Positions 1 through 64,000 of a stretch of 64,000 nucleotides of DNA are shown here, piece by piece. The translations under genes were made by a program, and so were the position numbers. The stretch comes from Sphaerodactylus townsendi. Taxonomy: Eukaryota. Within the stretch, counting starts at the first letter, position 1, and each line of letters begins with the position of its first letter. The stretch spans positions 44,826,001-44,890,000 of the forward strand of contig NC_059426.1 of assembly GCF_021028975.2 (NCBI RefSeq), in the 5' to 3' direction. Under the pieces are notes generated by a model. That model made no database searches, was not told the origin of the DNA, and saw only the letters and a list, made by a program, of their open reading frames with translations.

Positions 1-2114
1 TTCAGTTTCAGCAATTTTGGTTTGAAAATTCCCATTTCAATTTTGGTTGTGCAATTTGACCCTGGGAGTCTTTATTTGGGAGTCCTTCTTGTTTCCTTAT
101 GTTGAATCCCATGCCCCTACTCCCTCCACCATTTGATGTTTTCTTGGAAGTAAGTTCGTCAGAGTTCATTGGAACTTACTCCTTAGTATGTACATATGAT
201 TACAACTTTAGATTGGGTAAGCATAGGATGGGGCAAGAATTGCAGCAAACCACCATAAAAGAGAATCCTATGCATGGGATACATTCACTGCTGGACTGGA
301 CCTCAGGAAAATGTCTCCCAAATGAGCACTCCCCAACATTAACATATTTCATGCAAATGCAAAACCAGTGTGAAAGTGAAAGAAGCAGAGTACAACTTTC
401 TCCCTGCCATGCCATCTTTTGTATGGTCAGCGAGTATTTCCCATGATATTGAGAGCATTCAAGGCTTTAATTTTCCCATCCATTGTTGGGAATGATACAG
501 CTTAGCAGCAGATATATCTAACAAGATATTTTTGTATTGGAAGAGGAAGGGAAAGTGATAAACTGAAGCTGAGAGACAAGCAGTTTCTGGGGACTGAGAG
601 GAACAATCTGCTAGAAGCTCTGGAAAAGGATTGCAGATCTGAGAATTTGAGAAATGGAGTGGGTAAATATTCTTTTTGCCTCCTGTAAGGTAGCTTTGCC
701 TCCTGTGCAGTAGCTGTGAGGCAGTTGGGAAATGTTTGATGATGGGACTGTTCATGGTTTGTCTGTCTGGTCTAACATAGGGATGCTATAGGAGTACTGA
801 GTATATGAAATACAACATCCCACACATTTCTAAGTGTAACGACAATCACACTTCCCATTTTGTCCAGAACAAAACAAAACATTTTTTGTTTTCTTAACAC
901 ATCTGTGTGGCAATCACGAGTGGTTCCCATGATCTGAAATAGAAGCCACTGGAGGTCCACTTCTTACAACCCTTCTGTTTTATCTATCGTGAAGTTAGCT
1001 TCCCATTGCTAAACATATTCTAAACATTTTCTGAATCCATCTCCAAAGTTTTGACACAAAGAACTGGAACAGTAGGTATATTAAAGTCAAGTCAAGTGGC
1101 TTTATTTTTACAGACCTGTCAGCTTAAACTGTTGTTGGTCTTTTTCCCCCCTTGGCCATCTTTAAAAAATTAAAAAGAGAGAGAGAGAGAAGGATGGTTT
1201 ATTCTTTAATTTATTTTTCCTTAAATCCAACTTTTCATAACCTGACTGATGAATCCGGCTTTAAAAAAAAAATCTCTTTGGAGGAAGAACACTCCAGGAC
1301 TTCTCTTGGACTTATGTTGAAAAATAAGATACCAATTTCACTGAATGCCAAAAAGTCATACAGGAGGAAAAGACTAAAAACAAACAAGTCAAACCTCCTC
1401 TGTGTCATGTTCTAAGGTGCCATGGACACCCATTGTTTAGTGATATGCAGTATGCTCCAGTTCAGTGCTTTTCCTTTTTATATTAGCCTTTGTGTCAACA
1501 AAAGAATGTAGACAGAATTTTGCAGAAAGTAGGAAAGTGATAAAAAATACTGTTACTTTCTTTATGTTTATATTTTCTACAGCCCAGCCTTGATTTGCTC
1601 CTTATTTAAGCAACATTTTCTTGATAAATTAAAAAAGCTGCAATAGCCATTACNNNNNNNNNNNNNNNNNNNNNNNNNNNNNNNNNNNNNNNNNNNNNNN
1701 NNNNNNNNNNNNNNNNNNNNNNNNNNNNNNNNNNNNNNNNNNNNNNNNNNNNNNNNNNNNNNNNNNNNNNNNNNNNNNNNNNNNNNNNNNNNNNNNNNNN
1801 NACACCTTCAGGGAATATCTTAAATGAAGNNNNNNNNNNNNNNNNNNNNNNNNNNNNNNNNNNNNNNNNNNNNNNNNNNNNNNNNNNNNNNNNNNNNNNN
1901 NNNNNNNNNNNNNNNNNNNNNNNNNNNNNNNNNNNNNNNNNNNNNNNNNNNNNNNNNNNNNNNNNNNNNNNNNNNNNNNNNNNNNNNNNNNNNNNNNNNN
2001 NCCTGGCTCTACCCCCCTTCTTATCTGTACATAATTATTATTTTCATTAATCAGACACGCAAACCCTTTCCTCTTATGACAGCCCCAGCTGGAGTTGAAT
2101 GAAATCGTACCTGT

Positions 2115-2128
2115 GTTGCTGGGGCAAC
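2115..2128. promoter_or_regulatory. RFX X-box-like motif in a repeat-free block
   Basis: GTTGCTGGGGCAAC fits the 14-bp palindromic RFX X-box (GTTGCC-NN-GGCAAC type); a second half-site-like GCTAAGCAAC lies at 2181-2190. Confidence 0.35.
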
Positions 2129-2919
2129 TTCAAAGAAACTCATTAAAGAAAGGTGCAACCTGACAATTAGCCAAGGCTATGCTAAGCAACGGCTACATTT
2201 ATGCTGTAATATATGCCCGTCGTACAGAAACAGAATTCATTGGGAATGTACAACTAATTGCAGTTATAAGCCACGTTTGCTAATACAGTTGAGTGGCCAA
2301 CTTTCCATATTCCATAAGTTCAGTTATAACCGTTGTCAACACAGGCTTAAGTAGGTTTCAGAAGTTGTGCACAACTTATTTCTGACTGCACAGTTTACAT
2401 TTAGATGATACCCCCCCCCCCCCTTACCCTCAGCTGTTTCGTTCACAGGTTTTTTTTCCTTTGGATTTGTAACCACAATTTTACAGCGAGAAATTCCCTT
2501 GGCTGGCATCAGTTGCATTCAGACATTGACGAATGTCTTTTTCCACAAGAGCTGGTGTTGCATAGAGCTGACATGCTGTAGCTGTATTGTACAACTCTGA
2601 CATGGTCTGCTAGAAGCGTTGAATACCATTGGGGAGCTTGCTGAGATACGTTGCAATGATACACTGAATTATATTATTGATTAATAATTACTTTTTTAAA
2701 AGTCGAAAAGGTTCCAAATTTTTAAAGCATACATGCCCAAAATGTTTTCATGTAAAATATGGATAGACTAGCAGTAAAGCCCAATTTTTGAACAAAGAAA
2801 ATGGGTTCTAGACAACTCTTGGGGGTTACGCGCACTTATTGAGTGGGGCAAGCCACTCTTTCTTTTCCCCTTGGTCAATGTTTGATATTTCACTCCCACT
2901 CCCATTCCCACTCTGCCTG

Positions 2920-2921
<2 letters not shown>

Positions 2922-2968
<47 letters not shown>
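2922..2968. repeat. (CT)n microsatellite
   Basis: Uninterrupted CT dinucleotide run. Confidence 0.97.
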
Positions 2969-2971
<3 letters not shown>

Positions 2972-3489
2972 CCTCACATACACACATGCATTCCCATCCC
3001 CAAGGTGGTGGCTCTGCTTCCAACAATTGATTCTTCTTTTCCCCCTTTATTCTTTTTCTGCTCTGTGTTCTATCCTTGTCCTTCTCCACCATGTGTGCAG
3101 GCTCTGCACTTGGTTTGTCTCCTGGCTCAAAATGTTGCCTCAGGTCCATATCTTGATCAAAGGGGTGGAGGAAAGAAAGGTGGGAGGGAATGAAAAAGTG
3201 ACCATCATGGAGAGAAAGGAATGGGGAAGGCAGCCAGGAAACAGAAATGGAATGGGCGGAGGAAGGGAGAGTGGGAGGGAGGGTATGAAAAGCAGCCACT
3301 TTTTGGTTATGAAGCACTGGGATTGTGTCACAGTGACTGACTGGAAGTGGCGAGTGAATTGTCAGGGCTGCCCATACCTTAGCAGTTGGAGCCATCACCA
3401 TTGCGTGCCTCACCCCCAAAATCACATGTGCTGGAGCTATCACATGCCTTACTGGGTAGAAGTTCATCATCACCACTCAGCAAGGCTCT

Positions 3490-3755
3490 TACTCAATTAT
3501 ATGTCCCCCTCTCTGGGAGGGTTTTTATTGAGGGCTTTAATGTTGGACGCTGGAATTTTTGTATTCTGTATGAAACACTGTATTTAATGGGTTTTAGTAT
3601 TCTATGGTTTATGGAGCCTATATTATTTATTTTAAATTTGTAATTTATTATGTGCTCCATCTGTTTGTTGTCGTATTATGTTGTCCACCGCCCAGAGCCC
3701 TTCGGGGGAGGGGCGGTATATAAAATCAATAATAAATTAAATAAATAAATAAATA
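3490..3755 (+). mobile_element. L2-type LINE 3' end
   Basis: T-rich 3' UTR ending in CCGCCCAGAGCCCTTCGGGGGAGGGGCGGTATATAAA and a (TAAA)n tail; the same terminus recurs at 5936, 20425 and 27855. Confidence 0.7.
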
Positions 3756-3804
3756 TATGTTTATAAATGTATACACAGAATATTGATCATTTCTCCCAAT
3801 GGAA

Positions 3805-3960
3805 ACCCTAAGTGGGTTTTACCCCGTTCTCCTTTCATCCATTTTATCCTTACAACAACAACTTTGTGATGTAAGTTAGACTGAGAGTGACTAGCCTAAA
3901 GACACCCAGAACGCTTCCATGGGAAAGTGTGGATTCAAACCTAGAGTCTCCCAGATTCTA
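3805..3960 (-). mobile_element. Degenerate tRNA/CORE SINE (Squam3-like)
   Basis: CCATTTTATCCTTACAACAAC...GTTAGACTGAGAGTG...GGATTCAAACC (reverse B-box); similar to the copies at 6130 and 14658. Confidence 0.6.
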
Positions 3961-4617
3961 CAAAAAGAGGCTTATGACTGTAGCTTTGGATTGCACAACT
4001 AGTGTGGCTTCAGAATACCATGTTTCTCACATGATGAGTGCCACTATTATGTAAAATAGTTTGGTTACTTGAAGCATTCATTATTAGCTCTTACAGTCCA
4101 GAGAAGAGAAGTGAAGGGACTTGCAGGTGTCTACCTCACCAGCACAAGTGGCAAATGTACTGGCAGAAGGGGCAAATAGGGCAGCAGGCGCTGCCACACA
4201 GCTCAGTGGCACCTGATCTGGAATCAGCCTCTGGACACCAGTGCAGCTGGGGGTGGACTAGGGATGTTCCTGGAGGTGGAGCTGACCTTAGGTGCAGGCC
4301 TCCAATGTATGCCACACAAAAGGGTGACATAAATGTATTTGCCACATTGGGGGCTTTTCAGGTGGCTGGGGATTTTCAGGCATTTGCTGCCTTCCTGTGC
4401 CATCTGGAAGCCCTTTGGATTAGGCTGTTAGTAATTTATCACACTTATACTAGGCTCATCTGGAGAACTCCCAGTGTCTTATTTATGGATACCCTTTCCA
4501 AGTTGTTCCAAACTGCATATAAGTCTAAAATCTGCTTAGCTTTAGCATCAGAACTGTGACTTTGCTTTCAGATTATTCTACAGGAATACTAATAGTGATG
4601 ATTAATGGCAGGGGGAG

Positions 4618-4751
4618 CAGTGGTGGGATTTAGCAGGTTCGCACCACTTCGGCAGAACCACTTGTTGCAATGGTGCTTGTAAACAACCAGTCGTTAAATT
4701 ATTTGAATCCCACCACTAGAACCGGTTGTTAAATTATTTGAATCCCACCAC
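4618..4751 (+). mobile_element. hAT MITE, CAGTGGTGGGATT family
   Basis: TIR CAGTGGTGGGATT...AATCCCACCAC (terminal TG missing), 8-bp TSD AGGGGGAG; near-identical to 30460 and 61410. Confidence 0.85.
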
Positions 4752-5935
4752 AGGGGGAGGGTCATTGTCAGATGGCAGTGATTGGTCACTGCTTAGGGAA
4801 TTATATATGGTAAGATGAGATGACTATCGGACCCCAGTTTTAGTCCAGTAGTTCCTGTGGCACTCTGCCCCTTAATTGTGCGATCATAAGCAGTTACACC
4901 TTTTTTAGGTCCATTGAAGCCATTAGAATGAGAAGGGAATAATTTTCCTTATTTCAGTCCTGGCCTATCCAGAGATGGAAAAGTTTTTTTCAGGGAGGGT
5001 TGTCTGTCTTGCTGCTCCTTGATATTAATGTAGGGCAGCAGAACACAGCAGCCAAGTTCTGCCATCTGGGATGCTTAATTGTTAAGCTAGAAAGAAAGGG
5101 GAGAGGTTAACGAGAGTGGAATTAAGTGGCTTGTTGTCTCTTCATCCATACCTGAAATATATTTCTGGCTGAGTCCAACGAGAAATGTACCTTGTAATAC
5201 AAAAACCTTTCCAGAAAGCTATGATAAATGCATGTAACTCTAACAGCTACTCTGGCTCTTTAACTATTCAGTGGGACATAATGACTCATGTGCCAGCACA
5301 GCTATTGCAGAAAGTAGCCCAGGTGGAATGGGCTTCATGCTGGCTTATAGGTGTTGTACATCACTATGGTTCTGCATTGTATATGGGCAGGAAATTTAAT
5401 AACAGAGGTGCATCTTGAAAACAGCTTCAGTCCCTCAATAAAATATGAAAGATTCATGTATTATACATACGTATGATAAATAAATTATACCTGTAGGATA
5501 TGTGTATGTATTCACTTTCTTAATAACGGGTGGAAATGTTATCTAATCTGCATTGCCCTTTGACCTATATAAGAGTCTTCATGACATTGTAGGGAAAGCA
5601 TGGTGGATGTATTGCTTTTGTTCCCAAACTTAACTATCATGGACTAATTAAGCGACTCAACAGTGCAGGCTAAATATCAAAGCCGCTCAGGAAAATAAAA
5701 ATCAAATGTGCTGAGTAAGTGCTGGGTTTTAAACAGTACAGGCAAGGCTGCCTGCACTACAAAACATATTCCTTACAACTGCCCTTGATTGAAGNNNNNN
5801 NNNNNNNNNNNNNNNNNNNNNNNNNNNNNNNNNNNNNNNNNNNNNNNNNNNNNNNNNNNNNNNNNNNNNNNNNNNNNNNNNNNNNNNNNNNNNNNNNNNN
5901 NNNNNNNNNNNNNNNNNNNNNNNNNNNNNNNNNNN

Positions 5936-6100
5936 ACCCCCGAAGGGCTCAGGGCAGTTCACAAAACAATCTAACACTTAAATACATCAGATAGTTTCAA
6001 TTAAAACAATAAATAAATTAAACATTAAAACACTAGCAGCAGTAATCTTCCACAATTAAAATAAGTAGGTGATGTCCGGCATTAACCCCCCGGGAGGGGA
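5936..6100 (-). mobile_element. L2-type LINE 3' end abutting an N-gap
   Basis: Reverse complement resembles the copy at 20280-20485 (CCGGACATCACC...GAGCCC). Confidence 0.65.
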
Positions 6101-6129
6101 CTGGCATCATTCAAATTCAAGATGCTTGT

Positions 6130-6352
6130 TTCATATTTATTTTATTTTAATTACCGTATACCGTGTCTTTTTCCCCAGCATCTTATGCTGTCCACCTCTC
6201 CTCCATTTTATCTTCACAATAATCCTGTGAGGCAGGTTTGGCTGAGGGTGTGTGACTGACTCAAAGGTAGACTTCCATGGTAGAATGCACATTCAAAACT
6301 GGGTCTCCCAGATCCTGTGGTTTGACACTATAACTAGTCAACCATACTGACT
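6130..6352 (-). mobile_element. tRNA/CORE SINE (Squam3-like), old copy
   Basis: TTTATT tail, CCATTTTATCTTCACAATAATCCTGTGAGG core, degenerate tRNA head at the right end. Confidence 0.7.
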
Positions 6353-6640
6353 CTCAAGTCCTATCAAAGCTGAAAGGGAATTAAAGGCAATCCATTCTTC
6401 TTGCTTTGAGATGGGGTTTACCCCATCAGCCTAGATAAACTAGATTGCCTTCCAAACTGCTGTGTGACACCATGTAGAATAACAGTATGGAAAACACTTA
6501 AACAGCAAATGCCACCAGGTAATTTCATCCACTGAGGCATGATAAAAATACAATAGACTTGGAGGGATATTCAGAAACTTCATTTTAATCAACAATATTG
6601 TAAATAGTAGTAGACCTCAGAAGAGAGCTTTACTAAAATG

Positions 6641-6805
6641 AATCCAGAGGGGTAGCTATATTAGTCAATTATAGTAAAAATAAACAGGAGTCTTGCGGCA
6701 CCTTCAAGACTGACTAAATTTTGTTCCAGCCTATGCATTTGTGGACCACAGACCATTCCTTCAATGCTAAGATATTATTTTCATATTCTTAGCATCTGAA
6801 GAAAT
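6641..6805. mobile_element. Degenerate inverted Penelope pseudo-LTR remnant
   Basis: Resembles the reptile Penelope terminal repeat (TAGCT..TTAGTC...GGCACCTTCAAGACT); inverted junction ATGCTAAGA...TCTTAGCAT followed by CTGAAGA and cut by the insertion at 6807. Confidence 0.55.
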
Positions 6806-6806
6806 G

Positions 6807-7300
6807 CAGTGGCATATTTGCCTAGGGATAGGGGGTACCCTCTGTCCTCAGGTGCCATTGATCTGGTCACACGAGGGGTGCAAAATTGGGCCCCCACGTG
6901 ACCAGGAAAATGGCAAAGCAGCAGGACTTCCTGCTGCCTTGCCATCTTCCTGGTCACGTGGGGGCCCAATTTTGTCATCTTCTGGCACCCTTGGCCCCAC
7001 CCATGTCATCATTGACATGGACAGGGCCAAGGAAGCCAGAGGACCCCCCAAGCCTCGCCCCCTCCCAGCTGCCAGCTCCCCCCAAGCCCCCTCACCCTCC
7101 CAGCTCTGAGCTGGCAGCCCCTTCTGCCCTCCCCTCTGGGGATGACAGAAGCAACTGGAAGGATCCGTGCTGGGGCCTTTGCTTTTATAAGCTCAGGAGT
7201 GTGTGGCCCCATCCCTCAGGGATGCAGCCCCACTCCCAAGCTTATAAAAGCAAAGGCCCCACTAGAGAGCCTTCCAGTTGCTTCTGTCCTCCCCAGAGGA
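6807..7300. mobile_element. GC-rich hAT-like non-autonomous element with two long internal hairpins
   Basis: Starts CAGTGGCATA (compare the CAGTGGCGTAG TIRs at 16048 and 61609); hairpins at 6881-6974 and 7133-7299; right end replaced by L2 sequence. Confidence 0.55.
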
Positions 7301-7302
7301 CC

Positions 7303-7790
7303 CATTGTGGTACATGCCATAGTAACATCTAGATTAGATTAATGCAATGTGCTCTACATAGAGCTGTCCTTGAAGCTATTTAGAAGCCACAGTTAATACA
7401 GAATGCTGCAGCCAGAATGTTGGCTGGAGTGAGTCACAGGGACTACATGACTGTTTCATCAACACTGACTCACAATTTGCTTCCAGGCTCAATTCAAAGT
7501 GCTGATACTGACCATTAAATCCCCATATTGCTTGGGGCAAGCATAGTTTAATGAATGCCTTCTCTCATATCAAGGTACTGATTCACTCATCTTTGGAGGC
7601 CCTGTTCCAGGTATCCTTGCCATTTGAGCCTAAACAGGTAGCAACCTAAGACGGAGACTTGTTCATGACACCCAAATGTAACTGCCTCCCTAGGGAAATT
7701 TGTCTGTCTCCTTTTATTATTGTCTTCAACTAGCAGGGAAAAATTTTTTGTTTTGTTTTGTTTGGCATACTCCCAATAACAGTTATTTGC
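7303..7790 (+). mobile_element. L2 LINE ORF2 C-terminal fragment (decayed)
   Basis: Translates with frameshifts to VHAIVTSRLD*..QNAAARML..FQAQFKVLILT, the typical L2 post-RT motif. Confidence 0.8.
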
Positions 7791-8739
7791 CCATTCTCCT
7801 GGTTTTGGTGTTTTGCATGTTTCCATCAGCAAAAATTTTTCAGGTTCAGGTTTAATAGACCTGACAATTTTTGAAAAACCAAAAAAGTCAATAGGGGAAA
7901 AGTCAATAGGGGAATTCAGCTTTTTCGGGGTTTTCTGAACATTTCTAAAATTTCAACCCCAAAAAATGCCAGAATAACAAATGCTGAAACCTCTAGTTTC
8001 TATATTTTTATTGGGTTATTTTATATATACTTCATTTACATACTGTTTCAATATTTTGATGTTTGCTGTCTTGGGGACTCCATTTGGATAAAAAGGCAGC
8101 ACTGAAATGTTTTACATAAATAACATGGAAATATGGAGAACCATAGAACATTCAGTGTAGGTTGTGCAATTTCTACAGACCCCATGACTCCTTGCCCGCC
8201 ATGTGCGCTTCTAGGAAATGGATTGGTCCTGGGACTAGCAAATTTACTCTGTGGCATGCAAAAAATTAGATGCTACCAGTGAGCCCATATGATTCTCTGC
8301 AAAACTAAGGTTGCTGCTCTGTTACAGAATAAGAAATCCTCTGTTAAACCAGAAGGAAATGACATCTTATGCATGTGAGCATACTATCAGTAGTACTTTA
8401 TTAGAAAGCAGTATTTACATTAAAATTTGGGGTTCCCATCATGGAATATTTTGTCTTTTCCATAAGTACCTAAAACAATAGTTAATAAGAAACTAGTCCT
8501 TAAAAGCAAGACCAAATAGTACGCCTAAACAAACCCTGTGTCTGTAATGCATTTCTGTGTTCTCTCTTTGCTGGAAATTTCTTAAATCACAGTTTTACTT
8601 ATTCACTGCAATTTGTGTTAGATGTTTGTTCTGGTTGTCAGATCTGGCTTTTCTTTGCCTTGACTCAGGAGATGCCATCACAGTGCCTCCAGCGCAGAAC
8701 CTGCATAATGAACTTATGCAACTCACTGCTGAGGGATGC

Positions 8740-9218
8740 GGTGATAGCTGCCATTCAGATGGTTTTGAGAGGAGATGAGACATATTCATGGAAGCCCATT
8801 AATAGCTATTAGTCATGATACATACAACTTCCATGGTTAGAGATGGTATATCTCTGTATGCCAGTTCCTTGGAGGCAACAACAGGGGGAAAGCTGGTCTG
8901 GGAAAGTGTAGTACTATGATCTGGAAGACCTAGGTTCAAATTTCCACTTTGCAAGAAAGTTCACTGGGTAACCTTGGACCGGCCGCTGTCTTATTCCTTA
9001 ACCCACTCTTACAGTGTTGTGGCATAAGTAAAATGGACAACTGGTATGCATCGTCTTGAACTCCTTGGAAAAAAAGTAGGATGAAAATGGAGTAAATAAA
9101 TGTGAATGTTTGTGTCCTTGAGCTCTGCATCCATGCTACGACATCTAGTTGGCTGCTGAGGAAAACAAAATGCTGCACTGGGTAGACTGTTGGCCTGATC
9201 CAGCTGTTATTTTCTTAT
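8740..9218 (+). mobile_element. CR1 3' UTR fragment interrupted by a SINE (~8905-9100)
   Basis: Ends GGCCTGATCCAGC...TTCTTATG like the CR1 at 28934; internal SINE with GATCTGGAAGACCTAGGTTCAAAT and a TAAA tail. Confidence 0.6.
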
Positions 9219-10315
9219 GCTCCCATTACTTTTGCCTCCAGCAGCATGGTATATAACAGACCTACTAGCACAGTGGAAGCTGCTATTCCAGATAAAGCCT
9301 ATTCCAGATCACTGTCGCCAAGATAGCTATCTCATAAATTGTTGTCCTGAAACAAGAGCTCATAAGATCTGCAAAAGTATTCCTAGTACAGAGCTTTATA
9401 TACCTGTTGCTCCCAAAGTCACTGCAGGGTCATATTGTCTGTTCTGCAGTGCATAAGAGACATGCATTCATTATCTTCCAAAACCTCATTAAAGTGGCTT
9501 TAATGTGGTGACTACTTGAGGGCAGACAAAACTTTAATCTTGTGAACATCAGGCACACCTGTGTTACATTTCCTCTTGGGGATAGTTAGCAGAAGCAGGT
9601 TAACATGCTATTTAAGGCCCCAGTCTGCTGACTTAGTATAGAAACCAGACTTGTATCCATTACCTTGCTTTGAACTCAAGTTTGACTACCTTCCCCTCTA
9701 ATTCAACAAGCACATTGTTTTCGTAAACCATATGCTATACTTGGCATTTTTAATCATCTGTTTAAATTTGCACTTTTTTTCACTTGGATCAGTTATTTGA
9801 AGGTTACATTTAAGACGTACATTTGTCCTATTTTCCCTTACTCTGACCTAGATTCAGATTTACGCACTGTGAAATAACTAATAAATCCTTATTAAGGTTG
9901 TAAAAGGTGAGAGTTCAACCAATGTGCAAGTCATCAAGTTATAATGTAAAACTGAATGATCCTCAATTATAGCTTCAGTTTTTTTTAAGAGTGTGGGAGA
10001 GAAGAAATCCACTGATTCTTAGGATGCTTTTACTGAGAGGATTCATTTTCAGTTGCTTAAAACAAAGATGTCAAACCCCATTACTTGCAGTATCATTAGC
10101 TACCGCAACACCAATCACAAGAAGCAGTTTGGGAATAACAATTCCCTGCCATTCAAAAGAGCTCCTGGATCAAGTTGACACAACATATAAATAAAGTAAT
10201 ATTACAGAGATTCCCCTTATTGTTCTGAGAACTGGGCATGGTCCAGGAGCATGTGGTACAATTATTTTCACACATTATGATGCCCACATGGCCAGTTGAC
10301 ATGTATGGTCTAGGT

Positions 10316-10501
10316 CAGTGGTTCTCAACCTTCCTAATGCTGCGACCCTTTAATACAGTTCCTCATTTTGTGGTGACCCCCAACCCTAACATTTATCCAT
10401 TTTACAGATGGAGAACACTGATGCAGAGAGTCTTAGGTGACCCCTGTGAAAGGGTCATTCAATCCCCAAAGGGGTCATGACCCACAGGTTGAGAATCACT
10501 G
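10316..10501 (-). mobile_element. SPIN (Space Invader)-type hAT MITE
   Basis: TIRs CAGTGGTTCTCAACCT / AGGTTGAGAATCACTG, perfect TSD GTCTAGGT; subterminal TCCTAATGCTGCGACCCTTTAATACAGTTCCTCA and GACCCCTGTGAAAGGGTC match the SPIN/URR1 ends as I recall them. Confidence 0.9.
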
Positions 10502-12354
10502 GTCTAGGTGAATTCAGAACTCCTGAACTGAATTGAGATCACAGTGCATGACAGGAGGAGTTGAACCATGGGACAGGAAAACCCCAGGGACCTAGCTTTT
10601 GCTCCAGTGGGAGAAGTTCCATTTGTAAAGCTAAGGTTCTTCAGAGGGGCAACTAATAGCTTTCCAAGGCTATCATGGGTCAATAAAAGAATGCAGTTGG
10701 AGAAATCTTAAGCACATTTTCTTTTGTATGCCATGGACCCAATCTGAATCAGGTTTGTCCCAAACTCTCAGAACCATATGATACAAAGTCTTCATAGTCG
10801 CCCCTGATAAATAATCAGACGAAATAGTAATAACCAGACTCAGCCTTTTCAAGTTAATACTGTTAATGCAGAACATACTGTTTTGTTAGCATTCTGTACT
10901 ATGCTGAATAAAATCATAACAAACTGGACCACCAGGTCCACCTGGCATAGAAAGTGGCATATCAGATGCTGGTTAAAACAAACAACAACCATGGTTTTGC
11001 TGCCTTCTGCTGTAAACTTTGGCAAAGAGGGCCATATTCAAGCACCTGGAAGTTCCCAGGAGGTAGATACTGGCCACATGAAAAGCCCTCTGGGAATGGC
11101 ATTCTGGGAAAATAGAGCACCTGAAATTCTTGATCCTTTCAGATCTAATTTGTCAATTTCCTTTCTTGATTTTAGAAAATTCAAAGCCATTAGCATGGTA
11201 ACAATTTTAGAGAATGTTTTCACGACTCCATCGATATAGATGTACACATAGAATCCTTCAAAATGACTTCTGTCATGTTCTTTCTATGCTCCTCATTCTC
11301 AATGGGAGGTTTTGATTCCCCCCTCCACCCCCATTGAAAGCTAAGAAATGTAGCTTGTCAGTCCGACATGAGTGGGGCTCTTTTTTTAACAAGCAATAGA
11401 GAGCATTACAATGATTTACAGAGACGTGCCGAAAGTAAATTATGTTGTAAACGCCTGTCCCTTGAGTCAACAAAGAATCATGGGGAAAAAATGCAAGAAG
11501 CTTGAAATTCCCAACAGCAAAGGCTGACAGGAAAATATGGTGTTGTTTTTCTATGAGTAAAAGTAACTTTTATGCTGGGTCTTCCCATGAGAAATTAGAA
11601 ACTTTCAAAGGAATTTGGAGTCTCTTGTATGCACACATAAGAGCAATTTATCTGGTACTGCCCCAGTGAAAATGCTGTTAAGCTTCGAAAGCTGTTAGAA
11701 CTGCGGCTGAACTTCATCTAGACTGCTGCTACTTATTTGTTCTTGCTTTCTCATCCTGTCAAAACATTTACGCAGGCTTCGAAGAGTTGCAAGTTGGCAA
11801 TGTGTTAATAATATTAGAATGCATTTGTGTCGACCATGTGGCTGCAATATTTTGGTACATTCATCACTTATTTAATGCATAATGAATTTGCAAGTGTAAC
11901 TATGGAGACACACCGCCATATGCAGTAAATTAAATGAGAACTTGTCAATGTATAGAAAAATGGAGTGTCACCCAAGCTATTGTTTCCATTTGATGATGTC
12001 AATCAGTGACAAACGCTCCTTCCTTTCTGGCTTACACATATTTTACACTATGTATGGGTCATTTCTCTTCCCCGATGTCCAATATCCCACCCTTATTTTT
12101 TCTCTCCTTCGGGCTGGCTAGCAAGTAAGCATGTATTAATAATATGGATGTATATGAATATTGTTTCTTGAGCCTAGTTTTTTCTTCCACTAGATTTAAA
12201 ACATGACTTTCAGCAAGCATAGAACTGAAGAATGTATGGAAAGAGAGTTTAAGGCATATGAAACAAAGGAAGAAACTTCACAGGCAGTACTACATTCCCC
12301 TCTTTTTTGCCATCAAGTCACACCTGACTTGAGATTGGGTCACTATCCACTCAC

Positions 12355-12485
12355 CATAAGCCGCGGGGTCACCTCTTTAAAAGCCATGGGGGTCCTGGAC
12401 GCTCCCCACATCTCCGGCGCTCACTGCGCGGCTGCCAGGGATTTACCTCTCTCCCGCCTCCTGGCTGCGCGGCAAATTAGCTCCG
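12355..12485 (-). other. Candidate second or alternative 5' exon of the minus-strand gene
   Basis: Acceptor GTTGCTCTTTTTAG|CGG at 12485; donors GAG|GTAAAT (12447) and ATG|GTGAGT (12355); open frame MWGASRTPMAFKEVTPRLM up to the second donor. Confidence 0.35.
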
Positions 12486-12588
12486 CTAAAAAGAGCAACT
12501 TTTTAAAAAAAACCCGCGGGTGCCGCGGGGTTGTGGGGAACCTCGGCTGTTTGCTTGGCGGCTGATTCGCCAGACGCCGCGAGCTCAC

Positions 12589-12625
12589 CGCCAATCAGGA
12601 ACAGGGAGCCGCCATCTTGTTAAGT
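12589..12625 (-). other. Probable first exon of an unidentified minus-strand gene
   Basis: AACAAGATGGCGGCTCCCTGTTCCTGATTGGCG|GTGAGC: TSS-proximal YY1 motif followed by a 5' splice site; its ATG opens only MAAPCS*; the TSS position is approximate. Confidence 0.55.
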
Positions 12626-13079
12626 GGGGGTGTCCCCGTCTAAAGGAGGGCGTAGGGACGACGTAGACACGTGTCGACATCCAGTCGAAGTCACGTCTTC
12701 ACGTCTCAACTTGTTCAAAGCCCGTGCCGAGCAAATGGAAAATGTCGGCGCCGAGCGAATGAGGAAGTACAAGAGGCGTGCGTGCGAGCTGGCTTCTGCT
12801 TTCACTTCCAAACACTGCTGATGACCTGTCTCCACAGAAAGCGCGGCCAACGCTTTACTGCTGACGTCAGCATGTGCCGACGTCTTAATAGAGGGCTGTT
12901 AGCGCCTCTTTGATGACGTTCGCACTCACGCTCGTGCGAACCTATCATAAACAACCTCTTCCCAGCCAATCACACTGGAGACCCGCCCTCGGCTGGCCGC
13001 CACTTTCTCGTAACTCATGACGCACATGTTCGACGGCCAATCGGAGCGCTCCATTCCCCTCATTGCAACGGAACTCCCG

Positions 13080-13197
13080 CTCTTTGCTGCCCGCGTTATT
13101 TCAAGAATTGCAAACGTGTGGGGAACAAATGTCTCCGTGGTCAGAAGCCACGGAGGCTTTTCATTGCGGGGTCGCAGCGGCGTTGCAGTTTAGTGAG
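13080..13197 (+). other. Probable first exon of a plus-strand transcript (lncRNA or unrecognised gene)
   Basis: Consensus donor GAG|GTAAGT at the edge of the CpG island, downstream of two CCAAT boxes; ATG at 13129 is open for 23 codons to the donor; the start is approximate. Confidence 0.55.
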
Positions 13198-13211
13198 GTA
13201 AGTGGGTAGTG

Positions 13212-13370
13212 GCCCATTTTCAAAGCAAGAGGTGTTGAGTGGTAGTTTGCCACTGCCTGCATCTGCATCATGACCCTTTCTGTTTCTTGGAGTTTGCCCA
13301 TCCATGCAGCTGGCCCTGCTTAGCTTCTGAGATCTGACAGAGCTCAGACTAGTCTGGGCTATCCAGGTCG
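13212..13370 (-). mobile_element. 5S rRNA-derived SINE with RTE-like tail
   Basis: Minus strand reads GATCTCAGAAGCTAAGCAGGG..GGATGGG (5S internal promoter region) then GGCAGTGGCAAACTACCAC..TCTTGCTTTGAAAA; related copy at 39520-39670. Confidence 0.75.
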
Positions 13371-14657
13371 TCTTATTCACTGAGTACATTTTTTATTCTG
13401 CTTCTTCTCTCAGGAGTTTATGAGAATCTACATTGCAATCTCTTCCTCCCTTTTTTGCAGCCCTGTAAGGCAGAGGAACACTGGCCCAAGCTTCCTGTCA
13501 GAGTAGAACTTCGAACCTGGGTCCACCAATTCCTGATATTGAACAATTTTAAAAAATGCATCATGCTGGCTCTGTTTCTTTTATTTATCATATTTGTATC
13601 CTGCCTTTCTCCTGTGGATTCCTAGACAGCCTTCTAACCAGGCACAGATCAAATGCTGATGTTCTTAATTTCAGCAGGGCTGCTATGACATTTGGCTTTT
13701 TAGACCATGTCAGGGAACTCTCACAGAGAAATCAGTAGCTGCTACTTCAACAGCTATTGAGTCTAATCTCTGTACCTGTTAAGGCTTAGTTCAACTCTCC
13801 TGTGAATATTCTGATGTGTGTTTCCCCACCTCCACTGGACATTATTGGCTGCAGTTGGTGAAGGAGAGGAAGTATACACTGCAATAATGATAAAGTTGAA
13901 CTAAGTGTTTCTAGCAGTAGCTCTATGATATAGATTCTTCAGATTTTATGTTATTTTGACATCTTAGGTTTCTGTTTGGGGGGAAAAGCAGGTTTACAAA
14001 AAGTGGAAAAACACTGTATGAAATGCTTTGGTATTATTCCTGAGCACTGTAGGGCTTAATTTCTGGTACCCCATTACTAAAGTTGGAAGTAAGCGTGCCT
14101 TAAGATCAATATAGCAATGCTTTGTGACATGGAGAAATTGGAATTTGATCCCATGGAGACATAGCTGGTGCTAGTTCGTTTCAGTCAAGTCTTTTCACTG
14201 TTTTATTGTACCAACATGGATTGGGAAATATTAGTGATAGTATGGAAACCAGCCCATTGTATTCCTTTGGTCATGAGGCAGAACTGTGAATTGTCATGAT
14301 GCAATGTATTGTTGTTTGTTAAGAAAATGCTAGCTGAAACAATGAAACTGTTTTTGCACAATAGGATACGTAACACTTTGCCAGATGTCTGACAAAAGCC
14401 ATCTCTGTTGAATATTCGGAGCTGAGCACTGCTTTTTGACATATCCAGTAGACTGGGTCATACACATGCAAATGGATGCTGCAGAAGGAAAAGCGGTAGC
14501 TTCTTGAGGATAGGGTTGTGTGCATTTTCCATCATTTTTCCCCAGAATAATGTATTGTTACAATCATCTCTCGTCATACATATAACCAAGAATAATTAAT
14601 TACCCTTTGGTTAGGCTGATGTCCTGCTCATTAGTGACCGAATCATTTGCATCCCAA

Positions 14658-14817
14658 ACCAGTGTGGTATAGTGGTTAGAGTGATCTGGGAGACCCAGGA
14701 ACAAATTTCCACTCTGTCATTGCAACTTGCAAGGTGACCTTGGACCAGTCACACACACTCAGCCTAACCTGCCTCACAGGGTTGTTGTGAAGATAAAATG
14801 GAGGAGAAGAGAATAAT
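14658..14817 (+). mobile_element. tRNA/CORE SINE (Squam3-like)
   Basis: A-box TGGTATAGTGGTTAGAG, CORE-like GGTGACCTTGGACCAGTCAC, CCTCACAGGGTTGTTGTGAAGATAAAATGG. Confidence 0.8.
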
Positions 14818-15240
14818 GGCCCTTTCTTCACAAGCCCCTGAAAGCATTTTCAAAAGCCCCATTTGTCCACACTCACCCGCTCAAAAATGCTTCCTGGCTG
14901 CCATTTTGTAGTTGTTCATTTCCTTTTTAAAAACTCTATGGATTGGATGCTGTGATGCCTTGTGATTCTCTAGGGATCATGTCTGTGTAGCTACCCTCCT
15001 GAAATTAAAAAATAACTGATGTAAATACAGCACAAGATGGCCAGCATGAGCTCAAAAAATGGCAACGACAAGGAACTGGAGACTGCAGAGCAGCATGGGC
15101 TGAATTCCCACTGAAAATTTAATCTAGATACAATCAGGTTTCAAAAGAATAGGCACCTTTTCATCCAGGTTCCAATATCCCCACTGCAGCATGTTTCTAG
15201 TGAAGACTTCTAGGCCTGCCCCTTGGAAGGGTGCCTGTTG

Positions 15241-15597
15241 TCAGGGGTGCAATTGTTAAGCTAGCAGCACCAAAATTTCAGAGTACCTTTAGGAGACCCT
15301 CCTGATGATACCACCCAGGTTTGGTGAAGTTGGGTTCATGGGGCCCAAAGTTATGGGCCCTCAAATGTGTAGCCCCCATCTCCTATTAGCTCCCATTGGA
15401 AACAATGGGGGATGGGGCACCCCCTTTGGGAGTCCATAGCTTTGGAGCCCCTGGAACAAACTTCACAAAACCTGGGTGGTGTCAGTAGGAGACTCTCCTG
15501 ATGAGACCACCCAGGTTTGGTGAAGTTTAGTTCATGGGGGCCAAAGGTATGGGCCCTCAAATGTGTAGCCCCTATCTCCTATTAGCTTCCATTGGAG
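15241..15597. repeat. Fragment of the palindromic-unit array seen in the 50605-53090 element
   Basis: Same unit (CACCAAAATTTCAG..AGGAGAC.CTCCTGATGA.ACCACCCAGGTTTGGTGAAGTT..CCAAAGTTATGG) repeated at a 196-bp period, with a palindrome centred near 15492. Confidence 0.85.
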
Positions 15598-16047
15598 TGC
15601 TTTTTCAAAAAGGTGCATATACAATCAGGTCCAGGAAAATCTTGGAGATTAAATGGGTTAAATAAGAGTTTGTAGCTCATTTATTGACCATAGTTTGATT
15701 TAATTGAAGTATGCTATGATATTTGAGCTCACAAAGCATATAAGGCTGCACTACTTGTAGACACCACAGAAAAGGCAACCATGGGAGGATGTCTTCCTTG
15801 TTGGGAGGCAGAATTCCAGTATATACACTACAGTGAATCTGTGTTCAAAGTACATTTTTCCTTATTTGCACATTGAGTAATTCTTATGTTATATTTAACA
15901 TATTTCCCTCCAAAGATGTGATTTAAATCCAAGATTTATATAGGTTTCAGTCTCCCAGGTTTTGTTTTCAAAATATGTGTGTGTTGAATTTTTCCTACAA
16001 ACAGATGCAGAATATAGTCATGTCAGCTGCAAAGTATGGACAGGGCC

Positions 16048-16336
16048 AAGTGGCATAGAAGGGGGCAAAATGGTGCCCGCCCCTCCCCCATGATGCCCCC
16101 CCCCACTGAGCTACTTTTTGCAGCCAGCTGAACTCAGATAAGTGGGGGGCATAGGGGGTGTCACGGGGGGGGGCGCGAGGCCTAGCCACTTCTGGGAAGG
16201 AGGAGGCACATGCACATTGGGCCAAGGCCCAGCCATGCCCCTCCTCCTTCCTGGAAGTGTGGGGGGAGATTTTCCCACCCCCACATGTCTTCCACGGTCA
16301 TTGTCCCTGGATGTTCCCGTGGCAGCTACACCACTG
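16048..16336. mobile_element. GC-rich hAT MITE
   Basis: Ends AAGTGGCATAG / CTACACCACTG; TSD ACAGGGCC/ACAGGGCT. Confidence 0.75.
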
Positions 16337-17094
16337 ACAGGGCTAGAGAGGAGGCAAGCAGCAGGTAAACTGGGAGTTTTCTTCAGGCCAGAATGTGTGA
16401 CTTGTGTCTGTCTGTTGTACTAATGAGAGTTTGTGGCACAGTCAATGGCTTATCATGATGCAGCCTAGATCCTTAAATGGGTTAAATGAGAGTTTGGGTC
16501 AGCTCTTCATTAGTAAATTTTCAGCTGCACATCTCTAATATGTATTGACATGATACTGTTAACTCTATCCAACAGGAAAAAATTCCTCTCCTTTATTCTT
16601 AATTGATGTAATTGTTGTTCCTGTTCACATATTTATGTAAAATTTTAATATGCCCCCTAAGCACATGAAATACTGCAGTAATCATTTTCTACACACCAAG
16701 AAGCAGGACATATATGCATGTACAACCACAATGTACAATTCCATAGAAGCGTTGACTCCAGTCATTTGTCTTTTACTTGGAGAGATGCTGAGATGTGCTT
16801 TCCCCTTATGAGGGCATAATACCTACTTCATAAAGAAAAAAAGTTTTCTGCCTATCCTCAGAGACTTTTTTTTTGTATTATTGCTTATCCTAATTTCAAG
16901 ATGAGACATGATTGCTGTTGCTGAAAGTCCTCATGCTGACACTTCGAAGAAAAATATCTTTTTTCTACTAAACGTTGTAAAATGTTTGCATTGTTGCATT
17001 AGCTCAAAAATATTATCTCTTCCAAGAACTGTGAAATATACAGAAAAGGGCAATCAAAAGGAGCAAGGAATTGGAATGTCTTTCTGTGATGAAT

Positions 17095-17230
17095 AGCTAA
17101 AAGATTTGGAGCCTTTTAGTGTAGAAAAGGGCAACAAGTAAGAGGGAGGAGCATGATAAACGTTTGTAGAATTATTCAGGGTGCCAAGAAATGGGATAGA
17201 AAAATATTTTCTTTCTTTCCTCTCTCAAAT
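17095..17230 (+). mobile_element. Old CR1 ORF2 C-terminal fragment
   Basis: Resembles the CR1 motif RLKxLGLFSLEKRRLRGDMIxVxKI (LKDLEPFSVEKG..SMINVCRII). Confidence 0.55.
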
Positions 17231-17467
17231 AAACTAGATTTCAGAGTTGCACAATGAAGCTGAGTGGATGAAGACTGAGGACACACACAAATAAGTACTT
17301 TGTTGCATAATACAAGTCACTGTCACAGGAAACAGTGAAAGACTCATCTGTATGTGTTTTTGAAAGGAATTTGTCAAATTCATTGTAAGCTGTCTTGAAC
17401 CGTGAGGAAAGGCAAGATATAGATATTTTAATAAATACATACAGATAAATTGAGGATAAAGAAACCT

Positions 17468-17537
17468 GCGGCACAGAGTGGTAAGCTGCAGAACTGCAGC
17501 CCAAGTTCCACTCATGACCTGAGTGAGTTCGGTCCCA
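17468..17537 (+). mobile_element. tRNA-derived SINE head fragment
   Basis: A-box GGCACAGAGTGGTAAG and B-box-like GAGTTCGGTCCC. Confidence 0.55.
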
Positions 17538-17799
17538 ATGAAAGTCAATTTTACGTACACTCAGTGATACTAGAAGATTCCAAATTTCAAAATGAGGCTC
17601 TGAAAAATGAGCATTTTCCAGATTTGGAGAAAAAAAACACAGCTCTATTTACTGAGCCTACTACCATATCAGGCCCATTGGAATTCATCCATCACTCATT
17701 TCTTTATTAGTCACCAAGTAACATCATATTAGAACAGCATTATTAGACAAGCAGATGTAATTAAAGTGCAATTTACACATTTGCAGCATATGCAGCAAT

Positions 17800-17976
17800 T
17801 AGGGTTGCCAGCCTCCAGGTGGTGGCTGGAGATCTTCCACTATTACAACTGATCTCCAGGAAATAGAAATGGCTGATGTAGTAGTGGGAGGCTGTGGCAT
17901 TATACCCTGTTAAAGTCCCTTTGCTTCTTATCCACCCCCAAAATTGGTATTTTCCAACCCATATCTGGCAACCCTA
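17800..17976. mobile_element. hAT-like MITE with TAGGGTTGCCAG TIRs
   Basis: Perfect 12-bp TIR pair TAGGGTTGCCAG / CTGGCAACCCTA; TSD degenerate. Confidence 0.75.
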
Positions 17977-18109
17977 CTGACAATATGACTCTTGTCACAA
18001 AAAAAATTGCCATCAGATTCAAACACAAAGCAATATATTGCAAATACAATTGACTTTTTTAAAAAGAAGGTATGCTTTCAAAGATGGCATTTAAACAATC
18101 CCCCTTCCC

Positions 18110-18483
18110 CAGAGACATATCAAGGAGACATGGCACCCGGGGACAACACCTTCTCCCGGTGGGGTTTGGGAGCATGGCTCAGGAGTGCTAAGCCCCACCC
18201 CTGCCTCCCTGCAGGCCAGCTCCTGCCATCCCCGGGGCCTGCATGGGCACCGGGCTGCCCACCACCAAGCCTCGCCCCCTACCTCTCTGCAGGCTGGCTC
18301 TTGCCATCCCCAGGCCTTGGAGACAGCAGGAGATGGTGGGGGGTGAGGCTCAGCAGCATGCAGGTGGGGCGCATGCTGTTTTGTCACATGGTAGGGTGTC
18401 CAGCCACCCCCCCCCCACATTACTAAAAGGCATGAGTCCGGGGACATGGGAGACCCCATGTCCCTATAGGCCATACTCCTCTG
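18110..18483. mobile_element. GC-rich hAT-like MITE with an internal ~80-bp direct repeat
   Basis: CAGAG...CTCTG ends, TSD CCCTTCCC/CCCTCCCC, repeated CTGCAGGC..GCTC.TGCCATCCCC. Confidence 0.6.
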
Positions 18484-19698
18484 CCCTCCCCTGCTTGCAG
18501 AAGACCCCATTTTAGGGCAAGAAAAATGTTTAATAAATGAAAGGGAGTTAAATATAATCTCTCAAATTGCTTGTAATTCAACAGGCTCACCAAAACACAC
18601 ACATTCTAACCCAGGTTATGCATCCATTGCATGAAGACCACTTATCTTGTGACATTCGCAGAATAGCACTAGGAAGTGGACCCTTGTTATCAGGTACCAT
18701 ACTTTCACCACAACTCTAGAATGAGGAAGGGATATCTTTCCAAAGAGTTTTCACGCCTGGAGCCCAGGCAGTTGGCAACTATGCAGTACTAAATCACATC
18801 CAAAAACCAATACAGAGAATGAGGGCATTTCCAAAAGGCAGTGGGAGCTCGATTCTACAAAGGGCATGAAAAATGGTGGCACAATCTATCATGTTGAGCC
18901 CATAAGGGAACCCTGAAATGTCATGAAATCTCTGTTTGATCTGTTGTCACTACTGCTAGTCATATAAAAAATTAACATATTTAATTAACTGCCTGACCAA
19001 AGCAGCTGTTCCCTTATATAAAACTTCAACATGGATGTGACTCAGTGCTTGGATGTGCCAGTGCAATTGTGGCTTAGGTCTGATTATGTTTTTGCACTGA
19101 ATGGCCCAGCATGGCTTTCATGTCCAATGGCTGAAGTCAAGATCCTTCTTCAGTTTATGATCGTGTATGGTGATGCTTCAGCCCAGATTGCTTAATAACA
19201 TTCAACTTCAGGTCTGCCAGCAGGACACATCAGGCACAGCAAAACAGACTCCCTGGCCAGACCAACCACTTCCCTTGTTTTGTGTTCCTGACACCCAGCC
19301 ATTTCCCTGCTGCCGAGACCGCTGATAGGATTGGCGGAGTAATACTGATATAATTCTGACCACTATTTCATTTATAATCCAGTTCTATTTTGTATCACAC
19401 CTGGCTCCTTTTCTTAAATATTTAATAGATAACCTTTGAATGCAAAATATGCAACAAAATAAATGACTAAAGGAGTAGAGTTTAAAAGCCATTTCCAGAG
19501 ACAACTTGGACAAGCAGCATGCTTGCTTTATGGTGTGACACACTCCGCTTTCCAGCTGCTTCTTCATCTGCATGCATCCATTTTGTTGGGAACACTTCTG
19601 GAGTAACTTTGCTAATTGTTGTTCACCTGAGTATTTTCATATTCATTCTTGAAGTAATCCCTTCCACACGGGTTTATTAAAATTATAGGCTTATTCCT

Positions 19699-19984
19699 TT
19701 TTTAAATTTTTATTAATTTTATTGATAAATCAACATAAATCAGACATACATTATTTAAGTACTTTTAAAATATTACAAATGCCTTTCAATTAACTCATAT
19801 CTACTTCCTCATCTTATTCCTAATTCCTTTTTGCATTAACTCACATTACACCATCATCTTATAGAACTTATATAACATATCTTCCTTACTATTCTGCTAA
19901 ATTTCTTTTTACTTCCTCTATTTTATATTATTTAAGCAGTATCTTATTCTGACTTCCTACTAGCTACATTCCTAGAATATAAGA
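19699..19984 (-). mobile_element. 5'-truncated L1-type retrocopy (3' UTR only)
   Basis: T-rich tail on the left; perfect 21-bp TSD TAAAATTATAGGCTTATTCCT at 19678-19698 and 19985-20005. Confidence 0.85.
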
Positions 19985-20279
19985 TAAAATTATAGGCTTA
20001 TTCCTATTTCTTAACATGAATGGTGTTGTTTTTAGACAAACCAATAGGCCTGCTATAGTGACTGGAAGTATAGCCTGTTGAAGATGGGTAAAGCAGAGTT
20101 TTCCTGTGAAGAAAATGCTGAGGTATTTCTCAAAAGGTCATTTAAAAGGCAAAAAATAGAAATTGCAACTAGTTACCTGTTTCCAAGCTGTAATTTTGTA
20201 CCTTTTACCTGCACTTATATCATGTTTTATATCTCTGTTGCTCTATGTGTCATCAGCTTATCTGAAAATCTGCCAGTCC

Positions 20280-20485
20280 CCTCCCGGGGTTTAGTACCGG
20301 ACATCACCCACCTAATTAATTAATTATAGAAACGTTACTGCTGCTACTGTTTTTATTGTACTTATTGTTTTAATTTGGATTATTCGATTGTTTTAGCTGC
20401 AATGTATTGTGTTTGGTTGCCTGTAAACTGCTCTGAGCCCATCGGAGGCAGAGCGGTCAAACAAACAAACAAACAAACAAATAAA
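20280..20485 (+). mobile_element. L2-type LINE 3' end with (AAAC)n tail
   Basis: GTAAACTGCTCTGAGCCCATCGGAGGCAGAGCGG followed by (CAAA)n/(TAAA). Confidence 0.7.
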
Positions 20486-23400
20486 TATTGTGTACATACA
20501 GGGNNNNNNNNNNNNNNNNNNNNNNNNNNNNNNNNNNNNNNNNNNNNNNNNNNNNNNNNNNNNNNNNNNNNNNNNNNNNNNNNNNNNNNNNNNNNNNNNN
20601 NNNNNNNNNNNNNNNNNNNNNNNNNNNNNNNNNNNNNNNNNNNNNNNNNNNNNNNNNTGTTAATGGTCAGAACACTAAATGGTGGACTTGTTTTTGACAT
20701 CACTGTCACTTTGACAAGACTCCCTCAGTGATGGCTGATGACTTCTAGAGCTGGTGGGGTTGTAGGGGGCATTCTATTTGTGTGGGGTTTTTTTTAAAGA
20801 CTCTTCTTCATATAAACAGTTTCATAGCTTGGAAGTCATGAATCTAGTTTCAGTCCACTGGGTGTCCATTTGGATATACAAAAATACTTTAAAATGCACT
20901 GCTACAGTACCTTAAACATCAATTGTGTCATCTCTCCTCCAAACCCTCAAAGTAGTTGTGAAGGAGAAGACAGAGAGATTCACAGATGTATGAAACATAA
21001 TTACAGAGTGATAGTTCCCTCCTGAAATGGCACAGGTATGTGGTTTGCCTTGCTTCCCTTCTGGAAATGGAGAACAAGCCTGAAGCATGGAAGCTGGTTG
21101 AGGAAAATGGAGAGCCATGAGAAGGTGCTTTTCGGTGTTTTCTGCCTCTTGGCAGTGGACAACTCACCCACCCTCCTAAGGCAGCACTGTGGCACTGACT
21201 ACTTGATATAAAGGAATTTTTGGACCACTGTACCTGACTGATTGAGATAAGGTGCCTTTTTTGCTTGCTTCCCATTTCTCGAAGTGGAATGGAATAATTA
21301 AATAGGCCACGTCAAAGGTATGGTTAGCTTTTAATTGGGATAGGTCGCACAATGGAGGTATTCCAGAAGCATGCATCCCAAGACATCAAAGGATGATGTT
21401 ACCTAAGTCTGTTACTTATAGTTGGCTTATTATAGTTGGCTTTTTGTTGTTACTTATTAGTTGGATTTGGGTAAGATAGTCTTGTTGAGGTTGCACATTA
21501 TCACCTGAACCCTTTACTGACCATCATGAAAGGACAGGAATGAAGCTGATCATTTTTCAGCATATTACCTGATTCCTGATAAGGGACAGCAGGTAGCTTT
21601 TTAATAGATCCCCATGTTTTTGTAATAACTGACAGTGGCATTGCTTTCAAAGGCACAGTGTGTACAACACAAGTTGTAAGGCAGGAGTCTGTACAGCGAG
21701 ATAGAAGAGATGAAATGTTTTCAGGTCTCATAAGTGTCACATTTTATTCTGTAATCCATTATTTAATATTTCTTGGTAAATCTGGAGAATTCTACCTTTG
21801 TTTATGCTGCCTCCAAAGACACGTACCAATGCCCTCACCAAAGCACAGTAATGGATATCAGATTACTCCTGCCCTGAAATAATTCTTAGTTGGAAGGATG
21901 ATGTTCCATGTGTTTGGTCTCCCTGGAGTTTCTAAAATATTGGCTTGTTATCAGGTGAATAATGTGGGACTATCTTGAGGATAAGCACAAGATGGATGAT
22001 GAAAATTTGTACTAGAAACTTAGGTCCATGACATAGTGCTAATCCTATCTTTGACTTCAATAGGATTTTGCTTGCACAAAAGTTTTCAATGCTAGACCAA
22101 TTACCGGAAAGAGTTGCAAAAATACAAAAGGGTTTGTTTTACTTTGTAAAGGAAAAGCTTACCATTCCAGTCAAATATCCACCTCAGCAGCCACATATAT
22201 AAATTGGTCTCAGGTTCAAAACCATGTTGCTGTGAAAGACCCTGGAGTGAAAAGTTACTCTTTTTCAGATTTACCAAAGTGGAGTAATACTGATAGTCCA
22301 CTCACAGGATACAATCTGAGCAGGGTGAGACCATTTGACTCCTCCTGGTAAGGAATTGCAGGGAAGGAAAAAGAGCAAGGACTAGATTAGGAAGGAGCCG
22401 TGCATCTTGCAGACATAAATCTGGAATCTTGTGTGGTCTTCCTGTGACCCAAGACTCAAGGTTTTTATTGCAAACACCTTTCTTCAAACATCCATTTTAA
22501 CATGCATCCATCTGTCAAGTGATGTTTTCCACAGCAGTGTTAATGTGTGTGCGCACCCCCCCTTACCACTGTGGTAGTTCACACCTTTTACTAGGGCTGG
22601 AGTTGGAGTGCAATAAACAGGCTTCCACAGTTTCAAATATTAAAAAGGCTCTAAATGTGAAAGATACTTCAAAGAAAGGAAAAGGAAAGACATAGAAAAC
22701 AAAAGCAGAGCACAGGCAGGCTACAGAAAGACTAAAACTGACATTTAAAATGCACAAGGAGATGCCAGCTTGAAAATGTCCATGGTGAGAAGTGAAAAAA
22801 AGCTAACATACTACAAGGCAAGCATATTTTCAGCTTCAAAACTTGTGTATTTAAAATTAGCATGATATCAAGGGCAAGAAAACCAGGTAAAATTCTTTAG
22901 CTTGTGTTTTAATTAGTTACAAATATTCCCCAAAGAGTAGGGAATATAAAGTTCCAAGTTCCAGACTTTCCTATAAAATTGCAACTTTCTCTCAATTACA
23001 GGATCAGTGGGAATATAAAAAAAACCTGGGGGAAAAAGAAAGTTACTGCTTTACATGAAATATTAAAATTGCATCAGGAATACTTTCTGGCATTAAAAAT
23101 AAACAATAACATTTCTTCCTAGTTTTGGTTCACTCCAGTTCTTTAAAAATTAATTATTACCTCTTTAAATATTTGATTAAATTACATTTGGGTGGGTTAC
23201 CAGCATCCAAAAAAATGTCTTCAGTTTCTGTCATGCACATACATATGATACGGTTATGCTGTCATTAAAGTGTAGAACCCCAGTGTCTCTGTGTCATCAT
23301 TTCAGAGTTCCTGGATCTCTTGCCACTTTAAACGGAACGAACAGAATTAAGTAAAGAAATTTTAATAAAGTGCAAAACAATGAAATGACATTATAAGATA

Positions 23401-24984
23401 TCTGAGATTTTCATATTCTGCGACTATATCTCATTTTTGAAAAAGGCCACATTACTTTTTAATCATTTTTAATTAGGATTTGGAGATAAGATTCTGGAAA
23501 TCAGAAAAGCAGGACACATGAAGGTTCTGTTAACATGTGGGCTTTATGGCATGTTGACGTCCCCTGCTTAGCAAGAAGAGACCAAATCTATTGAAATGAC
23601 CTAAGAGCAGTCCAACAATTAACTGCTATAAGGAGAATATTCGCACAGAGATCACATATTTGTAGTAGCAGATTTAATCAAATTTAAGTTATGAGAAATA
23701 ACTTCAGGCATTAAAGAACTTACAGGAATAAAATAAATACTGACTGCATATTATAGTTCCTGCTTGACCACCTACGTTCTATTAGTATTAGAAGGCGGAG
23801 GCAACCTATTGCACTTTTACCTTACATTTCCACCAACTGGAGGAGGGTGCATGCATTGTATCCTCCTATCAAGTAGGTTAGTCGGAGAGATAGTGATGGG
23901 TCCATGGACACTTGAGACAAAGTAGGGATTTCACCAAGGTCTCTTTGGTCAACTTGTGCCTTCAAACTCCTAAACCATACTGGTTCTTTTTATCTAGATT
24001 TCTTCTTAGTCCCAATATCTGACTTGTTGAGGGGAAAAGAGCCAATATTTGACATTCAGCTTTCATCCTCAATTTAATTTTGAATCTTGTTGTGATTGAC
24101 AAATATTTCTTGTGCTTTACTTTTGAGAGCTTACTAAGGTGGTGTTTTCATTCTACAAGACATTCTTCATGTGACAGTTTGGGCTTCCTGGTCTACACTG
24201 TTGAGGAGAGGGAAAAAAGCTGTTTCTTTCTCTCAGTTTCTATAAGCATCTTAGCAGAATGGGCTTCTCAGACCAAAAATAGAACTGAAGTGGATTGAAG
24301 AGGCTGAATGAGGTACTCCTATTTCCATGGTATTTGAATAGTGGCACCCAAATAATGAGTGCTAAATAAAGGAAGGAGAGGAAGGACTGGCAGAATCATC
24401 AGCCACCTCATGTAGAATATGAAAGAAAGTAACTTCTTTGAAATGCCATCCTTAAAGCTGTGCCCTCTTCTTGCTTCAGTGCCATCCTTAAATTCTTCAG
24501 ATGAACAGCTCTATACAGTGCTAAAGCACTCAGACTGGAAGTTCAGGAAGTTGGGGACAGGCAATGGTTGAGAAATGATATTTTCATAATTGGGCATTTA
24601 GAAATAGGAAGCTGATTGGCATATTTTGATTTTACTGTTCAGCATAGATTAAAATCCATGTAAAACTCTCAAAAGGTCAGTTGGGGGCATTAAGAAGTGG
24701 CATTTGAGAAGAAGAGGGGAGAGTTGGCCCTAAGCCATGAAATCTGCCCCAAATGCTGAATAAATTATGTCTGCTTCAGTTGAATGTTGGATAGGAAAAA
24801 CTGTTTCAACACCAATGGAATTGTTTAAGTTGGCCAAGCTAAGTTGGTGGTAGCTGGTTGATCCAGTGCATTTAATGTATCCATTTGCCCCATGCAGGGA
24901 AACGGTACCAATAAAAGTAGTAGGTGAATAAGCACCTGTTGAAATGGGTTGGAAAGGGTATGACATGGAGGTAGATCAATCAAA

Positions 24985-25416
24985 GGCCGTTTCTGCATGG
25001 CAGCATGGACCCGAAGACGCTGGGACCGTCCGCACGGACGGTCCCGGGAAGAGGCGGGCAGCCGGCGCCGCAGAGCGCCGGCGCCCGCACGACCCGGCTT
25101 GTCCCTGGGCCTCGAGCGGCGCAGGGCAGGGGGGCGTGTCCCCAGGCCTCGGGGACGCACCGGAGGCCCAGGGACAAGGTGAGTGCCGGATGGGGGAGTC
25201 GAAGTGAAGCGGCTTCACTGCGGCGTTTCCCCAAAAAGAGCGCTAGGAAGCACTCTGGGGAAACGCCGGCTCCAGGCCGGGTGGGCGGCGCGAGGGCGGC
25301 GCGGCTGCGCTGCAGCTGCGCCCTCGTGGCAGTTAATGGCAGCGCCTGGAAGACGGTGCTTTTACTGTTCTCCAGGTCAAGGGGTCAAGCTTCTCTGGCC
25401 ACGTATGGAAACGGCC
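24985..25416. mobile_element. CpG-rich PIF/Harbinger-like MITE
   Basis: TIR GGCCGTTTCTGCA / TATGGAAACGGCC, 3-bp TSD AAA. Confidence 0.85.
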
Positions 25417-25790
25417 AAAGAAATGATTTTGAGACTAACACAGAACTTTATTCAGGTGAAGTTGTAGGAAGCTGCCCTGGCTTTTTAAACATTGTCAGGA
25501 TAAAGGATTATGACACAAAAGAACATATGATTTTTCTATTAGAAGCGGGTCGTTTTCAGAAGGGGAGAGGATGAAACAGACTACATTCTTTGTTGGCTAC
25601 TCTATTATGGTTATTCCTCAGTTATTCCTCAGTATATTGAACTTGCCCCACCAATAAGACACAATCTGACATAGCACACACTTAATGTTTATTAATTAGC
25701 ACTTCAACTGATCATCTCAACCATATGATAGCTACTTCGTCTATTATTAAGGAGGAGTGGTTAATATTCCTATTTATGCCACTCTTTTAT

Positions 25791-26090
25791 GAAGAAGAAG
25801 AGTTTGGATTTATATCCCCCCTTTCTCTCCTGTAGGAGACTCAAAGGGGCTTACAATCTCCTTGCCCTTCCCCCCTCACAGCAAACTCCCTGTGAGGTAG
25901 GTGGGACTGAGAGAGCTCCAGACAGCTGTGACTAGCCCAAGGTCACCCAGCCGGCATGTGTGAAAGTGAACAGGCTAATCTGAATTCCCCAGATAAGCCT
26001 CCACAGCTCAAGTGACAGAGCGGGAAATCAAACCTGGTTCCTCCAGATTAGAGTGCACCCGCTCTTAACCACTATGCCACTGCTGCTCCT
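25791..26090 (-). mobile_element. Full-length young tRNA SINE with (CTT)n tail (gecko Squam3B-like)
   Basis: Head AGGAGCAGCAGTGGCATAGTGGTTAAGAGC, B-box GGTTTGATTTCC, (CTT)n tail; closely similar to 56788-57060. Confidence 0.9.
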
Positions 26091-26162
26091 GCGGAGACAA
26101 GAGGTTTCCTTTTTTTCCTCAGGACAAACAAAAAAAAAAAACCTTAACCCAACTTCTAACAG

Positions 26163-26243
26163 CACCATCTTAAGCAGAGTTACCCCTTCTAAACTCATGA
26201 AGTACTGTGGACTTATAAGGAGGCAATTCTGCTTAGGATGGCA
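26163..26243. repeat. ~80-bp dispersed palindromic repeat
   Basis: CCATCTTAAGCAGAGTTACCCCTT...AAGGAGGCAATTCTGCTTAGGATGG; related copies near 36757-36830 and 61905-61964. Confidence 0.6.
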
Positions 26244-27759
26244 CTGTGTTAACACTGCTTCTCTATTTAGCTACCAGAGACCATGCCTAGCTAGAAAACT
26301 CACTGAAGAAATCACACTGCAACGAGGTCCCAGTTGCTTGTAGTGTCCCAATGTTTGGGACACTGAATTTCAGCACTATATAACTTCATCTGTACACACA
26401 TGCACTTTTTAAAAAAATTAAATTTACACTTATATCCTGCTTTTGTTAGATTAAGGAAGGCAGCATATGCCAGACACCTCAGACATCATCCTTCCAGGAA
26501 TTGACCAGATCCAGACATCTTCAACAAGCTTATTCTATCATGTTTTACTTACTATATCATATGCCTTCCAAGACTCGCATGAGACCCAGCCAAGAACAAA
26601 TCAGATATGTGAATGGGCACCTAAAGATCCTGAAGTCTCTAAATGTCCATGTCATTTGGGATAAATGAATTGGTTAGTCTNNNNNNNNNNNNNNNNNNNN
26701 NNNNNNNNNNNNNNNNNNNNNNNNNNNNNNNNNNNNNNNNNNNNNNNNNNNNNNNNNNNNNNNNNNNNNNNNNNNNNNNNNNNNNNNNNNNNNNNNNNNN
26801 NNNNNNNNNNNNNNAAGGGACTCACCCTGTTTATAAAATAAGCCATTCATTTCGCTTTCCAATTATCCTTATATATAATAGGTGATCACAATTCTGCCCT
26901 AGTACACTTGTGATCATAATACCAAACACATGTTTGACTCAAAATATTCATCAATACTTCTTCCTCTACTTCTCTCCCTCCCCATCTCATGAGTTAATAT
27001 ACACCTCATCCTCACACCATATTTAGAATCACTGCATAATTCATTTTATATAGGAACACATTTCCTATGCTGCATTCATTTGAGTGGTATAAGAAGGAGA
27101 TTTGTGTTTTGAATTCTACCTTTTCTAGCAATACATAATACAATCTGCTTCCCTTCCTGGGCTTTTACTACTTTCCTTGTAATCCCCTCTTCTCCCTCAC
27201 TTTTGCTCCATTGAATACTCATGGGTCAGAAGAATAAATGGGCAAGGGAGGGATTAATTATTATGCTAAGTATGCTGTAGGCTAGAGCTACTGGCAAATT
27301 GAAGCTCTTGCTGTAGTATAATTATCTGATAGCACTTAGGCTTTAAAGAATGGGCCTATGCATCCCCCTATCATGAGCTCCTTTAAAATTCCCCTCAGTT
27401 CAGAAAAAAATGGCTGATCCCTTATCACACGATAGAGGAGCAGTGGCCATGTCTCAAATAAGAAAACTCAAATATCAATAGTTGTCAAAATCATGAGAAA
27501 AATTGCCATGATCTTTATGCTGTAGCATATGTCAAGTAGAGCCATTAGGAAGGCATGATAGGGGGAAGTTCTACAGTGAATAAGGTCCATCTGCCTTTAA
27601 ACAGTTGTTTAGCCTACAATTATTATTCTCCCATCAAGCTAGTACAAGAAGCTGTACTTGTAGAAGTCTAATTAACAGAGGCCATTGCAGAGACCAGATT
27701 GGTTCAGAATATGTTAACATAAAAGTTCCTCCTGTGGGTGCAAGAATGGGGAAGGGGAA

Positions 27760-27876
27760 ACAATTTTAATCGCCATCTGAATTTTTATAATTTATATATG
27801 GTTCTTAACTGGGATTAGTGTGAAATGGATTTTAACTGTTTTATATAATTGATGGACACCGCCTTGAGCCCTTCGG
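27760..27876 (+). mobile_element. L2-type 3' end running into an N-gap
   Basis: Ends CACCGCCTTGAGCCCTTCGG immediately before the Ns. Confidence 0.6.
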
Positions 27877-28195
27877 NNNNNNNNNNNNNNNNNNNNNNNN
27901 NNNNNNNNNNNNNNNNNNNNNNNNNNNNNNNNNNNNNNNNNNNNNNNNNNNNNNNNNNNNNNNNNNNNNNNNNNNNNNNNNNNNNNNNNNNNNNNNNNNN
28001 NNNNNNNNNNNNNNNNNNNNNNNNNNNNNNNNNNNNNNNNNNNTCCTTCCATAAGGAGATACCTTCACTGAACGTTACAGTAAAACTCTCACAGCACAGG
28101 CTGTCCTGCCATCTGAGAAGTAGGCATTAGAGGTATATTATATGGGGTTTTATCTGTTCACAAATCCTACAACTGTAATATTTGTCTAACTACAT

Positions 28196-28934
28196 AAGCA
28201 TGGTGGCTAAGTTTGCAGATGATACCAAATTATGTAGAGTGGTGAGAACCACAAAGGATTGTGAAGAGCTCCAAGCAGACCTTTATAAATTTGGTGAGTG
28301 GACTAAGGAATGCCAAATGCAGTTCAATGTATCAAAATGTAAAGTCATGAACATAGGGGCAAAAAAATAAAAAAAAAATCCAAACTTCACATAACGCGCT
28401 GCAGGGATCAATGCTATCAGTCACAGACCAGGAAAGGGATTTGGGCGTCTTAGTTGATAGTTCCATAGGAACGTCAACTCAATGCATGGCAGCTGTGAAA
28501 AGGACAAACTCTATGCTGGGGATAATTAGGAAAGGAATTGATAATAAAACTGCAAAGATTGTCCTTATATAAAGCAGTGGTGTGACCATACTTGGAATAT
28601 TGTGTTCAGTTCTGGTCGCCACATGTCAAAAACAATATTGGATTAAAAAAGTGCAGACAAGGACTAATAAAAGAAAACACTTCTTCACACAATGCATGAT
28701 TGGTGTTTGGAATATGCTGCCACAGGAGGTGGTGATGGCCACTAACCTGGATAGTTGATCTGAGATTGCAAATGCCTTAGCAGACCAGGTGCTCGGGAGC
28801 AGCAGCAGCAGCCCATTGCTTTCACATCCTGCATGTGAGCTCCCAAAGGCACCTGGTGGGCCACTACGAGTAGCAGAGTGCTGGACTAGATGGACTCTGG
28901 TCTGAACCAGCAGGCTCTTTCTTATGTTCTTATG
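28196..28934 (+). mobile_element. CR1 LINE, 5'-truncated with an internal deletion
   Basis: RT motif VAKFADDTKLCRVV...MQFNVSKCKVM, then ERDLGVLVD and LEYCVQFWSP; jump to RTNKRKHFFTQ near 28660; (TTCTTATG)2 tail. Confidence 0.95.
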
Positions 28935-29671
28935 AGGTGGTGCTCTACTGGTACCCAAAATGCTGGGGTCTGCCTCTTTGAAAGTGGGGAATCAGTGAGT
29001 GTCTTGAATTATGAGAGGGGGCAACTATTATGAGTTTTTTTCTACCAGAGTTTGAGAAGGTGGGTTTCTGCAAAAAATTCACAGGAAACCGGAGTAAAAG
29101 TTTAACAATGTTATTAGAAAAAGTAAAAATAATAAATGTGTAGGCACACAAATGGTCAAAGCACACAGAGAATTCACACAGTCCTATGATATAGATAGTG
29201 TGATGGTAAAGATTTGAAATAGATTGGGATTTTGAGGAATGAGGTGATAACTATTTGTTCTAGAAGAGGATTGGTTCAATGAGCAGAGTTCAACAACCTG
29301 CATTTAGCTTCAATAGAGGTGGGGTAGAAAGCAATACTGGGAACAGTATTAACCAGACAGAGAGTAGTCCTGGAAAATACTGAACACCTTGTGGACAGTC
29401 TAGTTATAAAGGGAAACAGTTAAACTTTCCCAGAACAAAGGCGGCTTTTGTTCTCTGAAGGAAAAATAAGAGGAGGACACTTAGGCTTAATGTTCCAAGT
29501 CAAGGGAGTGCCTGGAGATTATTAAATTTTTGGATAGAACTGCTGTCATTACAGCTCCCGGATAATACCAATGCAGATTAAGGCAGTCATTGTTCAGGTT
29601 ACTCAGGAAACCTGGGATTAGTGTTTAGAAGCTGGCAGGAACTCTTGATTAAATTGGTTAGCATAACCTTT

Positions 29672-30194
29672 GGCCGTTTCCGCACGGCCGCCATGCGCCC
29701 CCACGCCGCCAAGAGTTCTGCCGGCGTGGGGACGCAAGCCCGTTCGCACGCAAGCGTGCGAGCAGGCCAAGCAGAGGCCCCCGCAGGAGAGGCGGCTCCG
29801 CACGGAGCTGCCTCTTCCCCCTTCTCCGCCCCACTCACGATGTCTCTGTCGTCGCCTGCTGGCCGTGGAAGCCCATACGCTGCCCTCCGACCCTGGAGTG
29901 TGGGAGGACAGTGTGGGCGGGGCTTCCACCGAACCAGCAGGCGACGACGGCATCGCGAGGGCGGAGAAGGAGAAATCTTCCAGCGGCGCGGTTCGCACCT
30001 TCGCCGCCGGAAAGACGCTTCCCAACAACAACCCTTTAAAGGGTTGTTGTTTAGAAACGGCCTGGCGCCGCCCTGGAAGGCGCAGTCAGGTCAGCGCTGC
30101 TGCGTTGCAGCAGCGCCGCCTGTGCAAACGGCGGCCTGGGGGCGGCGTTTTTACCGCCCCCAGGCCGTCGTTTTTGGGCCGTGCGGAAACGGCC
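29672..30194. mobile_element. CpG-rich PIF/Harbinger-like MITE
   Basis: Perfect 18-bp TIR GGCCGTTTCCGCACGGCC / GGCCGTGCGGAAACGGCC, TSD TTT. Confidence 0.92.
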
Positions 30195-30459
30195 TTTGTT
30201 TCACAGAAGCAGGTCTGTTGCAGTTGAAGTGGGAACTGGCAGAGGCTTTGTCTTTTCCAAGTTGCTTTAGGAAAAGTTGAGGCTTCTATTTGCAAGTAGA
30301 GGCTGGCAGGAGATTTTGCCCAGGCAGGTTTCTGTCCATATTGGTAACACTGGGCCAATGCAGGTATGGCATCCATCTTCACACCACATTGCTAGGCTAC
30401 CTCTAAGGTTGGCATGATAAGTAGAGACACTGTTGCCCTAAGAAAATAGGCCTCCACAC

Positions 30460-30595
30460 CAGTGGTGGGATTCAGATAATTTAACAACCCGTTCCACCGG
30501 TGGGATTCAAATAATTTAACAACTAGTTGTTTACAAGCACCATTTTAACAATCGGTTCTGCCGAAGTAGTGTAAGCCTGCTGAATCCCACCGCTG
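30460..30595 (-). mobile_element. hAT MITE, CAGTGGTGGGATT family
   Basis: TIRs plus TSD CTCCACAC/CTTCACAC; reverse copy of 61410. Confidence 0.88.
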
Positions 30596-33499
30596 CTTCA
30601 CACCCACTATGGGTCTGTCTGGTAACACTACTATCTGTTTGCCTGTGCCCAGTCTGCCCAGTCTATCAGTGTCAGGTGACAACAATTACTCTTTCTGGAC
30701 AGTTTCAGTGAGCTGTGTAGGATTTTATAAGAGTTTCCCTGGCTAAGAACAAAGTTAAGCTGTGATGCGTCCATACAATTAGAATGTCATTTTTGGCAGA
30801 ATTTGGCTGCTCTCTCACCACCCAAGAATAAAAGTAAAAATCCAACAATGCATGCTATTTCCACATATTTCTGAGCCTACCTATAGCTGCACTGTCTCCA
30901 GACTAAAATAAGCAAGACAAGCTTTTGAGAGTGATATAAAAATATGTGATTCAAATGACCCATTCTAAAATGGTAAACAGCTACCTCTGCCTATTTCTTT
31001 CAGGCTACATAATCACCATATGTAACAATATAATACCAGTGGGGGTATTTTTTTTTTTTTAAAAAAAGAGAGAAGTTAATCCATCTTTGAGCTGGATTAA
31101 TTCCCAGTGAAGCTTGGGGACAGACATCTGTTTCTCTTCTGGCTGGAAACACTGTCCTCCAATAAATGTGCGTATACATATTTGTGTCAGTATCCTCACT
31201 GTAACCCTGTTCCGGCCCTGACTTAAGTTCCTTCTCTTGTGTGCTACAGGGAAACATGCTCAAGTTGCTTGAAAAGAGTATTTATGACAGTTGGACACCT
31301 TTCTGATTTGGGCTTGGAGTAAGGAAGGATCTTTTTTTTTTTTTAAGCTCCCTGGCTCATCTGGAGGTGGGAGGGGGGAGAATGAGTGTTTGCTAAGGAG
31401 GTAGTTGACAGGAAAATCAGTATTAGCCTCCAGGGCAGCACAACCAGATAAATCCTAGGCTGGCTCTTATGACTGAAACATTGGAAAATGAAAAGGAGAA
31501 AAGAGAGAGAGAGAGAGGAGAGGGCCTGAAGTGTTTATGTACCTTAGGCCTCGAGGTAAGTAGGAGTGAAACATAAGAGGATGAAAAACAAGGGGGTGAA
31601 AGATAATGGACATGGCATCCTCTAGGGATATAAGCCCCTCCTTCCCAGACTGTACATTTTGTATGCAGAGGTTACTCATTTATTAAGGTTTGCAAAAATG
31701 TTTTTATTTATTCATTGGCCTGGAAAACCCAAGATGTCTGTTTGCAGCCAAGTGAATTATATGGAACTGATGGTTTGGACTGCAGACACAGCACAGATAC
31801 GTCCTACAATAATCATAGCCCAGTCAGTGTGAATTGTTATTGGGTTTAAAAAGGCACGATGGGACAAATCCAGATAAAGCCATTCACAAAGAGTGTTGGA
31901 AGGCTGTTAATCTTCTCCTCTGCCTTCTGTGTTTTGTTGTTGTTAACTAGATAATGTGCACCAGGCAGGGCCTTCCAAAAAATGTGCCTCAGTTTGTATT
32001 TATTTCTCCTCTTTTTTATAGTCACACTTGGAAAATTAATAATTCAATGTTCTAATATTAGCTGTCATCTAAGCTGTGATAAAATTAATAATTCATTCCA
32101 GTGATATCCAACAAATGGCACCTTTTTATTGTGGATGAAAGAGGCACTTTGCTGTACTTGAGGAACTGGAACTGGGGAGTAGCCGTGTTTTATTTCAGAT
32201 CAAATGCACCTTTTGGAATATATTCAAAATACAAGAGTTTTTTTAAAGGCTTTCAAATAGCTTGCTAAGCTTTTTCTGTGCTGTTTTGCCTAATAGCTCC
32301 CAATGCCAGCTTCACAGAACAAGTAAAGCTCTCTTTCTGAAAGACAGAAATACATGAAACATTTTCCTGGCTCTTTTTCTTTTGGTATCACACTACAAGT
32401 CTTTTCAGCGAATGCTTCTACCAACCTGTGGTGTTCTGGATTAATTCCAACCTGAATTATTGCAATCAACCTACTCAAATGCTGCCTGCAAATTTGCAAA
32501 TAATATTCCATTTGCAGCAGCCATGTAACTATGTGTGTATCTGCACATTTGTTTGTGTTCTGTTGTTGGTAGCCAGGTACTGTCTTTCATTCCAAATTGT
32601 GATGGCTGCAGTTTACAGTAGGTATGGCTATTTCCACTTACAAACAGAAGCAAATTTTGCAGGAAACACTCATCTCCAGGCACCATACATTGAATGAAAG
32701 CAATGTAAAGTTGCTGTGCAGTCTAGAAAAAAATCATGTAGGTGTAAATACTAAGTTTGCTTTACTTTTACTTTACTTTGTTTAGATTTCTATCCCATGC
32801 TACCCTGGCAAAACTAAGCCAAGGGTGGTGAACAACAGTAATATCATACAATAAAAATAATACAATAAAATCTCATATAACAATCAAATCTGCCTTAATT
32901 CAATTCAAAACAGTAATAACATATAACGTCTAATATTAGAACAGTCAAAGAATGGCCATCATAGGACTTCCCGGTCGTTGAAGAAAAAAGGAGTCATCCC
33001 TTAAAATAAGACTCCCACCAACCCCTATTCCCTTAATCATGATTTCTCTCTCTCTAATATAACAGAGAGGGTAAAGGGAAAACAATAAGAGAGGAAGAAA
33101 GGGGGGAAAGGTAGAGAAGAAGGGAAAGAGGAGGCTAGAGTAGATACTAGACCACGACTTCCTCAACCATGGGCTTGGGAGAACATCTTTGTTTTCAGTT
33201 CATGATAGCCCATTCTGTTGTCTCTCTCAACTTTGGAAGAACTGAGATTGTTAAACTGAAATGTCAAGATCTGGGAAATTCTTCCTGTTTCCTCACAACC
33301 TGTTGCTTTCTTCCTTCTGACCAATTCCAGAAAGGGAGAAATTGTCCTTGGAGTACTCCCATATATGCATGAAAAATATAGATAATGCACTTTGATACCT
33401 GCACCCTAACCAAATTAAAGAGTTTGTATTTCAGCTAAAGGTTTAATACTTCTCCCTTACTGAGAAATAAATGGAATTAGACTGAAGGAGGAACAAGGG

Positions 33500-33660
33500 C
33501 TTCTTAATATGAAACCTGTGTGTTATTTGAGAGAGTATTGCTCTCCACCAGAATAATGTGTACCATTCCTCTAGATACCCTATCCCATGCTCTAGATCCC
33601 ACCATTCAGCAATGGTGGGTGATTTCTTTTTTAAAAATTGCAGTATTACATGCAATGCCA
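33500..33660 (-). mobile_element. Possible old L1 ORF2 C-terminal fragment
   Basis: LQFLKKKSPTIAEWW resembles the L1 motif WKxxxxPTIxEW. Confidence 0.35.
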
Positions 33661-33726
33661 AATTACTTCCTGATTTTTTAAAAAAAAACCAAAGTGGCAT
33701 AGTGCAACTCTAAAAAGTGCCAGGTG

Positions 33727-34116
33727 CAGAGGTGGGATCCAGCAGGTTCTCACAGGTTCTCGAGAGTAGGTTACTAATTATTTGTGTGTGCCGAGAGGGG
33801 GTTACTAATTGGTGATTTTGCCATGTGATGTTTGCCTTAGTTACGCCCTCCTCTCAGCAGTAGTTCACAGAACTTGAAGCAGTCTAGCAGGAGGTGCACC
33901 GGCGTGGGTTGCAGCCTGTGCCTGCGTGCATTTGTTTCCTGCCCAAGGACAGGCGCAGCGGCTACATCCTTGCCACAGCCCCGCCCAGGAATGCCCCTCC
34001 CCTGGAATGCCCAGCCACGCCCCCGTCATGCCCTGCCCACCCCATTGGCACTATGCCACAGTTTGAATCCCACCACCATGGGAGCCTGTTACTAAAATTT
34101 TTGTATCCCACCACTG
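33727..34116. mobile_element. hAT MITE
   Basis: TIR CAGAGGTGGGATCCA / TGTATCCCACCACTG, perfect TSD GCCAGGTG. Confidence 0.9.
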
Positions 34117-35930
34117 GCCAGGTGCTACTGTTTTACAGTAGAGTTGCTAGTGATTTCTAGAGCTACCTATATCAAGCTCCCCCCTTTTTTAACGGGAAGT
34201 GACTTGATACCCCAACCAGTATTGCACTCCTCATATCTTCTCCCACAATTCTTCTGCTGGTTAACAGGCATTGCCTGGCAATCCTGTCCAGACCAATCAA
34301 ACAGCCATCACAGAAGGCAAGTTGCCAGAAGAATGAGGCTTTTTCAACTGCACACTATTCTCACCTTGCTTGCAGATATGCTGCCTTAAACTACAAAAAA
34401 AGTGAGGTAAATCTGTTTTAGTAAATAAATAAGCACACATTTTCCCCAACATTCTCCTAGAAACTGGTCATTGCAAAAGGCATGAAAATACAAACTTTAC
34501 TTATACTGAGTGGATGTTCACATGGGTCTTTTGAAAAAGGGAGGAGAGGGAGAAGAAAATGGCTGAAGGGGAGTCTGGACAACTACACAGGGGCATGGTT
34601 AGGCGACAGGTATTTGGTGGAGCAGAGAAATAAAGACCATTTCAAAATGATTCCATGAACAAAGGAAGCTGATTCAAAAACTGATGTTAAAAAACATGGT
34701 GGTAAAATGCTTGGAAAAACCATGGAGTGGAAACAGAGGGAAAACATTTCTGGAACCAAACAGAGGAAAAGACAAGCAGAATTCAAAGAAAAAAATGTAG
34801 TATTTGCTGTCAAGATACATTATAAACAACTCATGTGGAAAAGGTCATTGCTGTGAGGAGTGGATTATTCACACAACATTGTAGAGAGAATGTCATGCAT
34901 GGATGCGGAAAGAGGAGTTACAGTGGCAACTACCACACCTCTTGAAGATGAGTAAATGGTACCAAAATTTGTTCCTAGTATTGTGGAGGGGGTCAATTTG
35001 AGAATTTCATATTATCATATTTTTCCAGTCGACTCTCTTCTGTCTTTCCTTTGCATATAAAAGTTGTATTTACTAAATTCAATTTGGGGCTAGTATCAAA
35101 ATATATTGATTCGCAAGATAAATATTGACTTGACTACTGGACTTGACCTCACTTTCCCTCTATATTTACTTCATGAGTCAATAGGGCTAGAAACTGATCT
35201 GACAGGAGTCAATAATGCTTTAAATTCTAAAAAAGAACTAGCTGCTTTTCTATTCAACAACTACTGCTATGAGCAGATAAGAAGCCTGAACAAATGTAAC
35301 AATTTACTGCATAGATGCATGAGGTAAAATTGTCCTGTCCGGTAACTGTTTCAGCACTGCACCAGGCTACTTCAGGCCAACTGTGCTATTTCAGGCCAGA
35401 CTCGGTAATATTTAAAATATTTAATAGTGACCTATTGCTTTCTAAATTCCCTGTGGTTTACCCCCAAGATCTTTGAATCTGGCTCTCAAATAAATGCCCC
35501 AAGAGATATGTTAAGACTTTTCATCCTTAGCCTTCGGAGAAACATACTTCTTGCTTATGGGTAGAGATCTCTGTTTTCCTCTTTCAATTTTGCCTTTTCG
35601 TTGAGGGAACTCATTAAAATATAACCATTTTTGAGAAGAAAAAAAATTAATGTCACATTCTATCACATTTTCCCACAAGATACTTGCCTTTTCCTCATTT
35701 GTGGACAAACAACAGTTATCTTTCTGCCCTTAAGTTCATGTAGACTTCACACTTATTTATCTTTTGCTTGACCTTGCAATCACAACAAATGCCTTTGTGC
35801 CCTTTTAATAAAGTCTTCCAGCTGTGTGTCTCCTCCCTTCTTTCCAATTCGTTTAGAATGCAGATTAGCTTTGCCTTTCTGGTTCATGAGTATCACAAAT
35901 TTGATCTATTAGTTACTACAGACTCTAGAT

Positions 35931-35958
35931 CAGGGGTAGGGAACCTGCGGCTCTCCAG
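35931..35958. mobile_element. 28-bp remnant of the palindromic CAGGGGTAGGGAACC MITE
   Basis: Identical to the first 28 nt of 44787 and 58172; flanked by CTCTAGAT on the left and CTAGAT on the right. Confidence 0.8.
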
Positions 35959-36139
35959 CTAGATCATCAAGAGGCACTGGTGTAACCCTATCAGTACCTC
36001 ACATTAATCAGCTTTCTGGTTACTGAAATGTTTTGGTTGATGCCATTAAGTTAGACATGCTATATGTTGGCAACACTTACATAAAACTTCCCTAGTAGCA
36101 ATCTGTAATTTGGTTCACACATGTATGTTCATAATGTTT

Positions 36140-36600
36140 GTTTGCTTGCTTGTTTGTTTAGGGAATTGATATGCCATCTCTCCAGAAACTGGCTTGCGGT
36201 GACTTTAAAATCACTATGGTAAAGCACCAAACCAAGAGCATAAAAGAACAAAAATTATCAATATTAAAAGCATAGCCATAAAACATGACAATGTAGAAGG
36301 TAACCACAAAACAGCTTATGAAGTAAAGCCTCTTAATTAAAAACCTGTGTAAAAAGAAATGTATCCGCTGGACATCTCAAATACAATATATGATCCAGAT
36401 AAACCCCAAAAGGAAGGGAAATTCCAAAGGTGAGGTGCCACCACTGAAAATACCATGTCTCTAGATGGCAACCACCTTACCTCTGCAGGCAAGGAAAAAG
36501 ACAGCAGGGCTTGTGAAGTTGATGTTAATAACTGGTAGCATGTGAAAAAACAGTCATTTGTGTGCCTTGGTCCCCAAAGCATTTGATGACATGATAACAT
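36140..36600 (-). mobile_element. L2 LINE 3' fragment
   Basis: SRDMVFSVVAPHLWN resembles the L2 motif RxRAFSVVAPxLWNxLP; (AAAC)-type tail on the left. Confidence 0.75.
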
Positions 36601-37586
36601 GAGCTCTAAGTGATGTCATGCAAGTAATAATTGAGCCATCAGAGATGTAATATGTGACATCATCTCAAACATGTGAATAGTTCTCACAATAAGTAATCAT
36701 ATGTAAGAATTCAAGTTATGTGTATGCTTGTATGAAACAGCCTGCTGACCACCATTATAATCCTAAACAGTCACACCCTTCTAAGTCAGTTGACTTCACC
36801 AGGTTTAGAAGGGGAACTCTAATTAATATTACACAATATAGAACCAAGTCTTGTTCTCTGAAGATAGAATTTTTGTAGATTTCAATCTTCACATTGTTAG
36901 ATCCAGTTAAAAACTTCTCAGAAGGTATGGATCTTTTTCTATTTTCTCCTCAAAACAGCCTGCAGTTTGCTCGGAAAATCTTTTCATGGCCCCATCGGAG
37001 GGGGGGGGGCAAATCTGCCCATGGGTGCAGCCTATGTCCATTCCAACAGATTTGCCCTCTCAGGGGAACTTACCCCAGTGGAAGCGTGAAACCACCAGCA
37101 TACAGCAGTAGCTGCTGTCTCCAGGGGTGGTATGCAGTTCAGGATACTTCGGCAGCATCCCTGCACCTCTGCCACCACTGATGTAGTGGCGGTGGTCCAG
37201 GGAAATGGCTGGGAGAAGTGTCCACTTTAGTTGGCTCCCTCCTGGTTATTCGCTGCCTTACTCTGGTGGGGCTTAGTTTAGACTTAAGCCATCAAAAAGG
37301 CAGCCTAAGTCTATAGAGCCTTATAGAGGCTTCTCAATGGCAGGGAGGCTTTTTATCTTTGCAAACCTCCCCAGCTGCCAGGAAATCTCTCTGGGAGCAG
37401 TGGCACAGGAGGAGAACCATGGTCAGCCACCTGACCACTTGGATGAGACTGTCAGACTGTTGAGAGATCCTCATGTAGAAAATGGTCCATAGTAATTGCC
37501 TCCTCCCTGCTCTTCTATTGCAGGCCGTTAGTAGGAGAAGAGAATTTGATCAGATTCATCCTCATCACTGCTGCATCCTACACCAT

Positions 37587-38120
37587 GGCCCTTTCCGCAT
37601 GGGCCAAATACAGCGCAAAAACGGCAAATACGGCAAAAACAGCGCAAATACGGCAAAAACACTGTCCCCAGGGAGCTGTTCGCATGGGGGGCGCAACTGC
37701 TTTGCAGCCGCGCCACCCTCGCTCCTCCCCAGCAGCGCGAAGCCACCATTTCCCCACCTCGCTCCCTGAGCGAGGTTTTTGGAAAACGGCGGCTTCCAGC
37801 TGCTGCCATGCGAACAGCAGCGGCTGGAAGGCGCCATCCCTCCCCCCTTTGCCCAATCGACCTACCTTCTCTGTGACCATCCGGCACGTTGCTGAGGCCT
37901 GGGGACACACCCCCTGCCCTGCGACTCCAAGCGGTCACGCAGGGCAGGGGGCAGTGTCCCCTGGCCTCGGCAACACGCCAGACGGTTGCAGAGAAGGTAG
38001 GTCGATCAGACGACAGCACTCCGCGGCGCAGTCTTCCCTTTCGTTCGAACGGTCCCAGGGGGGTTGGGTCGGCGTCATGTACGCCGACCCAACCCTCAGC
38101 ATGGCCGTGCGAAAACGGAC
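37587..38120. mobile_element. CpG-rich PIF/Harbinger-like MITE with a 151-bp internal hairpin
   Basis: GGCCCTTTCCGCA / TGCGAAAACGGAC ends, TSD CAT; hairpin at 37856-38006. Confidence 0.85.
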
Positions 38121-39454
38121 CATGATACTTTTTTGTGAGAGTTTTCCAACTCTCTAAGAGAATTTTTAGAGCAAGTAGGTGGAAAAGGAAGATCTGGTGT
38201 CTGAACTCCTCCTTTGAACTTTTCCTCTGGATCAACGCAGTGAAAATTGCCATTTCAAGAATGTTTAACTTTCATATGGAATGGAAGCAAACAAAGCAAG
38301 AAAAATTGTATGTTTTCCAACAGTTTTCCTGCTCTTTGGGTCATACAGTCATTTCTTCCTATGACTGTTCATTGAACAATTCCTCAAGAATTGCACAGCC
38401 AAGCAACACCTGATGTAAAATCTTTTGTTCACAGAAGTTGTCTTACATTTACAGAAGAGGTCCTCCTATGAATGGAAGGGCTCCATTGGATTCAGCCCTC
38501 ACATTTGAGGAAAAAATAAACTGGATGGTTTTCAATTAAACTGATAAACCTACTTCTCAAAAAAGTAGTAATTGCAAAATAAGAAGCGAGGGAGTGCTTA
38601 TGCTCAGTCTTGCTTCTGCTGCTGTATTTGCTTCACTGCTGTTTATGCAGCTGCATAAAATTACTCTGGTCAAGTCCAGTTTGCCACACGTCTACAGAAT
38701 TATTAGTGAATCAATCGCAAGTAAACCAGAATTGGAAGGATTGTGGGTCTTTCCCTTGTTGTCCTTCTCAAAACTGTTTTATTCTGCCCAGGAAAAAGAT
38801 GATTTCCAAGGCTGGGGAACTCATATGGTTTAACACCTTGAGTTATGGTTGATCTTGTTGGCTTCTACATTGCAAATGAAATGTTGCTGTTCCACATGGG
38901 TTGGGAAGGGTTACTCTGCAGAAGGGGAAGGGTCAAGATTTGCCTCCTTAACCTTCATAGCTGTTTTTACACATGAGTCTCATCACTATCCCCTTTCTGC
39001 ATTTGGAAAGGACTAGTCAAATGGGGAATGAGAAAAAATCTATATGACATTGAGCTTTACCAATGGATCATTGAGTAGAACTCAGTGTGTTTACATTGCA
39101 TGCAAAATTGTGTTCCTCCAGCACTTCTTTTGTAATACAGTGACATTTCCCCAAAATCCCTATGTGGAAAAATAGTGTACAATCATGCTGAAACTGAAAA
39201 GTAAAATTTACAGATAAAATCAACTCCCTTAATGTAGATATGATGAAGAAATAGTCAGTTTTCCACCATTGGCTGAGATCCAGATTTACTAGCACAGCAC
39301 TGCAAAAATAATCTGCATAGTAGCTATTCAGATGACCTGTCGAATTTTGGTTGTCAACCCTCCCTCCCACAATTATTGATGGAAAATTATTCCCCAAGGT
39401 GGTTACAAGATCAGCAAGGCTCTAATTACTACAGACAATAGCAACTTCTACAGC

Positions 39455-39670
39455 TAATCCCCACTCTGCCATACAAACTTACTGGGTGGCCTTGGACCAG
39501 TCATACATTCTCAGCCTAGACCCTGGCAAGTATTTGGATGGGAGACTTCCAAGGAATTCAAGAGGGATGATGTGGAGGTAGGCAATGGCAAACCACCTCT
39601 GAACATCTCTTACATTGAAATTCTGTGGGATCTCGTAAGTCAGTTGTGACTTGATGTCAAAATACATACT
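39455..39670 (+). mobile_element. SINE chimera: CORE-SINE fragment joined to a 5S-derived SINE 3' part
   Basis: GGGTGGCCTTGGACCAGTCA then AGTATTTGGATGGGAGAC (5S C-box region) and GGCAATGGCAAACCACCTCTGAAC. Confidence 0.65.
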
Positions 39671-39769
39671 TCAACTCTTCTGTGGCAAATAAAACAGAAA
39701 AACTTCAAAACTTCCACATTTTGCCACATGGAGAAAATATACACATACACATATATACATATCCTGTTC

Positions 39770-39900
39770 CCTGTGTCTTCTTGGCTTTGGCCCGGCTTGG
39801 TGGAATGTTTTTTTCAAATGAGATCCAACTTCTGCAGGACCTGCTTCAGTGCTGCTGGGCCGGAAGGTGGAACTGTTCCAGCAGGCCTATGGTTGAGGAC
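39770..39900 (+). mobile_element. L2 ORF2 extreme C-terminus remnant
   Basis: RKVELFQQAYG* resembles the L2 terminus KTxLFxQAF*. Confidence 0.5.
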
Positions 39901-41587
39901 AGCAACAGTGTTCAATCTAACTAAATTTCCTTCCCTTCCAACTTTATTTCTCTCTGTTCCCTTTCTTATTCATATCCTTTTATCATTTGTTGTTATTCCC
40001 TCCAAATTGGGTTCCTACCTATTAGTGTAAGGGTGCAATGATATTGATAATATAATATGGTTGGGTTTATATGACCTGAATGGTGGCATATGTTGGATGT
40101 TCTCATGGCAGGGAAAGAATCAAGCTGGGAAGTATATGAATTTTAGCTCAGCCTCTTAGCCTGTCGACTATTGCAAGACCCATGCAGGGAACCTCTTCAC
40201 CTAAACAGCGGGCCACATGGATATAGGTGCATTTTAGCTATTCACTTGTATCACTGTGTACACAGATGAATCAGGTCTTAGAAATCAATTCATCAAAACT
40301 GCCTCCTGAACCATTGGCCATTTCCAAATGATCGTTTTGCTAACTGTGATGACAGTCAGAAGCTGCTCATAGTATTCTAGCTTTGCAAATGGCTCCATAT
40401 TAGCTATGACTACTGAAAACAGTGTGCTACGCAAGTGGGTCTTTGACACCTATCATATTCCACTTAACCAGGCTGAAGAGGGTATATCTGTATGACAACA
40501 TTCAAAGCTGAATATCTGGTTTTTATTCCAGTCCTTGAGAAAAGATTTCTCAATGCATAATAAAGCCCTCTGAATTATATCAGCATGGTACTAAAATCCT
40601 GGTGGAAAAAATACAGGCAGAACATAGGAACATGAGTCTGTTTTTTCCCCATTTTTAATGTTATTTCAATTTTTTTTTTACAAACAGAACCTCCCTACTT
40701 TGTGTTAACAAAAGGTAACTATGTTTTTATTATTTGGTTTTTTTTAAAAAAAATAAAAATCACAAAAAGAGACAATATGCTAAAAATNNNNNNNNNNNNN
40801 NNNNNNNNNNNNNNNNNNNNNNNNNNNNNNNNNNNNNNNNNNNNNNNNNNNNNNNNNNNNNNNNNNNNNNNNNNNNNNNNNNNNNNNNNNNNNNNNNNNN
40901 NNNNNNNNNNNNNNNNNNNNNNNNNNNNNNNNNNNNNNNNNNNNNNNNNNNNNNNNNNNNNNNNNNNNNNNNNNNNNNNNNNNNNNNNNNNNNNNNNNNN
41001 NNNNNNNNNNNNNNNNNNNNNNNNNNNNNNNNNNNNNNNNNNNNNNNNNNNNNNNNNNNNNNNNNNNNNNNNNNNNNNNNNNNNNNNNNNNNNNNNNNNN
41101 NNNNNNNNNNNNNNNNNNNNNNNNNNNNNNNNNNNTGGTCTGCTTGGATCATCACTGATTACTCTTTGTTTGGGTTGGCNNNNNNNNNNNNNNNNNNNNN
41201 NNNNNNNNNNNNNNNNNNNNNNNNNNNNNNNNNNNNNNNNNNNNNNNNNNNNNNNNNNNNNNNNNNNNNNNNNNNNNNNNNNNNNNNNNNNNNNNNNNNN
41301 NNNNNNNNNNNACACTTTCCCTTTCCGAGGATGTCTGTTCCGGAGAGGCAAAGTGTCATCAAAATAAAAACCACTTTCTTGTTACCTGCATTGGAGGGCA
41401 TTTATTATTGCACACGGATTTTAAATACATAGCTTCCATTGGTATGGAATGTTCTCCGTGAGGAGGTGGGGAAATAGAGTCTGTAGAATGGGACCTAGAG
41501 ATGACCACGAATATAGTATGCTTTACAATTTATTTTTCCTTCTTTTCACACACACAATGGAGTTCAGGGACTCCCTACTTCAAGGTA

Positions 41588-42450
41588 CCGTATATACTGG
41601 CGCATAAGTCGAGGTTTTCAGCCTTTTTTTAAGGCTGAAAAATGCCCCCCTCGACTTATACGCGGGTCCCACTTACCGGTAATTCTTGGGTGGTGTTCCC
41701 CCTGTCCTTTCTTCGCTCTGATCTTGGCTCTTCTTCTTCTGCAGCCCCTCTTTTCCAGCCATTCTCTTCTGTGCTTTAGTTTTTTCCTGGTTTCACTTTT
41801 GACTGGCAGGCCCCCTCACTAACTCACCCTTTTTTTCCCTTTCCTGGCAGGCTGTAAGACTTGGTTCAGAGAAGCTGCCTGTTGGGTAGCCTGCCTCTAT
41901 GATTTTCTTAAAGGGGCAATGCTGCAAAGATTGCTTCGCATAAACCTTTTGGAGACATTACCCTTTGGGCAGAAAAGCTCCCATAGGAGGCAGACTTCCC
42001 AATGAGCAGCTTCTCTGAAATCAGAATCCTACCAGCCCTGCGGAAGTGGAGGTGAAATAGATGCGTTAGTGACCGTTTTCTGCCTTCTTCTCTGTCACTT
42101 TCTCTGCTGCCCCCTTTCAGCCGCTTCTCTGTGCCTCGTTCTCCTCTGCCTTTTCCACCAACACCTCCCATACCATTCACACTCCAAGGCCCCTAGTTTA
42201 TTCCCTCTCCCCAGACCCACCTTGCCCCTCTTTTAAAAGCCTCCCAAAGGCTTCTGGGGCGCTCCTTTCTCCCAACTGTGGCTCCTTTGCCTGCTCAGCG
42301 CTCCACCTCCCCATGGACCTTTCCCACCCTCGACTTAGTAGGGCCGAGTCAATAAAGACTGCGCCTCTCCAGTTCTTTTCACAAAGGGGCAAGCAATTAG
42401 GGGCCTGCCTCGACTTATATGCTGATCGACTTATACATGAGTATATACGG
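41588..42450. mobile_element. Tc1/mariner superfamily (Tc2-like) non-autonomous element
   Basis: TIR CCGTATATACT / AGTATATACGG flanked by a TA TSD; repeated subterminal CCTCGACTTATA motifs. Confidence 0.88.
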
Positions 42451-42637
42451 TATGATGATGACCATTTGCTCAACTGGATTTTTAAAAGGTTCATGAAATT
42501 TCATTGGTCTATGAATGACTACTTGTCTTAATAGCTAAATGGAACTCACATAGCCTTGGGGCTCATTTGGATTCAATTCACTTTAGGGCCTTTTTACACT
42601 TAACCAGGGCCGTGGTCATCAAATCCCTAGTGACTAA

Positions 42638-42778
42638 GGCTCATTCCGCACATGCAGAATAATGCACTTTCAAACTGCTTTCAGTGCTCTTTGAAGCTGT
42701 GCGGAATGGCAAAATCCACTTGCAAACAGTTGTGAAAGTGGTTTGAAAATGCATTATTTTGCGTGTGCGGAAGGGGCC
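42638..42778 (+). mobile_element. 141-bp PIF/Harbinger-like MITE
   Basis: GGCTCATTCCGCACA / TGTGCGGAAGGGGCC; same family at 45665 and 47556, related to 56302. Confidence 0.88.
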
Positions 42779-43617
42779 TATGTTTCAAATGGAAATGGTT
42801 TTAGACTGTGCATTCCGCCTTCAGAAACTGTTGTTTGGTCTATTCCTTATGGTCTCCACCATGGCGTTGATGGCTCATGCAAGATTGCACATGAGACCTT
42901 TCCAGATCTGATTTGTGCAGAAGCATGACTCCCTCTTCGCTCCCCTCATTAGAAGGCAGCTCAGTATTCCCAGGTCTAATCTTTGCTTCCTCGTCTGTTG
43001 GGAGACCCTGGACAACCTTTTGCGAGGGGTGCCCTTGGGGATTTGCTCACATAGTGTGCCTGTGGTCACCACTGCTTCCATGCAGGGATTGGGGCATGTT
43101 GTGAGGAATTATGTGCACAGGGTATATGGTCAGAATCAGAACATTTTCCCCCATATCAACTTGCTAAAGTTAAGGGCTGTAAGAAATACTCTCATTTCAT
43201 TCACAGATTGCCTGAGGGGCTGCAATGTCCTATTACCCATGAACAACATACTGAAAAGTATTATATAATAAAGCAAAGGGGCACATCCTCCCTCCAACTG
43301 TGCCATGAAGCCTTCTTCATCTGGACCGGGGCCATATATCACAACACCCAACTGTAAGCTACCCACATTACAGGCCCCAGCAATACTTTGGTAGACGTAT
43401 TGATCCAGTGATCAAGTGCAGCCTTTTTTGATCCTGGGGTGGGATCCTGGGGCTAGGGTCACATTCCCCCAAGTATGTCTTTCAGTACCCCAGGATGAGT
43501 GCCTTTCTATATATCTTCCCTCTGTTTACACTCCTAAGAAAGGTAATTGTGAAGGCTCAGGCAGGAAGCTGCCTTCCACAGACATGGGGAAATGGAGTGA
43601 GTGCCTCTTCTGCTTAG

Positions 43618-43729
43618 CAACAGCAGCAGAAATGAAGAAAAGCAGTTGAATCAGACCACGGCTGGCTTATGCAAGCGCAGTCCTAATGTGTCCCAGCACA
43701 AAAATCCACTTGATGAACTACAGATCCAG
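43618..43729 (+). CDS. Candidate internal exon, product unknown
   Basis: Acceptor CCTCTTCTGCTTAG with tandem in-frame CAGs, consensus donor CAG|GTAAGT, open frame NSSRNEEKQLNQTTAGLCKRSPNVSQHKNPLDELQIQ; no homology recognised. Confidence 0.25.
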
Positions 43730-44786
43730 GTAAGTGCAACACTGTATTTCTACCTCTGCCCTGATGTTAGATCTATAAATACTGAGAAAAAGTAACGGGT
43801 CCACATATAAACTCCTTATTTATCTGCCAGAAATCTGATTTTTAGGCTTTTGTCATAGTTAGTCCCCAGATATTTTAATATTAGATATTGACATAGTATG
43901 GGTGCAAGGATATCCATTCATGAAGTACAGTTTTCCTGCCTCTCCCAAAGCAGCCTAAAATGTACTCCATATCCCATTCATTTTACAGGGGGGACAGGAT
44001 TTGGGAGTAATTTAGGACTACATGGAATGTGGGAAATTGCACTCCTTGAGTGGAAATTCTTGCAACTGGGAAAAATCTTAATTTGGATCCAATCCATTAT
44101 GACTGAGTTGAGCCCTTTTGTGGTTCTAGCAGCAAGTAGGCAAAATGAATTCCTCCCTCCCTTCCTCCCTCCCTCCCTCCCTCCCTTTCATTCTGCATTA
44201 AAAATATCCTATCAATGAACTCTGAGAGGGAGAGTCCAGGACACAGTGGCCAAAAAAAGATGATGGAAGGAACCTTGCCCCCCCCCCATCTTTTTGCACA
44301 AAAGTTGTACTGCCTTGTATACTGCTTGTAACATGCAGCAAGAAAGAAGAAAGGCAGAGATTATTTTCTGATACCATCTGATTTACGATATGGATTGTGC
44401 TTGAGAGCATTACATAAATACAGGTATGCCATGAATGCAAGTATTCCACCACACAAACACAGCACTTTTTGGTACTTTAATTTGATGCCAATAGAAAAGT
44501 TACACACGCACAAAGTGGAGCCTTGCTGCATGAAAACTCCACATTCCAAACTTAGCAGTGTGTCATGTTGGGAGGTGAGAACCTTCTTAAGAATGTGTGA
44601 ACCTCAACATCTCTAAAAGTGTGAATCATCCCCATTGTTCTCTGCTCTTAAGTATTAATTAAGTACAGGAATGGTCAATTGAACCAGAATGAAAACATTC
44701 ATTCACATTTAAAATATGTGATTTTAACCTATTTTTGCTGCTTCTTTTTTTTTTTTAGGCTCCTGCTTCTCTTGATACACCTAGGT

Positions 44787-44934
44787 CAGGGGTAGGGAAC
44801 CTGCGGCTCTCCAGATGTTCAGGAACTACAATTCCCATCAGCCCCTATCAGCATGGCCAATTGGCCATGCTGGCAGGGGCTGATGGGAATTGTAGTTCCT
44901 GAACATCTGGAGAGCCGCAGGTTCCCTACCCCTG
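44787..44934. mobile_element. 148-bp palindromic hAT MITE
   Basis: Near-perfect foldback CAGGGGTAGGGAACC...GGTTCCCTACCCCTG, TSD ACCTAGGT. Confidence 0.95.
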
Positions 44935-45767
44935 ACCTAGGTGATGAATTAGCAGCTCAAGTGTAACTCCAAGGACAGCTGATATACATTTGCTGCAATG
45001 TGATATATGTTAGGGATTTTAAAGAGGAAAAAGGTAATCCACCAGGGAGCAGGAAGAGCTCAAATTACTGTCCGCCATGAAGCTCACTGGATTAAATGGA
45101 AGGTTAGAAATCATATGTTTGAGGGACCTTCTTTAATTGTTTGAAATTTGAAATTTTTGAACGCATATTTGAAATTTTCATTGCTGTGTATTACTTATTC
45201 TTTTTTAAAATGCTTTTCATTAATTTTAATAAATCATTCTATTATTACACAGTCATTATGTCAGTACAATATACATTCAATATACATTAGACTCATGTTC
45301 ACTAACATTGTAAGGTAAAGTAATCCAATTAATTGGATTGTAATTCATTATACTTAATTTATCCAATAAACTTTCCCCTTTCAAAACAACATATCTTAAA
45401 TGAGTATAGGCTTCCCCATCAGGTTGGCTGAATCTGAGGAATTGAAAGAAAAAAAATTAAATGAAGGAATCAAACAAGAAATATTTCTCAAATAAATAAT
45501 CTTCTAATAATAAAGTTAAATCTAAATGTATATTTGTATACTTAATTTTCCATTAACAAGTGCTTACTAACCATTTGTTTTTTACCATTCTTTTCCAAAA
45601 ACTGCAAATATTCCTTCCAGGTTTCCTGGAACTTACTCCATGGTAGTTCCTGAACTGTAACTGAGGCTCATTCTGCACACGCAGAATAATGCACTTTCAA
45701 ACTGCTTTCAGTGCTCTTTGAAGCTGTGTGGAATAGCAAAATCCACTTGCAAACAGTTGTGAAAGAG

Positions 45768-46407
45768 TATTGTCGAAGGCTTTCACGGCCGGAATCACTT
45801 GGGTGCTGTGTGGTTTCCGGGCTGTATGGCCGTGTTCTAGCAACATTTTCTCCTGACGTTTCGCCTGCATCTGTGGCTGGCATCTTCAGAGGATCTGATG
45901 TTGGGAAAGCGAGTGGAGTATATATCTGTTGGAGTGTCCAGGGTGGGTGGGGAAACCTTGTCATAGCTTGAAGTAACAAAAGCTGGCAACCAGGTCAGAT
46001 TAGAAGTTGAGGGCATCTGAATAGAAGTAATGAGGTAACAATGAAGATCTGATAGCCTGGGAGTAACCCTGTAGATAGCAAGGTCACTGGTGGGAGCATC
46101 TGAATAGAAGTATCCTGGCCTTTGTTTCTTTTGTCTATGGTCATCCTGTGTTTGTGTGGAGCTGTTTGACACAGTCTTGACCCTAGTATTTTTCAACACT
46201 GGCAGCCAAGTTCTGTTCATTTTCAAATAATGATAAACCAACCTGGACATGGAATATTATTTGAAAAAACAGAAATTCTGGACCACTCTGAAAGCCACTA
46301 CGTCAGACTACACAGAGAAGCAATTGAAATCCATAAGCACATGGACAATTTTAACAGGAAGGAAGAAACTATGAAAATAGTACAGCCCGGAAACCACACA
46401 GCACCCA
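45768..46407 (-). mobile_element. Penelope-like retroelement fragment with internal inversion
   Basis: GIY-YIG C-terminal region NQPGHGILFEKTEILDH..RLHREAIEIHKH..NFNRKEE on + (46229-46378), its continuation KMNRTWLPVLK and the pseudo-LTR on -; 13-bp TSD AGTTGTGAAAGAG. Confidence 0.92.
45851..45893 (-). ncRNA. Minimal type I hammerhead ribozyme motif
   Basis: UCCU-CUGAAGA-U-GCC(loop)GGC-GAAAC-GUC-AGGA: stem I UCCU/AGGA, core CUGANGA and GAAA, GUC cleavage triplet, palindromic ACGU in place of stem III. Confidence 0.85.
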
Positions 46408-47555
46408 AGTTGTGAAAGAGGTTTGAAAATGCATTATTTTGCGTGTGCGGAAGGGGCCTGAGAGTCTGTCTAACTTCAAATACTCCGAAATTTGTAGCAG
46501 CCAATCTTCTATTGTTAATTATTGGTCACTTTTCCAATTTTTAGCAGTTTTTAATTTAGCCGCAGTGGTCATATAAAAAAAGAGTTCAACATTTATGTTA
46601 GGAATCTTTTTTATTCCTAATCCCAACAGATATAATTCCGGGGCAAAATCTATTGGTACTTTCAATATATTTTGTACATTATTATCTATTCCCATCCAAT
46701 TTTTTTCTTATTTTAGAGCACATCCACCACATATGTATCAATGTTCCCATTTCTTTTTGACATCTTCAACATTTGGGGGAGTTGTCACTGTGTATTACTT
46801 ATTCCATGTTGTGCTTGTGGTGGTGGGGAAAGGCTGAAACCTTTAGGCTTGAGCAAAATAAAATCAGTAAAATTCAGTTTTTGCATTTGGTGCTGTTTTT
46901 GTTCTTGTTTTGGGTGGATTTGCTGCTGTTTGAAGTGTTTTTATTAAGGGCTCCCACAGTTAAATTCATGTGTTTGCCTTTTCCCACTGGTGTTCTGTGT
47001 TTGCTTTTGGGGGGTGTTTTCTTGCAGATTTTTAATTGCTTTTGGGGGGTGTTTTCTTGCAGATTTTTAATTTAATTAATTTAAATATTAAGTTTTAATA
47101 TTTTACTTTTGTTTGCCAAACTTTTTGGTGGTTTTCTTTCCTGCTGGTTCTATGTTTGCTGGGTTTTGTTTGGTTTTCTGGTTAGAGTTGCTGGGAGTTG
47201 GGTGGACCTGTGGGTCTCACCACATTGGTTTGTAGGGTTTGGTGGGGAGTGTTGTTTCTCTGCTGAGAAAGGTGGGTTGCTGTGGTAATGTTTCTGAGTT
47301 TTCTATATTTGACCCACAGTTTCCCCCAATTATTAGATTTAACTAGACGCTAGTTGTTCAAGGCTTGATAGGTTTGATAGAGTTTTTCATTTGATTCAGT
47401 GACATAGGGTTTCAGTTTCCTACTTAACAGCATATTCCCAGGTTCAAATAAGAGTGAAGAATGACGGTTCTGGGTTTGAAAATAGTTAAATAATGTAAAA
47501 GTAGCCTTTTTGGATTCAGTCCCACCTTCACCATAGGTGAGGGTGGCATGGCTTA

Positions 47556-47696
47556 GGCCTCTTCCGCACACGCAAAATAATGTGTTTTCAAACCTCTTTC
47601 ACAACTGTTTGCAAGTGGATTTTGCCATTCCGCACAGCTTCAAAGAGCACTGAAAGCAGTTTGAAAGTGCATTATTTTGCATGTGTGGAATGAGCC
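47556..47696 (-). mobile_element. 141-bp PIF/Harbinger-like MITE
   Basis: Reverse copy of 42638-42778. Confidence 0.88.
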
Positions 47697-48571
47697 CCAG
47701 ACACTAGCATCTTAGGCCTCAGTGTTATTATAGCAACTCCTTCCAAGTTCCTGTGGAATTTGGGGCAGCTTTTAGTGTTATTACAGCAGGACAGACTAAA
47801 CTTTAGCTACTTTCCCCTGTTCTAAAAAGTTTCACCTTCCATCTCCAGGTCAGGATAGTTGGAGGCTAACCTCAGATAGATTTAGGAATAGGTAACTAGT
47901 CAGTTTTTTTTACAAAAACTTTTCTAATTGAATCAAGGTCAGTTTTGGAAAACTTTCACATTTGAAAAAAAGTTCTTAAAAGCTGTCATGGTTTGCTAGG
48001 TCAGCTACCTAAGGCACATAAATCCTCTATATCAGTTAACCAGATTTTGGCCAAGGGAAACCATGAATGGTAGAAAGAGACTGCACAGGAGCCCGGGGGG
48101 GGGGGAGGGAAGGAGAAAACGAGAGGGGGAGAGGGGGAGGGGAGAGTTTTGGCCTTCCCTCAGCCTGTGAGGAGACCTGCCCCACAACCATCTTCTACCA
48201 CTCATTGTCTGGCTGGAGTGGTACGATGAAGGTGCCTCGCAAGGCACTCGTCCTTGCTGAGGCAGCTACTGGGGCAGATCCCCCCTCACAAGACAGTGTA
48301 GGAACTGGCTCTGTGCAGGGACCTGCTGCATGGGCAGCTGATGTTGCCCGCCCCCACTTTCCAGCAGCAGGAGGAGAAAACACCTTACCTGTTCTTGGTG
48401 GTGAACTTGGAGGAGAGGTGCAACCCCTCCTACAGAGCTTTTCAGCCCCCAAGAACTCAAAAAATGCTAGAGGAACTAGGTGAGGAAGAGTTGCTGACAT
48501 GCCATCATTCTCCCTGATTACTTCTAAACTCAGCAGTCTTTCCAAGAGTATGCAGGAGGGAAGGGCAGAGT

Positions 48572-48602
48572 TGGAGGAGGAGGAGGAGGAGGAGGAGGAG
48601 GA
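48572..48602. repeat. (GAG)n microsatellite
   Basis: About 9-10 GAG units. Confidence 0.95.
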
Positions 48603-48970
48603 ACAGATGGAGGTGCACCCTGAGGTGCAGCCATCTCAATCCCCTGCCCTTCTGTCACCTCTTCCTGAGCCCGCTAGACATGGTGTGCATTTCCAGAGCT
48701 CCTCAGAGGAGGTGGCTCCAGGTGTGTCTGCAGCTGGTTGCCAGCATGGGTGTACCATCACATTCACAGTCATTTTTCTAGGGTCCTGCTTGCAATTCAC
48801 AAGCAAATTGCAATCCAAACCAAATCCTGATCTAGAATACATTTTGAACACTACTCAGTGTTGCAGTGGTAGCATTCGCAGTGTCCATATCTCCCTCTTT
48901 AAAACCTTTCGCCCCTTTTGTAGCAATGAATCTCAACTGGAAACAATTTTGACTCTATTGCAATGACTTA

Positions 48971-49099
48971 GGCTGATTCCGCATGGGCTAAAAACAGCGG
49001 TGTGAAAATGGTGTAAAAGGGTTTAAAACAGCGTAGAAGGGTTTATACTGTTTTCACACCATTTTCACACCGCTGTTTTTGGCCCATGCGGAATCAGCC
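48971..49099. mobile_element. Palindromic Harbinger-like MITE
   Basis: GGCTGATTCCGCATGGGC / GCCCATGCGGAATCAGCC, near-complete foldback. Confidence 0.85.
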
Positions 49100-49353
49100 T
49101 CTGTTACTAATTTTTGTTCAATCACAGAATCTACATTTGAAAGGACACACATTACAGTTTCCACTTGCAAAGGACAGCATCCAACCAGTCAGACCAGAAC
49201 TCTTCTCTCCCGCAGCCTCCGCCCCTGATACTTTTAAGAAAAGAAGAGTTCTTTAATTAGAGAGTCTCTCTGGTCAAACTCTCTTCTGCCTTCCTCTCTA
49301 TAATTGGGCTATCCCCAGTCACACCGTGGTTCATTTTATTTTAATTTTTCAAG

Positions 49354-49515
49354 GTGCCTGAGCATTCAGGAAGGCCAGTACAAAATGAGGGCCTGTCAAA
49401 AGATGCAGTGTGGCGTCATTGCACAGTTGATGGCAAGGAGCCAGGTCTGTCAACACATGGCTTTGTACTATCCGGGGGAGAGAATTTGATTCTTCAGCAG
49501 TGTCTAATCAGTTGA
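49354..49515 (+). CDS. Candidate terminal coding exon ending in CLIS*
   Basis: Acceptor TTTTATTTTAATTTTTCAAG|GTG, 53 open codons in phase 0, phase-compatible with the 43729 donor; no homology recognised. Confidence 0.2.
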   Translation: MPEHSGRPVQNEGLSKDAVWRHCTVDGKEPGLSTHGFVLSGGENLILQQCLIS

Positions 49516-50604
49516 AAACAAATCTGGAAGATGTTACTCAAAGACTAGATGAGTTCCAGGCCACGGCAGCTTCGACATACAAAAAGAGCGAGGGTTTAGT
49601 TTGAGAAGTAAATTGAAGATGTGGAGACAACATTTGACAGCTTCAACATGATTACAGCTGTGAATAACAAGGAGTGCACTACCGTTCTAGAAAATCGGAT
49701 TACAGGCACCTGGCAGAAGATACTCACAGATACCTGGCAGTGCGTGAGCTGGGCTTGGTTTCTAGGTTGTTAATACAGACTGTGTGCTCTTCTGATGTTT
49801 TCAGGCACCAGTCTTAAGTGGCCGAGCACTGCAAAGGAAACAATGGTAGAAAAAAACTTCAAAGACAATATTGAAGGATAATGCACTGGTGCATAAATAA
49901 GTTCCAGTCCTTCCCAAGCATATCATAATCTCACATTGCCCCATTTTCCCTTTGTAGTGGTTTAATGCTCAGGAATGCTAGTGCTCAGTGGGTTCTTAGG
50001 GAAATCCACACGAATTGCGCTTTAAGGAAAACACATGCAGTGACATACAGACTCCTGCATCCCTACGGTCGGGAGGATCAGGTTGTACATTCAAATTAAA
50101 CAGTATACATTTCCTACTACATGTCCAAGTAGTGCTAGTGTGTTGAGCAATTGCTTGTGAATTGAAAGAGAGGAGGGAAAGACCCTGAGAAAGGGAGCGC
50201 TTGCATGACAGTCCATTATGAGTAAATGGAAGATTTATCCAGTGACACCCTCTAGTTCTGTTCTGTGTAAGCTGCCACAACTGGAATTGCCTCTTTGTAG
50301 CATGTCTGCAGAAGGCCAGCTGCTTTGGACCCACTCAATTGGGGCTCAATTAATTCAGGAGTTTGGCATTTTTCACATTAAAAACTGGGTTTCAGAGAGG
50401 CAGAACTTAAAATATGCAACCAATATGAGAAGTCTTTTTTTTTAAAAAAAAATACACATTATAGGAAGCAGCTCACCAGCTTGAAGTCTCAGATTCCTCA
50501 GGGAATCCTTAAAATGACATGCCTGGAGAAGCTCAACATCCTTGACTGTGCAGTTGAGGAGTCTCCCCACTCAGAGTTCTCGTGGACTTTTTCAAGGATT
50601 TCAT

Positions 50605-53090
50605 TAGGGTTGGAGATTCGGACAGTCCAAATCCGAATTTTTACCGAATCTGCACGGATTCGGACGGATTCGGACGAGCAGGAGCCGAATCTGAGCTGTC
50701 CGAATCCTAACAGATCCGAATCCATGGGATTCGGATTACCAGCCGAATTGCGTTTTTATTTTTTGGTGTTTTTTTCACATTTCGGCCTGCAGGGGAGACA
50801 TTTTTAAACATATCAGCACCAAATTTTCAGGGTATCATCAGGAGACTGTCCTGATGATACCCTCCAAGTTTGGTGCATTTTGGTTTAGGGGGGCCAAAGT
50901 TATGGACCCCCAAAAGTGGTGTCCCTATCCCCCCATTCTTTCCAATGGGAACTAAGGAGATGAGGGCTACCCTTTTCAGGGTCCATAACTTTGGCCCCCC
51001 TGAACCAAACTGCACCAATCTTGAGGGTATCATCAGGACAGTCTCCTGATGATACACTGAAATATTGGTACCGATACATCTACAAATACGCCCCCTGCAG
51101 GCACCCCCAGAAATTTGCACAAGATTCTTTGTTCTGCAGTGACTTAGCTGCATTGCTGTCAATAGGGAATTTCTGAGGGGGCTGTGGAGTGCACATTTTT
51201 CATGGTAAACCCACAAAACTTTCAGGGTATCTTCAGGAGAGTCTCTGGATGACACCATCCAGGTTTGGGGAACTTTACTTCAGGTGGAAGTGGGAGATGG
51301 GCCCTACCCTTTTGGGTCCCATAGAATTAACCCCCCTGAAGCAAAATTCCCCAAACCTGGATGGTGTCATCCAGAGACTCTCCTGAAGATACCCTGAAAG
51401 TTTTGTGACCATACCTTCAGAAATGTGCACCTCACAGCCCTCTACCAGAAATTCCCCATTGACAGCAATACAGCCAAGTCACTGCAGAACAAAGAATCTT
51501 GGGCAAATTTCTGGGGGTGCCTGCAAGGGACGCTTATTTTGAGATGTATCGGCACCAAATTATCAGAGTATCATCAGGTGACTGTCCTGATGTTGCCCAC
51601 CAAGTTTGGTGCAGTTTGGTTCAGGTATGGACCCTCAAAAGGGGTGCAACTATCCCCCATTGTTTCCAATGGGAGCTGATAGGGGCTACACCTTTGAGAG
51701 TCCATAACTTTGGCTCCCCTGAACCAAACTGCACCAAACTTTGGGGGTATCATCAGGACAGTCTCCTGATGTTACCCTGAAAGTTTGGTGTCACTAGCTT
51801 TAAAAATGCTGGTTTGCGTGTTTCACCGCTCACTCACTCCAGCAGGCTTCATGTGCAGGAGCGGTGAAACATGAAACCGGAATTTTTAAAGCTAGTGGCA
51901 CCAATTTTCAAGGTATCATCAGGAGACTGTCCTGATGACACCCCCCAAGTTTGGTGCAGTTTGGTTCAGGGGGGCCAAAGTTATGGACCCTCAAAGGTGG
52001 CCTCTATCCCCCATTGTTTCCAATGACAGCTAAGGAGATGGTGGCTACCATTTTGAGGGTCCATAACTTTGGCCCCCCTAAACCAAACTGCACCAAGCGT
52101 GGGGGTGTCATCAGGACAGTCTCCTGATGATACCCTGATATTTTGGTGCTGATATGTCTAAAAATGTGCCCCTGCAGGCACCCCCAAAAATTTGCCCAAG
52201 GTTCTTTTTTCTGCAGTGACTTCTGCATTGCTGTCAATGTGGAATTTCTGGTGGAGGGCTGTGTGGTGCACATTTATCAAGGTACAGTCACAAAATGTTC
52301 AGGGTATCTTCAGGAGAGTCTCTGAATGACACCATCCAGGTTTGAGGAACTTTGCTTATGGGGCAGTGGGAGATGGACCCTACCCATAACATTGAACCCC
52401 TTGAAGCAACGGTCACCAAACCTGGATGGTGTCATGAAGAGACTCTCCTGAAGACACCCTGAAAGTTTTGTGGGTTTACCATGAGAAATGTGCACTCCAC
52501 AGCCCTCCCACAGAAATTTCCTATTGGCTGCAATGGAGCCAGCCAGCCACTACAGAGCACAGAATCTGGGGAAATTTCTTTGGGTGACTGTGAGGGGTGC
52601 AGTTTTAGAGCTACTGTCACCAAAATTTCGGGGTATCATAAATGTACTGTCCCTATGATACTCCCCAAGTTTGGTGAAGTTTGGTTCAGGGGTCCAACGT
52701 TATGGACCTTCAAAAGTGTAGCCCCCATCTCCTGTTAGCTTCCATTGGAAACAATGGGGGATGGGGCACCCCTTTTGAGTGTCAATAACTTTGCCCCCCC
52801 TGAACCAAACTGCACCAAACTTGGGGAGAATCATCAGGACAGTCTCCAGATGATATCCTGAAATTTTGGTGCCGCTAGCTTTAAAATTGCGTCCCCTGCA
52901 GGCCAAAACGTGTAAAAACACCCAAAATTCAAAAAAAAATAATAAAACGGACCCGAATTTTTCGGATTTACCCGAATTTTCGGGTATATCCGAATTGGCT
53001 ATGATTCGGATTCGGGCATACAAATCATTTTATGCCCCAAAATACCCAAATCCGAATTTTACCGAATTTTTTTAGTATTGACCAACCCTA
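50605..53090. mobile_element. 2,486-bp non-autonomous hAT-type foldback element
   Basis: TIR TAGGGTTGG / CCAACCCTA, perfect TSD GATTTCAT, subterminal CCGAAT/ATTCGG clusters, interior of 12 alternately oriented units, no credible ORF. Confidence 0.93.
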
Positions 53091-53231
53091 GATTTCATAG
53101 CTCCATCTTTAACTTCACATTTTCTTCCAGCACTTTCTATCAGATTTTTATCCATTCCTCCTTCTAAGGAGATCAGAGGGGCATACGTGGCTTTCCATTC
53201 CCCAGTTTGACATCACAACAACTGTCCTGTA

Positions 53232-53423
53232 CAGTGGTGGGATCCAAGAATTTTAATAACAGGTTCCGATAGTGGTGGGATTCAAACAGTGGCGCCGCCG
53301 CACACACGCACCTCCAGTCCCTATTGGGCAGGGAGGTTGCTTTAGTAAACCCTTCTCGGCACTCAGAAAAAATTATTAACCACTTCTAGAGAAGCGGTGA
53401 GAACTGGTTGGATCCCACCTCTG
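53232..53423. mobile_element. hAT MITE inserted in an old SINE
   Basis: CAGTGGTGGGATCCAA / TTGGATCCCACCTCTG, TSD GTCCTGTA/GTCCTTTA. Confidence 0.85.
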
Positions 53424-53629
53424 GTCCTTTAAGATATGTTAGGCTGACAGTACTAATGCCCTGAGCTGGTGAACCTTCTACTCCTGCTGTTTTGCTCACA
53501 TGCTGCAGGTGGTGCACCCCCACACTTGCTGGGCTATGGTTGCCAGCTCATGGTTGGGAAATACTTGAAGATTTGGGAGATTGGGCCTGAGGAGGGCCGG
53601 GTTTGGGGAGGGGAGGTATTCCAACAGGG

Positions 53630-53767
53630 CAGGGGTCTTCAAACTATGGCCCTCCAGATAGTCATGGACTACAATTTCCATCAGCATTCCCACTTGACCA
53701 TCCTGGCAGGGGCTGATGGGAATTGTAGTCCATGAACATCTGGAGGGCCATAGTTTGAAGACCCCTG
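53630..53767. mobile_element. Palindromic hAT MITE nested in a GGTTGCCAG-type element
   Basis: CAGGGGTCTTCAAACTATGGCCCTCCAGAT perfect inverted ends, TSD CAACAGGG/CAATAGGG. Confidence 0.9.
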
Positions 53768-54589
53768 CAATAGGGTTTATATGCCATAGAGTCTAAAACC
53801 CCTAAATAGCAGAGGTTATCTGAAGACGCATTCTTTTTTCCAATTCATCACCTGTGGCTTTGTTCTGGGTGTATCTGCCTTCACAGAGAATAGACGGGTG
53901 GGTGCCAATGACGAACCATTTTATTTGGTGGCTCTGCAAATATGGCATTCCCTTCCTAAAATATTCATTGAGTGTATGCTGTGTGATCTTATAGGTGCTA
54001 GGTCAAATCTGTCCTGTGTTTTCTAGTTCTTGGCAAGATGTAAAATATATGCAAGTACTAGTTTATTTTCACCTGCAGCTTATCATGGTTTGTCCTGCCT
54101 TTGGGTCATCTGATTAAGTTCATTTTCCACTAGAAATTCATAGACTTAAAAGAAAATCATTGGTATGTTCTACCCATTGGGAAACCAATGGGTAGAAAGA
54201 AAGGTGAGAACTTTTTCAAAACAAGGAAAATGCTTTGGAAGAAATTAGATGGCATAGTTAAGGGTCCTGCTATTGTCCAGCCTGGTAGTTCCCAAAATGC
54301 CAGTAATACTAGTAAAATTTCATATTTAATTGCAAAGTAATAGTTGTGATTTTTTTAAAAAAATGTATATTTATTAACAGGCAAAAACCACACAGATGGA
54401 AAGTGCTTTGATATATTTACTAGGTGTTTGCATGAGAAATTCTCTAACTGAAGATATATACAGAAATCACTGGTTCAGGTAGTACAGGGAGGAGAACAGA
54501 GAGAACTCAGCCAATCACCTTTGCAGAAAGGCTGCAGAGAGATGTCACTCTTCTTCACTCCTTATGTGGGTGTGGTTCAGTAGAATGGC

Positions 54590-54970
54590 TGGGGGCACCT
54601 TGTTCAAGAACCCACAGAATTGGATCCCTTGATCCAAATCACTAGAAACTTGGGTGATCTGGAAAAGACAAGCAGTCCTCACTCTCCTGAAATTCTGGGG
54701 ACATTTGGTTGAAAAACAGAAACACCATTCTGAACCCCTAAAATCCATAGGAAATAACAGTAAAATGGCAATCTAACCTTCTCCCTCCTTTTGGGGGTGG
54801 GGAGGCAGAATACTTTTCCTTCTGAAAATACAATTCCTGGGAGCACTTTGCTCAAGGTTGAATAGAACTGGAACCCTTGGTCCAATTTGCTTGAAACTTT
54901 GGTGGTCTTGAGGAGATATATAGTCCTCACTGCCCAGCAATTTTGTTGTCATTTGGTTGAAAAAACAGAC
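54590..54970. repeat. Degenerate ~248-bp tandem duplication
   Basis: AGTCCTCACT...CATTTGGTTGAAAAA occurs at ~54674 and ~54922. Confidence 0.6.
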
Positions 54971-55195
54971 ATTTCATACATGCACACCCCAATCCCCTAC
55001 ACTGCAGGAAATAATGAAAAACTGCCAGCCTTGTGTGAAACAAACATACCAAAACAAGGTCATATGGCAAACACAGCGTTTTCAGCAGATAGGTAAAAAA
55101 ATAATAATCAGTCAATCATTGTAAGAGTAGGAAAATGAAATGAATCCAGACAGAGCTTTTTAAAAAATGATTGTGGCCCATGTCATGCTCTACCC

Positions 55196-55675
55196 CAGTG
55201 ATGGCGAACCTATGGCATGGGTGCCAGAGGTGGCACTCGGAGCCCTCTCTGTGGGCACACACACAGAGAGTTCATCATGTGGGGGACCCCGGAAAATCAC
55301 TCCCACACACACAAACAAACACATCTAGGCTGGCCTGGGCCATTGAGCACGATGTGCGCGCACCGCGGTGAGCAGGGAGAACTCAGCTAGTGGTCCTGGT
55401 GCCTGTGCTCCGGGTGGCTGCTGCCCAAGCGGGGGGGCACAGAGGAGGCAGAGATGCTAGAGAGGCACAGAGTGGTGTGCGCAGGACTTGCTAGAGGCTA
55501 GAGCAGGCTGGCCCCTGCTCGAGCAGGTGGGGCGTAGGAAGAGGGAGCCAACCGGTTTTTTCTAAACTAAAACCTCAGCATTCAGGTTAAATTGCCGGGT
55601 TGGCACTTTGCGATAAATAAGTGGGGTTTGGGTTGCAATTTGGGCACTTGGTCTTAAAAAGGTTCACCATCACTG
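55196..55675. mobile_element. hAT (Charlie-type) MITE
   Basis: TIR CAGTGATGGCGAACCT / AGGTTCACCATCACTG, perfect TSD CTCTACCC. Confidence 0.9.
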
Positions 55676-56301
55676 CTCTACCCCAATAGGAATCAGTGAG
55701 GAGAATTCAGCTTGCACTGAGAGGCAGCTACTTTGGGTATGTAAAAACAAACTCCTTTGTCTTCTTGAAACTTGAGGGTCCTTATTAGAGGGAGGGTTGT
55801 GCAAATTTGGTGCCATTATCTTTCTAAACAGCTGCCCAGACCCTCCAGTAGATTCCCCATTTACATTGATTCTCCATTGACAATTCCTGAAGATCCAGAA
55901 CCCCAAAAGCAAGCAAACAAAACCACACTGATTTGAATCCTGAGCAGCAATGTCATATGCAAACATAAGTAATTACAAAACAAAACAAAACCTCCCCTCA
56001 AACCTCAGTTACAAAAATATAATGGACTTTTTTTTTCTTGGTTGAAACCCCTAAATTTCAACACAGCAACTTCAGTGGCCAAAGAGTCAAACCATTCCAA
56101 CCAGAAAAAAAGAATTATATCCTTGATGGCGACTAATCAGGGTACCCATAAAGTGTGCCAATATAGCCTAAAAATGTTTAAACCTCCATTCCATCATAAA
56201 TTCAATGGAGTCTCTAACTGCTAAGGCAAGGAAGGAGGAGGGACAAAGTCAGGAAGCCAGTAAGATGGAATGGATCTTTGGCTGCCTCAGCCAAAGACGC
56301 T

Positions 56302-56442
56302 GGCCCCTTCTGCACATGCAGAATAATGCACTTTCAATCCACTTTCAATGCACTTTGCAGCTGTGCAGAATAGCAAAATCTACTTGCAAACAATTGCGGA
56401 AGTGGGTTGAAAGTGCATTATTCTGCATGTGCAGAAGGGGCC
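56302..56442. mobile_element. 141-bp Harbinger-like MITE, long-TIR variant
   Basis: GGCCCCTTCTGCACATGCAGAATAATGCACTTTCAA perfect inverted ends. Confidence 0.88.
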
Positions 56443-56787
56443 CTGGTGGAACATCTCCGCTTTAAAGGCTCTGGGGAATTGACTTTCCTTTCCTACTGAG
56501 TGAGTAGTTTCACTTCACTCACGGTACATACGCTTACCTGCTTTTTTAGCTGCTTTGCTACTTTCCCCAATGAACGGTGCTTATGCTCAATTATAAGTGC
56601 ATAAATGTATCACTTCATAACTGGTCCACATACACCCTGCCTTTTCTAAGCCAGTCTCTGTGTAGTTGGATGGATTTTCATGGGATTGAAGATTTATTCC
56701 TTTAAAAATGTTGGAATGAGCTCTATACATGCTGTCTAGTTTATGGATTTTTCATGACAAGCCCACATAACATAACATGTATGTTCC

Positions 56788-57060
56788 AGGAGCAGCAGTG
56801 GCATAGGAGGTTAAGAGCTCGTGTATCTAATCTGGAGGAACCGGGTTTGATTCTCCGCTCTGCCACCTGAGCTGTGGAGGCTTATCTGGGGAATTCAGAT
56901 TAGCTTGTACACTCCCACACACACCAGCTGGGTGACTTTGGGCTAGTCACAGCTTCTCGGAGCTCTCTCAGCCCTGCTTACCTCACAGGGTGTCTGTTGT
57001 GAGGGGGGAAGGGCAAAGAGATTGTAAGCCCCTTTGAGTCTTCTGCAGGAGAGAAAGGGG
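56788..57060 (+). mobile_element. Young tRNA SINE (Squam3B-like); tail falls in an N-gap
   Basis: Same family as 25791-26090. Confidence 0.9.
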
Positions 57061-58171
57061 NNNNNNNNNNNNNNNNNNNNNNNNNNNNNNNNNNNNNNNN
57101 NNNNNNNNNNNNNNNNNNNNNNNNNNNNNNNNNNNNNNNNNNNNNNNNNNNNNNNNNNNNNNNNNNNNNNNNNNNNNNNNNNNNNNNNNNNNNNNNNNNN
57201 NNNNNNNNNAGAAACTTTCCCATAGATGCATTATTGTATAAGGAATCATCTGTATCCGCATACTGTTCTTGAATGGAAAATACAGCTTTATTCCCATAAA
57301 CCACTAATGTCAAGTATCTGTTCCTGCAACAAGGTAGATTTTAAGAAGTGGAGGGGTGCTCTGAGACAGAATCTCTGCAATACAAACCCAAGGAAGGAGC
57401 CATGCATTCTCAAGCTGGTATCGCGCTGCCAGCAGCTCATCCAAAGCTTTTACATGTCGCCAGATCTGCTCCAAACTAACACAGTTTGCAAAGTGGAAAG
57501 AAAAGGAATTGAAGAAGCAAAAATAAATATTACAGCACGTAAGAATTAAACACTGCCTACTTAAATAGCAATTAAGCTTCTGAAAACAAGATCATCACAC
57601 CTGTACAAGAAAAGACATGCACGCTNNNNNNNNNNNNNNNNNNNNNNNNNNNNNNNNNNNNNNNNNNNNNNNNNNNNNNNNNNNNNNNNNNNNNNNNNNN
57701 NNNNNNNNNNNNNNNNNNNNNNNNNNNNNNNNNNNNNNNNNNNNNNNNNNNNNNNNNNNNNNNNNCACAATTCGATGCATGAATAATTCAGCTTGTTTCC
57801 AGCAAGATATTTTAAAAGTATGCAACTGTATTTATTTATTAATAAATACATAGGTTGTCCTGTAAGACATGTAGGTTATTCCTCCCCCTCATATTCAGAT
57901 CAGCCATAATCATTTCTTTTTAGTGTAAATACAAATCAAAAGGTCTGATAATGAGGACAAAGGAGTCTTCTCGGTGTTCTAGGGAAAGAAAATCATCATT
58001 TCTGATACAGTTTTACAGAAGTGATAGAAGATAGATTGACTAAAGTACAAATCTAATTCTTCACTCAGAAAATTGTTGATGATTTTGAATTTTGGTTATA
58101 TACTTTTCCTGTTTCTTACTTCTTAATATACTAAGTGAAAGAAGGCATCACAGATTATCCATTGTCTAAAG

Positions 58172-58319
58172 CAGGGGTAGGGAACCTGCGGCTCTCCAGA
58201 TGTTCAGGAACTACAATTCCCATCAGCCTCTGTCAGCATGGCCAATTGGCCATGCTGGTAGGGGCTGATGGGAATTGTAGTTCCTGAACATCTGGAGAGC
58301 CGCAGGTTCCCTACCCCTG
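58172..58319. mobile_element. 148-bp palindromic hAT MITE
   Basis: Near-identical to 44787; TSD GTCTAAAG. Confidence 0.95.
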
Positions 58320-58414
58320 GTCTAAAGATACTATATGAAGCTGGGGCAAGAATCTTGTTCATAGTTCTCCTTGATATTTTTACTGCAGCAACAGTAACAA
58401 TTCACTAACAATTT

Positions 58415-58710
58415 AGCCAGCATTATGTAGTAGTAAAGAGTGGTGGACTCTAATCTGGAGAACCAGATTTGATTCCCCACTTCTCCACATGAGTGGCAAA
58501 TGCTAATCTAGGTGAACTGGATTTGTTTCCCCACTCCCACACATGCCTGCTGGATGACCTTGGGCTACTGAGTTCTCTGAGAACTCTCTCAGCTCCACCT
58601 ACCTCACAAGGCATCTGTTGTGGGGAGGGGAAGGGAAGGAGTTGTAAACTGCTTTAAGATTCCTCATGGTTGAGAAAGGTAGGGTATAAATCCAAACTCT
58701 TCTTTTCTTT
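58415..58710 (+). mobile_element. tRNA SINE (Squam3B-like, older)
   Basis: Duplicated CTAATCT.G...GATTTG.TTCCCCACT head, CORE segment, GGGTATAAATCCAAACTCTTCTT tail. Confidence 0.82.
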
Positions 58711-59014
58711 TTAAGAGACAAGTCTTTTTTTTTTTAAGTTGGAGTGTGGGTTCATGAATGTTTAAGCTATATTGGGGCCCGTTATGGATTAATCAAGAAT
58801 ATAGCTGGATGCTATGTTTTAATGTTTAAACATTGTTGTTATTGTTGATCAGTTTTTTGTTATGGACTGATGTTGCTAAGTTGTGTGTGTGAGCTGCCCT
58901 GGGAAAGAGCAGGGTAGCAAATTCAATTAGTTAATTATATTACAGTGCAAAAAAAATCCTGATGTGGTTGTTTCCATTGTGTTCCTGTGGTATAATGTAA
59001 TTATTGGATTCTAA

Positions 59015-59205
59015 AAGACAATAATGCTAGCAAAAATTGAAGTTAGTAGGAAAAGAGGAGGACCCATCTGGAGATGGACTGATTCAGCAAAACGAAGCTG
59101 GGGCCTTCAGTTTGCAAAACTATTAATGATAGAATGTTTTGGAGATCATTATTCTATAGGTTTGAAATATGTTGGAAGTGACTTGAGGGCACATAGCGCA
59201 CAATA
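59015..59205 (+). mobile_element. RTE/BovB-clade LINE 3' fragment
   Basis: KTIMLAKIEVSRKRGGPIWRWTDS resembles the RTE motif MLGKxEGxRxRGRxxxRWxD. Confidence 0.75.
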
Positions 59206-61409
59206 TACACACTATATATGACACAACTTGATCTCTGTCTAGGATTAACAGAAGTAGACTGCTGTTCGGAATCATAACCTCCTCAAATGGCTATGTTCCT
59301 ATTGGATGGAACCAAGGAAACCTAGTATTAGAAATGGTGCAAATGCCACCTGTTTGTCCAATAGCATTTCAAATGACTACAGAACTACTTCATAGATGTG
59401 TAGTAACGGTTATGGTAAAGTTTCATTTTCTTATCTTGCTGGGGCTTTTTCATCTCCACATTAGGTAAGACTGATTCTCCCCGAGGTCGTAACTTCTCCA
59501 GTCAGATCATTAAATATGTAAGGTGGGGAGGAACTATGTCTCCTTTAAGGCTGTGAAGAAATATAACTGTGCAAATAACAGAAACAGATATTATGATTTT
59601 TAAAAACTGAGTGCCTGTTTATAATTGCTGACTGACTGATTTGCTCATTGTTTAGTTGTGCCATTGGTTGTCAAGCAGCGTGCAGGGATAACGAGTCTGT
59701 GGGAAGGGCAAAAAGAAGGACTTCCATTGGGCACTGTGAGAATGTCAATGAGTAAAACGTTGCTAACTGCAATTTGAATACTTTAAAAGTAGTCTGACAA
59801 ACAGACTCAAACTGTTCATGAACAGCAAACTGATCATCAGACAATCTTGTTCACAAATGATGATCAATTCGTGGGCTGAACTGGTGGGTATTAATTAATT
59901 TTGAAGTAGTTTGCCAAACTAAACCAGTAATGGCAACCACATCTGAAAATATTAAGTGCAGAATAATATATATTAGATAGCATAAATAGTGAAATGAAAA
60001 ATAAACACTTCTGGTATAGCATTTTTATGATGATAAAGTCCATCAAATATTTCAGGAATTAGGATGAGGAGGCATACAAACTGGTAGCCTGCTTAATAAA
60101 TATAGGTGACAATTCAGCTCTGAAACTGTTAAATATGTGGATCCATTTAATGTTTGGTTCATTTATTATAGGTTATCTGAGTAATTAGAAAAATGAATTC
60201 CTTGTTCAATTATTTTATAGGGGGAATAATGGGATCAGAAAGCAATATGGGATGTACCCAACATTTTGTGATTATTCCACTCGTTTTAAAAAATTACCGT
60301 CACGGATTTGGACAAAAAAAACCCAGACATCAATTTCCCACTCACATCATTTAAATTTTGTGACAAAAATACTGTCCAAAATGACACATTTTGCTCACCT
60401 GTATGCCAATTCTAGTGTGCCTGTTGCTTGTCTTGCCTAATGTAGAAGATGCTAAATTCCTTCACTCCAATTCAAGAAGACCATTTGCTGTACTTACTAG
60501 CAATGTTACCAAAATAAATCTTTGGTTAGTCTCATCTTTATAGGACCAAACTAGGCAACCTTGTATTTGTTTTTTTTTAAAGGTATATACTTACAGCCTC
60601 AAAGATGAACCATAGGCAAGCAATAATTCACTGATAGTGAGGGGGAGGAGAGGAACTAGTCTTCTTGAAGCAAGGTTCATCAACATCAACATGTACACAA
60701 ATTGTTGTGCAGACTTCAGGGTATGATCTTGAAAGAAACAGATCTAAAATGTACAGCAATGATAGTATAAACTGGACTGTCAATATGTGCTCCTTTTGTA
60801 ATAAGTGCTGAATTTCTTTGATGTATTAGAGCTTTTAGATGGCCATATTTATGGTCATGTTTTCAGTGCCATGTTCTTCACTAGTCATACTCATGAAATG
60901 CTAGCTGAGGATGGAGGTTCTTACTAGTGATATGCTGTTGCATAATTCTTGGGAAGTCAATAAAATTCAATTTTCTTTCTCCTTTCTAGACTGGGTGATG
61001 GTATTCTTCAGCCTTTCTTACAGAAAATGTGATTGTAGTGCACCATGAAAAAAAAATCCATAGTGCTTTGCAGCTGAATGTTGTATGTTAAGGCATGATT
61101 ATTAAAAACACCCATCCATAGGGGAGGGCAAAAGAGCTAATGGGAGTGGCATGCTTTCACACCAGCATAATTGCCTTCCCTGGGGCACTTACCCTAGCAG
61201 AGAGCAAGATGTGCCAGTGGCCTGCCACCCCACAACTCCACCACTGCAGAACCCGGAGGTTGGGCTGTGGCTAGGTTGCGCTGGCATCCCACTCAGGCGC
61301 CAGCATGGGAGGGGCAGTCTGGGGCATTTCCAAGGGTGGAGCTGTCTTTAGTTGGCTCCCTACTGGAATTGAGTTCCGGTACCATGGTGCACTAGCCCTT
61401 GGATATATG

Positions 61410-61545
61410 CAGTGGTGAGATTCAGTAGGTTTGCACCACTTCGGCAGAACCGGTTGTTAAAATGGTGCTTGTAAACAAACAGTTGTTAAATTATTTGAAT
61501 CCCACCATTGTAACCGGTTGTTAAATTGTTTGAATCCCACCACTG
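61410..61545 (+). mobile_element. hAT MITE, CAGTGGTGGGATT family
   Basis: TIRs plus perfect TSD GATATATG. Confidence 0.92.
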
Positions 61546-61608
61546 GATATATGCCTACCTTTCAGTGGCATACATCCATGTAGCTATTTTGGGGCTTTTT
61601 GGTGGGGG

Positions 61609-61771
61609 CAGTGGCGTAGCGCCCAGGAGGTGGGGGCACGTGGGGGGGGGGCTGGGGCATGACAAGGATGTTCTGGGGCATTCCGCAGGCATGGTAAGGA
61701 TGGACGAGGACACGGCAGGGGTGCAGGGCACCCATGTGCCCTGGGCACAGTTCTCCCTCGCTATAGCTCTG
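61609..61771. mobile_element. GC-rich hAT MITE
   Basis: CAGTGGCGTAGCG / CGCTATAGCTCTG, perfect TSD GGTGGGGG. Confidence 0.8.
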
Positions 61772-61989
61772 GGTGGGGGGAGTCCAACACTTTTTCCTGC
61801 TCCCTGTACCACCCAAAAGCCCTTTTGGAGGCAGTGGGGTAGGGCTACACTGACACTGCAGTCCGCCACCGCCGGGTTTGGATGGGGCTGTAAGTTGGTG
61901 GAAGCCCTTCTAAGTCCACTGAAATCACTGGGCTTAGAAGGGTGCAATTCTGTTTTGGACTGTACAGTTCATCCATGATATTTGCTTAG

Positions 61990-62804
61990 GACCTGCCAGC
62001 TCATGTTGGATGCATTAAAGCCTTTGAATCATGTTTGTTGAATTTGCAAGATAAGCAAAACAGTGTTTTATGGGTGTGTAAGTGCAATTGCATGGCCATA
62101 GATGTTTGAGGTTAGCACTGATCAACATTTACCAAAGTGTTTGTACATTTGCAGTCTTAATAATAGAGATGCATGAACAGTCAGATGTACACTGTTGCTG
62201 TATTCCTATTAAAAGCATAAAATCAATAAAAAATAAATTTCAGATACAAATTGAATGTGATTAAAATGTATATCTATTCCTGAAAAAGTTTTTTTAACTA
62301 CTGTACAAAAACATTAGCCATCATGCTGGGTTTGTCCACTGCTTAGACCTAATTGTGAATGACACAGGCCTATCCACAACTTCCTTTTCTAGTTCTGTGA
62401 GGATGGGAAGTGCCTTGCCAATTCATTTAGGTGTCAACAAGAAAAAAATCCTTTCCTCATACAGAAATATACATCAGAATAAAATGTAGGCTGACAATGT
62501 CAGAGGCTTAGAAATACTGACATGCACGGAAGCACTAAATCTCCTATTAGATGTCACTATGTTTACCAGCAAAACATAGTTCAAGTATCGTTTATATATA
62601 TACGAATGAATAAATTTTGCATCTGAACTCCGAAGTCCTGCACTTTTCCCTGCCCTTGATACTCCTGTCACCCCCGAGCACCTCGGCTTTCCTGCTTGTC
62701 ACTGACAGTATCTGCTTGACGAGCAGGCTAGGGCTAGTCCCAGCCATCTCCCCTTTCAGCCTGACAGCTGCATGTCCCAGGTGGTCTGACATTTGAGATC
62801 CAGG
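61990..62804 (-). other. Probable terminal exon / 3' UTR of an unidentified minus-strand gene
   Basis: Acceptor CCTTCAATCTTATCCACAG|CCTGG, a GC-balanced start, then repeat-free U-rich sequence with UUUUUGUACAG and AAUGUACA; distal end not determined. Confidence 0.45.
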
Positions 62805-63142
62805 CTGTGGATAAGATTGAAGGTGTTTTAGGGGAGAAGAAGGCTGTGAATAACACCAAGCCCTCATCCAGATGGAATCATTCACAAGACAACCTGAGAT
62901 ACTCTATTACCATCCATATGTCTTCCAGGTCTCTAAAGGCCATGCTCTATTGATTTATTAGAAATTCTGCTTTTTTTTATCAGCTTCAGTCTTTTCCTAT
63001 ACAGACTTATGCAGTTCGGTTACTCAGGCAATGTTCCTTTCAAAGAATACTCGGTTGTACCATTTCACTACTTATAAATCAGCTTACTTTCAAAATAACT
63101 ACAAGGCATTGTTCCTGACAAAGTAAATATTTAGAGACTTAC

Positions 63143-63199
63143 CCGAATCAATAGATATTTGTGTCACCCTTGACTGGTCCTTTTATTGAATCCAGGTTC
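63143..63199 (-). other. Probable 57-nt stop-containing penultimate or alternative exon
   Basis: Branch point GCTAAT, acceptor TTTTATTACATAG|GAA, consensus donor CGG|GTAAGT; stops in all frames, longest frame NLDSIKGPVKGDTNIY*. Confidence 0.5.
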
Positions 63200-63933
63200 C
63201 TATGTAATAAAATATTAGCTTTTTTGACTCAGGAACTTCATGTTAAATAAATGACTGAACACCTGGATCAGATTGTGCAAAAAATATTTTTTTCTGCTTT
63301 TGCGATCATTTTTCTATTTATATATATCTTTATTTTTCTCCATTAAGTAGATAGAAGCATTAGATTATTGGGGTTTTTTTGGTTCTTAAAACAGTTGTTA
63401 TTTGTGGGCCTTATTTATAGTCAGTGCTTTCAGGCACAATAGTAATGTAGCAAAATATCTCTNNNNNNNNNNNNNNNNNNNNNNNNNNNNNNNNNNNNNN
63501 NNNNNNNNNNNNNNNNNNNNNNNNNNNNNNNNNNNNNNNNNNNNNNNNNNNNNNNNNNNNNNNNNNNNNNNNNNNNNNNNNNNNNNNNNNNNNNNNNNNN
63601 NNNNNNNNNNNNNNNNNNNNNNNNNNAGGAGACAGGTTTTATTTTATCGGTGAAGGGAATAGGTGTTTCCTACAAGTCTCTTATTGTAAATATAGTTAAT
63701 TGTAGTTCATTAATTTATTCCTGGGGTTATTGCTTCACTTATTCTGAATTAAGTGCTATCTGGAACTGACTTTTCATATTATGTGCTGCTATTTTTTTTT
63801 AATATGTCTGAATTTCTTTAGAATGTTTATGTTGACTATTTTGTTTTCTGCTATAGAAAATGTACCTTTTTATCATGGATATCTATTTGGTAAGAACAAA
63901 TGGTTGCTTCCTACATATTGAAAAGAGAAAGAG

Positions 63934-64000
63934 AGGAAGGAAGGAAGGAAGGAAGGAAGGAAGGAAGGAAGGAAGGAAGGAAGGAAGGAAGGAAGGAAGG
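63934..64000. repeat. (GGAA)n microsatellite
   Basis: Pure GGAA run to the end of the window. Confidence 0.97.

Follow-up and report, generated by a model that had tools for sequence, protein, structure and literature searches.

A non-coding hAT-type transposon with six long hairpin-forming modules arrayed in tandem

The stretch at positions 50605-53090 of the 64-kb window, that is, of the whole length of DNA that was analyzed, looks palindromic at every scale, and this raises the question of what kind of element it is and how its interior was built. It is a real non-coding "cut-and-paste" hAT-type transposon of 2486 bp with six long hairpin-forming modules inside and, striking as it looks, it is basically ordinary mobile DNA, part of a very abundant repeat family common to several related genomes. 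The features that make up its two ends are given below, with the strand where one was assigned.

50597-50604: left target-site duplication (TSD) GATTTCAT; the same 8-mer is found at 53091-53098
50605-50613, + strand: left terminal inverted repeat (TIR) TAGGGTTGG, with a hAT-type YARNG terminus; perfect reverse complement at 53082-53090
50614-50752: left subterminal region, 10 CCGAAT/ATTCGG hexamers in both orientations, CpG observed/expected 1.44; presumed transposase-binding sites
52936-53081: right subterminal region, 7 CCGAAT/ATTCGG hexamers plus variant CGAA cores, CpG observed/expected 2.04
53082-53090, - strand: right TIR, 9/9 against the left TIR
53091-53098: right TSD GATTTCAT, 8/8 match to 50597-50604

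Elements of the hAT superfamily have short TIRs with a 5'-YARNG terminus, and the termini found here, which begin TAGGG and are complementary at all nine positions before pairing stops at base 10, fit this rule, as the 8-bp duplication fits the TSD length of the superfamily. Both the 9-bp TIRs and the perfect 8-bp TSD described in an earlier note on this DNA were found base for base. Exact TAGGGTTGG sites occur three times in the 64-kb window, twice as the ends of the element and once at 10380-10388. Since a single perfect TSD flanks both ends, the element was inserted here as one piece, in a single event.

The subterminal clusters of CCGAAT that had also been described are equally clear, with 10 copies of CCGAAT/ATTCGG in 50616-50748 and 7 in 52953-53067, together 17 of the 20 present in the whole window. 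This distribution is highly non-random, and the hexamers are putative transposase-binding sites, presumably comparable to those of Ac/Ds; the Ac transposase uses subterminal hexamers, in that case AAACGG. The two subterminal regions are not inverted copies of one another, and over 148 and 155 bp they do not align as inverted repeats.

No credible open-reading frame was found in the element, as the earlier note had stated. The longest is 143 codons, the repeats have open frames on either strand, and no match came from a protein search with this longest frame, which runs across the first two modules. A Pfam search with the ten longest open-reading frames of the window found nothing, indicating that no transposase is encoded nearby, and no autonomous hAT transposase frame (BED finger, DDE, hAT C-terminal dimerisation domain) was present within the 64 kb. 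A tRNA scan was also blank. The 8-bp TSD, the TAGGG terminus, the asymmetric hexamer clusters and the lack of a reading frame all agree with the previous assignment to the non-autonomous hAT elements, and we consider it very probable, taking our explanation as a whole, that this is a non-autonomous member of the hAT superfamily whose cargo is a tandem row of palindromic modules. The parts of that cargo are listed below, where the strand of a module is that of its asymmetric loop core.

50753-50798: left inner edge and linker, inverted-repeat partner of 52890-52935 (50753-50932 against 52756-52935, 180 nt, 82% complementary)
50799-51087, +: module A1, arms 50799-50935 and 50963-51087, asymmetric loop core
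51089-51532, +: module B1, a 444-bp hairpin, MFE -206 kcal/mol, z -37
51536-51808, +: module A2, arms 51536-51658 and 51678-51808
51789-51900: central palindrome, core arms 51820-51831 and 51859-51870 with a 27-nt loop, extended by the A2 and A3 linkers
51882-52166, +: module A3, arms 51882-52012 and 52047-52166, direct with respect to A1 (direct repeats of 93% and 86%)
52169-52600, +: module B2, arms 52223-52357 and 52404-52538 (82%), direct with respect to B1
52601-52889, -: module A4, arms 52601-52732 and 52756-52889, inverted relative to A1-A3
52890-52935: right inner edge and linker, partner of 50753-50798

The interior thus consists of six palindromic modules in the order A-B-A-centre-A-B-A, four A modules of about 290 bp and two B modules of about 440 bp around a short central palindrome, giving 12 arms of alternating orientation. 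The earlier note had seen 12 units in strict forward/reverse alternation, paired into hairpins in the order A-B-A-A-B-A, and both observations are accurate: the arms alternate +/- as described, and each module folds as a single long ssDNA hairpin. Because each module is a palindrome, however, a row of such modules looks mirror-like at every scale, and six of them in tandem simply give the appearance of "twelve alternating units". The module folds have MFE z-scores of -17 to -37 (-122 kcal/mol and z -21 for the A1 block, 50785-51102), the central block (51786-51900) reaches -39 kcal/mol with z -12, and the whole element folds at -931 kcal/mol (z about -90), compared with -410 for a neighboring control of equal length. 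In B1 the outer arms (51089-51175 and 51446-51532) are 93% identical and the inner arms (51176-51287 and 51332-51443) 88%, and the B arms share 64-77% identity with the A arms. A 35-bp mini-hairpin said to be present in every unit is perfect at 50829-50863 in A1 and fair to good in the eight A arms (-9 to -23 kcal/mol), but it is degenerate in the four B arms (-5 to -7).

Given this layout, a central question is whether the row grew by iterated foldback, from half-unit to hairpin, from hairpin to hairpin pair and from there to a whole mirror, leaving a true self-similar symmetry about 51845 as the earlier note had proposed. The central palindrome is indeed centered at 51845, only 2.5 bp from the element midpoint of 51847.5, and the two halves align slightly better in inverted (80.6%) than in direct (78.0%) orientation. 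Mirror pairs of arms likewise average 85% identity against 83.5% for direct pairs, the left arm of B1 groups with the right arm of B2 (84/90), and one linker type is common to the right side of A2 and the left side of A3, across the centre. The loop cores, on the other hand, are oriented A1+, B1+, A2+, A3+, B2+ and A4-, so that B1/B2 and A2/A3 are direct and only A1/A4 is mirrored, and direct repeats with a period of 1075-1078 bp reach 86-93%. A1 is flanked on both sides by linker type L1 and A4 on both sides by L2, and the best A pair, the left arm of A1 with the right arm of A3 (91%), matches neither model. In a tree of the arms, the four B arms formed a clade (100/98) and the eight A arms formed another, apart from a copy outside the element (83/87), which sets B apart from A, but within A the arms formed an unresolved star that gives no order of duplication.

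Judged from these data, true mirror symmetry does not extend over the whole element, and the fit of a direct repeat of about 1078 bp is about as good; the apparent whole-element symmetry arises because every module is itself palindromic. Growth by repeated foldback duplication found no support as stated either: judged by the orientation of the loops, the types of linker and the identities between arms, the interior is a mosaic that matches no pure model, whether foldback or tandem. On a direct versus a mirrored origin, these three kinds of evidence contradict one another. Flipping of loops through exchange between arms could rescue the foldback model but is untestable on a single copy. We regard iterated foldback growth as unlikely, while the coincidence at the midpoint, the 80.6 versus 78.0% fit and the grouping of the left B1 arm with the right B2 arm leave room for one large foldback step.

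The extremely stable folding, together with a mini-hairpin spacing of mostly 188-205 bp, might also suggest that the array is a selected structure, acting as an end-pairing scaffold, as a source of long hairpin RNA or small RNA, or in nucleosome phasing at about 190-200 bp. The arms within one hairpin, however, differ by 11-27%. Just 7 among the 117 predicted pairs have changed in a compensatory way, many are no longer able to pair, and the term for covariation is unfavorable (+13). With so many unpaired mismatches and so little covariation, the arms look like decaying palindromes rather than a conserved structure. Among the listed runs that contain the stretch, none is on record as RNA. Rfam searches at permissive and gathering thresholds returned only sub-threshold generic miRNA-hairpin matches, with a best value of 41.7 bits (mir-584) where the gathering threshold is 80, indicating that this is not a member of a miRNA precursor family. 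No hammerhead family matched at E<=1 or at the gathering score; CTGATGA is present in the mini-hairpin, but the hammerhead core pattern (CUGAUGA ... GAAAC) is absent from the window. Selection for structure is accordingly a quite improbable account of the array.

The state of the ends differs from that of the interior. The CpG ratios of the two subterminal regions compare with 0.13 in the interior and 0.25 across the 64-kb window, and 2 candidate decayed hexamers were found against 17 intact ones. Because the ends keep their CpGs while the interior is CpG-poor with arms that already differ by 7-27%, the internal duplications probably predate the insertion of this copy, in keeping with the earlier statement that the array was mobilised intact. 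The CpG contrast, the intact hexamers and the perfect TSD and TIRs suggest that the array had already diverged when it was inserted and that this insertion is recent; the retention of CpGs could instead reflect a lack of methylation and not youth.

Palindromic hAT MITEs are dense in the window, and an array might in principle have been built by insertion of such elements into one another, in the manner of double Ds. Two of them, at 44786-44937 and 58171-58319, resemble the element in having an 8-bp TSD and a CAGGG/TAGGG-type terminus and in forming one end-to-end hairpin, but each is a single hairpin of about 150 bp from another sequence family, with no hexamer clusters and no array. Within the interior at 50753-52935, TAGGGTTGG is missing even when one mismatch is allowed, as are exact copies of CCGAAT and ATTCGG, and so the interior harbors no nested full elements. 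There are also no internal 8-bp duplications at the module borders, so that both the internal termini and the TSDs of a double-Ds-type composite are missing. This reading is already largely refuted, and nested transposition is a most unlikely source of the array.

Other copies of the family were tracked in the contigs of four public runs, each with the code of a different organism; contig depth in these runs is not copy number. In one run (X1) the summed contig depth was 0.5-11 million across the element compared with 63 on the unique left flank, and the pattern was similar in the runs of the three other organisms, so that the ends and modules are extremely high-copy in the runs of all four. 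Contigs from other copies bridge the junctions between subterminal region and module on both sides, a 1486-nt contig crosses the junction of left flank and TIR without a mismatch, and a contig from another run begins exactly at base 50605. In many other copies of the family the sequence diverges after 51871. The ratio of B-core depth to end depth was about 0.6-1.8 in all four runs while the A arms were 6-66 times more abundant, which, as a weak indication since depth is not copy number, suggests that B is linked to these ends and that A is shared with other families. Contig joints that skip 360, about 725 or 1066-1079 bp were discounted as shorter family variants, the contigs being short and the shorter side only 18-40 nt. 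One A-type copy also lies elsewhere in the window:

15213-15596: separate truncated linker and A-module copy with three arms (+ - +), 75-84% identical to the A modules and outside the clade of the eight A arms

This copy has neither a hAT end nor a CCGAAT cluster, and the A4 loop core has the same orientation as its own. A repeat at 14640-14820 is one that we take to be SINE-like, and it suggests that the DNA may come from a squamate reptile. The novelty claimed for the architecture is weakened by the abundance of its ends and modules in the runs of four coded organisms, by the junctions in other copies and by an A module that stands without ends; a literature search turned up neither a squamate hAT element described as having a hairpin array nor the core 19-mer of the module. 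Collections of metagenome, genome and viral contigs, scanned for exact occurrences of the most conserved 19-30-mers of the module, gave a single match, a 19-mer in an Acidobacteria MAG, which is about the chance expectation for a database of that size. An assembly artefact, whether a chimera formed by foldback or a repeat that was collapsed or expanded, can be given almost no credence: palindromic arrays are difficult to assemble and no contig aligned here spans the whole element, but the arms are 73-93% identical whereas a read-level foldback chimera is expected to be near-identical, each module has substitutions and indels of its own, neither the TSD nor the TIRs are damaged and the left junction is crossed by the mismatch-free contig.

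Among the closest known systems are the Ds-type elements of the Ac/hobo branch, such as maize Ac/Ds and hobo-N of Anolis carolinensis, with which the element shares an 8-bp TSD, a short TIR starting with TAGG, asymmetric ends, the lack of an open-reading frame and many short CpG-containing subterminal hexamers in both orientations. At 2486 bp it falls within the 1.3-3.4 kb size range of Anolis hobo-N, the interiors of which are unrelated "foreign" DNA, made up of TE fragments and genomic DNA, in contrast to the ordered array of hairpin modules here (PMC3014272). The hobo_AC TIR (TAGGCTTGMTC) also differs from TAGGGTTGG, and the survey of Anolis DNA transposons contains no TAGGGTTGG family and does not mention palindromes, hairpins or subterminal repeats (PMC3014272). 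Foldback transposons (Drosophila FB, Galileo of the P superfamily, Tetris, and the Mutator-related FARE/Tm1; reviewed in PMC9659126, PMC3688188, PMC3169594) are similarly self-complementary, internally repetitive and non-coding, with ssDNA that snaps back. Their fold, however, comes from long TIRs (hundreds of bp to kb) of direct tandem repeats, whereas here terminal complementarity ends after 9 bp, FB-like long TIRs of tandem subrepeats are absent, it is the separate palindromic modules lined up in the center that make the element self-complementary, and the superfamily is different. MITEs with internal tandem repeats that seed satellites, namely Xstir and miDNA4 of Xenopus and Tetris of D. 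virilis, share a non-autonomous nature, a multiplied interior and a module that is also found outside the element, but their interiors are head-to-tail direct repeats while the module here is a 290-440-bp palindrome, with one flipped (PMC9659126).

Returning to the reading of the element as a non-autonomous hAT transposon with a tandem cargo, we propose that it would be mobilised in trans by a hAT transposase that may recognise the 9-bp TAGGGTTGG termini and the CCGAAT hexamers of the subterminal regions of about 140 bp, using these hexamers as Ac transposase uses its own. The modules descend from a single hairpin module that is dispersed in huge numbers in the source and related genomes, and the array most likely formed before the copy at 50605-53090 was inserted. 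Likely routes would be duplication based on recombination or replication, such as unequal exchange, a switch of template at a hairpin while a gap is being repaired, or the flipping of a loop between arms. The present copy would then be a fairly young, passively carried insertion with hairpins that decay neutrally.

A more far-reaching possibility, which we consider doubtful, is that the source genome and its relatives hold a distinct class of hAT elements in which the cargo is an ordered "accordion" of hairpin modules, with a layout kept from copy to copy through snap-back pairing of the ends or through silencing hairpin RNA, an undescribed hAT-based counterpart of foldback transposons. Should a family of thousands of copies turn out to have the multi-hairpin layout as its norm, this would provide such a counterpart, and it would also represent an abundant source of cruciform- and recombination-prone DNA with a risk of inversion, deletion and replication stalling, a plausible source of long hairpin RNA, and a trap for assemblers and repeat annotators, by which the element would be split into many "MITE" matches. 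The element itself opens no new mechanism; it is a well-preserved example of how a hAT transposase can move a long and already diverged palindromic array as a single unit.

The element, a non-coding hAT-type transposon whose interior is a hairpin array, spans 2486 bp of the window (50605-53090), and its insertion was a single event bearing the hallmarks of hAT transposition. No run of N falls within the parts analysed.

Ends of the element (positions in the window)
50597-50604 and 53091-53098: TSD GATTTCAT, identical 8-mer either side of the element
50605-50613, plus strand: left TIR TAGGGTTGG, perfect 9-bp inverted repeat
53082-53090, minus strand: right TIR, complement of TAGGGTTGG, perfect 9-bp inverted repeat

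TIR pairing ends at base 10, and the whole window holds three exact TAGGGTTGG sites, two of which are these TIRs. The left and right subterminal regions (~140 bp) are not inverted copies of one another, and together they hold 17 of the 20 CCGAAT/ATTCGG hexamers of the 64-kb window (10 left, 7 right, in both orientations). The CpG observed/expected ratio is 1.44 and 2.04 in these regions, 0.13 in the element interior and 0.25 in the window, which has a GC content of 42%. An identical 15-mer, CCAAATCCGAATTTT, occurs at 50627-50641 (22 bp in from the element's left end) and at 53046-53060 (30 bp in from its right end), as a direct and not an inverted repeat. No credible ORF was found in the element, the longest being 143 aa and both strands of the repeats carrying ORFs; a protein search with the element ORF returned no relatives. 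The earlier note's 9-bp TIRs, perfect 8-bp TSD, CCGAAT clusters and absence of coding capacity were thus all recovered, and the testable hAT features found here (8-bp TSD, YARNG terminus, subterminal motif clusters), with the lack of a credible ORF, bear out a non-autonomous hAT identity.

Searching the window by BLAST with the first arm located 12 arms in strict +/- alternation, all at the positions previously proposed, which pair into six palindromic modules in the expected order A-B-A-A-B-A.

Modules of the interior and a separate copy (positions in the window)
50799-51087: module A1
51089-51532: module B1
51536-51808: module A2
51789-51900: central palindrome, core arms 51820-51831 / 51859-51870
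51882-52166: module A3
52169-52600: module B2
52601-52889: module A4
15213-15596: truncated linker-plus-A copy (the 15.3-kb copy), three arms (+ - +), no hAT end

Each module alone folds as one long DNA hairpin (z -17 to -37 versus shuffled controls), and the whole element folds at -931 kcal/mol compared to -410 for a same-length neighbouring control. Module B consists of an A-like but diverged core, 64-77% identical to the A arms, inside an additional 87-bp inverted pair. The ~35-bp mini-hairpin ascribed to every unit is perfect in the first copy (50829-50863); all eight A arms have a recognisable version, but in the four B arms it is degenerate. In the 15.3-kb copy, which stops abruptly at 15596, arms 2 and 3 pivot on the mini-hairpin itself, without a linker. 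Past 51871, contigs that match the right arm of the central palindrome (98 in public run X1, 65 in run X7) carry on with a different sequence that they share; the palindrome may be a fragment of some other repeat or of the longer interior of a progenitor.

Loop cores, the unpaired asymmetric middles of the modules, are oriented + in A1, A2, A3, B1 and B2 and - in A4, so that A1/A4 is the only mirrored pair; the twelve-unit alternation itself carries little information, because six palindromes in a row must alternate. Growth by repeated foldback duplication, as the earlier note proposed, agrees with the two halves of the element aligning at 80.6% inverted and 78.0% direct, with a mean arm-pair identity of about 85% in mirror and about 83.5% in direct pairing, and with a central palindrome whose midpoint (51845) lies 2.5 bp off that of the element. 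However, B1/B2 and A2/A3 share the + orientation, A1-B1 recurs in direct orientation as A3-B2 with a 1075-1078-bp period and 86-93% identity, and neither the linkers (L1 flanking A1, A2-left and A3-right; L2 flanking A2-right, A3-left and both sides of A4) nor the closest A pair, A1L-A3R (left and right arms; 91%), follow a mirror or a direct scheme. A maximum-likelihood tree places the four B arms in one clade (100/98), within which B1L and B2R group together (84/90), and the eight A arms in another (83/87) apart from the 15.3-kb copy; it separates A from B arms but gives no order among the A arms. Neither one foldback nor one tandem scheme accounts for the array, whose history probably comprised several duplications plus inter-arm exchange, which could flip loops too. 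One large inverted step is possible, given the near-central palindrome, and the 'self-similar at three scales' look is largely a by-product of stacked palindromes with an imperfect global mirror.

A read-level foldback chimera fits poorly, since near-identical arms would be expected from it, and those of the element are 7-27% apart and carry private indels; one 1486-nt contig of a public run spans the left flank/TIR junction without mismatch. Elements jumping into each other did not build the array, because the interior lacks internal TSDs, exact CCGAAT/ATTCGG hexamers and TAGGGTTGG sites, the last even with one mismatch allowed.

The CpG-bearing subterminal hexamers (17 intact versus 2 decay candidates), together with a TSD and TIRs free of mismatches, point to a fairly recent insertion, while the CpG-poor interior and its already diverged arms indicate an older array, which together support the proposed mobilisation in one piece. 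By analogy with Ac/Ds, a transposase provided in trans would bind the subterminal hexamers and cut at the TIRs, with the hairpin array as passive cargo; the array could have arisen by unequal exchange, or by hairpin template switching during repair or replication. Across five A modules, compensatory change was found in 7 of 117 predicted pairs, many pairs were broken and the covariation term was unfavourable; the hairpins look like palindromes decaying neutrally. Rfam gave sub-threshold hairpin matches only and no hammerhead. Speculatively, snap-back of the element might bring both ends together, and read-through transcripts might form long hairpin RNA.

The region 50100-53600 was compared with contigs from four public runs, each coded as a different organism. 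In the best run, summed contig depth, which is not a copy number, was 63 on the unique left flank versus 0.5 to 11 million in the element's bins, with a similar profile in the other three, which shows very high repeat abundance for the termini, the subterminal regions and the B modules, and most of all for the A modules. Contigs of other copies and organisms bridge both subterminal-to-module junctions, and another contig has its first base precisely at 50605, so the combination of these ends with this module is a family trait and no local accident. The B-core/end depth ratio was about 0.6-1.8 in all four runs and A-arm depth 6-66 times higher, a faint hint, summed depth not being copy number, that B accompanies the element's ends and A is common to other families, with which the lack of a hAT end in the 15.3-kb copy agrees. 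The element differs from the family majority letter at at least 28 positions among those listed, plus 140 further differences, and is thus ~1% to several percent diverged from it.

Other repeats lie in the window. Two ~150-bp, almost perfectly palindromic hAT MITEs (44786-44937 and 58171-58319; arm complementarity 98% and 94%) have termini beginning CAGGGGTAGGG, clean 8-bp TSDs (ACCTAGGT and GTCTAAAG) and, in each arm, ACTACAATTCCCATCAGC, similar to a ZNF143/THAP11-type motif. A ~177-bp MITE (17800-17976; termini TAGGGTTGCCAG) shares its first 8 bases with the element's TIR, its flanking 8-mers agreeing at 5/8 only, and a related terminus seems to begin near 53537. Another hAT-type MITE (~193 bp, 53233-53425; termini CAGTGGTGGGATCC / CAGAGGTGGGATCC), 142 bp right of the element, is flanked by 8-mers alike at 7/8 (GTCCTGTA / GTCCTTTA) and is extremely high-copy in the runs compared (bins 53142-53492). 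The tRNA-derived SINE-like repeat at 14640-14820 is presumably a squamate 'Sauria'-type SINE and, along with the CpG depletion (0.25) and 42% GC of the window, points to a lizard or a snake as the probable source. Two 112-nt arms 1.8 kb apart (45661-45772 / 47589-47700; 92% complementary) look like oppositely oriented copies of another dispersed repeat rather than a single element.

TIRs of only 9 bp set the element apart from classical foldback elements. In size and in the unrelated interior that it carries, it is close to Ds-like and Anolis hobo-N elements (PMC3014272), but its termini differ and the hairpins inside it form an ordered array. Multiplied interiors are already known from MITEs, but the repeats there are direct (PMC9659126), in contrast to the palindromic modules here. 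A literature search found no published description of a hAT layout with an ordered hairpin array; given its abundance, automated repeat libraries almost certainly hold pieces of the element. The element is real and its novelty modest, a variation on already known non-autonomous hAT elements.
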